Shown in pieces: positions 1 through 64,000 of a stretch of 64,000 nt of DNA. Origin of the DNA: Bdellovibrionota bacterium (GTDB taxonomy: Bacteria > Bdellovibrionota_C > UBA2361 > CALJRW01); assembly GCA_041740355.1 (NCBI GenBank), contig JBGSMD010000013.1, forward strand, positions 32,001-96,000, in the 5' to 3' direction. The notes beneath the pieces were generated by a model. The model searched no databases. It was given only the letters and a program-made list of their open reading frames with translations, and was not told the origin of the DNA. Each line of letters starts with the position of its first letter. Position 1 is the stretch's first letter. A program made the translations under genes and the position numbers.

Positions 1-511
1 ATGTTCGTTTTACGTCAGTTGAAAGCTTGATAACCTGCTCCACGACACGCACTTTAGTTGCCTCAAACTCTGCTTCAGCTACTTTTTTTCTAAGAGGAAT
101 AAAAAGAACTTCAATAAAGTTTTGTAATATTGCAGTATCAAGTCCGACCCCACCTCCCTTATGAAATCTAAATTCAGCATCAAAAACTGGATTACTTAAG
201 AGTCCAGCTTTAACTAAGTCTGCTTGAGCAATATTTAAATCTTCATATATTGCTTGTAGGTTTTGATTATTAAGCAGTGCTAACTGAACGGCTTCGTTAG
301 CTGTTATTTTATTTGCTAAGATCTTTTTGATTTCAAGATCTAGCTGTTGATCTTCTGATGTTCCTTGTTTCCAATGAATTTTTTGACCAGTTCTAGTTTT
401 AACAGCTTTAGTTACATCATCGAATCCAACTCCCCTTTTCAAACTGACACAACCAGAAAAAAACAAAAATGAAATAATAATTAAAGTAGAATAATTTAAT
501 TTAATGTTCAT
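1..511 (-). CDS. TolC-family outer membrane efflux lipoprotein (heavy-metal resistance type), runs off the left edge
   Basis: Not in the ORF track. Read by hand from ATG 511: MNIKLNYSTLIIISFLFFSGCVSL...AVQLALLNNQNLQAIYEDLNIAQADLVKAGLLSNPVF. Has a lipobox-like FSGC and a TolC-type N-terminus; start overlaps the stop of 501..986. Confidence 0.8.
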   Translation of the reverse strand, partial: MNIKLNYSTLIIISFLFFSGCVSLKRGVGFDDVTKAVKTRTGQKIHWKQGTSEDQQLDLEIKKILANKITANEAVQLALLNNQNLQAIYEDLNIAQADLVKAGLLSNPVFDAEFRFHKGGGVGLDTAILQNFIEVLFIPLRKKVAEAEFEATKVRVVEQVIKLSTDVKRT

Positions 512-986
512 TATTCATTCCTCCATGGTTCATACCCTGATGGCTGGGACTAATTGGTAAATTTTTTAATCTAGGCAATTCTGATTTTACAATTTTATTG
601 ATCAACATATGACACTTTGGGCAAGTATCTTTAGGGTCATGGGAAGTTATGTCAGGGTGCATCGGACAAGAATATAATATTGAATTAATAGTAGATCCTT
701 CTTCATTGTTTTGATTCCTCTTATTCTCTTCCAAAGGACGATCTATCATAGAATTATCTACTAATTTACTTCTCTTAGAATAGATCGGATCAGCTGTAGA
801 TACATCTAAAGCAGAAGATTGAGACATATACGCACCATCGCCTCTTAATGGATTACCAGGGCTTTCTAATGGCACTGTTTCTAATAAAACAGTTTTTGTG
901 CAAGCGAATAACAAAATTGTAATAGCGAATATAATAAATTTACTATTAGATATGATATTATACTTTAGAAAATTTTTTGATTTCAT
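501..986 (-). CDS. Lipoprotein with heavy-metal-binding domain
   Basis: YSCPMHP...CPKCHM motif, lipobox LFAC, His/Met-rich C-terminal tail. Confidence 0.8.
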   Translation of the reverse strand: MKSKNFLKYNIISNSKFIIFAITILLFACTKTVLLETVPLESPGNPLRGDGAYMSQSSALDVSTADPIYSKRSKLVDNSMIDRPLEENKRNQNNEEGSTINSILYSCPMHPDITSHDPKDTCPKCHMLINKIVKSELPRLKNLPISPSHQGMNHGGMNNEH

Positions 987-1046
987 ACTTGAATTTATTT
1001 AGCTAAAGGAAATTTAAGGGATAAAGAATACAACCCTACTGGAAAA

Positions 1047-1454
1047 CTACAGAAGAATTTGAATTGGAGGTGCTTGAGGTGCAAATGAAAGGCTAAGAAT
1101 AAAAGTACTTAATAACGATGGTGGTCCAGTCGTTAATTTTATAGTCTTAAAAAGATATGAAGGAACTAACTCAAGTACTTCAATTGATCTATAAATGTTA
1201 AATAGATTATTAATTTTTGAAATTTCAAAACTTACATGCGTACTTTGATCTGACTTTATAAGTGGTTGGCAACAGGAACTTTTTTCACATTTTTGACGAT
1301 GCCCTGTATCCTTACTTTTACCATGACAAGGAGAATGCTGATTAGTGTCTTCCTTAACTGGAAGAAAAGCATCATTTAGAATACAATGATTACCCCAAAT
1401 AATTAATGAGAAGATAAAAACACAGGAAAAACACTGTCTAATTACTAAGTGCAT
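1047..1454 (-). CDS. Cys/His-rich hypothetical protein of the type that leads metal-efflux operons
   Basis: N-terminal hydrophobic segment, HSPCH...H..KC..SCCQ cluster, C-terminal GPP/APP motifs, position in the cluster. Confidence 0.5.
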   Translation of the reverse strand: MHLVIRQCFSCVFIFSLIIWGNHCILNDAFLPVKEDTNQHSPCHGKSKDTGHRQKCEKSSCCQPLIKSDQSTHVSFEISKINNLFNIYRSIEVLELVPSYLFKTIKLTTGPPSLLSTFILSLSFAPQAPPIQILL

Positions 1455-1536
1455 GTTGATAATTTAACATAGTAAAGGCTAGGCAACAACGATATTTTAA
1501 AGCTAGTTAATTAGCATTTTATTTTTGCATGATAAT

Positions 1537-2265
1537 TTATAAAATAATCATTACAAATGCCATTCCTCCCATTAACAGATCTTCAACAAGAGTGACTTTT
1601 GTCATCGGAAGTTTTAATGCCGTGCCTAAACAAGCACACTGAAAACTTTTTTTGGTTCTTAGTGCTTTAATGACACCAACAGATCCAATGACCATTAAAA
1701 AGAGTGTTGTCAAATTAACATATAAAAGATCTGATAAGATAAAATATAAAACGCCTAGAGTTAATTCTATAAATGGATAAGCAAGAGCATAAAATTTAGA
1801 TTTCATAGCTAAAATATCATACGTAGCATAAGCTTCCGCAAATCCATTTAAATTAAGCAATTTAAACAGCGAGAAAAGGATAAAGAAACCACCCATAAAA
1901 TTGATCATCAGGGTGTGTATTGAGAAATTGTCTGATAAGTATGCTCGAAGTATTACGGCACCAAATAAATATGTAGCTATGACAAATAATGGCACTAAGC
2001 TATCACTGGGAGATGGGGGGATTTGGTTAATTATTTCAGTCTTTGGTTCGTCGAGTTTATCTATTTCTGTGACTTGATACGCACCAAGACTTTTAACTAT
2101 TTTTTGGATTGCGTCGATTCTAATTTCACTATCTAAAGATACTTCACCGTATGGAGGATCTAAGTTAACAATAACCTTTTCAAATCCACCTCTCTGAAGT
2201 CCTGCAGTAATTTTATTAACACAAGTATTACAGGTCATTCCAATAATTTTAAATTGCTTTTTCAT
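1537..2265 (-). CDS. HMA domain + MauE/DoxX-like membrane protein
   Basis: GMTCNTC metal-binding motif, several TM helices, C-terminal CACLG motif. Confidence 0.85.
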   Translation of the reverse strand: MKKQFKIIGMTCNTCVNKITAGLQRGGFEKVIVNLDPPYGEVSLDSEIRIDAIQKIVKSLGAYQVTEIDKLDEPKTEIINQIPPSPSDSLVPLFVIATYLFGAVILRAYLSDNFSIHTLMINFMGGFFILFSLFKLLNLNGFAEAYATYDILAMKSKFYALAYPFIELTLGVLYFILSDLLYVNLTTLFLMVIGSVGVIKALRTKKSFQCACLGTALKLPMTKVTLVEDLLMGGMAFVMIIL

Positions 2266-2283
2266 AATTTACTCTTGATAGAA

Positions 2284-2302
2284 TATACCCCTATGGGGTA
2301 TA
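2284..2302. promoter_or_regulatory. CsoR/RcnR-type operator
   Basis: Perfect palindrome TATACCCC-TAT-GGGGTATA between the divergent HMA gene and the csoR-like gene; C-tract/G-tract form typical of CsoR operators. Confidence 0.85.
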
Positions 2303-2335
2303 ATAAATGCATACGTTTAGTTCCACAAGGCTTCA

Positions 2336-2638
2336 ATGAAGAAAAAAAATTGTTGTGATAAGAATGGTATGATTCACCCAGATCATGCTATTCAGCTCAA
2401 TCGGGTTAAGCGAATTGCTGGACAAGTTGGTGGGATTAAGAAAATGATTGAAGAAAGACGCTATTGTCCCGATATCATTAATCAAATTAGCGCAGCTCAA
2501 ACGGCTCTTCGTTCACTCCAAGCAGTTGTCCTTCAGGAACATCTTAAGCAATGTGTGGTTGACGCATTTGAAGCGGGCAGTCAAAAAGAACGACATATAA
2601 AGATTGCGGAGTTACTCGAGTTAATAAGAAAAATTTAG
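2336..2638 (+). CDS. csoR: CsoR/RcnR-family metal-sensing repressor
   Basis: LNRVKRIAGQVGGI..M....RYCPDII.QISA...HLKQCV with Cys/His/Cys ligands. Confidence 0.9.
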   Translation: MKKKNCCDKNGMIHPDHAIQLNRVKRIAGQVGGIKKMIEERRYCPDIINQISAAQTALRSLQAVVLQEHLKQCVVDAFEAGSQKERHIKIAELLELIRKI

Positions 2639-2777
2639 TTTATCTTAACTATTATAGATAATAGAAACTTTTACTACAATCAACCTTCGGAATAGTATAC
2701 AGTAACTCAAAAAAACAATTGCCAAAATGTTTTTTGAAATACTTGTTGGTTTTATTTTAAGATAGTTAGGATTATGT

Positions 2778-5363
2778 ATGCCTAGAAAACCAAAAATCGA
2801 AAGATTCAATGACAGTGTACTAACTAAGTATCAAATTTATAATAGTATTTTTTTAACTTTACCATTTGATGAGATTACAAATACTGGAGTGCTACTCCCC
2901 TTATTTAGTGAGTTTTGTGAAGAAGGATATAAAATAGGCAATAATCCAACTGAGATAATCGAAGATTTTTTTAGCAAGTACTGTCATGAGTATACCGAAG
3001 CAGAGAAAGATGATTTATTATTTAGATTTATACAATATATCGAACGACAAGTAGTTTTATTTGATGCGGTTGAAGATGCTGCCTTTGCTATTGTCAATAA
3101 TTTAGACGGCAAGGGGACATTACGAGACATTAAAGAAGATGCTGATGCCCAAGGTCGGATTAATGAACTTCGAAAATATTTAGAAGATTATAAAGTTAGA
3201 ACTGTACTTACGGCACATCCTACTCAATTTTATCCAGGGGCAGTTTTAGGTATTATCACAGATTTAACTCAAGCTATTAAAGAAGATGATTTTTCATTAA
3301 TTAAAAAATTACTATCCCAACTCGGCAAAACTCCTTTTTTTAACAAGCAACAACCGACACCCTATGATGAAGCTGTTAATCTCATTTGGTTCTTAGAAAA
3401 TGTTTTCTACCATTCGGCGAGTATGATTTATCAGTATATTCAAAAAAATATCTACGATGGAGATTTAATAGATAATCAAATCGTAACTCTCGGTTTCTGG
3501 CCAGGGGGGGATCGTGATGGAAATCCTTCTGTCAACAGTGAGACTACTTTAAAGGTTGCAGAAAGACTCAAAACTACCTTACTCAAAAATTATTACCGTG
3601 ATCTTCGTAAGTTAAAAAGAAGAATAACATTTGATCAAGTGGACCATTTGGTCGCTGAGCTTGAGGCGAAGCTTTATCAGAATAGCTATCAATTAACGGA
3701 CGACACTAGTTTTGATGCCAAGGAATTTCTAATGACATTATTGAGGATTCGAGAAATCCTAGTTAGCAAACACCAATCCTTATTTATTCAAGAACTTGAT
3801 GATTTAATTGGCAAGGTAAAGATTTTTGGTTTTCATTTTGCATCACTTGATATTCGACAGGATTCTCGAATTCACCAGCAGGTATATCAGCAATTAGTGC
3901 TAGAAAGTCAGAAACTTAAACTAGATATCTTTCCAAAAGACTATTGTGATTTTGAAGATCAACATAAAATTAATTTTTTAGGAAATATTAAAGCAAAAAT
4001 TAGATCGGATATTTTTCAAGACGAAATGCTTCGCGATACAATAGCTAGTGCTGAAGCGATGAAAATAATTCAATCGCAGAATGGGGAACTAGGCTCCAAC
4101 CGCTACATCATAAGTAATACACAAAGTGCACTAAACGTAATGGAAGTTTTAGGTTTTATGCAATTAATTGGTTGGGATTTGCCAACGATTGATATTGTTC
4201 CACTTTTTGAAACAATCGATGATTTGCACAATGCTGAGCAAATTATGGAAGAACTATATACTAATAAATATTACGCCGAGCATCTTTCCCTTCGCGGGAA
4301 AAAGCAAACAATCATGCTGGGGTTTTCAGATGGCACCAAGGATGGTGGATACTTGATGGCTAATTGGGGAATCTATTTGGCAAAAGAAAGATTAACTGCA
4401 CTTTCTAATAAATATCATGTAGATGTTTTTTTCTTTGATGGACGTGGTGGTCCTCCAGCTCGTGGTGGCGGAAAAACGCATCAATTCTATGCTTCGCAAG
4501 GTCCAACTATTGCTAGCAAGGAATTGCAACTTACTATTCAGGGACAAACGATTAGTTCTAACTTTGGTACTTTAGATTCCTGTCAATATAACTTAGAGCA
4601 GTTACTGAGTGCAGGAATTGTAAATCAGATGTTTAGTAATAAGGATAGTGCTCTGAACACTAAAGATCGAGAGACAATGCAGCGTTTGGCAGATCTAAGT
4701 TATCAAGCATACCAAGATTTTAAACATCACCCCAAATTTATGCCTTATTTGGAAGAACTAAGTACACTTAAGTATTACGCTAAAACTAATATTAGTAGTC
4801 GTCCTGCTAAACGTGGAAATTCTAGTAAATTAAATTTTGAGGATTTGCGTGCCATTCCTTTTGTGGGGAGTTGGAGTCAGCTTAAACAAAATGTTCCGGG
4901 GTTTTATGGTGTAGGTTTAGCAATTGAGAATTTTATAACAAATGGCGAGGAAGATTGCATCAAAGAACTTTTTAAGAATTCTGCTTTTTTTAGAACTCTT
5001 TTAGAAAATACAATGATGAGTTTAACAAAATCTTTTTTCCCGCTAACTGCGCACTTTCAACAGGATCCAGAGTTTGGCGAGTTTTGGTCCTTAATCCACG
5101 AGGAGTTTCAAAGAACAAAGAAAATAATTTTAGATTTATTTGGATTTGAAAACTTAATGCAAAATACCAGAGCTGTAAAAGCATCGATTGATACTCGAGA
5201 AAAAATTGTTCTGCCCTTAGTTACGATCCAACAGTTTGCTTTAAATAAAGTTAAAGAGTTACATGCAGCTCAAAGCCAGCAAGGAGAGCAGATCGAGACG
5301 TATGAGAAAATGATTACTCGAACCCTATTCGGGAATATTAATGCTAGTCGTAACTCTGCCTGA
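2778..5363 (+). CDS. ppc: Phosphoenolpyruvate carboxylase
   Basis: VLTAHPT, GGDRDGNP, MLGFSDGTKDGG, LRAIPFV motifs; C-terminus RNSA. Confidence 0.97.
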   Translation: MPRKPKIERFNDSVLTKYQIYNSIFLTLPFDEITNTGVLLPLFSEFCEEGYKIGNNPTEIIEDFFSKYCHEYTEAEKDDLLFRFIQYIERQVVLFDAVEDAAFAIVNNLDGKGTLRDIKEDADAQGRINELRKYLEDYKVRTVLTAHPTQFYPGAVLGIITDLTQAIKEDDFSLIKKLLSQLGKTPFFNKQQPTPYDEAVNLIWFLENVFYHSASMIYQYIQKNIYDGDLIDNQIVTLGFWPGGDRDGNPSVNSETTLKVAERLKTTLLKNYYRDLRKLKRRITFDQVDHLVAELEAKLYQNSYQLTDDTSFDAKEFLMTLLRIREILVSKHQSLFIQELDDLIGKVKIFGFHFASLDIRQDSRIHQQVYQQLVLESQKLKLDIFPKDYCDFEDQHKINFLGNIKAKIRSDIFQDEMLRDTIASAEAMKIIQSQNGELGSNRYIISNTQSALNVMEVLGFMQLIGWDLPTIDIVPLFETIDDLHNAEQIMEELYTNKYYAEHLSLRGKKQTIMLGFSDGTKDGGYLMANWGIYLAKERLTALSNKYHVDVFFFDGRGGPPARGGGKTHQFYASQGPTIASKELQLTIQGQTISSNFGTLDSCQYNLEQLLSAGIVNQMFSNKDSALNTKDRETMQRLADLSYQAYQDFKHHPKFMPYLEELSTLKYYAKTNISSRPAKRGNSSKLNFEDLRAIPFVGSWSQLKQNVPGFYGVGLAIENFITNGEEDCIKELFKNSAFFRTLLENTMMSLTKSFFPLTAHFQQDPEFGEFWSLIHEEFQRTKKIILDLFGFENLMQNTRAVKASIDTREKIVLPLVTIQQFALNKVKELHAAQSQQGEQIETYEKMITRTLFGNINASRNSA

Positions 5364-5404
5364 TGTTACATAAGATGAGTCATTACTGATAGTTATCAAA
5401 ATAG

Positions 5405-5452
5405 TTGCAATTATTTTGCATTAGTTATATCTCTATTGCGAATTATTTGCAT
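5405..5452. promoter_or_regulatory. Two tandem Zur/Fur-family boxes
   Basis: TTGCAATTATTTTGCAT (5405-5421) and TTGCGAATTATTTGCAT (5436-5452), both TGC(A/G)A-N5-TTGCA, directly upstream of the receptor-zur pair. Confidence 0.65.
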
Positions 5453-5475
5453 TAACTCTTTTTGTAATTTGTTTC

Positions 5476-7593
5476 ATGAAAATTCTATTCTACGCGCAGT
5501 TCTTTCTTATTCTACCGATTGTTGTTTTAGCCGAAGAATCCAACTCTAATAATCCCGTTATTGCAGAGTCAATCAATCAGCCTGTACGGATCACAATTAC
5601 TGGATCTTTATCCCCCGAAGGAATGGAGCGAGTTGGTAAGCCAGTTAGTGTCTTAGGGGAAGAAGAATTACGAAAGAACGAGGGTAGCTCCATTGGTGAA
5701 GCATTAAGTAATGAGCCAGGCGTCAGTTCCAGTTACTTTGGTCCAGTTGCTAGTCGTCCAATTATTCGTGGTCAAGGTAAAGAAAGAGTCCGGATTTTAG
5801 AAAATGGTTTAGAAGTCGGAGATGTTTCAGCAACATCTGATGATCATGCTGTCACTATGGATACCCTAACCACTGAACGTATTGATATTCTAAGAGGAGC
5901 AAGCACATTACTTTATGGAAGTCAGGCAATCGGTGGTGTGGTGAATGTAATTGATGGAAGTATTAAAGAAGAAGACATTGGTAAAGAGCTAACTGGAAAA
6001 ATAGATCTCAAACAAGGAAATGCTGGTAATGGTGAGACTGGTGGAGGGGCAGTTTTAGAAGGTCAAGCTGGAAAAATTAATTGGCATATATCTGGTTATG
6101 ATCGAACCACCGATGATTTGAAAATTCCGGGGTTTGCAGAGTCATCTCAACTAAGAGAACTAGAGGAAGCAGAACATGAGCATTCTGAAGACGAATCGCC
6201 TGATCATGAAAATGATCAGGCGGAAGAAAAAGGACGTTTAGAAAATACGGATAGTAGTTCCAGTGGTGTAAAGGCTGGATTATCGCATGTCTGGGACAAA
6301 GGTTATGTAGGAGTTGCATTACGACATACGGACTCCAATTATGGAGTACCTGGTGGACATGTCCACCATGATGAAGAAGAAGTGGATCCTTTGGTTGAGA
6401 TGGCCGAAGAAGAAGATGTTCGGATTGATTTGGAGCAAACAAAAATTGAATCTCGTGGGGCTGTTTTTTTAGAAGATCCAACTTTTAAGTCATTACAATT
6501 TGGAACAACATACTCTGATTACCGACATGAAGAATTAGAAGGTGAAGATGTTGGAACTCGTTATGACCGAAAAGCTTTTGAGACTAGATTATTGTTAACA
6601 CATCAACATGATGAATATTTAGAAGGTGGTTGGGGATTTCAGTTTAATCATGATGATTTAAAAACTAAAGGCGCAGAGGCTTTCGTACCTTCAACAGAGA
6701 CTGTAACGCCGGCATTATTTTTCGTAGAAGACTTTTCTCTTGCTGATAATTTAATTTGGCAATTTGGAGGACGCTATGAACATGCTAGTCTTAATCCGGT
6801 AATGGATTTGCCGAAGAGAGATTTTGATCTTTTAAGTAGTTCAACAGGTATAATCTACTTTACAAACCAAAAAGAATATTCCGCAGCAGTTAATCTTTCT
6901 TATAGTGAAAGGGCGCCAAATGCCACGGAACTCTATGCAGATGGGGCGCACTTAGCCACGCAAACTTATGAAATTGGTGATGAAAATATAAGTCAAGAAA
7001 GATCAGTTGGAACAGAATTAATCCTTCGAAAATTGACAGGGAGTACACGTGGTAGTTTTACAATGTTTCATCAGAAATATTTTGATTATTTAAACTTAGC
7101 ACCCAATGGGGACGTACGAGATGATTTTTCAGTCTTTGAGTATAATCAAATTGGGGCAAGGTTTTGGGGATTAGAGTCAGAAATTGAACAAGATATATTT
7201 TCTATGGGGCTTAGTAGTTTATCAGCTTACGGTGGACTTGATTATGTTCGTGCTCGAAACACTACAAATAGTGACGATCTACCAAGGATAACACCACTTC
7301 GTGGTAAGACTGGACTTAAGTATCAATATGATCGCTTGGATACTTACATTGAAGGAATCTTTGTTGCCACTCAGGATGATACTGCTGAATTTGAGTTACC
7401 TACTGATAGTTACAACTTGTTGAATATGGGAGCAACATATAGTATTTTTAGTGATGCTGACTCCTCAATTGAAGTCTATCTTAAAGGTACAAACTTAACT
7501 AATGAAGAAGCACGTGTTCATAATTCATTTTTAAAAGACCAAGCACCGCTTCGTGGCCGGGCATTTTTTGTTGGTCTTACTACATATTTTTAA
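5476..7593 (+). CDS. TonB-dependent receptor, ZnuD-like zinc uptake
   Basis: Plug motifs SRPIIRG and RIDILRGASTLLYGSQAIGGVVNV, His/Glu-rich loops (EHEHSEDESPDH, HVHHDEEE), C-terminal Phe. Confidence 0.9.
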   Translation: MKILFYAQFFLILPIVVLAEESNSNNPVIAESINQPVRITITGSLSPEGMERVGKPVSVLGEEELRKNEGSSIGEALSNEPGVSSSYFGPVASRPIIRGQGKERVRILENGLEVGDVSATSDDHAVTMDTLTTERIDILRGASTLLYGSQAIGGVVNVIDGSIKEEDIGKELTGKIDLKQGNAGNGETGGGAVLEGQAGKINWHISGYDRTTDDLKIPGFAESSQLRELEEAEHEHSEDESPDHENDQAEEKGRLENTDSSSSGVKAGLSHVWDKGYVGVALRHTDSNYGVPGGHVHHDEEEVDPLVEMAEEEDVRIDLEQTKIESRGAVFLEDPTFKSLQFGTTYSDYRHEELEGEDVGTRYDRKAFETRLLLTHQHDEYLEGGWGFQFNHDDLKTKGAEAFVPSTETVTPALFFVEDFSLADNLIWQFGGRYEHASLNPVMDLPKRDFDLLSSSTGIIYFTNQKEYSAAVNLSYSERAPNATELYADGAHLATQTYEIGDENISQERSVGTELILRKLTGSTRGSFTMFHQKYFDYLNLAPNGDVRDDFSVFEYNQIGARFWGLESEIEQDIFSMGLSSLSAYGGLDYVRARNTTNSDDLPRITPLRGKTGLKYQYDRLDTYIEGIFVATQDDTAEFELPTDSYNLLNMGATYSIFSDADSSIEVYLKGTNLTNEEARVHNSFLKDQAPLRGRAFFVGLTTYF

Positions 7594-7594
7594 A

Positions 7595-8038
7595 TTGACT
7601 AAAGACGATCCTTTTTTAACTCGAGCTCTGGCCTCTCTTAAAGAAAAGAGATTTAGAATTACTTCGCCTAGGCAAATGGTTTTGGAATTATTATCTAAGA
7701 CAAAAAAAGCCTTGCATCCAAATGATATTTATTCTGAAATAAAAAAAAGTGCCAAGTCAATCGACCTAGCATCTGTCTATCGAATATTAGAGGTGCTTAC
7801 AGAATTAAAATTAATCCACCGTGAAGCCAATGGTGGATATTTCCCATGTCAGCATTGTGCTAAATGTCCATCAAGTGTTCATATTTTTATTAATTGTTTT
7901 AGTTGTGGCAATCTAAAAGAGTTAGATTATCACGGAGAAGTTTTTGGGGATGCTTTTATTAAACGCTTAAAAACTTTGGCTATTAATTCAGAGCAAGAAA
8001 CTATCTACCTTCAAAGCACCTGTTCTGATTGTCGTTAA
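7595..8038 (+). CDS. zur: Fur-family regulator, probably Zur (likely start TTG 7595 rather than 7553)
   Basis: RITSPRQMVL, IDLASVYRIL helix-turn-helix, CxxC pairs (CFSC, CSDC); follows the ZnuD-like gene. Confidence 0.75.
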   Translation: MTKDDPFLTRALASLKEKRFRITSPRQMVLELLSKTKKALHPNDIYSEIKKSAKSIDLASVYRILEVLTELKLIHREANGGYFPCQHCAKCPSSVHIFINCFSCGNLKELDYHGEVFGDAFIKRLKTLAINSEQETIYLQSTCSDCR

Positions 8039-8161
8039 GCGTTTAGCTTTTGGCAGATCTCGAATGAAAAATTTTGGCAAAATACTCGCTGTACTAAAAG
8101 TACACCTGCGTTTTTTACCAAAAATTTTAATTCGACCTCTACTCAAAATCTAAACGCTTAA
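8035..8161. repeat. Palindromic MITE-like element, family A copy 1
   Basis: Terminal TTAAGCGTTTAG / CTAAACGCTTAA; arms pair imperfectly throughout; centre TGTACTAAAAGTACA. Confidence 0.8.
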
Positions 8162-8179
8162 ATTCCTAGCACTGAGCAG

Positions 8180-8312
8180 AATTCGAATGATAAAGTTTAG
8201 CAAAACACTTCATCCGTCGCCTAGGCTATGGGTGATAGACAGCGGGAGTAAAAGTACACCTGCCTTTTTACCAAAGTTTAAATTTTACATATAAACAAAA
8301 TCTAAACCCTTA
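8180..8312. repeat. Family A copy 2, degenerate, with an insert of about 32 bp
   Basis: Shares TCGAATGA..., TAAAAGTACACCTGC, TTTTTACCAAA and CAAAATCTAAAC with copy 1; insert at about 8211-8242. Confidence 0.7.
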
Positions 8313-9653
8313 TTGTAATTGTTTTGGGCTAGTTTTTAAAATAAACCAACCTACTACTCCAGCAATAAGTGATGCTATTAGAATGCCCAGCTTGGCAACG
8401 GCTAGAGTTTCAGGATTATCTCCAAAGACTAGGCTAGAAATAAAAATTGACATCGTAAATCCAATCCCTGCTAACCAACTAGCCCCGTATATTTGTCGCC
8501 AAGTTACTCCTGATGGAAGAGTTGTTAATTTTAATTGAATTCCTAACCATATAAATAGAGTAATGCCCACTTGTTTTCCAATAATCAATCCCAAAGCAAT
8601 CCCCAAGCTTACGGGGCTAGTAATAATAGTAGTGAAATCACCGTGAAATGAAACCCCAGCATTAGCTAATGCAAACAGAGGCATGATAAAAAAACTAACC
8701 CAAGGTAGTAGTGTGTGTTCCAGTCTTTGGAGAGGCGCTTCGGCAGCGTAACAACTATGTTGTAGTCCCTCGATGGCAGCTTGTTGTTTTTCATTCAAAA
8801 TAACTTCAGCTTTAATGTTAGTAGATTCAAATTGATCGATTAATCCACGGCTTGTTTCAACAAATTCCTTGGCATCAATCCTAGAGCGAGAAGGGATTGT
8901 AAATGCTAGTAATACTCCTGCAATGGTGGCGTGAACTCCTGATTTAAGAAATAAAAACCATAAGATGATTCCAAGAATCGCATAAATTTTTGCGTGACGA
9001 AAACCAAGTCGATTAGCACTAATCAGTATTCCAATGACAAGAATCGCATAAAATAAATTAATCCAATTTATTTCGTTGGTATAAAACAAGGCAATCACCA
9101 AAACGGCACCAAGATCATCAACAATTGCTAATGCTGTTAGAAAAACTTTTAGTGCTAATGGAATTTTATTGCCCAGTAAAGCAAGTATTCCTAGAGCAAA
9201 GGCGATGTCTGTCGCCATTGGTATTCCCCAGCCAGCAGCTGATGGTTGGTTATAGTTAAAAAGTATATAGATTAAAGCTGGGACAATCATTCCTCCAATT
9301 GCGGCAATGAATGGTAGTGTTGCCTGTTTAATGGTGGATAGTTCTCCTGATAATATTTCACGCTTAATTTCTAAACCAACTAGAAAGAAAAAGATCGCCA
9401 TTAGTCCATCATCAATCCAATGTGCTAATGTTTTCGAGATACTTAAATCCCCAAGGCCAATGTTTAGTTTAGTATTCCAGAGTGTATGATACAAATCTTC
9501 CCAGGGTGAATTCGCCCAACATAGAGCAACCACTGTGCATAGTAGTAATACAATTCCACTGGAGGTTTTTTGTCGCATGAATTCTTGAAAGGGGTGGATT
9601 AACTTATCAGCTACGAGAAGAATTTTTTTTGATTTTTTTTTAGTTTTATTCAT
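8310..9653 (-). CDS. nhaA: Na+/H+ antiporter NhaA
   Basis: GLEIKRE, GWGIPMATDIAF, LAIVDDLGA, AGIGFTMSIF motifs. Confidence 0.97.
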   Translation of the reverse strand: MNKTKKKSKKILLVADKLIHPFQEFMRQKTSSGIVLLLCTVVALCWANSPWEDLYHTLWNTKLNIGLGDLSISKTLAHWIDDGLMAIFFFLVGLEIKREILSGELSTIKQATLPFIAAIGGMIVPALIYILFNYNQPSAAGWGIPMATDIAFALGILALLGNKIPLALKVFLTALAIVDDLGAVLVIALFYTNEINWINLFYAILVIGILISANRLGFRHAKIYAILGIILWFLFLKSGVHATIAGVLLAFTIPSRSRIDAKEFVETSRGLIDQFESTNIKAEVILNEKQQAAIEGLQHSCYAAEAPLQRLEHTLLPWVSFFIMPLFALANAGVSFHGDFTTIITSPVSLGIALGLIIGKQVGITLFIWLGIQLKLTTLPSGVTWRQIYGASWLAGIGFTMSIFISSLVFGDNPETLAVAKLGILIASLIAGVVGWFILKTSPKQLQ

Positions 9654-9719
9654 CGTGTTTCAAATGCAGTGATGCTTTTATTCTAGGTTAGTTTGATTTA
9701 TAGCGACACGTAAAATTTA

Positions 9720-9852
9720 AAACCTGAGTTTTGGATAAGAATTCGTCTTGAGAAGGGGGAAGTAGTCGAAATTATTAAAAATTGCAGATTATTCAGAGCG
9801 ATTCGTACTAATTCAACTTTTGAAATAGAAAGCTTATCCAAAACTCAGGTTT
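9720..9852. repeat. MITE-like element with perfect 20-bp terminal inverted repeats
   Basis: AAACCTGAGTTTTGGATAAG (9720-9739) / CTTATCCAAAACTCAGGTTT (9833-9852), non-coding interior. Confidence 0.75.
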
Positions 9853-9945
9853 AAAGTTACGAACACCTGAATAAATTCACTTTTAAGGAAATTAATATCG
9901 GCACAATAAATTACGGATATAACTGAATTAAATTTTTGCAGTTTA

Positions 9946-10174
9946 TATAGTGAGTCCAATAAATAAATTACTTTAAATGATTAACGATTTTGCTTGAACT
10001 CACTATTAATGTTGTTTTTAGCTATGCAAACTTGGATATCCGCCGTAGCTTTTGCTTTGGCGTGACAAGAATCCAAGATTTGCATTAGCCGTAATGACTC
10101 TATTCAATTTACTAACCAGCCTTCGCTGAAGCTTCGGCTAGGCAGGCAGTAAATTATTTTTTGTCATTACTATA
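9946..10174 (+). repeat. MITE family C copy carrying two nested short palindromic inserts
   Basis: Left end TATAGTGAGTCCAATAAATAAATTACT resembles the ends at 23618 and 51506; right end GTAAATTATTTTTTGTCATTACTATA; interior differs from the other copies. Confidence 0.6.
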
Positions 10175-10567
10175 TAAGTAATATTCAAGTTTTTAGAGGT
10201 GATTTTGAAGCAATTTTTTTAGTTTTTTAGTCATTCCAATAAGGAAAAATCATATAAATAAAAATTTAAATTTACAGCGGAATATTCAGTAATTGGTTCC
10301 AAAATGAGCCAGTATGATCAGCGTCATATTGATTGTAGCATGTTATTAACGGCATAATAGAACAGCTGGAAGTCACACTTGCAAAAAAATTAGTCATATC
10401 AATTAGTTATAAAAACTACTTAAGATATTAAATAACATAACCGAATATTTCGAATAATTTGTTTTATATCTAGCTAGATTGATTTAATTAGATGTAATAT
10501 ATCAGTCTTAAGTTGTAAGTTGTCGGGAATTCACCTGACTTTATGTTTTAATTTTTTTTGAGTAATC

Positions 10568-11233
10568 ATGAAAAGACTATTACTAGTATTATTAAGTTTA
10601 GGTTTCTTGGTTAGCAATGCGTCTGCTGACGGGTGTTTTCCAGGTGAACCTTGCTATTACAAAAAACCAGCTGCTCCAGTTCAAGCTAAGCCAGTAATGC
10701 CGGCTGTTGAAAAAGCAGAGCCAATTGCTATGGCACCAGTATCTTCTGATACATTTTACGTTTCTGTTGGCGCAGGCTGGGAGATTCGTGAGAAGGACGA
10801 AGAGATGTTAAACAGCGCTACGTATGATGTAAGATTTGGTGGCTACCATATCGCTGATCGTATATCTGCTGAAGTTGGATTTGGTTTCAGCCCAGATATC
10901 AGAAACAGAGAGTACCCAGGTGCAAACCGTTTTGCTTTAACAGAAGATAATTCTGCTATGAGATTCTTCGGTGATGTTATGTACCATCTTGAAGAAGATT
11001 CTAAAGGTGCAGAATTTGATCCTTATGCAGCATTAGGAATGGGTGTTAACATCTATGACGATGCTACATCAGAAGGTGATACTGCAATCTATGCTCAAAC
11101 AGGTGTTGGTGCGTTTTTCAACTTAACTCCAGAATGGTTTGTTAAGCCTGACTACCGTGTACAAATGGTTGGTGAGAACACAGAAGTTAACCACTTGGTG
11201 ACTTTATCAGTTGGTTACAAATTTGATATCTAA
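10568..11233 (+). CDS. Outer membrane beta-barrel protein (OmpA-like transmembrane domain)
   Basis: Signal peptide, amphipathic strands, DPYAALGMG, C-terminal SVGYKF; strong terminator follows. Confidence 0.8.
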   Translation: MKRLLLVLLSLGFLVSNASADGCFPGEPCYYKKPAAPVQAKPVMPAVEKAEPIAMAPVSSDTFYVSVGAGWEIREKDEEMLNSATYDVRFGGYHIADRISAEVGFGFSPDIRNREYPGANRFALTEDNSAMRFFGDVMYHLEEDSKGAEFDPYAALGMGVNIYDDATSEGDTAIYAQTGVGAFFNLTPEWFVKPDYRVQMVGENTEVNHLVTLSVGYKFDI

Positions 11234-11252
11234 TTTGTAAATCATCTATATT

Positions 11253-11294
11253 AAGTGGCATTCGGTAGGAAACTACTGGATGCCACTTTTTTTT
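11253..11294 (+). terminator. Rho-independent terminator
   Basis: AAGTGGCATTCGGTAG-GAAA-CTACTGGATGCCACTT followed by a T run. Confidence 0.9.
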
Positions 11295-11371
11295 GCACTT
11301 TTTTTAAAATGAAGAAAACAATATATTAGTTCCGTGATTTTGATAATGTATCTACGTCCAAAAGTAACATA

Positions 11372-12724
11372 ATGTTTAAGTACCTTATAGCAATTTATTG
11401 CTTCTTTTTTATATCCCTTACTAATACATCGGCTAGTCCCAAGAATATAATTATTTTTATAGGTGATGGCATGGGGATCAGTACTATCACTGCCGCACGT
11501 AAGTATAATCAAGAAATAAATCAAAAAGATAATCTGAGCTTTGAAAAATTTCCCTATTCGGCAATAGTCGACGTTAAATGTCATGATTATCTTGTTCCAG
11601 ATTCGGCGTGCACGGCTACTGCAATTGCTAGTGGTGTTTCTGCTAACTCAGGAGTTGTTGGACTTAATCAGGCGGTACGAAGAGGTAGCTTTGCTGGATT
11701 TAAAGAGGCACAAGCTAAGTCTTTACTTGCGTTAGCAGAAGAGAATAATTACTTAACCGGCTTAATCACAAATACGGCAATTACAGATGCAACTCCAGCT
11801 GCATTTTTTGGTCATTCTCCTGAACGCGAGTGGCAGTCCGATGCTGATTTACCCCTTCCAATTCGTAGTACCGAGTTTTCTGATTTGGCTAAACAGTTGA
11901 TTAAATTTACAGTTGGAGATGGAATAGACTTAATCATGGGTGGAGGTCGAGAAAAGTTTTTAAGCCAAGCTCATGTTGATCCTGAATATTCTCAATATTC
12001 TGGAGATAGAATTGATGGACAAAATTTATTAGAGCAATGGAGTTCCGTCAATCAGGGCTCTAGTTTTGTTTGGAATAAAGAGCAATTGCTGGAAATAGAT
12101 CCAAAAAAATCACTCAAACTATTAGGATTATTCGAGCCTGGTAATTTGGCTTTCGAAGCAAATCGAAACAAGGAAAGCGATCCATCTTTATCTGAAATGG
12201 TAGCTTGGAGTTTAGATTTTTTACAGAAAGAAGATTCACCAGGGTTCTTTTTGATGGTGGAAGCAGGTCGAATTGATCATGCGCACCATGATAATTTAGC
12301 AAAGTTAGCCTTGATTGAAACTCTGCAATTATCTGCGGCAATCGAAGTGGCATTAAAGAAAATTGATCTTGCTGAGACATTAATAATAGTAACTTCTGAT
12401 CATGGACATACTCTGGGAATTGTTGGTTATCCAAAAAATTCTGATAGTATTTTAGGGCAGGGATATGATGCTGATGCTTTCCCGGCAAAATATAGTTTTT
12501 TAAATTATTTGTCGGGACCTGGGGCAAGATATGCAGGTAATAAACAGAGTTTGCCGTCTAATGATATTCAATACCATCAAAATTCTTTAATTAATAGTCA
12601 ATCGGCCAAGCATTCTGGTGAGGATGTGGCACTTTATGCAACTGGTTCGGGGGCAGAAAATTTTCATGGCGCAATCAAGCAACGACAAATATTTCAGATC
12701 ATTAAAGAAATTGCCAAGTATTAA
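11372..12724 (+). CDS. Alkaline phosphatase
   Basis: IFIGDGMG, VPDSACTATA (catalytic Ser), EAGRIDHAHH, VTSDHGH, HSGEDV. Confidence 0.93.
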   Translation: MFKYLIAIYCFFFISLTNTSASPKNIIIFIGDGMGISTITAARKYNQEINQKDNLSFEKFPYSAIVDVKCHDYLVPDSACTATAIASGVSANSGVVGLNQAVRRGSFAGFKEAQAKSLLALAEENNYLTGLITNTAITDATPAAFFGHSPEREWQSDADLPLPIRSTEFSDLAKQLIKFTVGDGIDLIMGGGREKFLSQAHVDPEYSQYSGDRIDGQNLLEQWSSVNQGSSFVWNKEQLLEIDPKKSLKLLGLFEPGNLAFEANRNKESDPSLSEMVAWSLDFLQKEDSPGFFLMVEAGRIDHAHHDNLAKLALIETLQLSAAIEVALKKIDLAETLIIVTSDHGHTLGIVGYPKNSDSILGQGYDADAFPAKYSFLNYLSGPGARYAGNKQSLPSNDIQYHQNSLINSQSAKHSGEDVALYATGSGAENFHGAIKQRQIFQIIKEIAKY

Positions 12725-12747
12725 ATATCTGTTTAGCCCAAGCTATA

Positions 12748-13143
12748 TTAGGTTTTAGTAATTATAAATCCACAGTAAGTCATTAATATTCCCAGTGTAA
12801 CAGACAAGGTAATATAACTTAGAGCCAGTAATATTTTACCTTCAATAATTAACACTACATTTTCTGCCGTAAAACTAGAGAAGGTTGTAAATCCTCCAAG
12901 AGTTCCAATCATCATAAAAGATGTCCAATTAGAGGGTTGAAAATTAGGACTTAAGGTCTTTGATAAAAAACAGCCAATAACGAAGCAACCAATTAGGTTA
13001 ATACTTAGCGTAGCAACTGGTAATGCAGGTAATGTCTTAAAATAGGATTTCTCAAGTAAATAGCATAGATAGCGCACTACGGAACCTAATGCTCCACCTA
13101 ATCCTACAAATAATATGTGTAATATGTTCAATTGCATCGTCAT
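12748..13143 (-). CDS. crcB: Fluoride channel CrcB/FluC (likely start 13143)
   Basis: GGALGSVVRY, GGFTTFSSF; GGGAG RBS 8 nt upstream of ATG 13143. Confidence 0.92.
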   Translation of the reverse strand: MTMQLNILHILFVGLGGALGSVVRYLCYLLEKSYFKTLPALPVATLSINLIGCFVIGCFLSKTLSPNFQPSNWTSFMMIGTLGGFTTFSSFTAENVVLIIEGKILLALSYITLSVTLGILMTYCGFIITKT

Positions 13144-13227
13144 GTAAGATACTCCCTGAAAGCTTGATTTCACAAGTAAAAAAGTATAGTTTTTCTTTAC
13201 TTTTTTTGATTTTAATAGGACTAACTT

Positions 13228-14493
13228 ATGCATCCCAAGTGTCTAGAACTTCTTCAGCTAAATGATCCCGATATTTATAACGCAATAAAAGGTGAAGAAC
13301 AGCGAGAGAAGGATGGGATAGAATTGATTCCGTCTGAAAATTATGTTTTTCCGGAAGTTTTTGCAGCAAATGGATCAATTTTTACTAATAAATATGCTGA
13401 AGGTTATCCAGGTCGCCGTTATTATGGTGGACAAGAATACACTGATGTTATTGAAAGCTTGGCAATTGAAAGAGCTAAGCAAGCTTTTGGAGCAGAGCAT
13501 GCCAACGTGCAAGCGCTTTCTGGTTCTCCAATGAACCAAGCAGCATACTTAGCATTCCTAAAACCAGGTGACACCGTACTAGGTATGGATCTTTCTCATG
13601 GCGGACACTTAACTCATGGAGCTCCAGTTTCTCACATGGGGAAAATATTCAATTTTGTTCGTTATAAAACGGATCCACAGAATGAAGGTAAAATTGATTT
13701 TGATGACTTAATGAGAGTTGCGAAGGAACATCGTCCAAAAATTGTACTTTGTGGTTATACTTCTTACCCGCGTGATTTAGATTATGCTGATTTCAAAAAG
13801 GTAGCAGATGAAGTTGGAGCAATTACCATGGCGGATGTTTCACACATTGGTGGATGGATTGCAGCTGGAGAGATGAGAAACCCACTAAAATATGGTTTTG
13901 ATATTGTCACTACAACAGTTCATAAGTCGATGCGTGGACCTAGAGCAGGACTTATCCTTTGTAAAGAAAAGTTTGCCAAAGACATTGATAAATCAGTATT
14001 TCCTGGATTGCAAGGTGGGCCTCACATGCAAACAGTAGCAGCAATTGCCGTAACAATGAAGAAGGTTTTAGAGCCTGAGTTTAAAGTTTATGCTAAGCAA
14101 GTACTAGCTAACTCTAAAGCTCTTGCTAAAGAATTAATGGATCATGACTGTGAATTGATTACTGGTGGCACTGATAATCACATGATGGTTGCAAATACTT
14201 CTTCTAGTTATGGTCTTAATGGAACGGAAGCTGAGCATTTGTTAGATGAAGTAAACATTACTTGTAATAAGCAAATTATACCTGACGATCCTAATCCGCC
14301 TTTAAGACCAAGTGGTATTCGTTTGGGAACACCAGCTGCAACAAGTCGTGGAATGAAAGAGCAGGAAATGAAACAATTAGCGAATTGGATTGTTACAACT
14401 CTTAAAGAAAGCAAAGATGCTGATAAGCTTATCAAGATTAAAGCGGAAGTTAAAGAGTTCTGCCAAGCATATCCTGTTCCTGGTTTATATTAA
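13228..14493 (+). CDS. glyA: Serine hydroxymethyltransferase
   Basis: LIPSENY, NKYAEGYPGRRYYGG, GGHLTHG, TTTVHKSMRGPR, GIRLGTPA. Confidence 0.98.
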   Translation: MHPKCLELLQLNDPDIYNAIKGEEQREKDGIELIPSENYVFPEVFAANGSIFTNKYAEGYPGRRYYGGQEYTDVIESLAIERAKQAFGAEHANVQALSGSPMNQAAYLAFLKPGDTVLGMDLSHGGHLTHGAPVSHMGKIFNFVRYKTDPQNEGKIDFDDLMRVAKEHRPKIVLCGYTSYPRDLDYADFKKVADEVGAITMADVSHIGGWIAAGEMRNPLKYGFDIVTTTVHKSMRGPRAGLILCKEKFAKDIDKSVFPGLQGGPHMQTVAAIAVTMKKVLEPEFKVYAKQVLANSKALAKELMDHDCELITGGTDNHMMVANTSSSYGLNGTEAEHLLDEVNITCNKQIIPDDPNPPLRPSGIRLGTPAATSRGMKEQEMKQLANWIVTTLKESKDADKLIKIKAEVKEFCQAYPVPGLY

Positions 14494-14567
14494 TGTTGTT
14501 TTCATTAAAATTGACTAGAATTAGTAGACAGATCTTGCGGTAGGTAACTGCTGATTTACTAAAAAAC

Positions 14568-14597
14568 TTCTATCCTAGTATTTTTACTAGGATAGAA
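14568..14597. terminator. Perfect 13-bp hairpin between glyA and mutM
   Basis: TTCTATCCTAGTA-TTTT-TACTAGGATAGAA; a T-tail is present only on the minus strand, so function is uncertain. Confidence 0.45.
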
Positions 14598-14613
14598 CTC
14601 CTTGAGTACCATC

Positions 14614-15432
14614 ATGCCAGAACTTCCTGAAGTTGAAACCGTAGTTAGAAGTATCAGGCCCAAACTTGAAAACAAGTCAATTCAGGACTGTCAGATCTAC
14701 AATAATTATTCTCGAATTATTCTTCACTCTTCATTTCTAACTTTTCAAAACAAGATCCTAGGCAAAAAAATTATTCAGGTAACGCGCCGCGCAAAATATA
14801 TTGTTATTCATTTAAGTGAAGGTTATTTAATTTTTCATTTACGGATGACTGGGCAGTTTTATTTTGATTCAATTGCTCCTAAGCACGCAACATTTTCACT
14901 TAGCCTGAGTCAAGGGAAAATGCATTTTGTTGATACCAGAAAATTTGGAACTGTAGAGTATCATCCGACATTAGATGTCTTAGAAAAGAAATTGGGACCT
15001 GAGCCACTTTCTAAGGATTTTAAATTAGCTCCCTTTCAAATTGCATTAAGTAAATCTGCAAAAAATATTAAAGCTTATTTATTAGATCAATCAAAAGTTG
15101 CAGGTCTCGGAAATATTTATGTGGATGAAGTACTGTGGCAGGCGAAGATCCATCCCGCTACGAAAGCAAATGAAATCTCCAAACTGCAAACTTTGGAGTT
15201 ATTTAAAGCAATCCCCCAAATTTTGAAGTATAGTATTAAGCACCAAGGGACTACGTTTATTAATTTTTATTTTGAAGAATCTAAAAGCGGTAATTTTCAA
15301 AATATGTTAAAAGTATTTAATAAAGCAGGGGAGCCATGTCCTCGTTGTTCTAAGGAAATTATAAAAATTAAATTTGCTGGTCGTGGGACACATCTTTGTC
15401 CTAAGTGTCAAAAAAATAAGGGTAACAGATAA
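14614..15432 (+). CDS. mutM: Formamidopyrimidine-DNA glycosylase
   Basis: MPELPEVE start (ATG 14614), HLRMTG, GLGNIY, C-terminal zinc finger CPRC...CPKCQ. Confidence 0.97.
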   Translation: MPELPEVETVVRSIRPKLENKSIQDCQIYNNYSRIILHSSFLTFQNKILGKKIIQVTRRAKYIVIHLSEGYLIFHLRMTGQFYFDSIAPKHATFSLSLSQGKMHFVDTRKFGTVEYHPTLDVLEKKLGPEPLSKDFKLAPFQIALSKSAKNIKAYLLDQSKVAGLGNIYVDEVLWQAKIHPATKANEISKLQTLELFKAIPQILKYSIKHQGTTFINFYFEESKSGNFQNMLKVFNKAGEPCPRCSKEIIKIKFAGRGTHLCPKCQKNKGNR

Positions 15433-16052
15433 TGTTTACAGGTATTATTCAAGGTAGTTTTTCGGTATCAGAACTAGAAAAAAAAGTTGGTCAGACTATT
15501 TTTGCTGTGAGTTTAAGCACCGAACTTCTATTAGGGCTTAAGCTTGGGGCAAGTGTCTGTGTTAATGGAGTTTGCCTTACGGTTTCTAGGATAAATGGAA
15601 ATAATGTATATTTTGATGTGATTGCAGAGACTTTAAATGTTACTACTCTCAAATTTTTAAAGCTTAATGACAAACTAAACATAGAGCGCTCACTAAAGTT
15701 TGGAGATGAGTTAGGTGGGCATATCGTATCTGGTCATGTAGATACGACAGTCAAGATTATTAATATTCAGCAACCAAAAAATAATTATATTTTAACGCTC
15801 CAAGCTAATAGTCAATTTATGGAGTATCTTTTACCAAAAGGTTATGTAGGATTGCATGGCGCAAGTCTAACAATTATTGCACCAGATCTAATAAATAATA
15901 CGTTTCAAGTTAGTCTAATCCCTGAAACTCTTCGTCTAACTAACTTAACAGGCTATCAGGTTGGGGAAGAATTGAACTTAGAGATCGATCGTCAAACTCA
16001 AGCCATTGTATCTACTGTCAAAGCTTATCTTGGTAGGATTGATCAACAGTAG
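15432..16052 (+). CDS. ribC: Riboflavin synthase alpha chain
   Basis: MFTGII start, GVCLTV, GGHIVSGHVD. Confidence 0.95.
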   Translation: MFTGIIQGSFSVSELEKKVGQTIFAVSLSTELLLGLKLGASVCVNGVCLTVSRINGNNVYFDVIAETLNVTTLKFLKLNDKLNIERSLKFGDELGGHIVSGHVDTTVKIINIQQPKNNYILTLQANSQFMEYLLPKGYVGLHGASLTIIAPDLINNTFQVSLIPETLRLTNLTGYQVGEELNLEIDRQTQAIVSTVKAYLGRIDQQ

Positions 16053-16512
16053 TTGTGTCCGGTATTCGATTTCTTTCAATCTCTTTACGTAGTCTTTCAA
16101 AAACAAATGAAACATCATCTTTCATTAGTCCTATACCACCATTTAACAAGGCTACAATCAGTCGTGCGATTATACCAAAAATTAAGATTCCAACTATTAA
16201 TGCTGAAATTAATAACATGTTTTTAGGAACTTCTATTATTGTTTCTACTGGTGTTGCTTGATCTTTTGTTGGAATTGTCAGCCTTAATGAGCGACTAGCA
16301 CCATCTTCTGGGACAATCTGTTTGATAAAACTATTATCTGCTAAATTAACATCTCCTTTGATTGCACTAATTCCAAACATTGCAATGGACATTCCAGTGT
16401 AAAGTGCAATTAGCACTAACCCAAGGCCAAAAGCTTTTTTAAATGTTTGATAGCCGCCTGAAATTGGATTCTCAAAGCTAATATTTTTTTTACGTGAGTT
16501 GTCTTTTATCAT
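16018..16512 (-). CDS. Hypothetical membrane protein
   Basis: 164-aa ORF with two hydrophobic helices. Confidence 0.6.
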   Translation of the reverse strand: MIKDNSRKKNISFENPISGGYQTFKKAFGLGLVLIALYTGMSIAMFGISAIKGDVNLADNSFIKQIVPEDGASRSLRLTIPTKDQATPVETIIEVPKNMLLISALIVGILIFGIIARLIVALLNGGIGLMKDDVSFVFERLRKEIERNRIPDTTTVDQSYQDKL

Positions 16513-16850
16513 TTAAGTTAGCTTTAAAATAAAGAAATTAATTATTGACTTCTCACCGTAGCTTGGTCTGACCATTGTGAATCTATGTTAAGGTATGATT
16601 TGAATATAAACTAGCTTACAGTCTTTAAACATAGAGAAAGTATTAAATTCTGAGTCTATTGTCATTCCCCAAAGCAAACCCGATTAGGAAATTGAGATTT
16701 AATAGCTTTGACTATACTAGCGACCACGGAGTTAAACCTCAGATATTTTAAAATCAGTTAGTAAGTTCTCTACACGTGAGACTACTTTTATTAATTGGCT
16801 AGTTACTCAACTAGTGTCATTTTTTGTACATTAGTTTTGGGTGTAATATT

Positions 16851-17125
16851 CTAAGCGATATTGAAAATTACTATTTCATTTTTTGTTGCCTAGTATATCA
16901 AGCATAAAGTGCTTGATATGACCCAAGGGGGGTTGCACAGCTATTTAGTCATATAAAGTAAGGTTAAATACTGGGGAAATAAAGATAGTAAAAACAGATA
17001 TGCGGAATAAAGCAATTCTTGTCTGCCGACTTATCCGCCGAAGCTTCAGCGTTGGTCAAAGCGGAGCTCAGGTGGAAGTTTTTTCTATGCCGTTCCATAA
17101 ATTCTAATTTGGGTTTTATTATAGA
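16851..17125 (+). repeat. Dispersed structured repeat, family B copy 1
   Basis: Begins CTAAGCGATATTGAAAATTAC; colinear with the reverse complements of 35508-35745 and 49051-49271; right boundary approximate. Confidence 0.8.
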
Positions 17126-17225
17126 TAAATCATTGTGGTTAGGCTTTCTTATTCAAAATTGGAAAATAAGTCACTTCACTGGTATAAGTAAAGAATTAAT
17201 TTTCAAAGCCATTTAGGATGTTATT

Positions 17226-17864
17226 ATGTTAGAAGCTTCTTTTCCCCAATTTTCAACCATGATTAATGATTATCTTTGGCTAATTATTCCCGTAATAAGT
17301 GCACTGATTGGTTGGTTCACGAATTGGCTTGCCGTAAAAATGTTATTTAGACCCCGAATTGCTATTAGTTTTCTAGGTTTGAAAATTCAAGGAGTATTTC
17401 CAAAGAGACAATTAGTACTTGCTGAGAAAATTTCTCATGTTGTTTCAAATGAGCTCCTCAGCTCGCAAGATTTAAAATTAAAACTGGAGCAGACTGTTGA
17501 TGCATTAGATTTTCGTCAGGTAATTGTATCAGAAATCGATAATATCATCACTAACAAATTGCCAGTAGCAATCCCAATGCTTGGTATGTTTTTAAATAAT
17601 GAGTTGGCTGAAACAATAAAAAAACTAATTGCAAATGAGCTAGAAGAATCAGTCGCTAATACTATTGGAAAAATTTCTACTCAGATGGAAGCAAGCCTAG
17701 ATATTCGCCAAACTGTCTATGATAAAGTAGCAAATTTTTCTTCCGAACGTTTAGAGCTGATTGTTTTATCTGTAATGCAACGAGAATTTAAGTTTATCGA
17801 AGTGATTGGTGGTCTGATTGGTTTGTTAATTGGGATATTCCAAGTAGTTTTAGTTAATTTATAA
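17226..17864 (+). CDS. DUF445 family membrane protein
   Basis: IGWFTNWLAVKMLFRP...QGVFPKRQ, C-terminal EFKFIEVIGG. Confidence 0.88.
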   Translation: MLEASFPQFSTMINDYLWLIIPVISALIGWFTNWLAVKMLFRPRIAISFLGLKIQGVFPKRQLVLAEKISHVVSNELLSSQDLKLKLEQTVDALDFRQVIVSEIDNIITNKLPVAIPMLGMFLNNELAETIKKLIANELEESVANTIGKISTQMEASLDIRQTVYDKVANFSSERLELIVLSVMQREFKFIEVIGGLIGLLIGIFQVVLVNL

Positions 17865-18280
17865 TGATTACAACTCTTAAAATTAAAACTAATCGTCAGG
17901 GCTTATTAGAAATAACAGATCAAGTTGTAAATCTAATTAACCAAAGTGAATTTCTAAATGGCTTGTGTACTTTGTATATTCAACACACTTCTGCTAGCCT
18001 AACCATCCAAGAAAATGCTGATTCTTTAGCACGAAATGATTTGGAGACTTGGATTAATCGTTTGGTTCCCGAAAACGATCCACATTACACTCATACTTAT
18101 GAGGGAGCTGATGATATGCCAGCACATCTAAAATCAGTAATTACCAATACCAGTTTAACAGTTCCTGTGATGCAAGGAAATTTGATGCTTGGTCAGTGGC
18201 AGGGGATTTACCTTTGGGAGCATCGTCACAAAGGTACGTTAAGAAATGTTGTTATAGTATTACAAAGTATTGAAGCGTGA
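17864..18280 (+). CDS. yjbQ: YjbQ/UPF0047 family protein
   Basis: HTSASLTIQEN, DDMPAHLKS, LGQWQGIYLWEHR. Confidence 0.92.
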   Translation: MITTLKIKTNRQGLLEITDQVVNLINQSEFLNGLCTLYIQHTSASLTIQENADSLARNDLETWINRLVPENDPHYTHTYEGADDMPAHLKSVITNTSLTVPVMQGNLMLGQWQGIYLWEHRHKGTLRNVVIVLQSIEA

Positions 18281-18382
18281 AGCGACGAGAGTGTCGCCTC
18301 ACTATATTTATCCAGTAAGCAACATTTTAAAAATAGGGAAAGTAGTTAATCCAATTATAACTTGAAATGTAACTATTATGTT

Positions 18383-18853
18383 TTAATTAATAGTTTTAAT
18401 AGCTATTTTTCTATTTTTCCCCTCTGATTCTTTTAATTTTGGTAAAACAATTTTTAGCACTCCTTTATCTAGAGTAGCCTCAATTTGTTCTTCCTTAACT
18501 GAAAAGTTTAGTGGAATAATTTGACTAAATTTTCCATAACTTCTTCCTTGAAAAATAACTCCGTTTTCACTGCAATTAAAGTCCTCGGTTTTTTGTCCGG
18601 AAATAGTTAAGCTATCCTTTTCACAAGAAATTGAAAGTTCATTTTCTGCTAGCCCTGGTACTTCAGCAGTTACTAAATAATAGTCAGTCATTTCTTCAAT
18701 GTTAATCTTAGGTTGAAAAGCTTTATCGTTTATTTTAGCTACGCTAGAATCCAAGTAGTCATCTAAAAATCCCTTCAAAATAGTATTTTTTTGACCATTC
18801 ATGATTGGCCATAAAGAAAAGTGTTGGTAATTAGGAACTAGATTTTTACTCAT
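18383..18853 (-). CDS. Hsp20/alpha-crystallin small heat-shock protein
   Basis: AEVPG, RSYGKF, ATLDKGVLKIVLPK. Confidence 0.92.
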   Translation of the reverse strand: MSKNLVPNYQHFSLWPIMNGQKNTILKGFLDDYLDSSVAKINDKAFQPKINIEEMTDYYLVTAEVPGLAENELSISCEKDSLTISGQKTEDFNCSENGVIFQGRSYGKFSQIIPLNFSVKEEQIEATLDKGVLKIVLPKLKESEGKNRKIAIKTIN

Positions 18854-19058
18854 TTGATATCCTCCTGCAAATAAAAATTTGGGTTATAAAGGTTAATTTT
18901 TTATATCCCATATAAACAGTTAAATAATTATATTTCGACACAAAATATAATAGAGTTAGGCTATTAAATTAAATTAATTCTATGCCGACTTTTCCATATT
19001 AATTCTGTAATAATTAATATGGCTAATTTCAAGGGGAATAAAAATAATTTTTATTAAT

Positions 19059-20081
19059 TTATAAATAGATCTTAGTACTTGGGACCCCATTATCTATTAG
19101 CAGCTGGCAGACGGTATTTTTTAATTTTTTATCTTGTTCTGCAGAGTAAGAAATAATCCCATTAATTTTTTCATAAGGATAAGCAAAGAGAGCATCGTTC
19201 GGACGACTTTTTTTAATTTTTTTATAAAAACTATCATTCATTCTAAAACTTCCGATGCTAAAATCCCGGATCAAGTCGACATCAAGTTCTACTTTGATTT
19301 TTGCAATCAGATCCTGATATTCATTCATCCAATTTTTCTGGACTAGAAGTGGATCAAAACAAATCCGCACCTTCCAACCACGTGCTTGAGCATTTTTTAT
19401 AGCCTTAATTTTACTTATTAGGCTTGGAGTATTTACTTCTATTTTTTCACTTACAGTTTTAGGGCTAAGAGTCCAGGATAAAATGAAATTATCAGTGGGC
19501 TCTAATTCTTTAATAGAATTAAAATTTACACTTTTAGTTCTCGATTCTACTAGTAAATTTGGATTCTGCTGGCAGAGTTCTATCCACTTAGCGCAAAATC
19601 CAGTTAAATGCTCGATTGCTAATAAATCTGTATCATAAGAAATACTGAGATATAAACTTCCTAATTCCGCTAACTTATCGAGAGTTGCTTGATAAAAATC
19701 CTGTTCATTGACAAAGATTACCAAGTTGGCGGAATTAAACATACCTTGCAAGTAACAATAACTACAATCGTAGAGACAGTTAAGTGCCATAGCATTATAG
19801 AAAAAATATGGTTGGTTAAAACTTGGAGTAAAAGAGCTGCCAGCATATAGATAGGAATCCTTTTTGATTCCTAATATTAACTTTGGTGAAAGTTTTTGTT
19901 GTCTAAAATCTTGGCGATTGCGATTAAAGATTTCCTGGTAAGAGTTAATTGATATCAGTTGAGATTTAGTAAATTGGGAAATAATCTTTTTTGTTAGTTC
20001 GTAATCTTGCGCCTCTTTCTCAATGTATATCGTGTCAAAAGTTCGAGTTAGTTTAGCTTCCAAGGTGTTTCCCAATTTCAA
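19059..20081 (-). CDS. Spore photoproduct lyase-like radical SAM protein
   Basis: CLYDCSYCYLQG (CxxxCxxC), ESRTKS, LSWTLSP, ICFDP. Confidence 0.85.
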   Translation of the reverse strand: MKLGNTLEAKLTRTFDTIYIEKEAQDYELTKKIISQFTKSQLISINSYQEIFNRNRQDFRQQKLSPKLILGIKKDSYLYAGSSFTPSFNQPYFFYNAMALNCLYDCSYCYLQGMFNSANLVIFVNEQDFYQATLDKLAELGSLYLSISYDTDLLAIEHLTGFCAKWIELCQQNPNLLVESRTKSVNFNSIKELEPTDNFILSWTLSPKTVSEKIEVNTPSLISKIKAIKNAQARGWKVRICFDPLLVQKNWMNEYQDLIAKIKVELDVDLIRDFSIGSFRMNDSFYKKIKKSRPNDALFAYPYEKINGIISYSAEQDKKLKNTVCQLLIDNGVPSTKIYL

Positions 20082-20922
20082 TAGATAATTTAGCTTTTAA
20101 TTTTTCAAAGCTATTAGCATTTACACTTTTATGCTCAGACAATTTATAGTGATATGTGCGAATAAAGTCAGTAAAAAGTAAGTTGGTCATCGTATGATAC
20201 TGCGCAATCAGATCGTACAACTGTTGTGCTTGTGACTTACTAAGCTGAAGATCAAAAACTACTTTTTCAATTGATTGCTCTTCTGCTAATTCATTGGGAC
20301 TAAGTTCTTTTAAGATTGGAGCTTTTGGTAATGAATTCAAAAAAGTTTTTAGTAGATCTATTTTCTGTTCGATTAATTCAGTCAGAAGCTCTAATTTAAA
20401 ATCTTGCGGGGTTAAATGATCGATTAAAATTTTTATTACGTGAATTTGATGTATGGCAAGAAACTTGTTGGCGGTTTGAAAAAATGCCGAAGCTTCCATG
20501 TCAACTAGAGTATTAGTAAGTTCAGGATGTTTTGCTCGTAATACCGGACGATCAAAAGTAGTCAATACTGCCGGGGTTAGATCGTTTATATAAATTAAGT
20601 CTGGATAGTAATTTGAGTCAGTCGCATGGTCAGTTATTTTCTGAATGTAGTATAGCTCGCCAATCTCCAGTTCCTCTGTTCCACCAGCTAGTCCAAAGTT
20701 TACTAGTGTAGAGGTGGAAATTAGGTATCCTAAGCCTTTTAAATATTGAATGGTAGTCGCTAGAGCGATTGCCGTATTTACTTTCCCAATACCAGAAATA
20801 ATTAAGGTAAATTCATCATTTCTGTAAAGCTCAAAGACAGGAAATTCCAAATCTCGTTTTAGCTTGAGTAAGGATATTAGCTGTTTAGCTTCAGGGTGGA
20901 TTGCGGTGTGGATGATGATCAT
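20053..20922 (-). CDS. Nucleoside phosphorylase / MTA-SAH nucleosidase-like protein
   Basis: SGIGKVNTA, VNFGLAGG, VDMEASAF; overlaps the SPL-like gene. Confidence 0.75.
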   Translation of the reverse strand: MIIIHTAIHPEAKQLISLLKLKRDLEFPVFELYRNDEFTLIISGIGKVNTAIALATTIQYLKGLGYLISTSTLVNFGLAGGTEELEIGELYYIQKITDHATDSNYYPDLIYINDLTPAVLTTFDRPVLRAKHPELTNTLVDMEASAFFQTANKFLAIHQIHVIKILIDHLTPQDFKLELLTELIEQKIDLLKTFLNSLPKAPILKELSPNELAEEQSIEKVVFDLQLSKSQAQQLYDLIAQYHTMTNLLFTDFIRTYHYKLSEHKSVNANSFEKLKAKLSIEIGKHLGS

Positions 20923-20993
20923 GGGATTTCAGTATTTTTAGCTCAACAATGTATACCAATAGTTTTCATAAAACCCAAGCTGTTCCCCCCTAG

Positions 20994-21055
20994 GTGTCAG
21001 GGATGTCGGGGAAGCATAAATAATGGACAATCACAGTATCAGGGAACTCGGGGAG
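20994..21055 (+). repeat. G-rich repeat-spacer-repeat unit, locus 1
   Basis: GTGTCAGGGATGTCGGGGAA - 22 nt - GTATCAGGGAACTCGGGGAG; same design at 50061-50121. Confidence 0.8.
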
Positions 21056-21097
21056 GGGTTTTTAGTTTATTATATTGAAGCTTGTGAGAAAGATGGT

Positions 21098-21877
21098 TTA
21101 TTTAATTTTGTTAAGCGATACGGCTATACTCTGAAGTATTTTTAAGTATGGAATAGGGGACGCTACTTCATTTAATCCGATCTGCCAGAATTGTTCATTT
21201 TGACTAATTAAAAAAGCTTCTTCCGGATATTGTCTGATGCGCACGTTGTCGCGAATGGATATCACATTGAGCTGAGCATTCTCAGTCATAATTAAATCAT
21301 CAACAATAATCTCTCCTAAGCTAATTATTGTGACATTCTTACTAATAGTTAGTTTGTTAATCGTAGTGTAGCCACTAACAAAGATAAGTTGTTCAGTTAA
21401 GATTTTTAGATCTTCTAATGCTAAATTAAAATTATAATAAACATCTCCCATTTTAGAAGGCTGAACGACAATACATGTTTTTGGATTAACTAAGTCCCAT
21501 TCAAGTTGTGTCCTCGCTTCTTCTAGGTTTTGGCAGCTCTCGGCTAATCTTTGATAATAATTAAAATCAATTATCAGGCTTTGAGTCTTGGAGCTCCTAT
21601 TTGGGAATGAGACTTTCTCAGTGCCAGCAAAGGTATTATTTAAATAGCAAAGTTTATTTACTTTATTTTCAATACATTGATTTTTCAGGTGGGGATTAAA
21701 ATCAAGCTCATTTATGAGTTTAAATAATTCATTTTGATTTGAAGCACTTGCTCGCTGCTGGTGAAAATAAAATTTGATTTGAATTAGGGAAGATAGAATT
21801 TCTTGAAATGAGCTGAGTACTAATATTCCAGATAACATTAAAATAATCAGCAAATATATACTAATTATGCCCTTCAT
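21098..21877 (-). CDS. PilX/GspK-like last gene of the minor pilin cluster
   Basis: KG followed by a hydrophobic N-terminal helix without E5; position after three prepilin-like genes. Confidence 0.5.
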   Translation of the reverse strand: MKGIISIYLLIILMLSGILVLSSFQEILSSLIQIKFYFHQQRASASNQNELFKLINELDFNPHLKNQCIENKVNKLCYLNNTFAGTEKVSFPNRSSKTQSLIIDFNYYQRLAESCQNLEEARTQLEWDLVNPKTCIVVQPSKMGDVYYNFNLALEDLKILTEQLIFVSGYTTINKLTISKNVTIISLGEIIVDDLIMTENAQLNVISIRDNVRIRQYPEEAFLISQNEQFWQIGLNEVASPIPYLKILQSIAVSLNKIK

Positions 21878-22761
21878 GGATTAATCACAAAATTCTGGAA
21901 CGCCTGTCTCGCAATTTGGGGTGTAGAAATAACTTGAAAAACTTTATCTATACGTTGTTCTGGAAAGTTCCATTGAAAATCTAATTGCCATATTTGTTCA
22001 TATTTTAATAAGTCAATTTTGATATTTGGAGCATTATCGAAGATAGGTTGATTTTCTTTGATCAGATCTCCCTCTAAAGTTACGTAGCGAAGCCGATTTG
22101 AATAGTCCTTATATATTAAATATTCGCTAACTACTGGTATTAAAACTTTTGTAAATAATGGATACTCTGTCGATTTTTTTGCTATTATTAGATTTGGCTT
22201 TTGGGAAATAAAAAATTTATAACAATCTTTTGAAACGGGGATTGCTTCGCCTTGCAAATAGCTAGCTCCTCGCAAATCTAATCCAATAAATCTTTGCAGT
22301 AAATTTCGCTTGATATTTTCATTGCATCCCTCGAGTATTAGTTCCTCGTTTAAGGAAACAGAAATCTTATTAGCAAAATCTAATTCCATGAAACTTATAG
22401 AATCAGAAAGGCTACTTGGCTGTTTTAAAGGATCTTGACTAACTTCAAAATGTTGATTGTTAATTGTTATTAAGCCGTCTTTAAAGATTCTAGGTTCAAT
22501 TGGCAATGGGTGGGAGTTTAGATCTTGAGCTATGTCGTCAGCTAGACTTTTAATTCTTAAAGACTGAAAGCTGACGTTGTAATCATTGGTAATGATTTTT
22601 TTAGTTAAAATTGAAGTTCTAAGAATTTGGTAGGCAATAAGTGCAATTATTAAACTTAATGAAATAGCAATTAAGGTTTCGATCAAACTTGATGCATTTT
22701 CTCGCTTTATTAATTTAAAAGAAAATATATTTAGTAAGTTTTGGAAAATTAAATTCTTCAC
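21874..22761 (-). CDS. PilW/GspJ-like minor pilin
   Basis: Degenerate prepilin motif NASSLIETLIAISL. Confidence 0.6.
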   Translation of the reverse strand: MKNLIFQNLLNIFSFKLIKRENASSLIETLIAISLSLIIALIAYQILRTSILTKKIITNDYNVSFQSLRIKSLADDIAQDLNSHPLPIEPRIFKDGLITINNQHFEVSQDPLKQPSSLSDSISFMELDFANKISVSLNEELILEGCNENIKRNLLQRFIGLDLRGASYLQGEAIPVSKDCYKFFISQKPNLIIAKKSTEYPLFTKVLIPVVSEYLIYKDYSNRLRYVTLEGDLIKENQPIFDNAPNIKIDLLKYEQIWQLDFQWNFPEQRIDKVFQVISTPQIARQAFQNFVINP

Positions 22762-22960
22762 AGACGATCACTCGGTATGTTTTAATTTTTTTTATTTGAC
22801 AGCTTTTTAATTCAGCAGTTGCTGAATCGAATTTAGGACGAGCAATGTTTCGTAATGCTAAAGATTTATTTTGTAGAGTGAGAATCGAGCCGATTATAAT
22901 GCTTAAAATCAAAAGACTAAGTAATACTTCAAGCAGACCTAAACCTTTATTGTTTAGCAT
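22715..22960 (-). CDS. PilV/GspI-like minor pilin
   Basis: Prepilin motif KG-LGLLEVLLSL. Confidence 0.7.
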   Translation of the reverse strand: MLNNKGLGLLEVLLSLLILSIIIGSILTLQNKSLALRNIARPKFDSATAELKSCQIKKIKTYRVIVCEEFNFPKLTKYIFF

Positions 22961-23367
22961 TGAATTCTAATCCTACAACGCAATGAGATTATTAGGCTAC
23001 ATTCATTAGTTAAATTGATATAATTGATACTTGCAGGCGAGCAAACCTGTTTAGGATGGAAAATTAATTGATTTTCATTCGATTCTATTTTAAGAGGACT
23101 AACAAGTTGGATTTCGTTGATGAATTTATTGCCTAAAATCTTCAAAGTCAGATCCTCAGTATTAATCTGAATTCTTTGCTTGAAAATATTCGCATAAGTA
23201 ATTTGTTCCTCTAGTGCTAACTTTAATTGCCTAATCTTCGAATTCTGGTTTATTGAGTTTTTAAGCAAGTTAGAAGATAAATTTGCGCTTCCCCAAATAA
23301 TCCCTAAGATTGAAATGATTATTAATAGTTCTACTAAGGAAAATGCGGCGAGTTTTTTGTTCGTCAT
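22954..23367 (-). CDS. FimT/GspH-like minor pilin
   Basis: Prepilin motif AA-FSLVELLIII. Confidence 0.7.
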   Translation of the reverse strand: MTNKKLAAFSLVELLIIISILGIIWGSANLSSNLLKNSINQNSKIRQLKLALEEQITYANIFKQRIQINTEDLTLKILGNKFINEIQLVSPLKIESNENQLIFHPKQVCSPASINYINLTNECSLIISLRCRIRIQC

Positions 23368-23617
23368 TCTAAGGAATGGGTGTCGAATGATAAATAAAAC
23401 AATTTAAGATTTTGCCTTTATACTATTCTTCTAAATGAGATTTATATATTCATTCCAAGAATGAATTTCTAAAAAAACCATTTCAGAATTCATGTTTGAT
23501 TAACTATATTTGTTACTTTGAGTTCTCAAACTTGAATACCTTTCCCTGAAGCTTCAGCGAAGCTAGAAATGCAGAATTTAAAAAGCTGACAATATTGATT
23601 TTTATAAAATCAATATT

Positions 23618-23762
23618 TATGTAGAGTCCAATAAGTAATTTACTAAGGAAGTTGCTTTTTGAGGCTTACTATTCCCTGGAGGGATAATAAAATCATATAG
23701 TCTTTAGAAAAAACAAGTTACCCTATTTTATTTTGAAGTAATTTATTTTTTGAATAACTATA
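23618..23762 (+). repeat. MITE family C copy
   Basis: Colinear with the reverse complement of 51358-51506 (GTCCAA.AAGTAATTTAC, GAGGGATAATAAAATCATATAGT, ATTTATTTTTTG..ATAACTATA). Confidence 0.8.
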
Positions 23763-23832
23763 AACGTAAGAAGCCTGAGTCCAAAAGTTAATCGACTTTA
23801 ATTGAAAGAAGTTTCCTAGGGATTAAAATTAT

Positions 23833-24837
23833 TTAGACGGGGGCTCCCGGAACAAGGAAGCAAATATCTTGAATGTCGAGCATTCCTAACGGCTTAAGAT
23901 CATCGGACATTACAATTATTTGATCGATTTTATATTGAGACATTACTTTTAGTGCTTCAATTGCTAGTAAATCGGGATGGACTGATTTTGGTGATTTGCC
24001 CATGACAGATGAAACCGATTGACTTAGAAAATTGATGCCATGGTCAAGGCAGCGTCTTAGGTCCCCATCCGTAAAGATACCAGTAACTTCCCCTGATTTA
24101 TTTACTAATACTGCTGCTCCGGGACGACCTTTTGTGGCACTATAGCTTTTAATTACTTCTTGAAGTGAAAGCTGATCGCTAAGTACGCACATTTCCTCCC
24201 CAGTTCTCATTAGTTCTGATACCTTTACTAGTGCGCGACCTAAATTGCCTCCAGGATGGTAAAAGGCAAAATCTTTGGCGGACATTCCTTTCTCCTGCAT
24301 TAAACACATAGCAAGTGCATCTCCAATCGCTAGCATTTTGCAGGTACTTGTTGTTGGAGCCAGTCCTAAGCTTCCCGCTTCATTGGAATTTCCAATTGCA
24401 ATTGTTAAATCACTAAGCTTGGCGAGGTTGCTATCAGGAACAGCAGTTATGGAAATGATTGGACATCCAATACTTCTAATAGCTGGAATGGTTTTAATAA
24501 TCTCTTCAGTCTCTCCAGAATTAGAAAGTATTAGGGCAATGTCATTCTTGCGATAGCGTCCTAAATCTCCATGAAGCGCTTCTGCTGGATGTAAAAAGAA
24601 AGAAGCTGTGCCAATTGATGCTAATGTAGCGGAAATTTTAGTTCCAATTAAACCTGCTTTACCCATCCCTGAGACAATCACATGCCCATGATTTTCAATC
24701 TCTAAAATAGCTTTTACGGCACTTACAAATTGATCGTCCAAAGTCTCAGCCATGTCGTGGAGAGCTTGAGCCTCAGTTCGCAGGACAGATTTTGCAGTTT
24801 CTATAATTCTAGAATTCATTCTTAAGGATGTTAACAT
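23833..24837 (-). CDS. kdsD: Arabinose-5-phosphate isomerase KdsD (SIS + CBS domains)
   Basis: SGMGKAG, LHPAEALHGDLG, SNSGET, LAPTTST, HPGG, GIFTDGDLRR; true start may be a few codons downstream. Confidence 0.93.
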   Translation of the reverse strand: MLTSLRMNSRIIETAKSVLRTEAQALHDMAETLDDQFVSAVKAILEIENHGHVIVSGMGKAGLIGTKISATLASIGTASFFLHPAEALHGDLGRYRKNDIALILSNSGETEEIIKTIPAIRSIGCPIISITAVPDSNLAKLSDLTIAIGNSNEAGSLGLAPTTSTCKMLAIGDALAMCLMQEKGMSAKDFAFYHPGGNLGRALVKVSELMRTGEEMCVLSDQLSLQEVIKSYSATKGRPGAAVLVNKSGEVTGIFTDGDLRRCLDHGINFLSQSVSSVMGKSPKSVHPDLLAIEALKVMSQYKIDQIIVMSDDLKPLGMLDIQDICFLVPGAPV

Positions 24838-25069
24838 AAATAATAGTAGTTAATATTACCACTGAAATAAGACTTAAGTAGAAAAAGAAGCGGTTATTAC
24901 GTCTTCGATAGCCTGCAATTCCGCCCATTGTACCAAAAAAAGGTAGTAATAATAAAGCAAGAGGATTTGGGTTACTAATTGCTAAGGGGACAGCAAATAA
25001 TACTCCTGTAAAACAACTAAGGGCAATTGTGGCGAAACTGTAAAATCTTAAAAATGGATCGTTTATCAT
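24809..25069 (-). CDS. Small membrane protein
   Basis: Three hydrophobic segments; overlaps both neighbours. Confidence 0.65.
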   Translation of the reverse strand: MINDPFLRFYSFATIALSCFTGVLFAVPLAISNPNPLALLLLPFFGTMGGIAGYRRRNNRFFFYLSLISVVILTTIIYVNILKNEF

Positions 25070-26268
25070 TAAAAAATATTTTTGATATATGAAAATGCAA
25101 TTCCAATAGATTTAAAGCTAGCAGTTCCTAAGACAAATAGACTAGTAAATAGATTGGTAGAAATTAAAACTAAGAAGATCTTAACCGCTTGGTTATTAAT
25201 TGCTCCTTTCCAACTTGTAATATCTTCAGAGATGGTCTCTAGATCCGAAACCTTTGGTTTTCTGAAGTATGCTTCTACAAGTCCTGCAACCATACCAACA
25301 GAGATTACTGGATGTAAGAATGTAAACGGTGCTGAAATTGCTGAAGAAAGTATAGTTAAAGGATGAGACCGAACGACTATCGCCCCAAGCGTTGCAAAAG
25401 CCGATAATCCTATAAACCATAAATAGACAAATTCCTTAGCTTGTTCCGTTTCACCACTTAAAATTAAATAGGCAATAATTGCTACAAATATTCCGGGAAT
25501 TCCCCATGAAATGTATTTCTTATACTTCGCTGGAGGAGGAATTACTTCTAATGGTTCGAGGTCCCTAGGTCTATGAATGTAGTTCTGGATTCCTGGTAAA
25601 TGACCAGCTCCCAGAACAGCAACTATTACATTGCCTTCGGCTCGACGAATTTTTTCTGCTAAGTATTTGTCTCGCTCATCTATCAAACTTTCTCTAACTG
25701 TAGGAAATTGATTAGCAAATTCCTTCATTGCTTCTTCTAGGGCATCGCTTTTCTTTAGTTTTTCAATATCTTCTGCTGAGACTTTTTCATTGGTGAAAAG
25801 TCCAGCTAGCAAAGCAGACATAACTTTCAGTCCTTGCCAGAAACTAAGATTTGCCCAAGTCCTTTTAAGAGTAGTTTTAACATCACGATCTGCCAAAATT
25901 AATGAGGCATTTTGTTCTTCAGCTAATTTAATTCCCATCATCATTTCTGCCCCAGGCTGAATTTTCAGTTCCTTCGCAATTTTTTTTTGAAAACTGGAAA
26001 GAATCAACTGAGATAGCAAAACAAAAGCCTTTCCTTCCTTAATTACAGTAAAAAGATCTAGGCTTTTCCATTTCTCAGGATTTTTCAAACTTTGATAACG
26101 TGAGTCACAGAGTTCAACTGCAATAGTATCCGGTTTTATTTCGGTAATAACTTTTTCAACTAAATCAACGCTTTCTTGGCTGACGTGAGCAGTTCCGATA
26201 AGAATTATATCCTTACCATCGATGTTTAACCTAGTTATATTTTCATGATTTAAAATGTCGCTTTCCAT
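25069..26268 (-). CDS. TraB/GumN (pheromone shutdown-like) family protein
   Basis: LIGTAHVS, AVELC..R, PGAEM, LIDERD, VLGAGH and C-terminal TM helices. Confidence 0.92.
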   Translation of the reverse strand: MESDILNHENITRLNIDGKDIILIGTAHVSQESVDLVEKVITEIKPDTIAVELCDSRYQSLKNPEKWKSLDLFTVIKEGKAFVLLSQLILSSFQKKIAKELKIQPGAEMMMGIKLAEEQNASLILADRDVKTTLKRTWANLSFWQGLKVMSALLAGLFTNEKVSAEDIEKLKKSDALEEAMKEFANQFPTVRESLIDERDKYLAEKIRRAEGNVIVAVLGAGHLPGIQNYIHRPRDLEPLEVIPPPAKYKKYISWGIPGIFVAIIAYLILSGETEQAKEFVYLWFIGLSAFATLGAIVVRSHPLTILSSAISAPFTFLHPVISVGMVAGLVEAYFRKPKVSDLETISEDITSWKGAINNQAVKIFLVLISTNLFTSLFVLGTASFKSIGIAFSYIKNIF

Positions 26269-28103
26269 TCTTCTAGTATATTTTCAATAATCTTGATTTG
26301 TTCTGGCCCTAAAGAATATTGTTTATAGACTAATTTATCAAGTAAGGAACGATTCAGAGTAGTTAAGGGGTTTTGAAGTAATTTAGCTAGCTTTTTAGAG
26401 TTAAAATTTAAATTATTAGGAATTGGAAAATCCTTGAGATCATCCAAAACAATTTTTGGAAAAATCTTTCGGTTTGCTTTACGTCCTTTAATTAAGAAAT
26501 AAAAACTTGCAAACTGAGAATTAAAGATTGCGGCCATCAAGGGAAGGATCTTTGAATCATCTGAATGTAAATGTAGAATGGAGCGGTTATACAAAAAGGT
26601 TTCAGTTACAATTGCAGCCTTAATCATATAAGGAGGTTTCCCAAGAACTTCGCGAATAACTAACCTTGAGGAGTTGTAGCGAGACAAATCTTGAAATTCA
26701 GCAACCCAAGGCCCGTAATCTAAATATTGTCCTGACCAATTTATTTCAAAGGAATTTAGATCTTTGCCATTTAGATAAGGATAAGAATTGCGAGATTTGA
26801 TCATTTCACTATGAAAGGAGTTCTCTTTAACTGTTTCTGCTGATTGCGGAGGATTGCCTCGACCAAGGCTATATACCTGCATGGCAATAGTGGGTGTTAA
26901 TTTTAATGGATAACTTGCAAGTGGAGTTGTTGTAGATTGCAACTTTTCAAATAATTCACTGAAAGATGGTTCCCAATTAGTTGGGATTAGAGTGTTCTTA
27001 CTCTTGATAATTATTTGATAATCTAGATTTTTGCTTCTCAAAAATCCACATTCTCGAGTATACATTTTAATTGCAACTGACTCTGCTGGGCGCTTAGAGA
27101 TTACGCTAATAATTGTTTCAACACCAAGTTTTGGAAAAATCTTTTTTTCGAAACAAAGAATTTTAATCAACCCTCTTTCTCTAACCAAGAATCTTCGCAG
27201 GCTCTCGCCATCCCTGATACCTAACCAAGCATTTGGAGTGAGTATCCCTAAGGTTCCTCCATAAACTTTAAGCAGTTGAAAACATTTAATAATAAATAAA
27301 AGGTATTTATTAAGTTTTCCTGTAAACAACCAATTGTTCAAAGTAACTAACATTTGTAACTCTATTTCCTCAATTTGTTGATTCCGAGAAAGTCCGAAGG
27401 GTGGATTGCAAAAAATATAATCAAATTTTTGAGGAAATTTAGTTATTAGGCTATTTTGGCAAGTGAAATTCGGGCGTAAATCTGGGAGGGGTTCATTGAG
27501 ATTGACTATCGGCAGACTTTTTAATGCTTCGACTTGTAATAAGAAAGTACTAACTTCTAAAGCTTGAGAGTTAATATCACATCCGAATAAGGAACTTTTA
27601 ATAAAAGCGAGTTTTTGATCTGAATTTCCGGGAAATTTTTTTAGGCAAGCTTTAAGGAAGATGCCGGCCCCACAGGCAGGATCTAGGTATGTGCGATCGG
27701 AGGTCGGAACCTCTCTGAGAGTTTCCGTTACTAGTAAATCAGCAACAACTTTAGGTGTATAAAATGTACCGGTAAGATTTTTTGTTGGGAAGCAGAGTAG
27801 GTTATCAAAAATTTCTTCTACCTGCTGGTCAAAGTCAATAGCACTACAAATTGGAATTTCTTTAAATATATCATAAAGTTGTTTCGACTTCTTCGGAGCA
27901 TGAAATGAAACATTGAAGAAATAATTGATGATTTCAAGCTCTTTAACAATCTGTTCGGAACTAATAATCACATTTGGAAGGTTAATTGTAAGTTCCGGAA
28001 TGTTTAGAGGGAGATTTTTTGCAATAAATAAGCTAAATAGTTCTTGGATTATCAGCGGTGGATATTTATCTTTTAACTTGATTAATCTATTAATGATAAT
28101 CAT
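26250..28103 (-). CDS. N6-adenine DNA methyltransferase (Eco57I/TaqI-like, with C-terminal specificity domain)
   Basis: GTFYTP, LDPACGAGIF (motif I), NPPF (motif IV), AAIFNS...FPIP. Confidence 0.85.
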   Translation of the reverse strand: MIIINRLIKLKDKYPPLIIQELFSLFIAKNLPLNIPELTINLPNVIISSEQIVKELEIINYFFNVSFHAPKKSKQLYDIFKEIPICSAIDFDQQVEEIFDNLLCFPTKNLTGTFYTPKVVADLLVTETLREVPTSDRTYLDPACGAGIFLKACLKKFPGNSDQKLAFIKSSLFGCDINSQALEVSTFLLQVEALKSLPIVNLNEPLPDLRPNFTCQNSLITKFPQKFDYIFCNPPFGLSRNQQIEEIELQMLVTLNNWLFTGKLNKYLLFIIKCFQLLKVYGGTLGILTPNAWLGIRDGESLRRFLVRERGLIKILCFEKKIFPKLGVETIISVISKRPAESVAIKMYTRECGFLRSKNLDYQIIIKSKNTLIPTNWEPSFSELFEKLQSTTTPLASYPLKLTPTIAMQVYSLGRGNPPQSAETVKENSFHSEMIKSRNSYPYLNGKDLNSFEINWSGQYLDYGPWVAEFQDLSRYNSSRLVIREVLGKPPYMIKAAIVTETFLYNRSILHLHSDDSKILPLMAAIFNSQFASFYFLIKGRKANRKIFPKIVLDDLKDFPIPNNLNFNSKKLAKLLQNPLTTLNRSLLDKLVYKQYSLGPEQIKIIENILEEWKATF

Positions 28104-28109
28104 TAAATT

Positions 28110-29021
28110 ATGTACTGGTTAATAAAAAATACAATTTTCTGTTTTAATCTTCTACCGCTTGGTTTAAGGATTAGCACTTTTAGTCTAATTTTGAAAAGCT
28201 TAGGCTCATTAATTAAGGACTTAAAAAGAACTGCTTTAATTAACCTCCAGATCGCGCTCCCTGAGAAATCTAGCAAAGAGCATCATCTTATTCTTAATAA
28301 GTCCTATCAGGTATGGGGACGCTGTTTAGTCGATGTATTGAGGCAGAAAAACTTGAGCGATCAGTGGATTCTCGACAATATTGAATGTCCAGAATTAGAG
28401 CAATTGAAAGAATTTAAAAAAAAGTATCCTGATATCCCATATTTAATTTTAACGGGTCATATTGGTAGTTTTGAGTTCATTCTCCGTTATCTATGTGTTC
28501 AGTTTGGACCAATTGCCTTTGTGGCGCGCAAGCTTAAACCTGATGCTTTGGATCAGTGGTGGAATGAGCAGCGAAGTAGGGGTGGAAATCAGTTGATTCC
28601 TCGAAAAGGTGCTATTCGTAAGATTTTTAAGTTCATCTCAGAAAAGATAGATGTCGCAATATTATTCGATCAAAATGTAGTCAAAAGCCAAGGTATTTTT
28701 ATCAAATGGTTTGGTAGATATGCTGCTACAACACCAGCTGTTGGCTTGGTTGCGGCAAAATACAAGCTACCTGTAATAGTGTTTAGTATGAACTCTATTC
28801 CTGGAGGTAAGTATCGTCTAAATTTTAAGATTGAAGAATTATTAGAAATTCATCAAGATACAGAATTGGGGATGACCGAAAAGATTTATAAAATTACTGA
28901 TATTTGTGCTCAAGATCTACAAAAATTGATTTTAGATGCACCTGAAGAATGGTTTTGGTTTCATCGTCGCTGGAAAACAGCGGTGCTTGCCGGAGAAGGA
29001 GAGAAGCTTTATAAAGATTAA
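28110..29021 (+). CDS. Lipid A biosynthesis acyltransferase (LpxL/HtrB family)
   Basis: TGHIGSFE (HxxxxE), ILFDQ, PEEWFWFHRRWK. Confidence 0.9.
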   Translation: MYWLIKNTIFCFNLLPLGLRISTFSLILKSLGSLIKDLKRTALINLQIALPEKSSKEHHLILNKSYQVWGRCLVDVLRQKNLSDQWILDNIECPELEQLKEFKKKYPDIPYLILTGHIGSFEFILRYLCVQFGPIAFVARKLKPDALDQWWNEQRSRGGNQLIPRKGAIRKIFKFISEKIDVAILFDQNVVKSQGIFIKWFGRYAATTPAVGLVAAKYKLPVIVFSMNSIPGGKYRLNFKIEELLEIHQDTELGMTEKIYKITDICAQDLQKLILDAPEEWFWFHRRWKTAVLAGEGEKLYKD

Positions 29022-29070
29022 ATACAGTCCCTTAAATCAAGCAAAGTCTAGCCTTTTATAAACTTAAATC

Positions 29071-30786
29071 ATGTATTATCTGCGAGTCAGCTTTTTATTC
29101 CATTTGTTTTTTTGTCTAGGGTGCAGTACCCAAGCCATATTCCCACAGCATCCCCCTAAATCTTACCAAACAGATTCTTCTCAATATCATAACTTTCTAG
29201 TAGGTGAACTCGCTTTTAAGCAGGAAGATTTGGAACGATCTTATCAGCATTACCAAAGTTTAAGTTCTAAAGCTGAGCCTAATGATTCTAATCAGTATAT
29301 ATTAAGACTATTAGAAATAGCTTTAATTAAATCCGAGGTTGATGAGGCAATTCATTTACTTCAAGAGAAGGTCAGAGCCGAGCCTGAAGAAATCGATTTT
29401 TTACTTCTAGCTAATTTATATCAGGTTGAGAGAGAGTCCTTAAAATCAAAATTGACTTTCGAGGAGGGTATTCGCCATTTTCCTAAGTCAAATGAACTAA
29501 TTATTGCCCAGTACTTTACAGAGCTTCGTGAGATGTCTGTACCAGAAGAGCTAATCAAAAAATTAATTACCTTAGAGAAGGGTATTGTTCGAAGTTTTCT
29601 TTTACCACTGTTAGCTGAAGCATATGTTTTATCAGATCAGCCTGAACTAGCAGTTTTGGTTTTTAAAGAGTGTGTAAATTTAGGTTCTAATTGCCCCGCC
29701 TTAGAAAATGAGTATCTAGAATTTTTGATTAAATCGCAGAATTTGCCGGATCTTCAGGTATATTTAAAAGATACCAAGATTGAAAATCGAAAGCATACTT
29801 TTGCAAGAGATTACTTAGTTAGCACTCCAGACTTATTAGAATCATTTAAGCAATTAGATTCTCTTGTGGAAGACTCACGAAGTACTTCTGAGCTTATTCG
29901 TGATTATAATTTTAAATTCTTGAGTGGATTTATTGGTCAGCAAGATCTTAGTCGATCGATTATAAGTCTTTATGTTTTCTCACTAATGTATCCAGACTTT
30001 ATTCCAGTAAAACTATATTTGGCAACATTTTTTAATAATCTAAGTAAATATGACCTTGCTGTGCAGGAATTCTTGAGTGTTCCTATAGATAGTGAACATT
30101 ATTTAAAATCAAGATTAGGTGCCATCACTATTTTGCAAAAAATGAGAAAGTTTTCTGAAGCTTCGCATGTGATGGAAGAGCTATTGGATGTTAAAGATTT
30201 TCAGGATGATACAGAGCTCTGGCTAGTACAGATTAAATTATTGCAGGAGCAAAGAAAATTTAAAGAACTTGAGGCTTTGCTACCTGACTTATTGGAAAAA
30301 TTTCCTAATGACCAAACGTTGATGTTACAATATGCAGTAGTCTTACAAGAGCTTAACAAAGATCAGGAATGTTTGCAGATACTTGATCAACTTTTAGAAA
30401 TTAATCCTAATCATCAAGAGGCACTTAACTTTGTAGCTTATACGTATGCCGAAGCAGGAGTGCATTTGGAGGTTGCCCATCAGTATGTCGATCAAGCATT
30501 AGTCTTTGATCCCCAAAGTCCATATTTTATAGATACCAAAGCGTGGATTTATTATAAGCAGAAGAACTATAAAGCAGCATTGGAGCAAATGAATCGAGCA
30601 TTAAGCTTTTTACCAGACGATCCTGTTTTACTGGAGCACTATGCTGATATTCATCAAGAATTGGGCAATGTCGAGCAATCTCAATTATATTACATGAAAT
30701 CATTAGCGGCAGCCAGTGAGAGTGAATATAGCAATGAGATTCGCAAACTAAAGATTAGGCTGAAAACAAAAGTACCCGCAATGTAA
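29071..30786 (+). CDS. TPR-repeat lipoprotein
   Basis: Lipobox CLGC; ALNFVAYTYAE, DTKAWIYYK, EHYADI motifs. Confidence 0.85.
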   Translation: MYYLRVSFLFHLFFCLGCSTQAIFPQHPPKSYQTDSSQYHNFLVGELAFKQEDLERSYQHYQSLSSKAEPNDSNQYILRLLEIALIKSEVDEAIHLLQEKVRAEPEEIDFLLLANLYQVERESLKSKLTFEEGIRHFPKSNELIIAQYFTELREMSVPEELIKKLITLEKGIVRSFLLPLLAEAYVLSDQPELAVLVFKECVNLGSNCPALENEYLEFLIKSQNLPDLQVYLKDTKIENRKHTFARDYLVSTPDLLESFKQLDSLVEDSRSTSELIRDYNFKFLSGFIGQQDLSRSIISLYVFSLMYPDFIPVKLYLATFFNNLSKYDLAVQEFLSVPIDSEHYLKSRLGAITILQKMRKFSEASHVMEELLDVKDFQDDTELWLVQIKLLQEQRKFKELEALLPDLLEKFPNDQTLMLQYAVVLQELNKDQECLQILDQLLEINPNHQEALNFVAYTYAEAGVHLEVAHQYVDQALVFDPQSPYFIDTKAWIYYKQKNYKAALEQMNRALSFLPDDPVLLEHYADIHQELGNVEQSQLYYMKSLAAASESEYSNEIRKLKIRLKTKVPAM

Positions 30787-30843
30787 GTAAAATGAAGATT
30801 GCATTCTAGGATAGATTTTTGATAATTTTATAATTTTTAAACA

Positions 30844-31593
30844 ATGCCACGAATTTTTATTTTGCTAATTTTTTGCTTGGCATCTTGTAGCTCTAAAGCA
30901 TATCAAGCCTATCCTAAACCAGCTGGGGTTCTTTTAGATGATGTAGCTACTAGTTTACAACTCCAAAAATTTCAGTCTTACGAAGTCCCTGAGACTGCAA
31001 AGTTTCTTTTAAATGTTAGTTTGAGATACGGCAAGGATTTTAATTCATTCCGACAGGGATTGATTTTTAAAGCACCGAATAAGTTCAGAGTGGAAACTTA
31101 TCCTCTACAAGCCGGTTGGGCTAGTAATTATTTTATTTCTGATGGTGAGAAATATGTATACTATGATTCTCAAAATAATAATGAGCAAATAGGTTTGTTT
31201 AATGAGTCTTTATTTGAAGAATTCTATAATATTCCTATAACTCTTGACGAGATATTAAGTCTTTTAATTGGAAGAACACCCAAGAGGTGGTTATTGAGTA
31301 AAAATAGTATTTTCGCTATTGAAAATAATTTTGCGATGAATTCCAAGGATAAAAAATATTTTTGGCATCTAAGCAATGACGGTTCTTTACTAGATTTTTT
31401 AATTTATAAAGATAGTAGTAATAAAGTAATATTAAAAGGTAAGGTTATTAGCTATTCAAAAGATAACCTTGAAACTACAATCCCCAAGGCCATTCAATTA
31501 GATGTTCCTGAGCATGATGTCCGAATTATTATTAGGACATCACAAGCTCAATTGAACCATGAGATTCCAACTGAAAATTTTATTATAAATTAA
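30844..31593 (+). CDS. Lipoprotein, LolA/LolB-like fold suspected
   Basis: Lipobox LASC, PNKFRVE motif, follows the TPR gene. Confidence 0.6.
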   Translation: MPRIFILLIFCLASCSSKAYQAYPKPAGVLLDDVATSLQLQKFQSYEVPETAKFLLNVSLRYGKDFNSFRQGLIFKAPNKFRVETYPLQAGWASNYFISDGEKYVYYDSQNNNEQIGLFNESLFEEFYNIPITLDEILSLLIGRTPKRWLLSKNSIFAIENNFAMNSKDKKYFWHLSNDGSLLDFLIYKDSSNKVILKGKVISYSKDNLETTIPKAIQLDVPEHDVRIIIRTSQAQLNHEIPTENFIIN

Positions 31594-31765
31594 TATTTAC
31601 TTGTTGTTTGGTATTCAGTAACTCTTCCATAGCTTGTGAAGCTAGCATGTACTGTTCTTGTTCATTAGAAGTATGTTCTGCTGCAATTTTTGTTACAGCC
31701 TCTACTAGTTCTCCAATTGTAGTTTCAACTTTATTAATTTTATTACCGATCAATTTATTTTGCAT
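31583..31765 (-). CDS. Small hypothetical protein
   Basis: 60 aa, helical ETTIGELVEAVT motif, AAAGGT upstream, own intergenic region. Confidence 0.55.
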   Translation of the reverse strand: MQNKLIGNKINKVETTIGELVEAVTKIAAEHTSNEQEQYMLASQAMEELLNTKQQVNINL

Positions 31766-32117
31766 ATAAAAACCTTTGAAAATACAGATTAATATTATGT
31801 TAATCTATTTATAAGTACGATGTAGGTTTGTGAATTAAATATTCAAAAAAATATTTACGTTTTGTAATTTATCGTATTTTATAGGAATAAGTTTCGTATA
31901 AGTTACTTTAAAATTACGATAGCAAATATGATATCCATATAATTATATTCTAGGAGTCATTGGGAATATAGATTTTATTATTGTTTTGTAATGTCTGTTC
32001 GTTTACATTGTATTATAGTCAAAACTAAAGCGTATATATTAACAATTTCTTACTGAAATCAGCTAGTTGACTAAATGTTTGAGGGTCAAGATCAAATATG
32101 TAAATCTAAAAAAATTC

Positions 32118-32762
32118 TTATTTTTTTGAATAGTGTAAAAAGTAGACATTTTTTTGTTTGGATTGGAAAAGCTGTTCAAACTCGGTCAAAATGTTAGACT
32201 TATTAAATTCGCTGGAATGAAGATCTTCTGAATAATTACAAAGTTTAAAGTTTGGATGCTCCTGGATTAAAGCTTTGCTAGAATGATAGTAGTTGTCGTG
32301 ATCTGTTTTAAGCTTAATAAACCCTGCCTTTGGTAATATACGTTGGGCTTCATTTAAAAATTTTGTAGAAACCATTCGATGTTTTAACCAACGAGCTTTC
32401 TCCCAAGGGTCTGGAAAATTAATATAAATACCATTAACAATGTCACAGGGAATCTGGGGAAGAACTAGATTGGCATCCTCTCGAATTATTAAAATGTTCG
32501 TAAGGGTTAATTTTTGAGCTTTTTGGATCGTCCTGACACATCTTTTATATCTAAGTTCGATTCCAATATATAGATTTCTAGGATTTTTAGCGGCTATATT
32601 AATTAAAAAGTTACCTGAGCCACTACCAATTTCGATGTATAGTCCTTGATAATCCTTGAGTTTTGTAATAATTTCAGCTACTTGCACCTTCTCAAGTCCA
32701 TTCCAAATAGTATCAGAGAACTCATGTATGAGATCGGAATATGGGTTACAGTTCTTTTTCAT
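32118..32762 (-). CDS. trmB: tRNA (guanine-N7)-methyltransferase
   Basis: EIGSGSG, GIE, NFPDPW.K...KHR, KTD, TEFE. Confidence 0.96.
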   Translation of the reverse strand: MKKNCNPYSDLIHEFSDTIWNGLEKVQVAEIITKLKDYQGLYIEIGSGSGNFLINIAAKNPRNLYIGIELRYKRCVRTIQKAQKLTLTNILIIREDANLVLPQIPCDIVNGIYINFPDPWEKARWLKHRMVSTKFLNEAQRILPKAGFIKLKTDHDNYYHSSKALIQEHPNFKLCNYSEDLHSSEFNKSNILTEFEQLFQSKQKNVYFLHYSKK

Positions 32763-32814
32763 TGAAATTTATGTTGATCTGAAACAAAGTTTAAGTCAAC
32801 ATTGATATGCAAAT

Positions 32815-33246
32815 ATGTTAATCAAAAAACTCTTCAATAATATTATCAGCTGTGTTTGTATAATTTTACTTTTTGGATGTTCCTTGGCAGAGTCCAGCGA
32901 AGAGGGAGGAAAGTCCACGTTAGCAGCAACAAGTATTGGTGCTGGAATTGGTGCAGGTGCAGGAGCGTTAGTTGGTGCCGCTATCACAGATGGCGATGTC
33001 TTAACTAGCGCGGGATTAGGAGCTGGTATTGGAGCAGGAACAGTGCTTATTTCTAGGTACGCATATCGAAAGTATCAAGAGAATCAGGCAATTAAGGATA
33101 ATAATGCTACCATCAGTGATAACTACGATCTTTTAAAGAATAATGAATTGGAATTAGAAGAATACAGAAAGCAGGTTGTCTATGAATCTAAAGATTTAGA
33201 TCCAACAGATGAGGTTAATCGGTATTTTGAGGGTGTTGCTGAATAA
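32815..33246 (+). CDS. Glycine-zipper lipoprotein
   Basis: Lipobox LFGC; GAGIGAGAGALVGAA repeats. Confidence 0.75.
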   Translation: MLIKKLFNNIISCVCIILLFGCSLAESSEEGGKSTLAATSIGAGIGAGAGALVGAAITDGDVLTSAGLGAGIGAGTVLISRYAYRKYQENQAIKDNNATISDNYDLLKNNELELEEYRKQVVYESKDLDPTDEVNRYFEGVAE

Positions 33247-33317
33247 TCGCATAATTTTTTTAGGAATTCTCCCCTATTTTTTTCGATAAGCAAGGTAATA
33301 ATTTTACCTATTACTTT

Positions 33318-34247
33318 ATGGCTTATCACCCAAGAATTGAATCACCAGAGTTAGTTTCTTTTTGTACTACTCGTACTCGAAACTCAGAGTTATGGTTTAT
33401 CAATAACCATCGTCTTGAGCAAGAAATGTTAGCGAATATTGCTAAGTACACTAATCTACATGATGTCGCACTTTATGCTCTAGCAATCGAAGGAAACCAT
33501 CACCACGAACTAGCTTTATTTCCGCGATGTAATAGATTTGAGTATATGAGAGATATTAACTCTTCTATTGCCAGAGCCGTAAAGCGCCATTGTGGTCAAT
33601 ATCCCGGAGGGGGGCTTTTCGCACGGCGCTATTCCAATGAATTTACACCTGGCGCGGAAGATATTGAAGAATATTTTTTCTATACTGTACTTCAGCCGGT
33701 GAAAGATGGATTAATCCGGCATATTAAAGAGTATCCGGGATATAATTGTTTTTATGATGCTGTCCGTGGACTTAGTCGTAAATATAAGATTGTGAATTGG
33801 ACAGAATATAACGAGCAGCGAAGATGGAATAATTCGATAAGGATTGAAGATTTTACTTATCTCGTTGAACTAAAGTTTCAAAGATTACCTGGATATGAGG
33901 TGCTTTCGCAATCTGAATATGAAGTATTAATGACTCAGAAATTAGAAAAGAGAATTCAAGATATTAGATTAGAGAGGTCCACTAAAGACAAGGGATTTCT
34001 TGGGCGTGATAAACTTATAAAGAAGCAACCAGGTACCTTGCCATATCATACGAAAAGAAGTTTATTTGGCACTAAACGACCTAGGATTTTATGTGTCTGT
34101 CCCATCCGATGGGCAAAATGTATTGCTTGGTATTTTAATATCTATTTTGCATTTAAATTAGCATCAGAAAGATATAGACAGGGAGAATTCGAAGTTGAAT
34201 TCCCCCCAGGAACATTTCGACCACACTTGTTTGTCGGTATCAAGTGA
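33318..34247 (+). CDS. RAYT-like / IS200-family Y1 HUH nuclease-transposase
   Basis: FCTTRT, IEGNHHHEL (HUH), LFARRY, FYTVLQPVKDGL (catalytic Tyr region), C-terminal FPPGTF. Confidence 0.8.
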   Translation: MAYHPRIESPELVSFCTTRTRNSELWFINNHRLEQEMLANIAKYTNLHDVALYALAIEGNHHHELALFPRCNRFEYMRDINSSIARAVKRHCGQYPGGGLFARRYSNEFTPGAEDIEEYFFYTVLQPVKDGLIRHIKEYPGYNCFYDAVRGLSRKYKIVNWTEYNEQRRWNNSIRIEDFTYLVELKFQRLPGYEVLSQSEYEVLMTQKLEKRIQDIRLERSTKDKGFLGRDKLIKKQPGTLPYHTKRSLFGTKRPRILCVCPIRWAKCIAWYFNIYFAFKLASERYRQGEFEVEFPPGTFRPHLFVGIK

Positions 34248-34251
34248 ATGC

Positions 34252-35439
34252 TTAAATCTTAAAGAAGGAGTGAAGATCGGAAATTTTATCAGTTTTTTCC
34301 CAACTAAAAAAACCTTCTTCCGAAGGAGTTCTTCCAAAGTGTCCATAAGAAGCAGTAGCCTGATAGATTGGCTTCAAAAGTTTCAGTGAATTTATAATTC
34401 CTTTAGGAGTTAAATCGAAAACTTCACTTACCGCTGCAGCAAAATGTTCCTCAGGGAATTCACTTGTTCCAAAAGTTGAAACATAAATCCCTACTGGATC
34501 AGCAACTCCAATTGCATAAGCTAATTGAACCTCGCATTTTTCTGCTAATCGCGCGGCCACAATGTTTTTGGCAATATACCTTGCCATGTATGCAGCTGAG
34601 CGATCTACTTTCGATGGATCTTTTCCAGAGAAAGCACCTCCACCATGTCGTCCATATCCACCATATGTATCAACAATAATTTTACGACCAGTAAGTCCAC
34701 AATCACCAACTGGTCCACCAATAACAAATTTGCCTGTTGGATTAATGTAGTATCGTGTTTCTTTAGTTAAGTACTCTTCTTTAATAGTTTTTTTAATATG
34801 CTCTTCAATTATATAATCTTTTAATTCTTCTAGCGAAATTTCCTCATTATGCTGTGTGGAAATAACAATAGCATCAATACTAATTGGTTTGTTGTTTTCA
34901 TATCTAACTGTAACCTGAGATTTAGCATCTGGCTGAAGAAAATCCACAACATTATTTTTTCTTTTTTTCGAAAGTTCATGTAGTAATTTATGCGACAGGG
35001 ATATCGGTAGTGGCATTAACTCTTCTGTCTCATTACAAGCAAAACCAAACATCAGTCCTTGGTCGCCAGCACCCTGCTCTTGATGTAATCCTTCACCTTC
35101 TGATACGCCCATACTGATTTCTGGGGACTGCTCACTAATGAATTTAATAATCTCGCATGAGTCCGCCGTAAAGCCAAGTTTCACATCGTTATAGCCGATA
35201 TTATTAATCGTTTTACGGATAATATAATCATGATCTATTGAAGCGCTACTTGTTATTTCTCCGCCAATAATTACATTATTATTTTTAACAAGAGATTCAC
35301 AGGCTACGCGACTGTTAGGATCCTTTATTAGATAAGCATCAAGAATCGCGTCACTAATTTGATCGCAAATTTTATCTGGATGTCCTTCTGAAACTGATTC
35401 TGATGTAAATAAATTAGTTTTTAGATATTTTTGATTCAT
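34252..35439 (-). CDS. metK: S-adenosylmethionine synthetase
   Basis: [28 protein letters not shown]. Confidence 0.99.
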
Positions 35440-35507
35440 ACTTTTAATTAAATTGTTGTTTCTCCAATAATAGAGTGAAAATACTGACCGTCAAGAGAGA
35501 AGATTTA

Positions 35508-35745
35508 ATATATTAAACCCCATTTAGTATTATCAAAATGTTGGAAAGAAAGCTTCCACCAGTGCGGAAGCAACGGCGGACAAGGACAGCTTTTTCCGCA
35601 TATTGTGTTTTAGTATCTTTGTTTCCAGTTATTAACCTTTTTTTATAAGGTTAAAACCCAAGCGTTCCGCTTGGGTCGAGTGAAGCACGCTGTGCTTGAT
35701 ATTCTAGCCGACTAAATTAAAAATGGTTATTTTCAATGTCGCCTA
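35508..35745 (-). repeat. Dispersed structured repeat, family B copy 2
   Basis: Reverse complement begins TAGGCGACATTGAAAATAAC; contains the ACCCAAGCG-GAA-CGCTTGGGT hairpin; left boundary approximate. Confidence 0.8.
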
Positions 35746-35897
35746 TTATATTTGAGCTAAAAGTAGCTTAAAGATATAAATTCGCTTTCTTTTATGAATA
35801 TGTTAATAATTTGTTGGTTTGATATATCCTGATTTTAAAGATATTTGCTTTATCATTCAGTAAGCCTTTGGAAATTTGTTTTAATTTAAATTTACCT

Positions 35898-37319
35898 ATG
35901 CATAATTCATCATCTTTTGCTATTCCTTCAGCTGGATATTCCGTAACGGTTACAGTTAAAATACCAAATATCATTGGTAAATTTGCTCTATTACTATCAA
36001 AGGTTGCTGAATTAGGAGGCTCAATTGCCGAGGTTGAATTGGTTAGCTCAGATTTTCAAAGTACGATTCGTAAAATTACTATTAATGCTAAGAGCACGGA
36101 GAGTGCACAAGAGATTATGAAGCACTTTGGTAAATTTGATTTTGTTCAGATTTTAACTTGGCAAGATGATACTCTTAAGATGCATGAAGGTGGTAAACTT
36201 ATAACTCAGCCGAAAGTGAAGATTCGTAATAGTGATGAATTATCTAGAGCATATACCCCAGGTGTCGCAAGAGTTTGCCAACTGATCCACGAGTTCCCTG
36301 AGCAAGCTTATCAATATACAATTAAGAATGATTGTGTTGCCGTCATTACAGATGGTACAGCAGTATTAGGGCTTGGTGATATCGGTCCAGCAGCAGCTAT
36401 GCCAGTGATGGAAGGGAAGGCTGTGCTTTTCAAAGAGTTTGCTGGAGTAAACTCGTTTCCAATTTGTTTGGATACTAAGGATACAGAAGAGATTATTAAA
36501 ACAGTAATTTATTTGGCACCAACATTTGGAGCTATCAACTTAGAGGATATCTCGGCTCCTCGATGTTTTGAGATTGAGGAAAGACTAATTGAGGCCCTCG
36601 ATATTCCAGTTTTTCATGATGACCAACATGGAACTGCCGTGGTTGTTCTAGCAGGGGTTTATAATGCATTAAAGGTTTTAGATCGCAAACTTGAAGATTT
36701 AAAGATTGTAGTTAATGGATTTGGAGCAGGTGGAGTCGCTTGTATTAAGATTTTATTAGAAGCTGGTGCTAAGAATATTATAGCATGTGATACCTCAGGA
36801 ATTGCTTATCGTGGACGTACTAAAGGTATGAACCCGATGAAAGAGGAGTTGGTGAAGGTGACTAACCCAGAAAACATCTCAGGGACGTTGGGGGATGCTT
36901 TGGTTGGGGCGGATATGTTCCTAGGGTTATCGCAGCCTGGAGTTGTTACGCGCGAGATGATTAGTACAATGAATAAGAATCCTTTGATATTTACATTGGC
37001 TAATCCAGTGCCAGAGATTTTTCCTGATGAAATAGCTGATATTGCAGGTGTTATTGCAACAGGGCGCTCTGATTATCCAAACCAAGTAAATAACGTGCTG
37101 TGTTTTCCAGGAATTATTAAGGGTGCGATGCTTTGTCGTGCACGCAAGATTACCATGGGAATGAAATTAGCGGCAGCGAGAGCCATTGCAGATAGCATTG
37201 CACCAGATCAGCTTAATAAGTATTTGATTATTCCAAATGTTTTTAATCCGATGGTTGCTAGCAAGGTGACTGAAGCGGTGATGCAACAAGCTAAAATTGA
37301 TGGAGTATCCAGAATTTAA
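35898..37319 (+). CDS. Malic enzyme with N-terminal ACT domain (likely start 35898)
   Basis: AYTPGVA, TDGTAVLGLGDIG, FHDDQHGTA, TGRSDYPNQVNN. Confidence 0.95.
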   Translation: MHNSSSFAIPSAGYSVTVTVKIPNIIGKFALLLSKVAELGGSIAEVELVSSDFQSTIRKITINAKSTESAQEIMKHFGKFDFVQILTWQDDTLKMHEGGKLITQPKVKIRNSDELSRAYTPGVARVCQLIHEFPEQAYQYTIKNDCVAVITDGTAVLGLGDIGPAAAMPVMEGKAVLFKEFAGVNSFPICLDTKDTEEIIKTVIYLAPTFGAINLEDISAPRCFEIEERLIEALDIPVFHDDQHGTAVVVLAGVYNALKVLDRKLEDLKIVVNGFGAGGVACIKILLEAGAKNIIACDTSGIAYRGRTKGMNPMKEELVKVTNPENISGTLGDALVGADMFLGLSQPGVVTREMISTMNKNPLIFTLANPVPEIFPDEIADIAGVIATGRSDYPNQVNNVLCFPGIIKGAMLCRARKITMGMKLAAARAIADSIAPDQLNKYLIIPNVFNPMVASKVTEAVMQQAKIDGVSRI

Positions 37320-38261
37320 ATGATTATCAGCTTGTGTTGGTTAGCTTTCGGATTAGTTTTTTTAATTTTAGGTGCTGATTATCTAATTAAGGCTTCCTGT
37401 GCAATCGCCCAAAAATTAAACATTTCACCACTTATTGTGGGGTTGACCGTAGTTGCATTTGGAACTTCTGCTCCTGAATTATTCGTCTCGGTTGGTTCAG
37501 CTCTCAAAGGTAATGCTGATTTCGCTATCGGAAATGTGGTTGGTAGTAATATTTTCAATATCTTAGGAATCATTGGAATTGCTGTTATTTTAAAACCAAT
37601 CACATTTAGTAGGCAGTTAGTAAATCGAGAGATTCCAATAATGTTGTTTGTTTTAGGTTTGTTCTATTGGTTTGCGTCGACTGGATATATGAGCCGAGTT
37701 CATGGGTTGATATTATTAGTATTAATTGTGGCATATGTGGCGTATTTGATCATAGGTTCAAAACAAAGTCTTGGTGAGGCGCTTGAAGGGCAAAAAAATT
37801 GGAGTATCAAAGTCGCTTGTGTTGTAGTTGCAGCAAGTCTTTTAGTGATGGTAGGTAGCTCCACAGTTATAATTGATAATGCAGTATTAATTGCTCGGAG
37901 CATTGGAGTATCGGATTTAGTGATTGGTATAACTATCTTGGCTGTCGGTACATCTTTACCTGAGCTTGCAGCAACATATTCCTCTACAAAACAAGGGCAT
38001 CCAGATCTTGCTGTCGGCAATGCTGTGGGTAGTAATATTTTTAATGTATTAACTGTAATAGGTCTCACTTGTTTAATTCAACCGTTAGTAATCAATCCAA
38101 GTAGTTTAAGGCTTGATTTTCCAATGATGTTTTTTGGATGTTTGGCATTCTGGTTATTAATTCTTTGGAAAAAAACATTAGGTAAGCGGGAAGGGTTTTA
38201 TATGCTAGGTCTCTATGCCTTGTACGTTACATTGTCGGTGTTCAATGGAGCAGTTTCATGA
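37320..38261 (+). CDS. Calcium/sodium antiporter (YrbG family)
   Basis: Two alpha repeats GTSAPE / GTSLPE, GNVVGSNIFN. Confidence 0.93.
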   Translation: MIISLCWLAFGLVFLILGADYLIKASCAIAQKLNISPLIVGLTVVAFGTSAPELFVSVGSALKGNADFAIGNVVGSNIFNILGIIGIAVILKPITFSRQLVNREIPIMLFVLGLFYWFASTGYMSRVHGLILLVLIVAYVAYLIIGSKQSLGEALEGQKNWSIKVACVVVAASLLVMVGSSTVIIDNAVLIARSIGVSDLVIGITILAVGTSLPELAATYSSTKQGHPDLAVGNAVGSNIFNVLTVIGLTCLIQPLVINPSSLRLDFPMMFFGCLAFWLLILWKKTLGKREGFYMLGLYALYVTLSVFNGAVS

Positions 38262-39052
38262 TGTCTGATATTTTCAACGCAGTCATTCTTGGTATCGTTG
38301 AAGGATTAACGGAATTCTTACCAATCTCGAGCACAGGACATCTGATTTTAGTTGGTAAGTTTCTGGGGTTTGAAGATGAATTTGCCGATACCTTTTCGGT
38401 ATTTATTCAGTTTGGTGCTATCTTGGCGGTACTTGTACTCTACAAAGATAAGTTCATGAATTTGTTAAATTTTAAATCAGAATCCAGATTCTCAGGGACC
38501 TCGGGGATTATGAAGTTGGGGTTGGCTACTTTTCCCGCGCTGTTTTTTGGTTTGATAGCATATAAGTTTATCAAGACTCATCTCTTCAATTCGACTACTG
38601 TAGCTATTGGCTTAATTTTGGGCGGTATTGTCCTTGTGTTGATCGAGGGATTGGTTAAAAAGCCAAGCAAAAGTTCAGATGGAGACCTTTCTTATTTAGA
38701 TTGTATTAAAATTGGATTTTTTCAGTGCTTAGCAATGTGCCCCGGAGTTTCTCGATCAGGAAGTACCATCGTAGGTGCGATGCTACTTGGCTGTGAAAAA
38801 AAGATGGCAGCTGAGTTCTCCTTCTTTCTAGCCGTTCCAACAATGTTTGCAGCAGTTGGTTATGACCTCTATAAGAGTTGGAGATTTCTCCAACCGGAGC
38901 ATTTTCCCATTTTAGCGGTTGGCTTTGTCGTCTCATTTATAGTTGCTATTATTGCAATCAAATTTTTCATTGCGTTATTAAATAGATTTTCCTTGAAGCC
39001 TTTTGGGTATTATCGCATAATTATTGGGATTCTAATCTTGTTCCTGTTCTAA
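38258..39052 (+). CDS. uppP: Undecaprenyl-diphosphatase
   Basis: GIVEGLTEFLPISSTGH, PGVSRSGST, AEFSF. Confidence 0.97.
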   Translation: MMSDIFNAVILGIVEGLTEFLPISSTGHLILVGKFLGFEDEFADTFSVFIQFGAILAVLVLYKDKFMNLLNFKSESRFSGTSGIMKLGLATFPALFFGLIAYKFIKTHLFNSTTVAIGLILGGIVLVLIEGLVKKPSKSSDGDLSYLDCIKIGFFQCLAMCPGVSRSGSTIVGAMLLGCEKKMAAEFSFFLAVPTMFAAVGYDLYKSWRFLQPEHFPILAVGFVVSFIVAIIAIKFFIALLNRFSLKPFGYYRIIIGILILFLF

Positions 39053-40080
39053 TGTCCTTTTTTCGCATTGTTTTTGTAATCTTATTTTTTTTGAGTTCAA
39101 CGCAACTTTGTGCTGAGCAGAAAGATATCGTTCGTATCGCTATTATTACTGATTTAACCGGGGCAGGATCTTTTTGGGGAAGCCAGACTGTCTTAGGGGC
39201 AGATCAAGCGGCAAAAGAGATTAATCAAGAACAAGAATTGGTAAAGTTATTCGTATATGATTCTAAGCTACAACCTAAGGATGCAATCGCGGCAGCTCAG
39301 AAGGCTTTGTTTGTTGATCAAGTTGACGCGGTCTTTTCTGATTTTGCTGCGCCATCAATTGCTATTTCTGAATTAGTTGAACAGCAAGGAAAGATATTAT
39401 TATATGCAGCAGCCGCTAGATCGATACTGACTACTAATAAGTTTGCCTTTAAAACTTATCTAAATTATATTGATGGTTGTAAATTATTGTCGGAAAGAGC
39501 TTTGGCTAGGGGAGCCAAAAGAATTGCCCATCTAAAACCTATTTCTGAATTTGGAGATCTTTGTGAGCAGGGAGTTATTCAAGTAATCCCAAAGCATGAG
39601 CTAGCTGAATTTAATTATGGCGCGGATGTCCTAACTCAAATTAAAAAATTCCAATCAAAGAAAGTAGATGCAATTATTTCTATGGCATATGTGCCGGATT
39701 TGCATAATTTAGTTAAAGCCTTATCGCAGTATAATTTTAAACCAAAGATTTTTACATCAACAGAAACTGTTACACCTGAGTTATTAAAGCAGTTCCCAAG
39801 TTTTAAAGGTCAGTTCGTTGGTTTTGGGTATCCTAAAACTCCAGATCATTTTGTGCAGAAAGTTCGCACTTCATTTCCTAGTCGTGAAATTAATTATGCG
39901 CCAACAGTATTGGCTACGTATGTTCATATCAAGCAGCTTTATCACGCACTGAGTATTTGCTCTACAAAAGGTATCGAATGTCAGGTGAAGGAGCTAGGGG
40001 AGGTGAAGGATTCGGAGTTCGGGATCTTTACTTTCAAAGAGCGCGAAGCTGATGTGCCGATTGTACTTAGTGAATTTTAA
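39052..40080 (+). CDS. Periplasmic binding protein, branched-chain amino acid ABC type, with no permease nearby
   Basis: Signal peptide, DLTGAGSFWG...GA..A..EIN, YDSKLQP. Confidence 0.75.
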   Translation: MSFFRIVFVILFFLSSTQLCAEQKDIVRIAIITDLTGAGSFWGSQTVLGADQAAKEINQEQELVKLFVYDSKLQPKDAIAAAQKALFVDQVDAVFSDFAAPSIAISELVEQQGKILLYAAAARSILTTNKFAFKTYLNYIDGCKLLSERALARGAKRIAHLKPISEFGDLCEQGVIQVIPKHELAEFNYGADVLTQIKKFQSKKVDAIISMAYVPDLHNLVKALSQYNFKPKIFTSTETVTPELLKQFPSFKGQFVGFGYPKTPDHFVQKVRTSFPSREINYAPTVLATYVHIKQLYHALSICSTKGIECQVKELGEVKDSEFGIFTFKEREADVPIVLSEF

Positions 40081-40389
40081 GTTTTGGCTGAATTTCAGCA
40101 GTTTTCTGGACACGGACTCCTAGTGATGAGTTAAATCCCAAGTCTCTATAATAATACTGGTATGGAACTTAAGTTGTTATTTGATAATGTAAGCCCATCA
40201 ATCAATGAAAGTTAATAGCTAATCCACCTTTTCGCCGCTCTCTTACAAATATTAGAATCAAATTCCTATATTAACTTTCCATTGCAAGACTTAGGAATTC
40301 TTAACGACGATTATGATGGTAAAGTAAAATTGCTTGTTGATTTTAAGTCATGAGTAAAGATTAGCTGACAGCTAAGGAAGGAAAAATAG

Positions 40390-40743
40390 TTAAAATGCAC
40401 TCATCTTGATTTTTACCCAAATAAATACGAGTAGATACCAAGCAACGTAATTACAAAGTGAGGATAAAACTAACGATGTAAAAAAGACGATAACTACATC
40501 TTTAAAATATTTAAATGCATTTGTTTGGGTGTGGATTAAGTCTTTTAAGCTCAGTGGAAAAAGTAAGAACAGCATTGGGCCAAAAAAATTTAAAGGGAAA
40601 AAATCCGAAACTTTTTTTATTTGATATGTAATAAAGGAATAATGCCAAAAAAGAATAATTATCATGGTAGTTATGGCAATTCTCCAACGATAGTGCGGGA
40701 GGGGAGTGGTTTCAATTTTAATTTTTACTTCTTGATTATCCAT
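40390..40743 (-). CDS. Hypothetical membrane protein
   Basis: 117 aa with three hydrophobic segments. Confidence 0.5.
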   Translation of the reverse strand: MDNQEVKIKIETTPLPHYRWRIAITTMIIILFWHYSFITYQIKKVSDFFPLNFFGPMLFLLFPLSLKDLIHTQTNAFKYFKDVVIVFFTSLVLSSLCNYVAWYLLVFIWVKIKMSAF

Positions 40744-40765
40744 AAACTAATTTCAAATCCAAAGT

Positions 40766-41191
40766 TTATTTTTCGGGCCAAAGATGATCTGATTTTTCAC
40801 TTGGCGAACCAATATTGCTATCCCAGAAGAATACATGTGCTGGCGCATAAGCTGTTCTAGTCCAAATCATAAATGCATTCTGCTCACCTTTCATCATCAC
40901 TTCAAGTGAATCTGACTTCTGCATTTTCTTTGTAAGTCGGTTGTAACATTCTTGATTGTTACAAGTTAAATAGTTTTGGTGTACTTTAAAATATTCTTCC
41001 TGGGCCCAAGCAAAATTTTTTAACTCATATTTTGCAGCAGCAATGTAGCCTCGATGTGGAGAGGATTCAATTGACTCCCTACCAATCATCGGAGCATTGA
41101 GTTGAAATTTATATTTAGTATAACGTAGCAAGGTTAATCCAACTATAATTACACTAACTACAAAAATAGTAATTACTAAATTTTTAATCAT
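40766..41191 (-). CDS. Type IV pilin-like protein lacking the prepilin cleavage motif
   Basis: N-terminal TM, then AAAKYELKNFAWAQEEYF....YLTC....C, resembling a deltaproteobacterial pilin helix/head. Confidence 0.5.
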   Translation of the reverse strand: MIKNLVITIFVVSVIIVGLTLLRYTKYKFQLNAPMIGRESIESSPHRGYIAAAKYELKNFAWAQEEYFKVHQNYLTCNNQECYNRLTKKMQKSDSLEVMMKGEQNAFMIWTRTAYAPAHVFFWDSNIGSPSEKSDHLWPEK

Positions 41192-41338
41192 TTTGAAAAG
41201 GTGAATAATAAGTTTTTATAGTATCAATAATATAAATTACTGGATATATGGTAATTCCCATCTTCTGGGACGTATTCGATCCTTAAAAACATTGCTTATC
41301 GATATATTGAAAACAAATACAGGGTAACTACTATTCCT

Positions 41339-41523
41339 CTTAAGATGGAGTGCTTTTGTAGTATGAAATTTGAATCTGTAGCTGAGGTAAAACAAATTGT
41401 TGTCGATTTGATTGAGAACTTTTATAATACTAGTTGATGCTATCCTTCTATCAACTTAATATCACCTGAAAATTAGAGGCTTAGTTGGTATAATAGAGCA
41501 TCCATTAAATGAATGGACGTCCA
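41339..41523 (+). pseudogene. IS3-family transposase C-terminal remnant
   Basis: Reads LKMECFCSMKFESVAEVKQIVVDLIENFYNTS*CYPSINLISPEN*, matching the IS3 LK.E...F.S..E....I..FYN..R.HS.L...SP pattern with stops. Confidence 0.65.
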
Positions 41524-41661
41524 TAGCTGATTAAAAAGATTTAATTTAAAAACTGTTAGCTGAGTTTTTTTAGGTATTATTATTCACATTAGTATTTTAA
41601 TATCTCCATTAAATTGGAATATCTTGCATGAGATTAGAAATTAATTTTCTTTCATTGGCTT

Positions 41662-42525
41662 ATGGTTATATCTAACAAAATTAATTACCAAAGAAATTTA
41701 GCTATCTTATTACCTACTGCATACTTAATTATTGTCTTACTAACTAGTTTCTTATTTTCTCCAGTGGTCAAATTAATCCTAATGACCGTTGGGCTTTATT
41801 ATATAATTAAAATATCTAGTGTTATTTTAAATCCACCAAGAAAGAATTTTTTCAATAATACAAGTAAATTTATATTTTTCTTTTTTATTTGGCCAGGGAT
41901 TGATACGAATGTGCTGGAACAAAAGGGAGATAAGTTACCCAAAAGTTATTTATTAAATGGCCTCAGTTGTATGTTACTTGCGCTAGCTATGGTGATTGTC
42001 TTCTGTTTTGGAACAATCAATAAAGAGTTACTTGGATGGGTTGGAATAATTCCATTCTTTTTGTTTTTCCATTTTGGTCTTTCTCAAGTAATATTTTATT
42101 ATTCAAGATTAATTGGATTAAATACTAATAATCCTTTTAATAATCCCTTTTTGGCAAATTCATTAACTGACTTTTGGAGTAAACGTTGGAACCAACCATA
42201 TGTCGAGATGAATAAACTATACTTTACACCATTACTTTCAAACGCCATTAGATCAAAGCAAAAAGTATTTATTGTGATCTTTCTTATTTCTGGTGTGCTT
42301 CATGAACTCGCGCTATCTTACCCAGTAAACAGTGGATATGGACTACCCATGATCTATTTTTTGATTCAACTTATTGTAATTTTGTTACTAAGGAAATTTA
42401 ATTTTTTACAATATTCTCGAATAACAACTTGGCTAACAATTTTTGTTCCACTACCGTTGTTGTTTCATGAAGACTTTCGAAATGAGTTTATAATAAAGTT
42501 TTATAATTTTTTAACAAACCTATGA
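41662..42525 (+). CDS. MBOAT-family (wax synthase-like) membrane acyltransferase
   Basis: PFLANSLTDFWSKRWN, FLISGVLHE. Confidence 0.85.
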   Translation: MVISNKINYQRNLAILLPTAYLIIVLLTSFLFSPVVKLILMTVGLYYIIKISSVILNPPRKNFFNNTSKFIFFFFIWPGIDTNVLEQKGDKLPKSYLLNGLSCMLLALAMVIVFCFGTINKELLGWVGIIPFFLFFHFGLSQVIFYYSRLIGLNTNNPFNNPFLANSLTDFWSKRWNQPYVEMNKLYFTPLLSNAIRSKQKVFIVIFLISGVLHELALSYPVNSGYGLPMIYFLIQLIVILLLRKFNFLQYSRITTWLTIFVPLPLLFHEDFRNEFIIKFYNFLTNL

Positions 42526-42947
42526 GTACGGATTATTTTTTAAACTTAATTTTGATTCTAGCTGGATTAGCAAATTTTGCTTGCATTGGTGCTGGAATTC
42601 AAATTCCCAAAGTCCTTGATTGGAAAAACGATCTACAAAAGATTCACCCTTTCTCCAGAAAAATATTTCTTAACTATTATTTTTATGTTGGCTTAATGAT
42701 TTTTTCATGGGGAGTAATTTCATTGTTTCTTAGAAAGGAATTATTAGCTGGAGGTCCTTTAGCTATCGCAATTTTAGTAATTATGCTGTTGTTTTGGTTG
42801 ATTCGAATTGTTGTCGACTTTTTTTTCTTTGATGCTACAGATTGGCCTAAGGGTAAGTATTTTCAATTTGGTCATATTATTCTAACAGGAACTTTCTTTT
42901 GTTTGGTAGTTGCTTATTCAATTGTGCTTTCCTCGCTTGTTTTTTAG
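42522..42947 (+). CDS. Membrane protein coupled to the MBOAT gene
   Basis: Four TM helices, 4-bp overlap with the MBOAT gene. Confidence 0.75.
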   Translation: MSTDYFLNLILILAGLANFACIGAGIQIPKVLDWKNDLQKIHPFSRKIFLNYYFYVGLMIFSWGVISLFLRKELLAGGPLAIAILVIMLLFWLIRIVVDFFFFDATDWPKGKYFQFGHIILTGTFFCLVVAYSIVLSSLVF

Positions 42948-42957
42948 GAAACATGAT

Positions 42958-43494
42958 ATGAATATTTCAATTATTATCCTCCTTGTATTTATTGGCTTAT
43001 TGGGGTTTTGGGCGCCCGATACTTTAATTATAACCACACCCGCCTTCTTAATTATTGTTAGTGTTTTATTTATAAATACGTCATCATCAACAGTGGATAA
43101 GATTGGCATGAAGGAAAACGAAGTTATACTAGCCAATCAATATAAAAGATGGGCTATTCTTAGTTTGTTTTTTGTTCCACCAATTTTATCTTTATTACTC
43201 AGCATCGCGAGCGCGGTTACTTCATTTTTGAAATATGGAAAAATTCCTACTCTTATCGAATTTTTCGTGGGGCCAGTATTCTTATCATTATATCACTTTG
43301 CCTGCGCAGAAAAATATATCCAGTTGGTTCTCCTACTTTTATTTTGGATAGCAATAGTACTTTTTATAAAATGCCTAAAGCATCCTAACCAATCCAATTT
43401 TTTAAACTTTATATTTTTATGGATTTTCTTTTTTGTTTTTCCCTTTTTGCTGATGATAACGGGAATAGGCAGTATCCTTTATTGTGGCCCATAG
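42958..43494 (+). CDS. Hypothetical membrane protein (likely start 42958)
   Basis: AGGAA RBS before ATG 42958; hydrophobic ORF. Confidence 0.5.
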   Translation: MNISIIILLVFIGLLGFWAPDTLIITTPAFLIIVSVLFINTSSSTVDKIGMKENEVILANQYKRWAILSLFFVPPILSLLLSIASAVTSFLKYGKIPTLIEFFVGPVFLSLYHFACAEKYIQLVLLLLFWIAIVLFIKCLKHPNQSNFLNFIFLWIFFFVFPFLLMITGIGSILYCGP

Positions 43495-43549
43495 AATTAT
43501 GAATGATGCCCACTAACGGGGCAGTAGACTGTGCCTTGATAAATGTAAT

Positions 43550-44998
43550 TTAGTTATATGTCTGATGCCAAGTGCGGATACCATCTCTGATCCAGTTCTC
43601 TAAATCACTTTTCTGAGTCCACGTACTATTTTCAGGATGTAGCCCGTTTTGTGCATTTCCAACAATTGCACCTTTGGAATTATATTCAGTAGTATTTAAA
43701 GCTTGATTAGTATCTCGATCAAAAACAGAAACTAAATAGTTTCCCTGATCATTTTGATTTGCTCTTATTCCTAGATTTCGGTCAGGTATATTTAACTCCA
43801 AGTCGATCTGCTTCGTTACTACAGAATTTAAGGCATTTGCAAGGCTTCGCTCTTTAACAAATTGATTCATCTTTTCTACTTCAGCTTTTCTTTCTTGTTC
43901 TGTTTTTTTATCGATCTGTTCCTGCTTCCACTCCTTCATCATTTCTGGATTACTATATGCACCTATTGGAGGGCGTGGATCGATTGTTGCAGTCTCATTA
44001 TTAGAAAAGTTATTAGTTGGAGGTATCGTATCTAAATGCGCTACTATAATTTTCTCAGTTAGAATTACTGTTCTTTGCTCAACTATTCTACTAGACTGGT
44101 TAACTAATTCTGATTCAATTTTGAGTAAATAAGCCTGATATTTAACCTCCGTCATTCCGAATTCTAACTCAGCTCGTCTGTTAATAGCTCTAGCCTCAGG
44201 ATTATCAGAACCATCAGGGTTCAATTCATTAGCAACTTTGGGTTGGCTTTCTCCATGCCCAACAGCTACCACTCTGTTAGGATTCACACCTAAATCAATT
44301 AAGGCATCTCTAAGATCATTTGCTCTTTTTTCCGATAAAACTTGATTATACTCTTCGCTGCCAACTGAATCTGTATGTCCAGCAACAGTAAATTTATAGT
44401 TTTCTAGCCCCGGTAGACCATCAAGAGATTTAATTGCAACTGCCACATTCTCTAAGGCTAGTCTCGCCTTATCGTCCATTAAGGCTTTGTCAAAATGATA
44501 TTTGATGTCAGTAGAGATGGCTGTTTGGGCAACTTCAAGCTTTTCACGAAAATCGCTTAGCTTTTCTCTGATCTGGTGAAAATCAGTCTGAACAAAACGA
44601 TCGATTTTAATTTGATCCTCTGGTTTAGGAATTATTCTAAAATCGGGATTTACTCTTCCTAGTGTTAGATTGTTTTCATGTACACTATTTAACTGCGAGT
44701 TATGAGCTATACCAGCTTGAGTAGGTTGGATTCCAAAACTACTATTTTGTATGATATTTCCAGCTGACGCTTGGTTAGAAGTTGAACTATTCTCAGAGTC
44801 TACAGTCTTGCGATTAAATAAATTTCCACCCCCTAACTCCCTTGCTGCTTCTGCTCTAGGATTTATCGGTGTTAATGTGGCGCTACGTAACTCCTCGATA
44901 TGATGTTCGAATTGCCTAGTTTCAATAGTTAGTTTGTCGTGTTGTGTATTTGCTCGATCGTCGACTTTTATAGGGGTTCTATCTAAGACGGGAGGCAT
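43550..44998 (-). CDS. Protein with a central OmpA-like peptidoglycan-binding domain
   Basis: HFDKA, GHTDSVGSEEYNQVLSEKRA, GHGESQP...N......RAINRR. Confidence 0.85.
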   Translation of the reverse strand: MPPVLDRTPIKVDDRANTQHDKLTIETRQFEHHIEELRSATLTPINPRAEAARELGGGNLFNRKTVDSENSSTSNQASAGNIIQNSSFGIQPTQAGIAHNSQLNSVHENNLTLGRVNPDFRIIPKPEDQIKIDRFVQTDFHQIREKLSDFREKLEVAQTAISTDIKYHFDKALMDDKARLALENVAVAIKSLDGLPGLENYKFTVAGHTDSVGSEEYNQVLSEKRANDLRDALIDLGVNPNRVVAVGHGESQPKVANELNPDGSDNPEARAINRRAELEFGMTEVKYQAYLLKIESELVNQSSRIVEQRTVILTEKIIVAHLDTIPPTNNFSNNETATIDPRPPIGAYSNPEMMKEWKQEQIDKKTEQERKAEVEKMNQFVKERSLANALNSVVTKQIDLELNIPDRNLGIRANQNDQGNYLVSVFDRDTNQALNTTEYNSKGAIVGNAQNGLHPENSTWTQKSDLENWIRDGIRTWHQTYN

Positions 44999-45221
44999 AT
45001 GTTTTTTAACTACTAAATTATTACCCTATCGATCCTGATCTTAACTCTGCTTCAACAAACTTTAATTTTAAGGAATGTGTTAAAATCATCTATAATTGTT
45101 ATTCCCATCCTCCCTGGAGACAGTCAAAGGCCATTTGGGAATCTCAAATAGACTCCGCAATGTTAGAGCTTTGTTAAAACAAATTTGGACTGGGCATCAT
45201 TTGTTCTATAATTAATTCGAC

Positions 45222-45773
45222 TTAAACTCCAAGAATGCGATCTAACATAATTGCACAGGCTGATCGGACAGAGAGGTGATTGTAGTCGGTCGGCCCATTA
45301 ACCGGCTCCAGAAAATAATCAGCACGGCTTAGAAGTTGATCCGACATGCCCCAGCCAGTACCCAGCATTAATAAGTAAGGCTTGTCGTCTTCCATCATTG
45401 TTTTCATGTCAGAAAATTTAGTGCGATCGCCGCCTTGGTGTGCCGATGTAGAAATTATTTTGGGAAGCTCGCCATGTTCTAGATCTATTAGGTTAATTGC
45501 TTCATCCAGATCGTGGACGATTCTTGCTCTTCCTAAAGCTTCCTTGCGATTTGGATTGTATGTTGCACCAAAGCCAACTTCCCAATGATTTTTTAAAGTT
45601 CTGGCTAGTTTTTTGAGCGAAGTTGAGGGGTGGGCAATAAAAAAATTATTTACGCCATAGGTGCAACAGCTGCGGCAAATATCATGAAGGTCGATCATTG
45701 TTAGTGATGTCGTTACAAGATCACCTTGCTTGTCCATCATTTTATCGTGAAGTAAGATTACATTTAAATTCAT
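45222..45773 (-). CDS. SPOUT RNA methyltransferase (DUF2168 / TrmD C-terminal-like)
   Basis: DLHDICRS..TYG, GATYNPNRKEAL, GTGWG, YNHLSVRSA. Confidence 0.88.
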   Translation of the reverse strand: MNLNVILLHDKMMDKQGDLVTTSLTMIDLHDICRSCCTYGVNNFFIAHPSTSLKKLARTLKNHWEVGFGATYNPNRKEALGRARIVHDLDEAINLIDLEHGELPKIISTSAHQGGDRTKFSDMKTMMEDDKPYLLMLGTGWGMSDQLLSRADYFLEPVNGPTDYNHLSVRSACAIMLDRILGV

Positions 45774-46480
45774 AAGTCAGGTCTGTTTTTTTTTGTTTTT
45801 TTTAATGCCTCAGCCCAACGCCATTTTTTGATATTGGCGTGATTCCCTGAAAGTAGAACTTCTGGAACACTAAGTCCGGCATATTCAGGTGGGCGAGTAT
45901 ATTGGGGAGATTCTAGTAGTAGTTTGTTTTCGTCCGTAATTGAAAAGGATTCCTCCAGTAGGGAGTCTGGGTTGCCAATTCCTTCGGTTAGTAGCCGCGT
46001 TATTGCTTCAATGATCATCATGGCGGGCACTTCTCCTCCCATACAGACCACGTCAGCTAAGCAGTATTCTTCGTCAATCTTAAGGTCAATTACGCGTTGA
46101 TCGACACCTTCATATCTGCCACAAACTATAATCAACTCAGACTCTTTACTAAGTTCGTTAGCAACTTGTTGCGTAAATTTTTTACCCGACGCGCTTAGTA
46201 AGATTTTTTTTGCTTTAGGAAGTTTTACTTCTTCTTCTGAGATCGCTTGGATTAGAGGTTCAGGTTTAAGTAGCATTCCAGCGCCTCCGCCGTATGTAAT
46301 ATCATCTACTTTAAAGTGGGGAGGTTCTGCAAATCGCCGAAAGTTAACTAAGTTAATTTCGACGATTTGGTTTTTAATAGCTTTACCGATTAAACTAGCT
46401 TCAAGATAACTAGTAAAAAGCTCAGGGAATATTGTTAAGACTGAAAACTTGTAGGGAACGAGGTTTTTAGTGTCAGACAA
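45770..46480 (-). CDS. trmD: tRNA (guanine-N1)-methyltransferase
   Basis: VDD..YGGGAGM, CGRYEGVDQR, GGE, PQYTRP, LLSGNH. Confidence 0.97.
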   Translation of the reverse strand: MSDTKNLVPYKFSVLTIFPELFTSYLEASLIGKAIKNQIVEINLVNFRRFAEPPHFKVDDITYGGGAGMLLKPEPLIQAISEEEVKLPKAKKILLSASGKKFTQQVANELSKESELIIVCGRYEGVDQRVIDLKIDEEYCLADVVCMGGEVPAMMIIEAITRLLTEGIGNPDSLLEESFSITDENKLLLESPQYTRPPEYAGLSVPEVLLSGNHANIKKWRWAEALKKTKKNRPDL

Positions 46481-46489
46481 TGTTGTTTA

Positions 46490-46885
46490 CTATTTCTTCT
46501 TTTTAGCTTTCTTAACAGCTGGTTTGCTCTTGATTGCTTTTTTAGCAGAAATTTCCTTTTTTGTTACTGGACCTTGCTTAGCTTTACGAGCATCTCTTTT
46601 AGCTTTGATCTTAGCTTTACGAGCGGCAACAATTCCTTTGTAATATCCTGGGAAGGATTTTTCTAAAAGATTTGAAACTAACAATGAAGGAATAGCACCT
46701 TCAGTAATCCAATGTTTTACTCGTTCTTCTTTGAAAGAAGAAACAGCAGGGTTTAATAGGGGATTATGATTTCCAACGATTTCAATAAACTTACCATCAC
46801 GTTTAGTCCCTTTTTGTTTTACAACAATACGATAAAAGGGAAGTTTCTTTTGACCCTGTCTAGATAGTCCAATAACTACAGCCAC
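46490..46885 (-). CDS. rpsP: 30S ribosomal protein S16 with Lys/Ala-rich tail
   Basis: PFYRIVV...KRDGKFIE.VG..NP, W...GA.PS. Confidence 0.95.
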   Translation of the reverse strand: MAVVIGLSRQGQKKLPFYRIVVKQKGTKRDGKFIEIVGNHNPLLNPAVSSFKEERVKHWITEGAIPSLLVSNLLEKSFPGYYKGIVAARKAKIKAKRDARKAKQGPVTKKEISAKKAIKSKPAVKKAKKKK

Positions 46886-47158
46886 TTTATAACTCCAAAT
46901 TTTAAAAAATACGAAGTCGCTTTATAACAAATTTATTTGCTGATAGCAATTTTGGCCTAATTGAGATTTCGTAGGTTACTTGAATTTTCCGACAGTTTAT
47001 ATCTAACACATAACTACTTAATATTACTACCTATTCATTAGATTGTGCAAAACTTGCCATATTTCTTTAAATATCTGATCATTCGCAGGTAACAATACAT
47101 ATGAAGCAAAGCATAACACTATTCAGATATGTAGTATGTAAGCTATCAGGTTATAAAT

Positions 47159-47479
47159 ATGAAAAAATTACTCGCAGTTATCTTCTTAGTCTCAATGGTC
47201 ATCGGAAATTTTGCTTTAGCAGATGATGTTATATGTGCGGCGGTATATCCTTGTGATGAACAAGGAAATCTCTTAGAAGATTATTCTGATGCCGAGTCAC
47301 CATGTTTAGATTATTATATTGGTCAGTGCTTGGTAGTTAAATTACAAATCTCTAAACATAGTATTCAGTCTTGTGAATTTCAAAAAGCCGATTTAGAAGC
47401 AACACTTGATTCATTAGATGCTACGGAACGTAAATATCGCAAATTAAAAAAGAAGCTTCAGCAGTTACGCGCTAAATAA
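47159..47479 (+). CDS. Small secreted Cys-containing protein with coiled-coil tail
   Basis: Signal peptide, five Cys, basic helical C-terminus. Confidence 0.65.
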   Translation: MKKLLAVIFLVSMVIGNFALADDVICAAVYPCDEQGNLLEDYSDAESPCLDYYIGQCLVVKLQISKHSIQSCEFQKADLEATLDSLDATERKYRKLKKKLQQLRAK

Positions 47480-47624
47480 TATTATAATTCCAAAAAACAA
47501 ACTCAGTTTAAAAACTATTTCTATTAAGGAAATTATTTTTAAGGGCTAGATATTTCGATCTTCAGACTAGAAATCAACTAAGGTTAAAGGTTTCAGAAAC
47601 TACTTTTGGGGTTACTATAAAATA

Positions 47625-48986
47625 TTAGAGACCTTTTAACATGCTCAGTGGATTTTTACCGCCCATCGCTTTCATCATATTTCCCATACCCATTTTATTG
47701 AATTGTTTCATCATCTTCTTGAGTTCTAGAAATTGTTTTAATAGTTGATTAACATCTTGGACTTGAGTTCCAGAGCCATGAGCAATTCTTTTTCTGCGAC
47801 TACCATTTAAGATATCTGGATTGAGACGTTCTTTTTTAGTCATTGATAGAATGATTGCTTCTGTTTTTCGTAGCTCTTTGGCGGCAGCTTCCGGATCGAT
47901 TTTTTTGGCCATCTTATCCATCCCTGGAATCATTGACATCAGTGAACTAATACTACCCATTTTGCTCATCATTCTTAGTTGAGACAGGAAGTCCTCCAAA
48001 TCGAAACTATTTTTTTGGAATTTTTTTTGAAGCTTTAAAGAATCCTCCACATTAATTTGTTCAGAGGCTTTTTCAATTAAGCTGAGCATATCGCCCATGC
48101 CAAGAATTCGAGAAGCTAAGCGATCGGGATGAAATACTTCTAAGGCATCAAGTTTTTCACCAAGTCCAATAAATTTGATTGGCTGTCCAGTAACTTTAAG
48201 CATGGAAAGAGCAGCTCCACCTCGAGCATCACCATCTAATTTTGTCAGGATTAAACCTGTCAAAGCTAATTGATCACTAAAGCCTTGCGCAACGTTAACA
48301 GCTTCTTGTCCAGTCATCGCATCAGCAACAAGTAATATTTCCTGAGGTTTAATTGAAGCTTGAATGTCACCTAGCTCTTGCATTAGTTCAGTATCAATTT
48401 GTAGGCGACCAGCAGTATCAAGGATCACTACATCATGCCCCATCAGTCTTGCTTGCTCGACTGCTAATTCAGCGATTTGCAAAGGTTTTTGACCAGCTTG
48501 AGTATCATAAACTGGAACGTTAATTTGTTTGCCTAATGTCTTTAATTGTTCAATTGCAGCAGGACGATAAATATCAGCTGGGACTAAAAGCGGATTACGC
48601 TTTAATTGTTTACGTAAGTAAATTGCTAATTTTCCACAACTTGTAGTTTTACCAGAACCTTGTAGTCCAACTAACATGATGATTGCCGGAGGAGCTACTT
48701 TTAAATTTAAATCGCTGGCGTTGGAGCCCAGCATGATCTTAAGTTGCTCGTGAACAATTTTAATTATTTGTTGATCTGGTTTTAAGCTTTTTAAAACTTC
48801 TTCACCTTGGGCCAGCACAGCGATTTCCGCGCAGAAATCTTTTGCTACCTTGTAGTTTACATCAGCTTCAAGTAGGGCAAGGCGTACTTCCTTGAGGGTC
48901 GCTTCAAGATCTTGCGCTGAAATTACAGTTTTGCCGCGAAGATGTTTTAATGCTGAAGTAAGTTTATCAGATAAGTTTTGGAACAT
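47625..48986 (-). CDS. ffh: Signal recognition particle protein
   Basis: GLQGSGKTT, DTAGR, TKLDGDARGG, RILGMGD, Met-rich M domain. Confidence 0.99.
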   Translation of the reverse strand: MFQNLSDKLTSALKHLRGKTVISAQDLEATLKEVRLALLEADVNYKVAKDFCAEIAVLAQGEEVLKSLKPDQQIIKIVHEQLKIMLGSNASDLNLKVAPPAIIMLVGLQGSGKTTSCGKLAIYLRKQLKRNPLLVPADIYRPAAIEQLKTLGKQINVPVYDTQAGQKPLQIAELAVEQARLMGHDVVILDTAGRLQIDTELMQELGDIQASIKPQEILLVADAMTGQEAVNVAQGFSDQLALTGLILTKLDGDARGGAALSMLKVTGQPIKFIGLGEKLDALEVFHPDRLASRILGMGDMLSLIEKASEQINVEDSLKLQKKFQKNSFDLEDFLSQLRMMSKMGSISSLMSMIPGMDKMAKKIDPEAAAKELRKTEAIILSMTKKERLNPDILNGSRRKRIAHGSGTQVQDVNQLLKQFLELKKMMKQFNKMGMGNMMKAMGGKNPLSMLKGL

Positions 48987-49050
48987 GGATGTAAAAAATT
49001 AACAAAAAGACGTTAGATATGAATATCAAGAATACTTAAGCATCGCAAAT

Positions 49051-49271
49051 TAGCGGATAAACACACTAAAACACATTAGGTTTTTCCTTACGGCTTGGAA
49101 AATACAAAGCACATTTTCCGCTCTTTGTGTTTTAGTATATTTGTTTTTACCAGTAATTAAACTTATTTCATTAGGGTAACTACCCGAGCGACCCCCAAGG
49201 CTCACTACAAGTGCTTCGCACTTGATACACAAAGCAATAATTTTGAAACGGTAATTTTCAATGTCGCTTAG
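49051..49271 (-). repeat. Dispersed structured repeat, family B copy 3
   Basis: Reverse complement begins CTAAGCGACATTGAAAATTAC; hairpin CAAGTGC-GAA-GCACTTG. Confidence 0.8.
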
Positions 49272-49379
49272 TATAGATGCTGATTAACAATAATTAACAT
49301 TGTAAGAGTATCATTAATTGACAAGATACCCAAGTATTTCCTTAGTGATGCTTAACTTACCAAAAATAATTAATTAATT

Positions 49380-49970
49380 TCAGGCATCAGTAACTTGGTT
49401 TTGAAAGAGTTTTAAATCAATCCCAGCTGATAAATAGTTTTGTTGGCTAGTTTCAATTTTTGTCAGAAATTTTTGTAAATTCTCTAATGAGGCATCAATG
49501 GCCAAATTTAATTCATTTACTTTTTGATTCACGTCTCTTACCGAATTTTGGTCTTCGGAGAGATTAAGAATTTCCTTACTGCAGGATGGTAGTTGTATTA
49601 CCAATTCTTGTTGTTGGTACTTAAGATGAATCGGTTCTCCAGATAAGATTTGGATGCCATTTAGCGATACCGTGTCACAGTGCCTAATAATATCTTTAAT
49701 AGCTTCTTCAATACTTTCAGGCTTGCTTGGGATGTTTTCCACAGCTTTATTAATATTTTGAGCCTGATCTTTGGCAACTCTCAAGGATTGTTCAATCATT
49801 GACACTTTTTGATGGAATAGTTGCTCTGTGTAGGAGTCCGGTATTTGCGCAATATTCTTTATCTGAACATCAGCATTCATCCTGCGGACAGGAGTTGAAA
49901 TTCTTTGCCAAGTATCTTCTTGGGTTCTGTTGTTTAGTAGTTTGTTTAGTATATTTAATAGCCAATTCAT
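49380..49970 (-). CDS. Hypothetical helical protein, weakly flagellin-like (likely start 49970)
   Basis: AGGAAG RBS; IIRHCDTVSLNGIQILSG resembles flagellin IDRIA..T.FNG..LL.G. Confidence 0.5.
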   Translation of the reverse strand: MNWLLNILNKLLNNRTQEDTWQRISTPVRRMNADVQIKNIAQIPDSYTEQLFHQKVSMIEQSLRVAKDQAQNINKAVENIPSKPESIEEAIKDIIRHCDTVSLNGIQILSGEPIHLKYQQQELVIQLPSCSKEILNLSEDQNSVRDVNQKVNELNLAIDASLENLQKFLTKIETSQQNYLSAGIDLKLFQNQVTDA

Positions 49971-50060
49971 AATCATCTTCCTTGATAATAAGGGATATCG
50001 GCAGGAAATAGTGTAGGCTTTAGCCAAATTTCTGATAGGCTATCTTTTGGTCATTTTAAA

Positions 50061-50121
50061 GTGTCAGGGATGTCGGGGAACCGTTTTTTGTGGTTTTAAT
50101 GGTGTCAGGGAACTTGGGGAG
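50061..50121 (+). repeat. G-rich repeat-spacer-repeat unit, locus 2
   Basis: GTGTCAGGGATGTCGGGGAA - 21 nt - GTGTCAGGGAACTTGGGGAG. Confidence 0.8.
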
Positions 50122-50125
50122 AGGG

Positions 50126-50929
50126 TTATTTGCGGTGTTTTTGGTAAAGTAGGCGAGCGGCAGGCAGGTTTTTTTCAAGATTAACAATCCGCGCTTCGGA
50201 AGTTGGGTGAGTAGAAAGAAAGCTGATTGAAGCCCCTCCAAAATTAGGATCTTCTTTAACTTTATTCCAGAAATCAACAGCAGCTTGTGGATTGTATCCT
50301 GCTTTAGCCATTAAAAATAAACCAACCATATCGGCTTCACTCTCCATTCTTTGGGACCCAGGATTAACAATTAAGCCTTGAAGTAGAGCTGAAGTAAGCT
50401 GGCCGGCGATGTTGGCAATTCCATAGTATTGACCACTGGCGGCTAAAACCGAAGAAGCGACTTGTCCCGTGCTACCCGCAATAATTTGGCTTGCAGTTTC
50501 ACCTGAAGTTGGAGTTGTATGATTGGCAAGTACATGACTAACCTCGTGGGCTAGGATGGTAGCCAACTGATGATCACTCTCGGTAGTATTTAAAATTCCT
50601 GTCCAAACAAAAATATAATTTCCACGTGTAGCGGCAGCATTCTTAAAATTATCATCTTTAAATACATAAACATGCCAAGGATTCCCTCCACTGGAACCAG
50701 AGGCAGCATTTGAAAGCCTAGTAACTATTTTTCTAACTCGTGAATTTAAAGCTAGATCTTCCTCGATTGGATACTGAGCCGCTAATTGATTAAAAACTTG
50801 TGAGCCAAATTGAATTTCCTGTGGATTTAAATCACCTTGAGGAGGAATTTCTCCAGCTATGATTGGCTTTCTTTGAGCTCCACAGGAGCAAAGTAAAAGA
50901 ATCATAAAAAAAGCTATGAAGAGTCTCAT
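50126..50929 (-). CDS. M48-family metallopeptidase lipoprotein
   Basis: HEVSH zinc motif, ESEAD, FLSTHP, lipobox. Confidence 0.92.
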   Translation of the reverse strand: MRLFIAFFMILLLCSCGAQRKPIIAGEIPPQGDLNPQEIQFGSQVFNQLAAQYPIEEDLALNSRVRKIVTRLSNAASGSSGGNPWHVYVFKDDNFKNAAATRGNYIFVWTGILNTTESDHQLATILAHEVSHVLANHTTPTSGETASQIIAGSTGQVASSVLAASGQYYGIANIAGQLTSALLQGLIVNPGSQRMESEADMVGLFLMAKAGYNPQAAVDFWNKVKEDPNFGGASISFLSTHPTSEARIVNLEKNLPAARLLYQKHRK

Positions 50930-50937
50930 TCTTATTA

Positions 50938-51330
50938 TTAAGGAATAAAGTTAGGGATTCGTGACAAATATCTTAAATAAGATTTGGGTGTTCGACGACA
51001 ATATACTCTGTGAAATTCACTAGTCTTATCGATAAAGAAGCAGTCCCAACGCTCTTTGCCGATTTCGTTAAGTTTTTCTTGGTGTTGTGCTGTAGTTTCA
51101 TCTTTCCCAAGTTCGAAGACATGATATTCAACTGCGTGTAGCTTTTCAATTTCTGAATTAGCCAAATTACTTAGCTGTTCTTCTTTTTGTTGATACCCCT
51201 TAGAGATTGTAGAGTTAATTTCGGATAGATTTTTACTTAGCTCCTCCTTCATTTCTTGATAGGCAGGTTGTTGTTGACAGGCTGTCAGCGTCAAGTAGCA
51301 GGTAATTATTAAGATTTTGAAAATATTCAT
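50938..51330 (-). CDS. Hypothetical lipoprotein
   Basis: Lipobox LTAC; EYHV...LNEIGKERWDC resembles DUF4177. Confidence 0.65.
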   Translation of the reverse strand: MNIFKILIITCYLTLTACQQQPAYQEMKEELSKNLSEINSTISKGYQQKEEQLSNLANSEIEKLHAVEYHVFELGKDETTAQHQEKLNEIGKERWDCFFIDKTSEFHRVYCRRTPKSYLRYLSRIPNFIP

Positions 51331-51357
51331 TTATATAGTAATTTCTAAACCCAGAGA

Positions 51358-51506
51358 TATAGTTATTCCAAAAAATAAATCATGTATAAATATGATTGGG
51401 TATCTTATTTTTTTGCAATAACTATATGATTTTATTATCCCTCAGGGGGGATAGAAAGCCCCAAACAGTAATTTCCTTACGTAAATTACTTTTTGGACTT
51501 TCTATA
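51358..51506 (-). repeat. MITE family C copy
   Basis: Imperfect TIRs TATAGTTATTCCAAAAAATAA / TTACTTTTTGGACTTTCTATA; colinear with 23618-23762. Confidence 0.8.
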
Positions 51507-51519
51507 GTATGTTAGTTTT

Positions 51520-52062
51520 ATGCAAATACCGAATAACTTTAAATTACAATACTCTGCTGCTGAAATACAAGCAGTTAATCATAAATTAGGTTTTAAAATC
51601 TCTGAATGGATTGAGTCCTTGCAACTTCCGTTAGATCAGCAAGTCGTAGTTGTGCCAATTTTAAGAGGCTCTATTTTCTTCTTTGCTGATTTAGTTCGGG
51701 CGATAGACTGCTCTGTTTCAATTTCACCAGTACGCTGTTGGTCATACAATGCTGAAGACAATAGTCAGCGTGAAGAAGTAAAAGTGGATTCAATGGGTTT
51801 TGATGTTAAAGACCAAGTCATTCTTTTAATTGATGATATTTGTGATTCGGGAAGGACACTTCATCATATTACTAATAATTTCATTGCCGCCGGTGCTCGC
51901 CAAGTAAACTCAGCTGTTTTAGTAAATCGCCACTTACAGGAGCCCTTATTCAAACCTGATTTTATTGGTTTTAACTTTGATGGTCCAGAATGGTTTGTAG
52001 GATATGGTATGAATCACGAGGATTTCTATCGCAATCTCTCTGATATTTATATAATTAAATAA
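51520..52062 (+). CDS. hpt: Hypoxanthine phosphoribosyltransferase-like protein
   Basis: ILRGSIFFFADL, LLIDDICDSGRTL (PRPP loop), FVGYGM. Confidence 0.75.
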   Translation: MQIPNNFKLQYSAAEIQAVNHKLGFKISEWIESLQLPLDQQVVVVPILRGSIFFFADLVRAIDCSVSISPVRCWSYNAEDNSQREEVKVDSMGFDVKDQVILLIDDICDSGRTLHHITNNFIAAGARQVNSAVLVNRHLQEPLFKPDFIGFNFDGPEWFVGYGMNHEDFYRNLSDIYIIK

Positions 52063-53366
52063 TGAGTATCGTTGATTCAAAACTAGATTACGCGGTAGAT
52101 ATCTTTGAGTTATCTAAGAGTTTCAATCGTAGTGGTAACTTCTCTGGAAATTATACAACTCTTAAATCTCTAATTACTAAACCTTTTAAAAAAAATAATA
52201 CTCCTAACATTATTCAAACTACAGCAATAAAAGATTTAACAATCCGCATTCCTCGAGGATCCTCTGTTGGTATTATAGGTCGAAATGGTTCTGGTAAATC
52301 TACTTTATTAAAATTAATTACGGGAATTTATGCCCCTGATCATGGGCATGTAAAAATTAATGGACAGGTGAGAGCCTTAATTGAGCTTGGAGCAGGTTTC
52401 CATCCAGATTTTACCGGACGAGAAAATCTTTACTTAGCAGGTATTCTCTATGGATTAACTAAGAAGCAGATAAATGAAAAATTTGATCAGATTGTTGAAT
52501 TTGCCGAGCTAAAAGATTTCATTGATCAACCGGTGCGTACCTACTCCTCTGGAATGTTTATGCGCTTAGGATTTAGTTTAGCGGTAAATACTGATCCGGA
52601 TATTTTATTAATTGATGAAGTTTTAGCAGTGGGGGATGCTGGCTTTGTTCAAAAATGCCAAGAAAAAGTGGCGGAGCTTCGCAGTCAGGAGAAAACGCTT
52701 TTTATGGTCAGTCACGATTTAGGTGCAATCGAACGTTGGAGTGACGAGGTTATTTGGTTAAATAAAGGTGAAGTTAAAGATCGGGGACATCCACGTCGGG
52801 TAATTGATCATTACCGAGAATTCATTGAAAAGGGAATCGAAGATGAAATTCTGGGGAAATCGCGCGAGGCAACACAAATCAGTGTTAATGCCGAGACTGC
52901 CCAACCAGAAGGTCATGAGGAACTAGAAAAATTTGCTTACGAACGTTGGGGGAGTCGTGAAATTGAAATTACACGCACAACGCTGACTAACTTTAAAGGC
53001 GAAGAGAAGGTTTTATTCCACACGGGTGAGCCAAGTGTAGTAAATGTTTATTACAAAGTTAATGCACCACAAAAATCTATAGTTTTTGGTTTTGGGATAA
53101 ATCGAGCTGACGGATTAAATATTATTGGAACTAATACACTTTTAGAAAGAGTAGAAACTAGTGATTTGTCAACAGAGGGGGTTGTTAGCATTGTAATTCC
53201 ATCGACCAATCTTTTAACTAATACTTACTATCTTGATTTAGCGGTTCACCGTGAAGATGGATACGCTTATGATTATCATAAAAACGCCATTAAATTTTCA
53301 GTTCAATCTCAGCACGATCAAATTGGAGTGCTTCATTTACAACATTCTTGGCAGTTTAATTCATGA
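52062..53366 (+). CDS. wzt: Polysaccharide ABC exporter ATPase with Wzt C-terminal domain
   Basis: GRNGSGKST, YSSGM..RL, DEVLAVGD, C-terminal carbohydrate-binding domain. Confidence 0.93.
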   Translation: MSIVDSKLDYAVDIFELSKSFNRSGNFSGNYTTLKSLITKPFKKNNTPNIIQTTAIKDLTIRIPRGSSVGIIGRNGSGKSTLLKLITGIYAPDHGHVKINGQVRALIELGAGFHPDFTGRENLYLAGILYGLTKKQINEKFDQIVEFAELKDFIDQPVRTYSSGMFMRLGFSLAVNTDPDILLIDEVLAVGDAGFVQKCQEKVAELRSQEKTLFMVSHDLGAIERWSDEVIWLNKGEVKDRGHPRRVIDHYREFIEKGIEDEILGKSREATQISVNAETAQPEGHEELEKFAYERWGSREIEITRTTLTNFKGEEKVLFHTGEPSVVNVYYKVNAPQKSIVFGFGINRADGLNIIGTNTLLERVETSDLSTEGVVSIVIPSTNLLTNTYYLDLAVHREDGYAYDYHKNAIKFSVQSQHDQIGVLHLQHSWQFNS

Positions 53367-54139
53367 ATATTTTTGCAGAACTAATTAAATATCGTGGCTT
53401 AATCACAGCACTTGTTGGTCGACAACTAGCGAGTCGTTATCGCGGATCGACACTGGGATTCTTATGGTCATTTCTAAATCCACTACTTTTCATGTTGATT
53501 TATACTTTGGTGTTTAAATATTATGCGCGCCTAGATTCTCAAGATAATTATAGTGTCTATCTTTTTTGCGGATTGCTGCCTTGGATTTGGTTTAATTCTG
53601 GTATTATTGAGGCCACAAGTTCGATAAGTTCTAGCGGAAGTTTAATTACCAAATCCATGTTTCCTCCTCAGATCTTACCTACAGTCGCAATTATAACTAA
53701 TTTAGTACATTACATCTTGTCCCTAATTTTGTTATTTATCTTTATTTTTATATATAAAATTCCACTAACTGAAAAACTATTGGCTCTTCCTTTAATAATA
53801 GTTTTGCAATTGGGATTAATGTACGGCTTGGCACTTTTCTTTGCTTCTTTAAATGTTTTCTACCGAGATATTCAACATTTATTAGGAAATGTTTTTAACT
53901 TACTATTTTTTCTGTGCCCGATTATTTACCCAGTTACTGTAGTTCCTGAACAATACCGTTTTACTATCGATTTCAATCCAATTGCACTGCTGATTGAGTC
54001 ATATCATGCTGTTTTATTAGAAGGTAGGTGGCCACCGCTTTGGAATATTTCCGTTGTGTTTTTATTCAGTATTTTGATCTATATTTTAGGCAAAAATATA
54101 TACCAAAAAAATAGAGAAACATTTGCGGAATGCTTATAG
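53363..54139 (+). CDS. wzm: Polysaccharide ABC exporter permease
   Basis: RYRGSTLGFLWSFLNPL, RDIQH, PIIYP, NP. Confidence 0.93.
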   Translation: MNIFAELIKYRGLITALVGRQLASRYRGSTLGFLWSFLNPLLFMLIYTLVFKYYARLDSQDNYSVYLFCGLLPWIWFNSGIIEATSSISSSGSLITKSMFPPQILPTVAIITNLVHYILSLILLFIFIFIYKIPLTEKLLALPLIIVLQLGLMYGLALFFASLNVFYRDIQHLLGNVFNLLFFLCPIIYPVTVVPEQYRFTIDFNPIALLIESYHAVLLEGRWPPLWNISVVFLFSILIYILGKNIYQKNRETFAECL

Positions 54140-54161
54140 TTAGATAGGTTCAGATTATACG

Positions 54162-55226
54162 ATGAGTCAAAAATCAATTCACCAATTAGTACATACTTTA
54201 AGTTATGGCGATGCTATCTCGGGCGAAGTTTTAGCCATGCAGCGAGCATTGACGCAGGCTGGGTGTGACTCTAAAATTTATGCCATTAATGAGCATCCAA
54301 AACTAAAAGGCTTAACAATTCCTTACCAACAACTTTCTTCAGATTATGATGGTCAAATAATTTTACATTACTCTTTAGGTTCACCATTAAATGATTTGTA
54401 TCGCTCGCTAACTAAAGCTACTAGAGTCTTAATTTATCATAATCTCACTCCGGCAAAGTATTATGCCGGTATAAATCCACGAGTAGCAAGTGACATTGAG
54501 CAAGGTGCCAAAGAGCTTCCCGAGTTGCTAGGACTTAGTAATAAAATTATTGCTGACTCAAAATTCAATGCCGGGGAATTAGCCGAACTAGGCTTTAAGG
54601 CCGAAGTTCTTGATCTGCCAATTGACCCAGTACGTTGGGAGATGGAAACAAATCCAGGAATTGCTAGTTTGTTGAAAAACGATCCAGTTCTACATTTAGT
54701 TCATGTTGGTCGCTTTGCGCCCAATAAATGTATCGAAGATATTATTAAAGTTGCTTACCTACTGAAGGAAAAATTAAAAATCCCACTAAAACTTTGGCTT
54801 CCTGGAATTGATATTGATACTGAAATTTATTCTTTTAGCTTAAAACGTTTAGTTTACTTTCTTGGACTTGAAAAAGAAGTTAATTTTGTTGGCTGTTTTG
54901 CAGATTCTGAGCTAAAAGCTTTATACGAAAATTCTTCAGTCTATCTTTGTATGAGTGAGCATGAGGGATTTTGTCTGCCAGTTGTAGAGGCGATGCACTT
55001 TGGTTTGCCAGTGATTGCTTTTGCCTCTTCAGCATTACCAGATACTATTGGAGCAGGGGGTCTACTAGTTAACGAAAAAGATCATTTAAAGATTGCCGCG
55101 TTAGTTGAAGAAGTACATAACAATCAAGAGCTTCGTCAAAAATTAATTATTGCTGGAAAAGAAAGAGTTCAAAGCTTATCATTTGAGAAATTCCAAAATA
55201 ATCTTAGTAAGCTACTTCTCTCATGA
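54162..55226 (+). CDS. GT4 glycosyltransferase
   Basis: VGRFAPNK, SEHEGFCLPVVEAM. Confidence 0.92.
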   Translation: MSQKSIHQLVHTLSYGDAISGEVLAMQRALTQAGCDSKIYAINEHPKLKGLTIPYQQLSSDYDGQIILHYSLGSPLNDLYRSLTKATRVLIYHNLTPAKYYAGINPRVASDIEQGAKELPELLGLSNKIIADSKFNAGELAELGFKAEVLDLPIDPVRWEMETNPGIASLLKNDPVLHLVHVGRFAPNKCIEDIIKVAYLLKEKLKIPLKLWLPGIDIDTEIYSFSLKRLVYFLGLEKEVNFVGCFADSELKALYENSSVYLCMSEHEGFCLPVVEAMHFGLPVIAFASSALPDTIGAGGLLVNEKDHLKIAALVEEVHNNQELRQKLIIAGKERVQSLSFEKFQNNLSKLLLS

Positions 55227-56413
55227 TCAAAGAATTTATCGTTGGAATTGATTTTAGTGCACTTGATCCTACATTTAAAGAGCACAGTACCAGAGGAATT
55301 GGTAAGTATGCCGGGGAATTCCAAAAGTACTTAGAAAAAAATACTCCTTCAGTAAAGAACTATGGATACTTCAATCACAAGGATCTTTTAGCAGACTCCT
55401 TTTTGGCCAAATTAATTGATTATGCACCTGCTGGTCGTCAAACTCTGAAGCAACAACTGCTCTATCCATTTAAGTTATCAGGCTCCAAGTTAAAGCAATT
55501 TTCTCATTTGCATTTTCTTGCACAGACTGATGCTCCAACTTGGTGTGCCAAGCCCTACATCTTAACTGTTATGGATTTGATTCCAATTGTTTGCAAAGAT
55601 TTATATCAAGCTGATAACCCAACCTGGCGCTATCATTTGGCTCGATATTTTGAATTACAAGCCATAAGAAATTCGGCTAAAATTATTACTATTAGTGAGT
55701 GTTCCAAAAATGATTTAATTCAGCACTTAAAAATTCCTGCTGAAAAAATTTCCGTTACCCCACTTGGTGTTGATGCTGTTTATTTTGAGGAGTCAAGTAT
55801 AAGTATTCGGGAGATACTTGCAAAAAATAATTTAGCAAATGATTTAAAATTTTTATTGTATGTTGGCGGCATTGATCCCCGTAAGAATTTTTCAGGGTTA
55901 TTAGAGACATATGCTGAGTTAAAGAAGTTGTATCAGGAAAAAAATATTTTAAATGACCTGCCGAAACTTTTTTTTGTGGGAAGGATTAATCAGGATCGCG
56001 AATACCCTAAATTAAAAGCATTAATATCAAAGCTTGGACTAGATGGAGATGTTTTAGAACTTGGTTTTGTGGCAGAAACGGAATTAATAACTTTATACCG
56101 ACACTGCGAAGCCATGTGCTTTTTTAGTCTTTATGAAGGGTTTGGCTTAACACCGCTAGAAGCGATGGCAGCTGGCGCGACAGTTTTTAGTACTAAGTTA
56201 TCCGCTATGCCAGAAGTACTGGGAAATGTGGCGCATTATCTTAATCCTCAAGCTTCAAGTCAGAATGCTAAGGAAATCTTTGATGTTATTCGCAACCCGG
56301 AACAGCGTAAGATTGACCAAGAAGCAGGACCATTACAGGCGCAAAAATTTACTTGGGATCGCACTTGGGATTTAACTTTAAAAGTTTACGAAGATGCAGC
56401 ACGATCTTATTAA
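55223..56413 (+). CDS. GT4 glycosyltransferase
   Basis: VGGIDPRKN, SLYEGFGLTPLEAM. Confidence 0.92.
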   Translation: MIKEFIVGIDFSALDPTFKEHSTRGIGKYAGEFQKYLEKNTPSVKNYGYFNHKDLLADSFLAKLIDYAPAGRQTLKQQLLYPFKLSGSKLKQFSHLHFLAQTDAPTWCAKPYILTVMDLIPIVCKDLYQADNPTWRYHLARYFELQAIRNSAKIITISECSKNDLIQHLKIPAEKISVTPLGVDAVYFEESSISIREILAKNNLANDLKFLLYVGGIDPRKNFSGLLETYAELKKLYQEKNILNDLPKLFFVGRINQDREYPKLKALISKLGLDGDVLELGFVAETELITLYRHCEAMCFFSLYEGFGLTPLEAMAAGATVFSTKLSAMPEVLGNVAHYLNPQASSQNAKEIFDVIRNPEQRKIDQEAGPLQAQKFTWDRTWDLTLKVYEDAARSY

Positions 56414-57266
56414 TGCTTCCATTCGCTTAGTTAAAGATTTATTTGCCGATGTAAATTGGTCAGTTGATCTGCAAGCTGAGGCAATTCGCATCCACTCTGA
56501 GCTACCAATTAGTTTGGAGCAGCATTCTGCACTTGAGCAAGCAGTTAGTAGTATGATCTCTTGGCGACAAGGCCCTTACAAGTTATTTGATTATGATCTT
56601 AACAGTGAATGGCTAAGCAATATTAAGTGGGAAAGACTAAAAGCAATCTTGCCTGATCTCACTGGAAAAACAGTTGCTGATGTCGGCTGTAGTAATGGTT
56701 ACTTCATGTTTAAATTACTAACACTTAACCCAGCATTAGTATGTGGTTTTGATCCATTTAAAAACTGTCATTATCAGCACCAGTTATTAGCTCATTTTAT
56801 TCGTGATCCCCGCCTGCGTTATATAACTCAAGGAGTTGAAGATTTGCCACAATTTCCGGAAGCTTTTGATTTGATTTTAATGATGGGTGTTCTATATCAT
56901 CGTCGTGAGCCTGTTCAGTCAATTAACAATCTGTATCAGGCATTAAAGCCAGATGGAAAAGTATTACTGGAAACTATGGTTTTACCAGGGGAACAACTAG
57001 AACCTATTTTGATTCCAGATCGTTATTCCAAAATGAAAAACATCTATCATTTAACAACAATTCCTGGTTTAGTACGGTGGACGCAACAAGCAGGTTTTTC
57101 TAAGCACCGCCTTCTTTCCATTTCTCAAACTAGTTTGGAAGAACAACGAGTTAGTCCCTTAGCTCCTTATGAGAGTTTAGCTGAGTTTTTAGATCCAAAA
57201 GATTCGGATTTTACGGTGGAAGGTTTGCCAGCTCCAAGGAGAATTTTACTCGAATTAACAAAATAG
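56394..57266 (+). CDS. cmoB: CmoB-like (DUF1698) SAM/carboxy-SAM-dependent transferase
   Basis: WRQGPY, EW.S..KW, DVGCSNGY, MGVLYHRR, RYSKMKN, SL..FLDP.D...TVEG.PAP.R. Confidence 0.75.
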   Translation: MQHDLINASIRLVKDLFADVNWSVDLQAEAIRIHSELPISLEQHSALEQAVSSMISWRQGPYKLFDYDLNSEWLSNIKWERLKAILPDLTGKTVADVGCSNGYFMFKLLTLNPALVCGFDPFKNCHYQHQLLAHFIRDPRLRYITQGVEDLPQFPEAFDLILMMGVLYHRREPVQSINNLYQALKPDGKVLLETMVLPGEQLEPILIPDRYSKMKNIYHLTTIPGLVRWTQQAGFSKHRLLSISQTSLEEQRVSPLAPYESLAEFLDPKDSDFTVEGLPAPRRILLELTK

Positions 57267-57283
57267 TTTACTAGAATAGTCTC

Positions 57284-58243
57284 GTGATTAAATATTTAAA
57301 ATTAATTTTTGCATTAATCATTTTTGGGAGTCTTTTCCTTGTCGTTGATTTGTCAGAATTAATTGCTGCCTTTAAGAATATAACTTGGGAATTAGCAGGA
57401 CTTCTGCTCCTAATTTCATTTGTAATGATTTATATCAGTTCGATTAAGTGGGGAATTTTCCTTGCAGCAACTGGGATTAAGGCAACGATTGGTAAATTAT
57501 ATAAAATTTACTTACTTAGTTATTTTGTCAACTTATTGTTACCATCGTTTGTTGGTGGTGACATTGCCCGCACTTTACTAATTACTGATAAGCAGTCGCG
57601 CTCTAAAAGTCTAGCCGCCACATTTATGGAGCGACTAAGTGGCTTCATCGCGATGTTAATCCTTGCTTTACTTGCTATGCCTTTATTGCCAAACCTAGAG
57701 CCAAAGATCGCTTTTACACTCCTTACAATCTCCTTGTTACTATCTGCAGTAATTATTTTTGCCTTAAAATTTAATTTTAAACTCATTTTTCCAAACAAAC
57801 CTTTTTTTCAAAAGCTAAGTCCAAAGCTTATTAGCTTTCAAGATGCTGTGAAAATGATGTTTAGAAAGCCAAAGTTATTGGCGGGCACCTTAGGTCTTTC
57901 TTTTCTTTTCCATTGCGTTACAGTCTTAAACACTATTGCAGCCGCTTTAGCGGTCGGGTGGATCGATTTGCCTGTTATGCAATTGTTTGTTGTCCTCCCA
58001 ATTGTCTTGTTGATTTCAGCAATCCCACTAACTCCTAATGGCCTTGGATTACAGGAAGGAGCATTCTTTTATTTTCTTACAATGCTTGGAGCAACTCCAG
58101 AAGAGGCACTTGGAGTTGGTTTGATACTAAGAGCAAAATCTTATTTATTAGCTTTAATTGGTGGGTTGGTTTTTCTTAACTTAAAGAAAAACCAACCCAC
58201 AGTTTTGTCTAGTTCTAGCCCTGAGGAGCCATTGCAGGAGTAG
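57284..58243 (+). CDS. Lysylphosphatidylglycerol synthase TM / flippase-like membrane protein
   Basis: NLLLPSFVGGD, ERLSG, PLTPNGLGLQE. Confidence 0.88.
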   Translation: MIKYLKLIFALIIFGSLFLVVDLSELIAAFKNITWELAGLLLLISFVMIYISSIKWGIFLAATGIKATIGKLYKIYLLSYFVNLLLPSFVGGDIARTLLITDKQSRSKSLAATFMERLSGFIAMLILALLAMPLLPNLEPKIAFTLLTISLLLSAVIIFALKFNFKLIFPNKPFFQKLSPKLISFQDAVKMMFRKPKLLAGTLGLSFLFHCVTVLNTIAAALAVGWIDLPVMQLFVVLPIVLLISAIPLTPNGLGLQEGAFFYFLTMLGATPEEALGVGLILRAKSYLLALIGGLVFLNLKKNQPTVLSSSSPEEPLQE

Positions 58244-59939
58244 GAGCAGATATAGTCTGGACGTTAAATTTAAATTCTAAAATATCATTCTGATAAGAAC
58301 TATCTCCAAAGACTACTAAGTTCTTTAGCTCTTCTAGTTTTTTATAAAAGGAATCAACTTGAGTGCTTTGATCTGGAGGAATAAACATTGCCATCATACT
58401 TCTAAAACTTTGTGCAACACGATACAACTTTGCATAGTCTAAATAGAAGCTAGTAATAGCATTTTTTGGTGCAAACTTTAAGTTTGAATCCAAAGAGCCA
58501 AGTAAGGTAGCAGTAGGAGTAATTAACTCTTTTAGTGCAGTTTCAGATGTTCCAATCCTAACTTGCTCTGGGGTAGTATTTATATACAACCCGATACCAA
58601 AGGGTGTAACCATATACTCTACTGGTTGTTCTGCAATCAACTTTTCTTGCCATTGCATGTTACCCAACCCAGCATTCTTTTGGCTTGTAATCAGGCTTTT
58701 TAGTAAGGCTATCTTTTCCGTAGCATTGGTCATTGGTAATGTTAACTGTAAGTCTGGAAAACCAGTAATGTTAAAATTAGTTAATGCAATTCCTAACTCT
58801 CCACTGGCTGGAATATAATCAGCAACTTCAGTTAAAGTTTTAGTTTGCATAACGTTTTGTGGATCAGCAATATCTGTTTTAATAAAATTTAAAACATTTT
58901 TTACAAACCCCAAATTTAAGTTAAATCCAAAAAATGTACTTGCCGAAAAAGTTTCCCAAGCTTTGGATGAGCCATTAGCAAATGCACCTTGCAAATTCGT
59001 TGGAAGGGAAGCAATTGGTAAATGAAAACTTAGTTTAGTTTCTGGAACTTGATCGTAATCACTAGTAAATAATGCTTGTCTTGGAATTAAATTAAGCATT
59101 TGCTTGTACTTAGGATTTATTAATCCAACACCAGGAATAAGCTGTAAAATCTTCTCAAAGTTAGCTACTGCAAAAACAATTGGCTGACCAGAAACATGAT
59201 CTAAAAGCTCTTTAGGTAAGCTTGTTTTTAGATCATATTTATCTTCTTGTTCAATAAATAATCTGCTAGCAGAAGTTTGTGAAGTACTTAACGCTAAGTA
59301 ATTATCATTTGCTAGGATGTGCAACTGAGTGCCTGTATCTGGTACATCAAAAGTTTTTACTAGTGAGGCAGTCTTTGAATCAGCATTTACTGTGCTTGGG
59401 GTTAGTCCTACTTTTGTAAACTCTTCAGTAATTTTCTCAAAATTATTTGAAAAAAACTTCTTTTCTTTGGAATAGGCAAAGGCATTAAAACTAAAGTCTT
59501 GAACAGTATTTCCGGCTATAAAAAATAGGTAATTGCTGACGCGATCTTCAGACTGTCGATAAAGACTTAGAGGGTTTTGACCAGTTTGGTCTGAAAACTT
59601 TGAAAAAATTTCTGTGACCATTTTATCCTTTCCCTGCATCTTAGGATTTTTAAGGCTCTTACTTAAGTTTTCCAAGACATTGCCATACTTAGCAAAAGGA
59701 CTTTTTAAAAAAGTTTGATATTTAGGGTTTTCTAAGTCAACAAATCCATAAAGTAGAGTGTTGTTTGGTAACTTAGCTAGCAAAGCTTGGTCCTCGACGG
59801 AAGGCTGGAGTAAGTTAACAACTTTATCTTTTAAATTAGAAGAGTTGTTACTGTCTTCAGTTTTTTTCTTCCCACAAGCATTTAAAGCTAATATAATGAA
59901 AATAAGAAGGAAGATTGTCGCAGAATTAAGCCTTTTCAT
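58215..59939 (-). CDS. Hypothetical lipoprotein
   Basis: Lipobox LNAC, 574-aa ORF. Confidence 0.75.
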   Translation of the reverse strand: MKRLNSATIFLLIFIILALNACGKKKTEDSNNSSNLKDKVVNLLQPSVEDQALLAKLPNNTLLYGFVDLENPKYQTFLKSPFAKYGNVLENLSKSLKNPKMQGKDKMVTEIFSKFSDQTGQNPLSLYRQSEDRVSNYLFFIAGNTVQDFSFNAFAYSKEKKFFSNNFEKITEEFTKVGLTPSTVNADSKTASLVKTFDVPDTGTQLHILANDNYLALSTSQTSASRLFIEQEDKYDLKTSLPKELLDHVSGQPIVFAVANFEKILQLIPGVGLINPKYKQMLNLIPRQALFTSDYDQVPETKLSFHLPIASLPTNLQGAFANGSSKAWETFSASTFFGFNLNLGFVKNVLNFIKTDIADPQNVMQTKTLTEVADYIPASGELGIALTNFNITGFPDLQLTLPMTNATEKIALLKSLITSQKNAGLGNMQWQEKLIAEQPVEYMVTPFGIGLYINTTPEQVRIGTSETALKELITPTATLLGSLDSNLKFAPKNAITSFYLDYAKLYRVAQSFRSMMAMFIPPDQSTQVDSFYKKLEELKNLVVFGDSSYQNDILEFKFNVQTISAPTPAMAPQG

Positions 59940-60159
59940 GAATTTGTTTAAATAAAATAGTCAGTTGGAAGCATCCTAACTATAATTACTTAGCATTGTC
60001 AAAGATAAATAATGTTCGGTAAGAAGGTGGGCGAGCAAAATAATGGCTCAAGCATTTTTTGCCATGTAAAATGCACTAAACCCTCTTTCTTATATTTGTT
60101 ATCTTCAAAAATAATAAGTAAAGGCTTTAATTCTCAACAAAGTTACAACGAAGTAAATT

Positions 60160-61362
60160 ATGCAACGTCGACCAAGAAATCCTCAAGAGAAAGCAATCTT
60201 AAATAAAAAACCCTGGTCAACTAGAGCAGGAGGAATTGGCTTGGTTCTTTCGGGTGGTGGAAGTCGCGCTGCCTATCAAATTGGAGCTCTTAAAGCGCTG
60301 ATTCCCTATTTAGAAAATCAAGAACAGAATCCAATTAAAGTTGTGATTGGTTCAAGTTTAGGTGCAATTAACGGACTCTTGATCAGTGCCTGCTTAAAAG
60401 AAGGTATTGGACATGCAGTTGAAATCACAGAGACGCTCTGGAAGGAACGCACTTTTCGAAATACTTTTGCTGACAGTCCAACGAAATCTTTTTTTAGGGC
60501 AATTAAGGTTGCTTCCATTCAGTACTTAAACCCTGGACCAAACGCCAATACTGAATCTATTTTTAATCCTCGTCCCTTAATGGAGCGAGTTGATCAAGTT
60601 ATCAATGACCATGGTGGATTACATCCAGATAATCGTTATTCACAGTTGGAGTCTGTTGGCGTTATGACTACTATCGAAGGAGAAACAAGACGTCCGCTAC
60701 TATTTGTGAGTTCACATAAAGAATTAGAAGCACCGGCAATGTTGGGCGCTAGTTTTGATGTTTGCTATGTTGATTCACTTCAAGCTAAACATGGATTTGC
60801 TTCGGCAGCACTTCCCTCAGTGTTACCACCAGTCGAGTTGGATACTAAAGATGGCAAGGTTCGTTTAGTAGATGGTGGAATTTCTCAGAATGTCCCTGTT
60901 GATCCAGCTGTACGCATGGGAGCAGAGCGAATTATTTCAATTGATATTTCTGGACGTGACTGGTGGCTAGCTCGACAAAATTCTTCATTAGATACTAGAC
61001 CTTCGTGGGAAGTCGAGGCCCAAGAAAAAACTTTTTGCTTGCGTCCACCAGAAACATTTGTGCTTAGATGTCGTAAGCCACTTGGGGAGCTTCTTAAAAA
61101 TGCTGTTGGTTCTTCTACCGGTAAATTTATCAGTGCAGTCGGACCAATCTGGCCAATCTTTAAAATTCTTAAAAATCGATTAGGTGAAGAGGTAGCCTAT
61201 GAAACTCTATCCTATGTCGCACTTGATCCAGATTATATTCAAGGTCTAATTGAGCGAGGCTATAACGAAACTGTTCATCTTCTCAATAATCGAGTTGAGC
61301 CAGCTTTCCATCATCCTCAAAGTTATAAGCAGTTATTGGAAGAGGTTTATTCCGATTCTTAG
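60160..61362 (+). CDS. Patatin-like phospholipase
   Basis: LSGGGSRA, GSSLG (GxSxG), ASAALP, DGG. Confidence 0.92.
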   Translation: MQRRPRNPQEKAILNKKPWSTRAGGIGLVLSGGGSRAAYQIGALKALIPYLENQEQNPIKVVIGSSLGAINGLLISACLKEGIGHAVEITETLWKERTFRNTFADSPTKSFFRAIKVASIQYLNPGPNANTESIFNPRPLMERVDQVINDHGGLHPDNRYSQLESVGVMTTIEGETRRPLLFVSSHKELEAPAMLGASFDVCYVDSLQAKHGFASAALPSVLPPVELDTKDGKVRLVDGGISQNVPVDPAVRMGAERIISIDISGRDWWLARQNSSLDTRPSWEVEAQEKTFCLRPPETFVLRCRKPLGELLKNAVGSSTGKFISAVGPIWPIFKILKNRLGEEVAYETLSYVALDPDYIQGLIERGYNETVHLLNNRVEPAFHHPQSYKQLLEEVYSDS

Positions 61363-61429
61363 GACCAAATTAGATACTAAAACACAAATCTATTTTTTTA
61401 TTGACTTTTCACATCCTGGCACCAATGGG

Positions 61430-61499
61430 AAATAATAAATAATAAATAATAAATAATAAATAATAAATAATAAATAATAAATAATAAATAATAAATAAT
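61430..61499 (+). repeat. Heptamer microsatellite (AAATAAT)x10
   Basis: Ten perfect units counted directly. Confidence 0.97.
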
Positions 61500-61672
61500 T
61501 AAAATTAGTAACAATAGATAGTTGTAGAGTTGTTTACATTTTTGTTGGTATAGCTCAACTAACTGAAATAACAATATGACTAATGTTGACTAGGGGACAT
61601 GCAGAGTTTAATCTTAGCAAGATGTCGATTGATTAAGTTAGGTGACGATAAGTCGATAGCTATAAGTTATCC
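61491..61672 (+). mobile_element. Integron platform copy L: cassette promoter + attI-like site, crossover G/TT at 61666
   Basis: Ungapped match to 63841-64000 upstream of intI; internal repeats GTCGATTGATTAAGTT / GTCGATAGCTATAAGTT; the cassette starts at the last GTT. Confidence 0.8.
61586..61614 (+). promoter_or_regulatory. Pc-like sigma70 promoter, copy L
   Basis: TTGACT-N17-TAATCT; both hexamers and the spacing are conserved at 63936-63964. Confidence 0.7.
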
Positions 61673-61689
61673 GACTAAATAATATTCCG

Positions 61690-61989
61690 ATGGACAAAGA
61701 TGAAATCAATTTAATTGTTGAACTGGTAAACGCCATAAAGTCCGCAATCCAGCAGACTAAACAATTGTCGGATACTTGTCCCGCGTTTCCATTGTGGCCG
61801 AGTATTAATGAGCAATTGGAGCTTCTTAATGTACATTTAGAGCAAGGACTAAAACCTGATATCGAAACCCTTCAACGTATCGACATCGGCTTGATAGCGG
61901 CTCGTGAACTTGAATTTGATTTTCCTGACTACGCTGAATTGCTGGAAAGTATCGATTATGCAGTTTCTCGTTGGGATGAGCTAAAGTAG
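61690..61989 (+). CDS. Cassette gene, Tsi6-like immunity protein
   Basis: P.FP...SI..QLE....IGLIAARELE...PDYAELL..IDY pattern; lies between the attI-like GTT and attC. Confidence 0.6.
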   Translation: MDKDEINLIVELVNAIKSAIQQTKQLSDTCPAFPLWPSINEQLELLNVHLEQGLKPDIETLQRIDIGLIAARELEFDFPDYAELLESIDYAVSRWDELK

Positions 61990-61997
61990 GAACTGTC

Positions 61998-62083
61998 GGA
62001 TAACAAATCGCGCGACTCGGACGCGACGAAGTGATATAATTTAATTGAAGTGGATCGGCCCGCCGGTCCGCGAAACGTTATTT
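61998..62083 (+). mobile_element. attC site (86 bp)
   Basis: Inverse core GGATAAC and core GTTATTT. Arms TCGCG[C]GAC[T]CGG / CCGGTCCGCGA with extrahelical bases. GTCGGATAAC (61995-62004) is the exact reverse complement of the cassette start GTTATCCGAC (61666-61675). Confidence 0.9.
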
Positions 62084-62091
62084 TTGATATG

Positions 62092-62610
62092 TCAGTTAGT
62101 TTCATTTTTAAAGAAACCGATCCGTCGCTTTGTAAGTTCCATAGGCTTTTCAAGTTCAGAAATTAGAAAACGAATTTCTTTCAATTCTTGCTCGTATTGT
62201 GAAAAACCACTAACCAAGCGACGTTCGATATCTTGAAGTCGTCTCTTCATTTCAGTATGCTCAGAAAAGATTGCCCGCATTTTTATAAATGTTCTTACAA
62301 GCAGAATACTGGCATCAATAGCAATTTGACTATTTAAAATATTTGCTACCATTACGGCTCCATGTTCAGTAAAAGCATAAGGATTCGTTCTTCGCATGCT
62401 CCAATTTGCGGTCGCAAATTGCGACCGCAAATTGCTAACCTCCTGATCTTCCAGTTGAAACATGAAGTCATCAGGAAACCTTCTCTTGTTTCGCTTAACT
62501 TGCTCATTAAGTCTTTTTGGAGAAACTCCATAGAGGGAGGCAAGATCAAAATCTAATATGACTCTGCCTCCACGTAAAGTAAATATGATAGTCTCTAGTT
62601 CTATTGGCAT
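62092..62610 (-). CDS. ORF6N-domain DNA-binding protein
   Basis: IFTLRG.RVILD.DLA.LYGV...RLNEQVKRN..RFP.DFMFQL, PYAFTEHG, C-terminal RRIGF. Confidence 0.92.
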   Translation of the reverse strand: MPIELETIIFTLRGGRVILDFDLASLYGVSPKRLNEQVKRNKRRFPDDFMFQLEDQEVSNLRSQFATANWSMRRTNPYAFTEHGAVMVANILNSQIAIDASILLVRTFIKMRAIFSEHTEMKRRLQDIERRLVSGFSQYEQELKEIRFLISELEKPMELTKRRIGFFKNETN

Positions 62611-62793
62611 AAAAATTATTTACTCTTTTTATCGAGAATTTCTATAATTAATTGCCTAGAAGATTAAATAATTAAATGTTTTTAATGTTTCACAAGCGAG
62701 GAAAGTTGCCAGAATTTAAAGTAAATAATTTCTTATCGGCTAGATCTTTTTTCAAGCGGAGTCAGGCTGACAGCCATATTATTTGGCCTGTTA

Positions 62794-63783
62794 TCAAATT
62801 ATATTTAGATCGTTAGCAATTATATCAAGTGGACTTCTAGTGCCCACTCCTTTTTCTTTCGTAACATGAGTGTAAATCATAGTAGTCTTAACACTGCTAT
62901 GACCTAGAAGGACTTGGACTGTTCTGATGTCACTGCCAGATTCCAATAAATGAGTAGCAAAAGAATGGCGAAAGGTATGGCAGGTCACTTTTTTGTTAAT
63001 ACCAGCTTCATTTACAGCACGTGATAGTGATTTTTGTAGGATTGATGGATATAAGTGCCACCTGCTTATTTTTCCAGTTCTTGGATCTTTAGAGAGATTT
63101 TTCGAAGGGAACAAATATTGCCATTTAAATTCTTTACCAGCACTTGGAGATTTCCGATCTAAAGCATTGGGCAAAGAAATTCGACCATAGCCATTTTTTA
63201 AATCAACCTCATGGATCTTTTTAGATCTTAAGACCTGCTCTTGGAGATGTAACTTTAAAAAAAGGGGGAGGGGAATCGATCGATCTTTATTGCCCTTTCC
63301 TTGCCTAACGATAACTAGATTATTATCAAAATCTAAGTCTTTAATTCTTAGCTCCAATGCTTCTGCTAATCTCATTCCGGTTCCATATAGCAAGTAGGCA
63401 ATTAACCATTGTATCCCATTTAGTGCCCCAAGGATCTTTTTAATCTCTGAAATACTTAACACCACAGGCAAAAATTTAGTTTCCTTTGCTCGTATTAGTC
63501 CTTGAAATTCTCCGGGTTCTTTCTCCAGTCCTTTTTTGTATAAGAAGACCAAAGCGTTAAGCGCTTGGTTTTGCGTTGACGCGGAAACATTTCTATAAGT
63601 AGCTAAATAACTTAGAAACTCAGTTATCTCAGACGCACCCATCTGTCTGGGATGTTTGCCCTGATGAAATTGAATAAATTTTTTTACCCAGTGAACGTAG
63701 CTTTTTTCAGTCACATAGCTTAAGTGAAGGAGTCTAGCCCTCTCCCGCATAACTTGAAGTAAGCCTTTAGGTTTATCATTCAT
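62794..63783 (-). CDS. intI: Integron integrase
   Basis: VSASTQNQALNAL, YGTGMR, GKGNKDR, IntI-specific patch LPNALDRK.P...W.WQYLFPS...S.DPR...RWH, HTFRHSFATHLL, LLGH..V.TT.IYTHV. Confidence 0.97.
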   Translation of the reverse strand: MNDKPKGLLQVMRERARLLHLSYVTEKSYVHWVKKFIQFHQGKHPRQMGASEITEFLSYLATYRNVSASTQNQALNALVFLYKKGLEKEPGEFQGLIRAKETKFLPVVLSISEIKKILGALNGIQWLIAYLLYGTGMRLAEALELRIKDLDFDNNLVIVRQGKGNKDRSIPLPLFLKLHLQEQVLRSKKIHEVDLKNGYGRISLPNALDRKSPSAGKEFKWQYLFPSKNLSKDPRTGKISRWHLYPSILQKSLSRAVNEAGINKKVTCHTFRHSFATHLLESGSDIRTVQVLLGHSSVKTTMIYTHVTKEKGVGTRSPLDIIANDLNII

Positions 63784-63840
63784 GCAAATTCATAAATTGC
63801 ATACTAATCGCTTATTTATATGAGAAGTTTTTTAAAATTT

Positions 63841-64000
63841 ATAAATAATTAAAATTAGTCGAGATCGATAAATGTAGAGTTGTCTACATTTTTGACGGCC
63901 TAGCTTAACTAACGGAAATGACAATATAATTAATGTTGACTAGGGGATATGTAGAGTTTAATCTTAAGAAGATGTCGATTGATTAAGTTAGGTGACGATA
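63841..64000 (+). mobile_element. Integron platform copy R (canonical position upstream of intI), truncated by the window edge
   Basis: Divergent from intI; Pc-like TTGACT-N17-TAATCT at 63936-63964; by alignment to copy L the crossover GTT would fall at about 64016, outside the window. Confidence 0.75.

Follow-up and report, generated by a model that had tools for sequence, protein, structure and literature searches.

The stretch of DNA analysed here (the window, 64,000 nt, positions 32001-96000 of contig C13) belongs to a hot-spring bacterium of the Bdellovibrionota, represented by a single metagenome-assembled genome (a 3.27-Mb draft in 74 contigs). For the right-hand part of the locus, the contig was read past the end of the window. 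The locus is a small chromosomal integron, located inside a block of about 5 kb between two convergent conserved genes (Table 1). In G001, a sister species of the same genus, the patatin-like protein encoded on the left flank is 92% identical, and the whole block is absent, the stop codon of the patatin gene lying there about 10 bp from that of the next conserved gene.

Table 1. Features of the integron and its left flank. Positions are those of the window unless given for contig C13.
Feature	Position	Strand	Description
Patatin-like phospholipase gene	60160-61362	+	PF01734, E 3e-26; conserved chromosomal left flank, outside the element
Perfect microsatellite, (AAATAAT)x10	61430-61499		TRF: period 7, 10.0 copies, 100% matches; left edge of left platform
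Left attI platform (putative), integrase-less	61491-61670	+	Crossover G at 61666; GTTAT at 61666-61670
Cassette A, 411 bp	61667-62077	+	99-aa Tsi6-family ORF at 61690-61989 (PF18660, E 1e-9); attC_A at about 62000-62081
ORF6N-intI-right platform interval, 1939 bp	62078-64016		From attC_A crossover (62077/62078) to right attI crossover (64016/64017)
ORF6N-domain gene, 172 aa	62092-62610	-	PF10543, E 6e-34
intI, integron integrase, 329 aa, intact	62794-63783	-	TIGR02249, 425.4 bits (cut-off 265), positions 1-313 of 315
Right attI platform (putative)	63841-64020 (end: C13 96020)	+	Crossover G at 64016; 57 bp upstream of intI start and divergent from intI
Cassette B	C13 96017-96489		Beyond window; 117-aa ORF without Pfam match; attC_B at C13 96383-96493
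Cassette C	ORF at C13 96506-97102		Beyond window; methyltransferase ORF
Third attC, truncated after R''/L'' half	C13 97101 to about 97130		Beyond window

The integrase gene intI is the sole gene of its kind in the genome. Its product aligns with few gaps to residues 9-318 of IntI4 (PDB 2A3V, E 1e-83), and the integron-specific insert, the RHR/Y motifs and the aligned GKG-K motif are conserved between the two proteins. With this extra domain and these catalytic residues, it qualifies as a tyrosine recombinase of the IntI clade. As first read from the sequence, ORF6N and intI follow attC_A on the minus strand and precede a second platform, and the profile matches (PF10543, TIGR02249) bear out both gene assignments. 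Three paralogs of the ORF6N protein (53-60% identity) are encoded elsewhere in the genome, in unrelated contexts. We rejected ORF6N as a conserved integron component, because an ORF6N gene is the neighbour of intI at just 1 of 99 further loci. Folding revealed no attC-like hairpin between ORF6N and intI.

Alignment and repeat search identified two direct copies of a 180-bp platform at a spacing of 2350, which are 87.2% identical (23 mismatches), with no further copy in the 3.27-Mb assembly (whole-genome BLAST, E = 1.4e-44). The original prediction had counted 21 mismatches over 160 bp for 61491-61650, with the final 32 bp and the hexamers TTGACT-N17-TAATCT identical in both copies, and alignment and sequence comparison agree on each point. 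It had also placed a GTT near 64016, past the end of the window, and GTTAT is indeed found at 64016-64020. On both sides, the homology of the copies stops exactly at GTTAT and a different cassette follows, so that each platform is joined to its own first cassette at an identical G/TT (the slash marks the crossover). Inside the platform, two core-like motifs, AACTAAC and GTTAGGT, are also seen, to which no role is assigned.

The right copy lies beside the 5' end of intI, with its G/TT crossover joined to the first cassette, and we regard it as a putative attI. We know of no general sequence model for attI sites, and this identity is read from position. The 180-bp repeat might then be some other repeated regulatory or mobile sequence, lying beside cassettes by chance, a proposal to which the core-like motifs would lend some weight. 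Such a sequence would nevertheless have to occur just twice in the genome, to lie in one copy at the very place proper to an attI, with the intI start on one side and the first cassette on the other, and to end in both copies at the cassette crossover, which makes this explanation highly improbable.

It had been proposed that the divergence between copies is concentrated away from the attI end, as if both sites were being maintained. Mismatches do decrease toward the crossover, with 12, 7 and 4 per 60-bp third, as a trend that does not reach significance (P about 0.06), and the longest identical run is 38 bp (P about 0.07). The right platform contains a perfect 20-bp palindrome, AATGTAGA-GTTG-TCTACATT, at 63871-63890, whose left counterpart at 61523-61538 is degenerate (TGTAGAGTTGTTTACA). 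A function of this palindrome as an SOS box was unsupported: none of 11 genome sites with at most one arm mismatch lies at lexA-recA (contig C30), and the lexA leader is without the motif. The candidate Pc promoter formed by the shared hexamers matches the consensus at 8 of 12 positions, below the threshold of the promoter scan, and promoter-like sites are not enriched in the region (12 found, 14.8 expected from shuffles). Two other candidate features were discarded. The platform itself folds weakly as an attC (left copy, z of -2.3; right copy, z of -0.8), and an 18-nt inverted match (16/18) that pairs 61557-61574 with the beginning of the ORF6N interval is at, or close to, the level expected by chance in this AT-rich region.

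Upstream of the left copy are found only the patatin gene and the microsatellite, as had been noticed at the outset, and no integrase (PF01734; TRF). The last 9 bp of the microsatellite are common to the right copy, which has just ATAAATAAT at 63841-63849. We searched the 128 bp that separate the left platform from the patatin stop codon for an intI remnant and found none, similarity to intI or its leader being at most 11 nt. An alternative raised at the outset was that the left platform might be older than the right one and have lost its integrase, which the incoming segment then replaced. The 128-bp gap retains nothing of such an integrase, and this order of events is no more than possible.

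As predicted, the left platform holds a complete cassette with a proper attC, namely cassette A with its Tsi6-family ORF. attC_A folds as an R box, a spacer and a bulged L stem (-14.1 kcal/mol). The first letters of cassette A, TTATCCGAC, are the complement of the inverse core (R'') in this attC, GTCGGATAA. Past the right copy, where an attC array had been anticipated, we found two cassettes, with one full and one truncated attC. The fold of attC_B has a z of -4.4, none of 200 shuffles being as stable, and the start of cassette B, TTATACGG, is complementary to CCGTATAA in attC_B. In cassettes A and B this complementarity extends over 9-10 nt; a cassette start complementary to its own R'' is the signature expected of an insertion made by an integrase. 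Judged by sequence, the cassettes are thus those of a complete integron, attC-ended, with a bulged L stem and a start complementary to R''. The truncated third attC is followed by a MITE-like inverted repeat, i.e. the far end of the array has decayed. The R''/L'' halves of attC_A and of the truncated attC match at 19 of 22 positions, suggesting that the cassettes on either side of intI come from one attC pool.

An Rfam search returned nothing relevant and no attC match. A custom attC hairpin scanner was unfit as a test for attC sites on both sides of intI, as it neither recovers arrays nor separates strands. Genome-wide, it reduced 14,174 candidates to 61 passes, including both strands of the two known attC sites, the rest being mostly other repeat families; at the 99 comparison loci, in cassette orientation, it gave 12 matches 5' and 16 matches 3' of intI.

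A double platform in a metagenome draft of this kind might result from the assembly, either of two strain variants with different first cassettes strung together, or of a one-platform chromosome and a separate 2.35-kb circle. In the contigs of the public runs, breaks fall inside the 38-bp stretch of identity, and the left parts of the platforms are never linked to the cassettes, a pairing that rests on the original assembly, and no listed contig covers the link between microsatellite and platform. Against this, a contig of run X1, from an independent assembly, connects cassette A through attC_A and ORF6N to the 3' end of intI with 0 mismatches (L003 3627-4818), and on its other side intI leads into the right platform and on to cassette B. 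This chain requires a platform on either side of the gene. In run X1 the depth over the block is 10.6, against 12.1 and 10.4 over the flanks; for the long pieces of block and flanks it is even (10.4-14.6), which speaks against a multicopy tandem array. In addition, the 38-bp run is flanked at each end by variant positions at a distance of 1-2 bp, which ordinary 150-nt reads would span. Two further runs of the same study contain pieces of the same arrangement. An artefact of either kind is therefore very unlikely.

We thus read the locus as a real small chromosomal integron with its attI platform present twice in direct orientation, in which the intI unit fills a cassette slot and for which an origin made by the integrase is the most likely one; we give this reading a probability of about 0.5. 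The right platform is placed as in an ordinary integron, ahead of an intact intI that is read in the opposite direction, and carries two cassettes; the left platform carries one cassette and has no integrase of its own. Because both platforms meet their first cassette at the same G/TT, the ORF6N-intI-right platform interval fills the slot of a cassette that ends 3' in an attI rather than an attC. Its bounds, read from the coordinates, are those of an attI-ended (delta-attI-type) cassette, with the preceding crossover at the 5' end and an attI fragment ending in G/TT at the 3' end. The junction of attC_A with this interval lies at GTTAT, and the ORF6N stop codon follows 12 bp on.

Two routes could have led to this arrangement. 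Either attI x attC recombination placed an ORF6N-intI-attI circle after cassette A, on a related platform that lacked an integrase, or an unequal exchange between an attC and a secondary site duplicated the unit, the first intI copy and the second copy of cassette A being lost later. The whole block may have arrived, or may survive, as part of an insertion of about 5 kb between the convergent conserved genes. A single IntI could serve both sites, which would provide two entry points. Recombination of the right attI with attC_A would yield a 1.94-kb circle with loss of intI, and with the left attI a 2.35-kb circle. Of the claim that the segment is bounded by directly oriented recombination sites, the bounds hold exactly at both crossovers, and its capacity to be excised is a deduction from the letters. 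Circle or deletion joints were sought in the contigs of four public runs, which are blind to rare forms, and none was found. The origin of the arrangement, the present activity of both sites, the function of the promoter and excision are matters that we infer.

An attI1-gene-attI1 construct was excised at more than 97% in the experiments of PMC12901181; by this measure, high activity of both sites would be expected to make the present layout unstable. The 13% divergence between the copies could mean that diverged partners were united recently, or that one site has little or no activity. In the main competing explanation, the left copy is a decayed relic, formed by a tandem duplication (through homology or slippage) or by two adjacent related integrons; the left integrase was then deleted, and the microsatellite now marks the breakpoint. 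On this view, cassette A and the left platform would be inactive remains, and no functional meaning would attach to where intI lies. Besides this divergence, the loss of the palindrome from the left copy alone, the hypermutable microsatellite exactly at the left homology boundary and the decay of the other end of the array all fit such a history, and In104 offers a precedent for partial duplication of integron segments (PMC2297512, PMC7598458). On the other hand, the placement of the attC_A/ORF6N-intI junction would be a coincidence if the duplication was not made by an integrase, no integrase remnant is left, and only 4 of the 23 mismatches fall in the 60 bp nearest the crossover, although this last point is a trend only. 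We consider a relic possible, and less probable than an integrase-made arrangement.

Comparison with relatives brings no support to the arrangement that we favour, which is a point against it: the platform is carried by one genome, and no relative searched has the same one. IntI is patchily distributed, 30 of 61 genomes of the order carrying it. A direct platform copy 3' of intI was present at 0 of 69 comparison integrase loci, and BLAST of the platform against the intI loci of 19 relatives returned nothing. In a search of 91 genomes of the order, the 8 with matches besides the present one had only stretches of 22-57 nt, which had E values of 4e-5 or worse and were treated as chance. Exact 36-mer and 24-mer scans of the genome contig collection for the platform gave 0 and 0 hits, and IntI matched 80 loci in a metagenome scan, none of them more than 55% identical.

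In a standard integron, there is one attI and cassettes lie on one side of intI, whereas here attI copies and cassettes are found on both. In its other traits, the locus resembles the sedentary chromosomal integrons of Cury et al. 2016 (PMC4889954), with a TIGR02249-type IntI, a divergent attI, attC cassettes, a chromosomal location and a patchy distribution; a term search through the main text of that article turned up no two-platform layout. In104, the complex class 1 integron of Salmonella genomic island 1, likewise has two attI sites, each with its own cassette, through a partial duplication of the conserved segment that includes part of intI1 (PMC2297512, PMC7598458). A second attI of that type is preceded by a duplicated partial intI or 5' conserved segment, and the 128-bp gap ahead of the left copy, which keeps no intI remnant, contains nothing of the kind.

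The present integron also differs from In104 in being chromosomal, environmental and of another class, and in having an intact intI between attI copies that are 13% diverged. The intact intI1 of In104 is at one end, not between two attI sites. A two-entry-point integron, as put forward in the original prediction, is an idea with an earlier example, as In104 already has two attI1 sites. Attention was drawn in 2026 to attI-ended units in arrays, whose 3' site is a piece of attI of 11 to 238 bp in place of an attC; IntI1 recombines such units, as well as attI1-gene-attI1 constructs, in experiments (PMC12901181). The attI-ended cassettes described there carry resistance or other passenger genes, whereas the cargo here would be intI and ORF6N, with a platform of 180 bp, known from sequence. 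Two-attI integrons and attI-ended cassettes are therefore already known in clinical integrons, and the layout here is unusual, with partial precedents.

Hitch-hiking on transposons or plasmids and vertical descent are regarded as the only ways in which integron integrases spread, and the origin and re-arming of integrase-less arrays is an open question in the field. A bolder proposal, which we consider unlikely, is that ORF6N-intI-attI is a mobile cassette that leaves one array as a circle and enters the attC or attI of another, thereby re-arming CALIN-like clusters and exchanging integrases from integron to integron with the recombination machinery of the integron itself. Were this true, the locus would represent an integrase replacement caught midway, and the 13% divergence of the platforms would predate their union. 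If the left site is dead, the locus would be a mere decayed duplication of a small environmental integron. It would otherwise provide an example from nature of a two-entry integron that does not belong to the clinical class 1 group. As a natural locus, it makes the hypothesis that IntI moves its own gene directly testable.

The gene intI lies between two direct copies of an attI-type sequence, the left and right platforms. Alignment and a repeat search agreed on a 180-bp direct repeat at a spacing of 2350, with 23 mismatches, 14 of them transitions (87.2% identity, E = 1.4e-44), and whole-genome BLAST returned no third copy. As originally noted, the first 160 bp contain 21 mismatches, the last 32 bp are identical, and the hexamers of the proposed cassette promoter Pc (TTGACT-N17-TAATCT) are the same in both platforms. 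The platform was found nowhere else in searches of the intI loci of relatives, of genomes of the order and, by exact words, of genome contigs. The intI product aligns with IntI4 (PDB 2A3V) over residues 12-320 (E 1e-83), through the integron-specific insert and with conserved catalytic motifs, and intI is the sole integron integrase gene of the genome.

The junctions are exact. Platform homology ends at GTTAT in both copies; cassette A, behind the left platform, starts with TTATCCGAC, complementary to the inverse core GTCGGATAA of its own attC, and cassette B, behind the right one, starts with TTATACGG, complementary to CCGTATAA in attC_B. IntI, on inserting a circular cassette at G|TT, leaves such complementarity as a trace; both platforms are therefore, judging from these junctions, attI-type sites that received, or carry, a cassette. 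Contig C13 continues past the window end (window = C13:32001-96000; coordinates of L003, the extracted locus, are window coordinates minus 58000), and the adjoining bases, read from the genome, bore out the predicted GTT near 64016 and attC array: GTTAT lies at 64016-64020, followed by cassette B with its attC and then cassette C. There attC_B folds as a long bulged hairpin (z -4.4; 0/200 shuffles as stable). The R''/L'' halves of attC_A and of the truncated third attC agree at 19/22 positions, and cassettes on either side therefore use one attC type.

Coordinates of the features at the locus (window positions unless C13 is indicated)
Feature	Position	Strand	Remarks
Patatin-like phospholipase gene	60160-61362		
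Microsatellite (AAATAAT)x10, perfect	61430-61499		Abuts left platform, 9-bp overlap; right platform has 1.3 units of the motif
Left platform	61491-61670		
Degenerate palindrome	61521-61540		In left platform
Cassette A ORF, 99 aa	61690-61989		Tsi6 family, PF18660
Cassette-like interval	62078-64016		1939 bp
ORF6N-domain gene	62092-62610	-	PF10543
intI, integron integrase	62794-63783	-	TIGR02249, 425 bits (cut-off 265)
Right platform	63841-64020		
Perfect 20-bp palindrome	63871-63890		In right platform
Cassette B, attC_B	C13 96383-96493 (attC_B)		117-aa ORF without Pfam match
Cassette C			SAM-methyltransferase ORF; attC cut off past R''/L'' half
MITE-like stretch, ~365 bp	65136-65510 (C13 97136-97510)		15-nt inverted repeat GTGCCAGGCAACTTT / AAAATTGCCTGGCAC at ends

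Between these sites, the interval containing ORF6N, intI and the right platform runs from just past the G of attC_A to the G of the right attI, and folding revealed no attC-like hairpin between ORF6N and intI. As read from sequence, this interval is structurally a cassette with attI as its 3' site. The observation of two platforms flanking intI is confirmed, in a single metagenome-assembled genome, and its interpretation partly supported: the interval is indeed bounded by the directly oriented attC_A and right attI sites, but Pc is weak by consensus (8/12 positions matched), and the divergence said to lie away from the attI end is a trend rather than a result (12, 7 and 4 mismatches per 60-bp third, longest identical run 38 bp, permutation P ~0.06 and ~0.07).

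Several features accompany the array. The cassette behind the left attI seems to carry an orphan immunity gene; we take Tsi6 to be a type VI secretion immunity family, the Pfam description of PF18660 being 'Tsi6' and nothing more. The ORF6N coding sequence includes a perfect palindrome (16+16 nt, 33 nt in total, window 62402-62434), a region at which contigs from paralogs or from other organisms accumulate. An abundant structured repeat family of ~140 nt, which dominated the genome hairpin scan, is present on many contigs (e.g. C38:164753-164898, C6:41500-41635), with ends TAAACCC...GGGTTTA and inner hairpin GGCAAAAAATGGC..GCCATT; one of its copies, whole or partial, closely precedes the patatin gene (window 60036-60100). 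The MITE-like stretch is directly 3' of the truncated third attC. The genome has 4 occurrences of its end motif, one of which (C16:236239-236290) shows 94% identity over 52 nt; an ORF near at least one copy (C16 236427-236669) may encode an IS200/RAYT-like transposase. A 247-nt contig from run X4 (a different study, aquatic metagenome label) matches cassette B with 1 difference (L003 6024-6270, window 64024-64270). No other part of the locus is covered in X4 at such identity, and the contig has a depth of 2.1 and no context. It hints weakly that cassette B occurs elsewhere, or that the organism itself does so in traces.

The source genome is a draft (74 contigs, 3.27 Mb, 97% complete), and the two-platform arrangement might be an assembly artefact. 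Run X1, labelled hot springs metagenome and possibly the source sample, contains 92% of sampled words, and two further runs of the same study contain parts of the locus. One X1 contig, the product of a separate assembly, spans L003 3627-4818 with 0 mismatches, linking the left platform end, cassette A, attC_A, ORF6N and the intI 3' end; others traverse intI, the right platform and cassettes. Depth of the long pieces is even (12.1, 10.6, 14.6, 10.4), which speaks against a multicopy tandem array. X1 contigs do break within the 38-bp identical run, as expected with short k-mers, so that the left part of each platform is paired with its cassette by the original assembly; positions differing between platforms lie 1-2 bp outside this run on both sides, within reach of ordinary reads. 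On balance an artefact appears very improbable. No deletion or circle joints were reported in contigs of the public runs, in which rare circles are invisible.

A genome of the same genus, 94% complete, has the patatin gene at 92% protein identity, and there only ~10 bp separate its end from the stop of a convergent 210-aa gene; here that gene lies 5 kb away. A block made up of the integron, a pilin-like gene (PF07963) and the MITE-like stretch was therefore inserted here or lost there. That genome has no IntI match. IntI is present in 30/61 genomes of the order, this one included, the best match (64% identity) being from another family. We located 99 IntI loci, 80 of them on metagenome contigs and 19 in relatives; 30 were excluded because their flanks were short, which left 69 with no less than 150 bp upstream and 500 bp downstream. 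The 400 bp upstream of intI recurred in direct orientation on its 3' side in 0/69 loci, 15 of which had less than the 1.3 kb downstream required to detect a copy placed as here; one of the 69 had an inverted 82-nt match. ORF6N adjoined intI in 1/99 loci (given as L013, also as L118, from G037:C57, positions 8256-12000 of that locus) and is therefore not a regular integron part. At L118, ORF6N follows intI on its 3' side at ~850 bp, a 106-aa ORF separating the two; the 368-aa ORF after ORF6N may, judged by eye, encode another tyrosine recombinase.

Because the junctions are exact, we consider an origin made by the integrase most likely, with a probability of about one half. According to PMC12901181, IntI recombines attI with attC at the core-site G|TT; events between two attI sites or at secondary sites occur too. 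An ORF6N-intI-attI circle could have entered a related platform behind cassette A, the platform lacking its integrase or losing it later. Alternatively, the unit could have been doubled by unequal attC x secondary-site exchange, after which one copy of intI was lost and one of cassette A excised. By either route, two attI sites would be open to a single IntI, and recombination between the sites on either side of intI would excise the gene. The same paper reports >97% excision for an attI1-gene-attI1 construct, which would argue against high activity of both sites; the 13%-diverged pair would then have come together recently from diverged partners, or one of its sites would be weak.

The main rival, a decayed duplication whose left site is dead, seems to us possible though less probable. 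The right platform carries a perfect palindrome, AATGTAGA-GTTG-TCTACATT, between intI and attI, which the left one has lost, and the far end of the array has decayed as well. The 16-nt core of this palindrome has a single perfect copy in the genome (11 sites at up to 1 mismatch), and it may be an operator; in the tests made an SOS box was unsupported, the motif not being at lexA-recA.

An integrase-made arrangement would have partial precedents. In104 of Salmonella genomic island 1 resembles it in having two attI1 sites with one cassette apiece, via duplicated conserved segments including part of intI1 (PMC2297512, PMC7598458), and cassettes ending in an attI piece (11-238 bp) are recombined by IntI1 (PMC12901181). 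Two attI sites per integron and attI-ended cassettes are thus already known. An intact intI within a cassette-delimited interval and with an attI copy on each side was not found in the main texts of openly readable papers, the IntegronFinder paper included. The boldest reading, which we regard as unlikely, is that this interval is itself mobile; if true, the integrase gene would travel as an attI-ended cassette.
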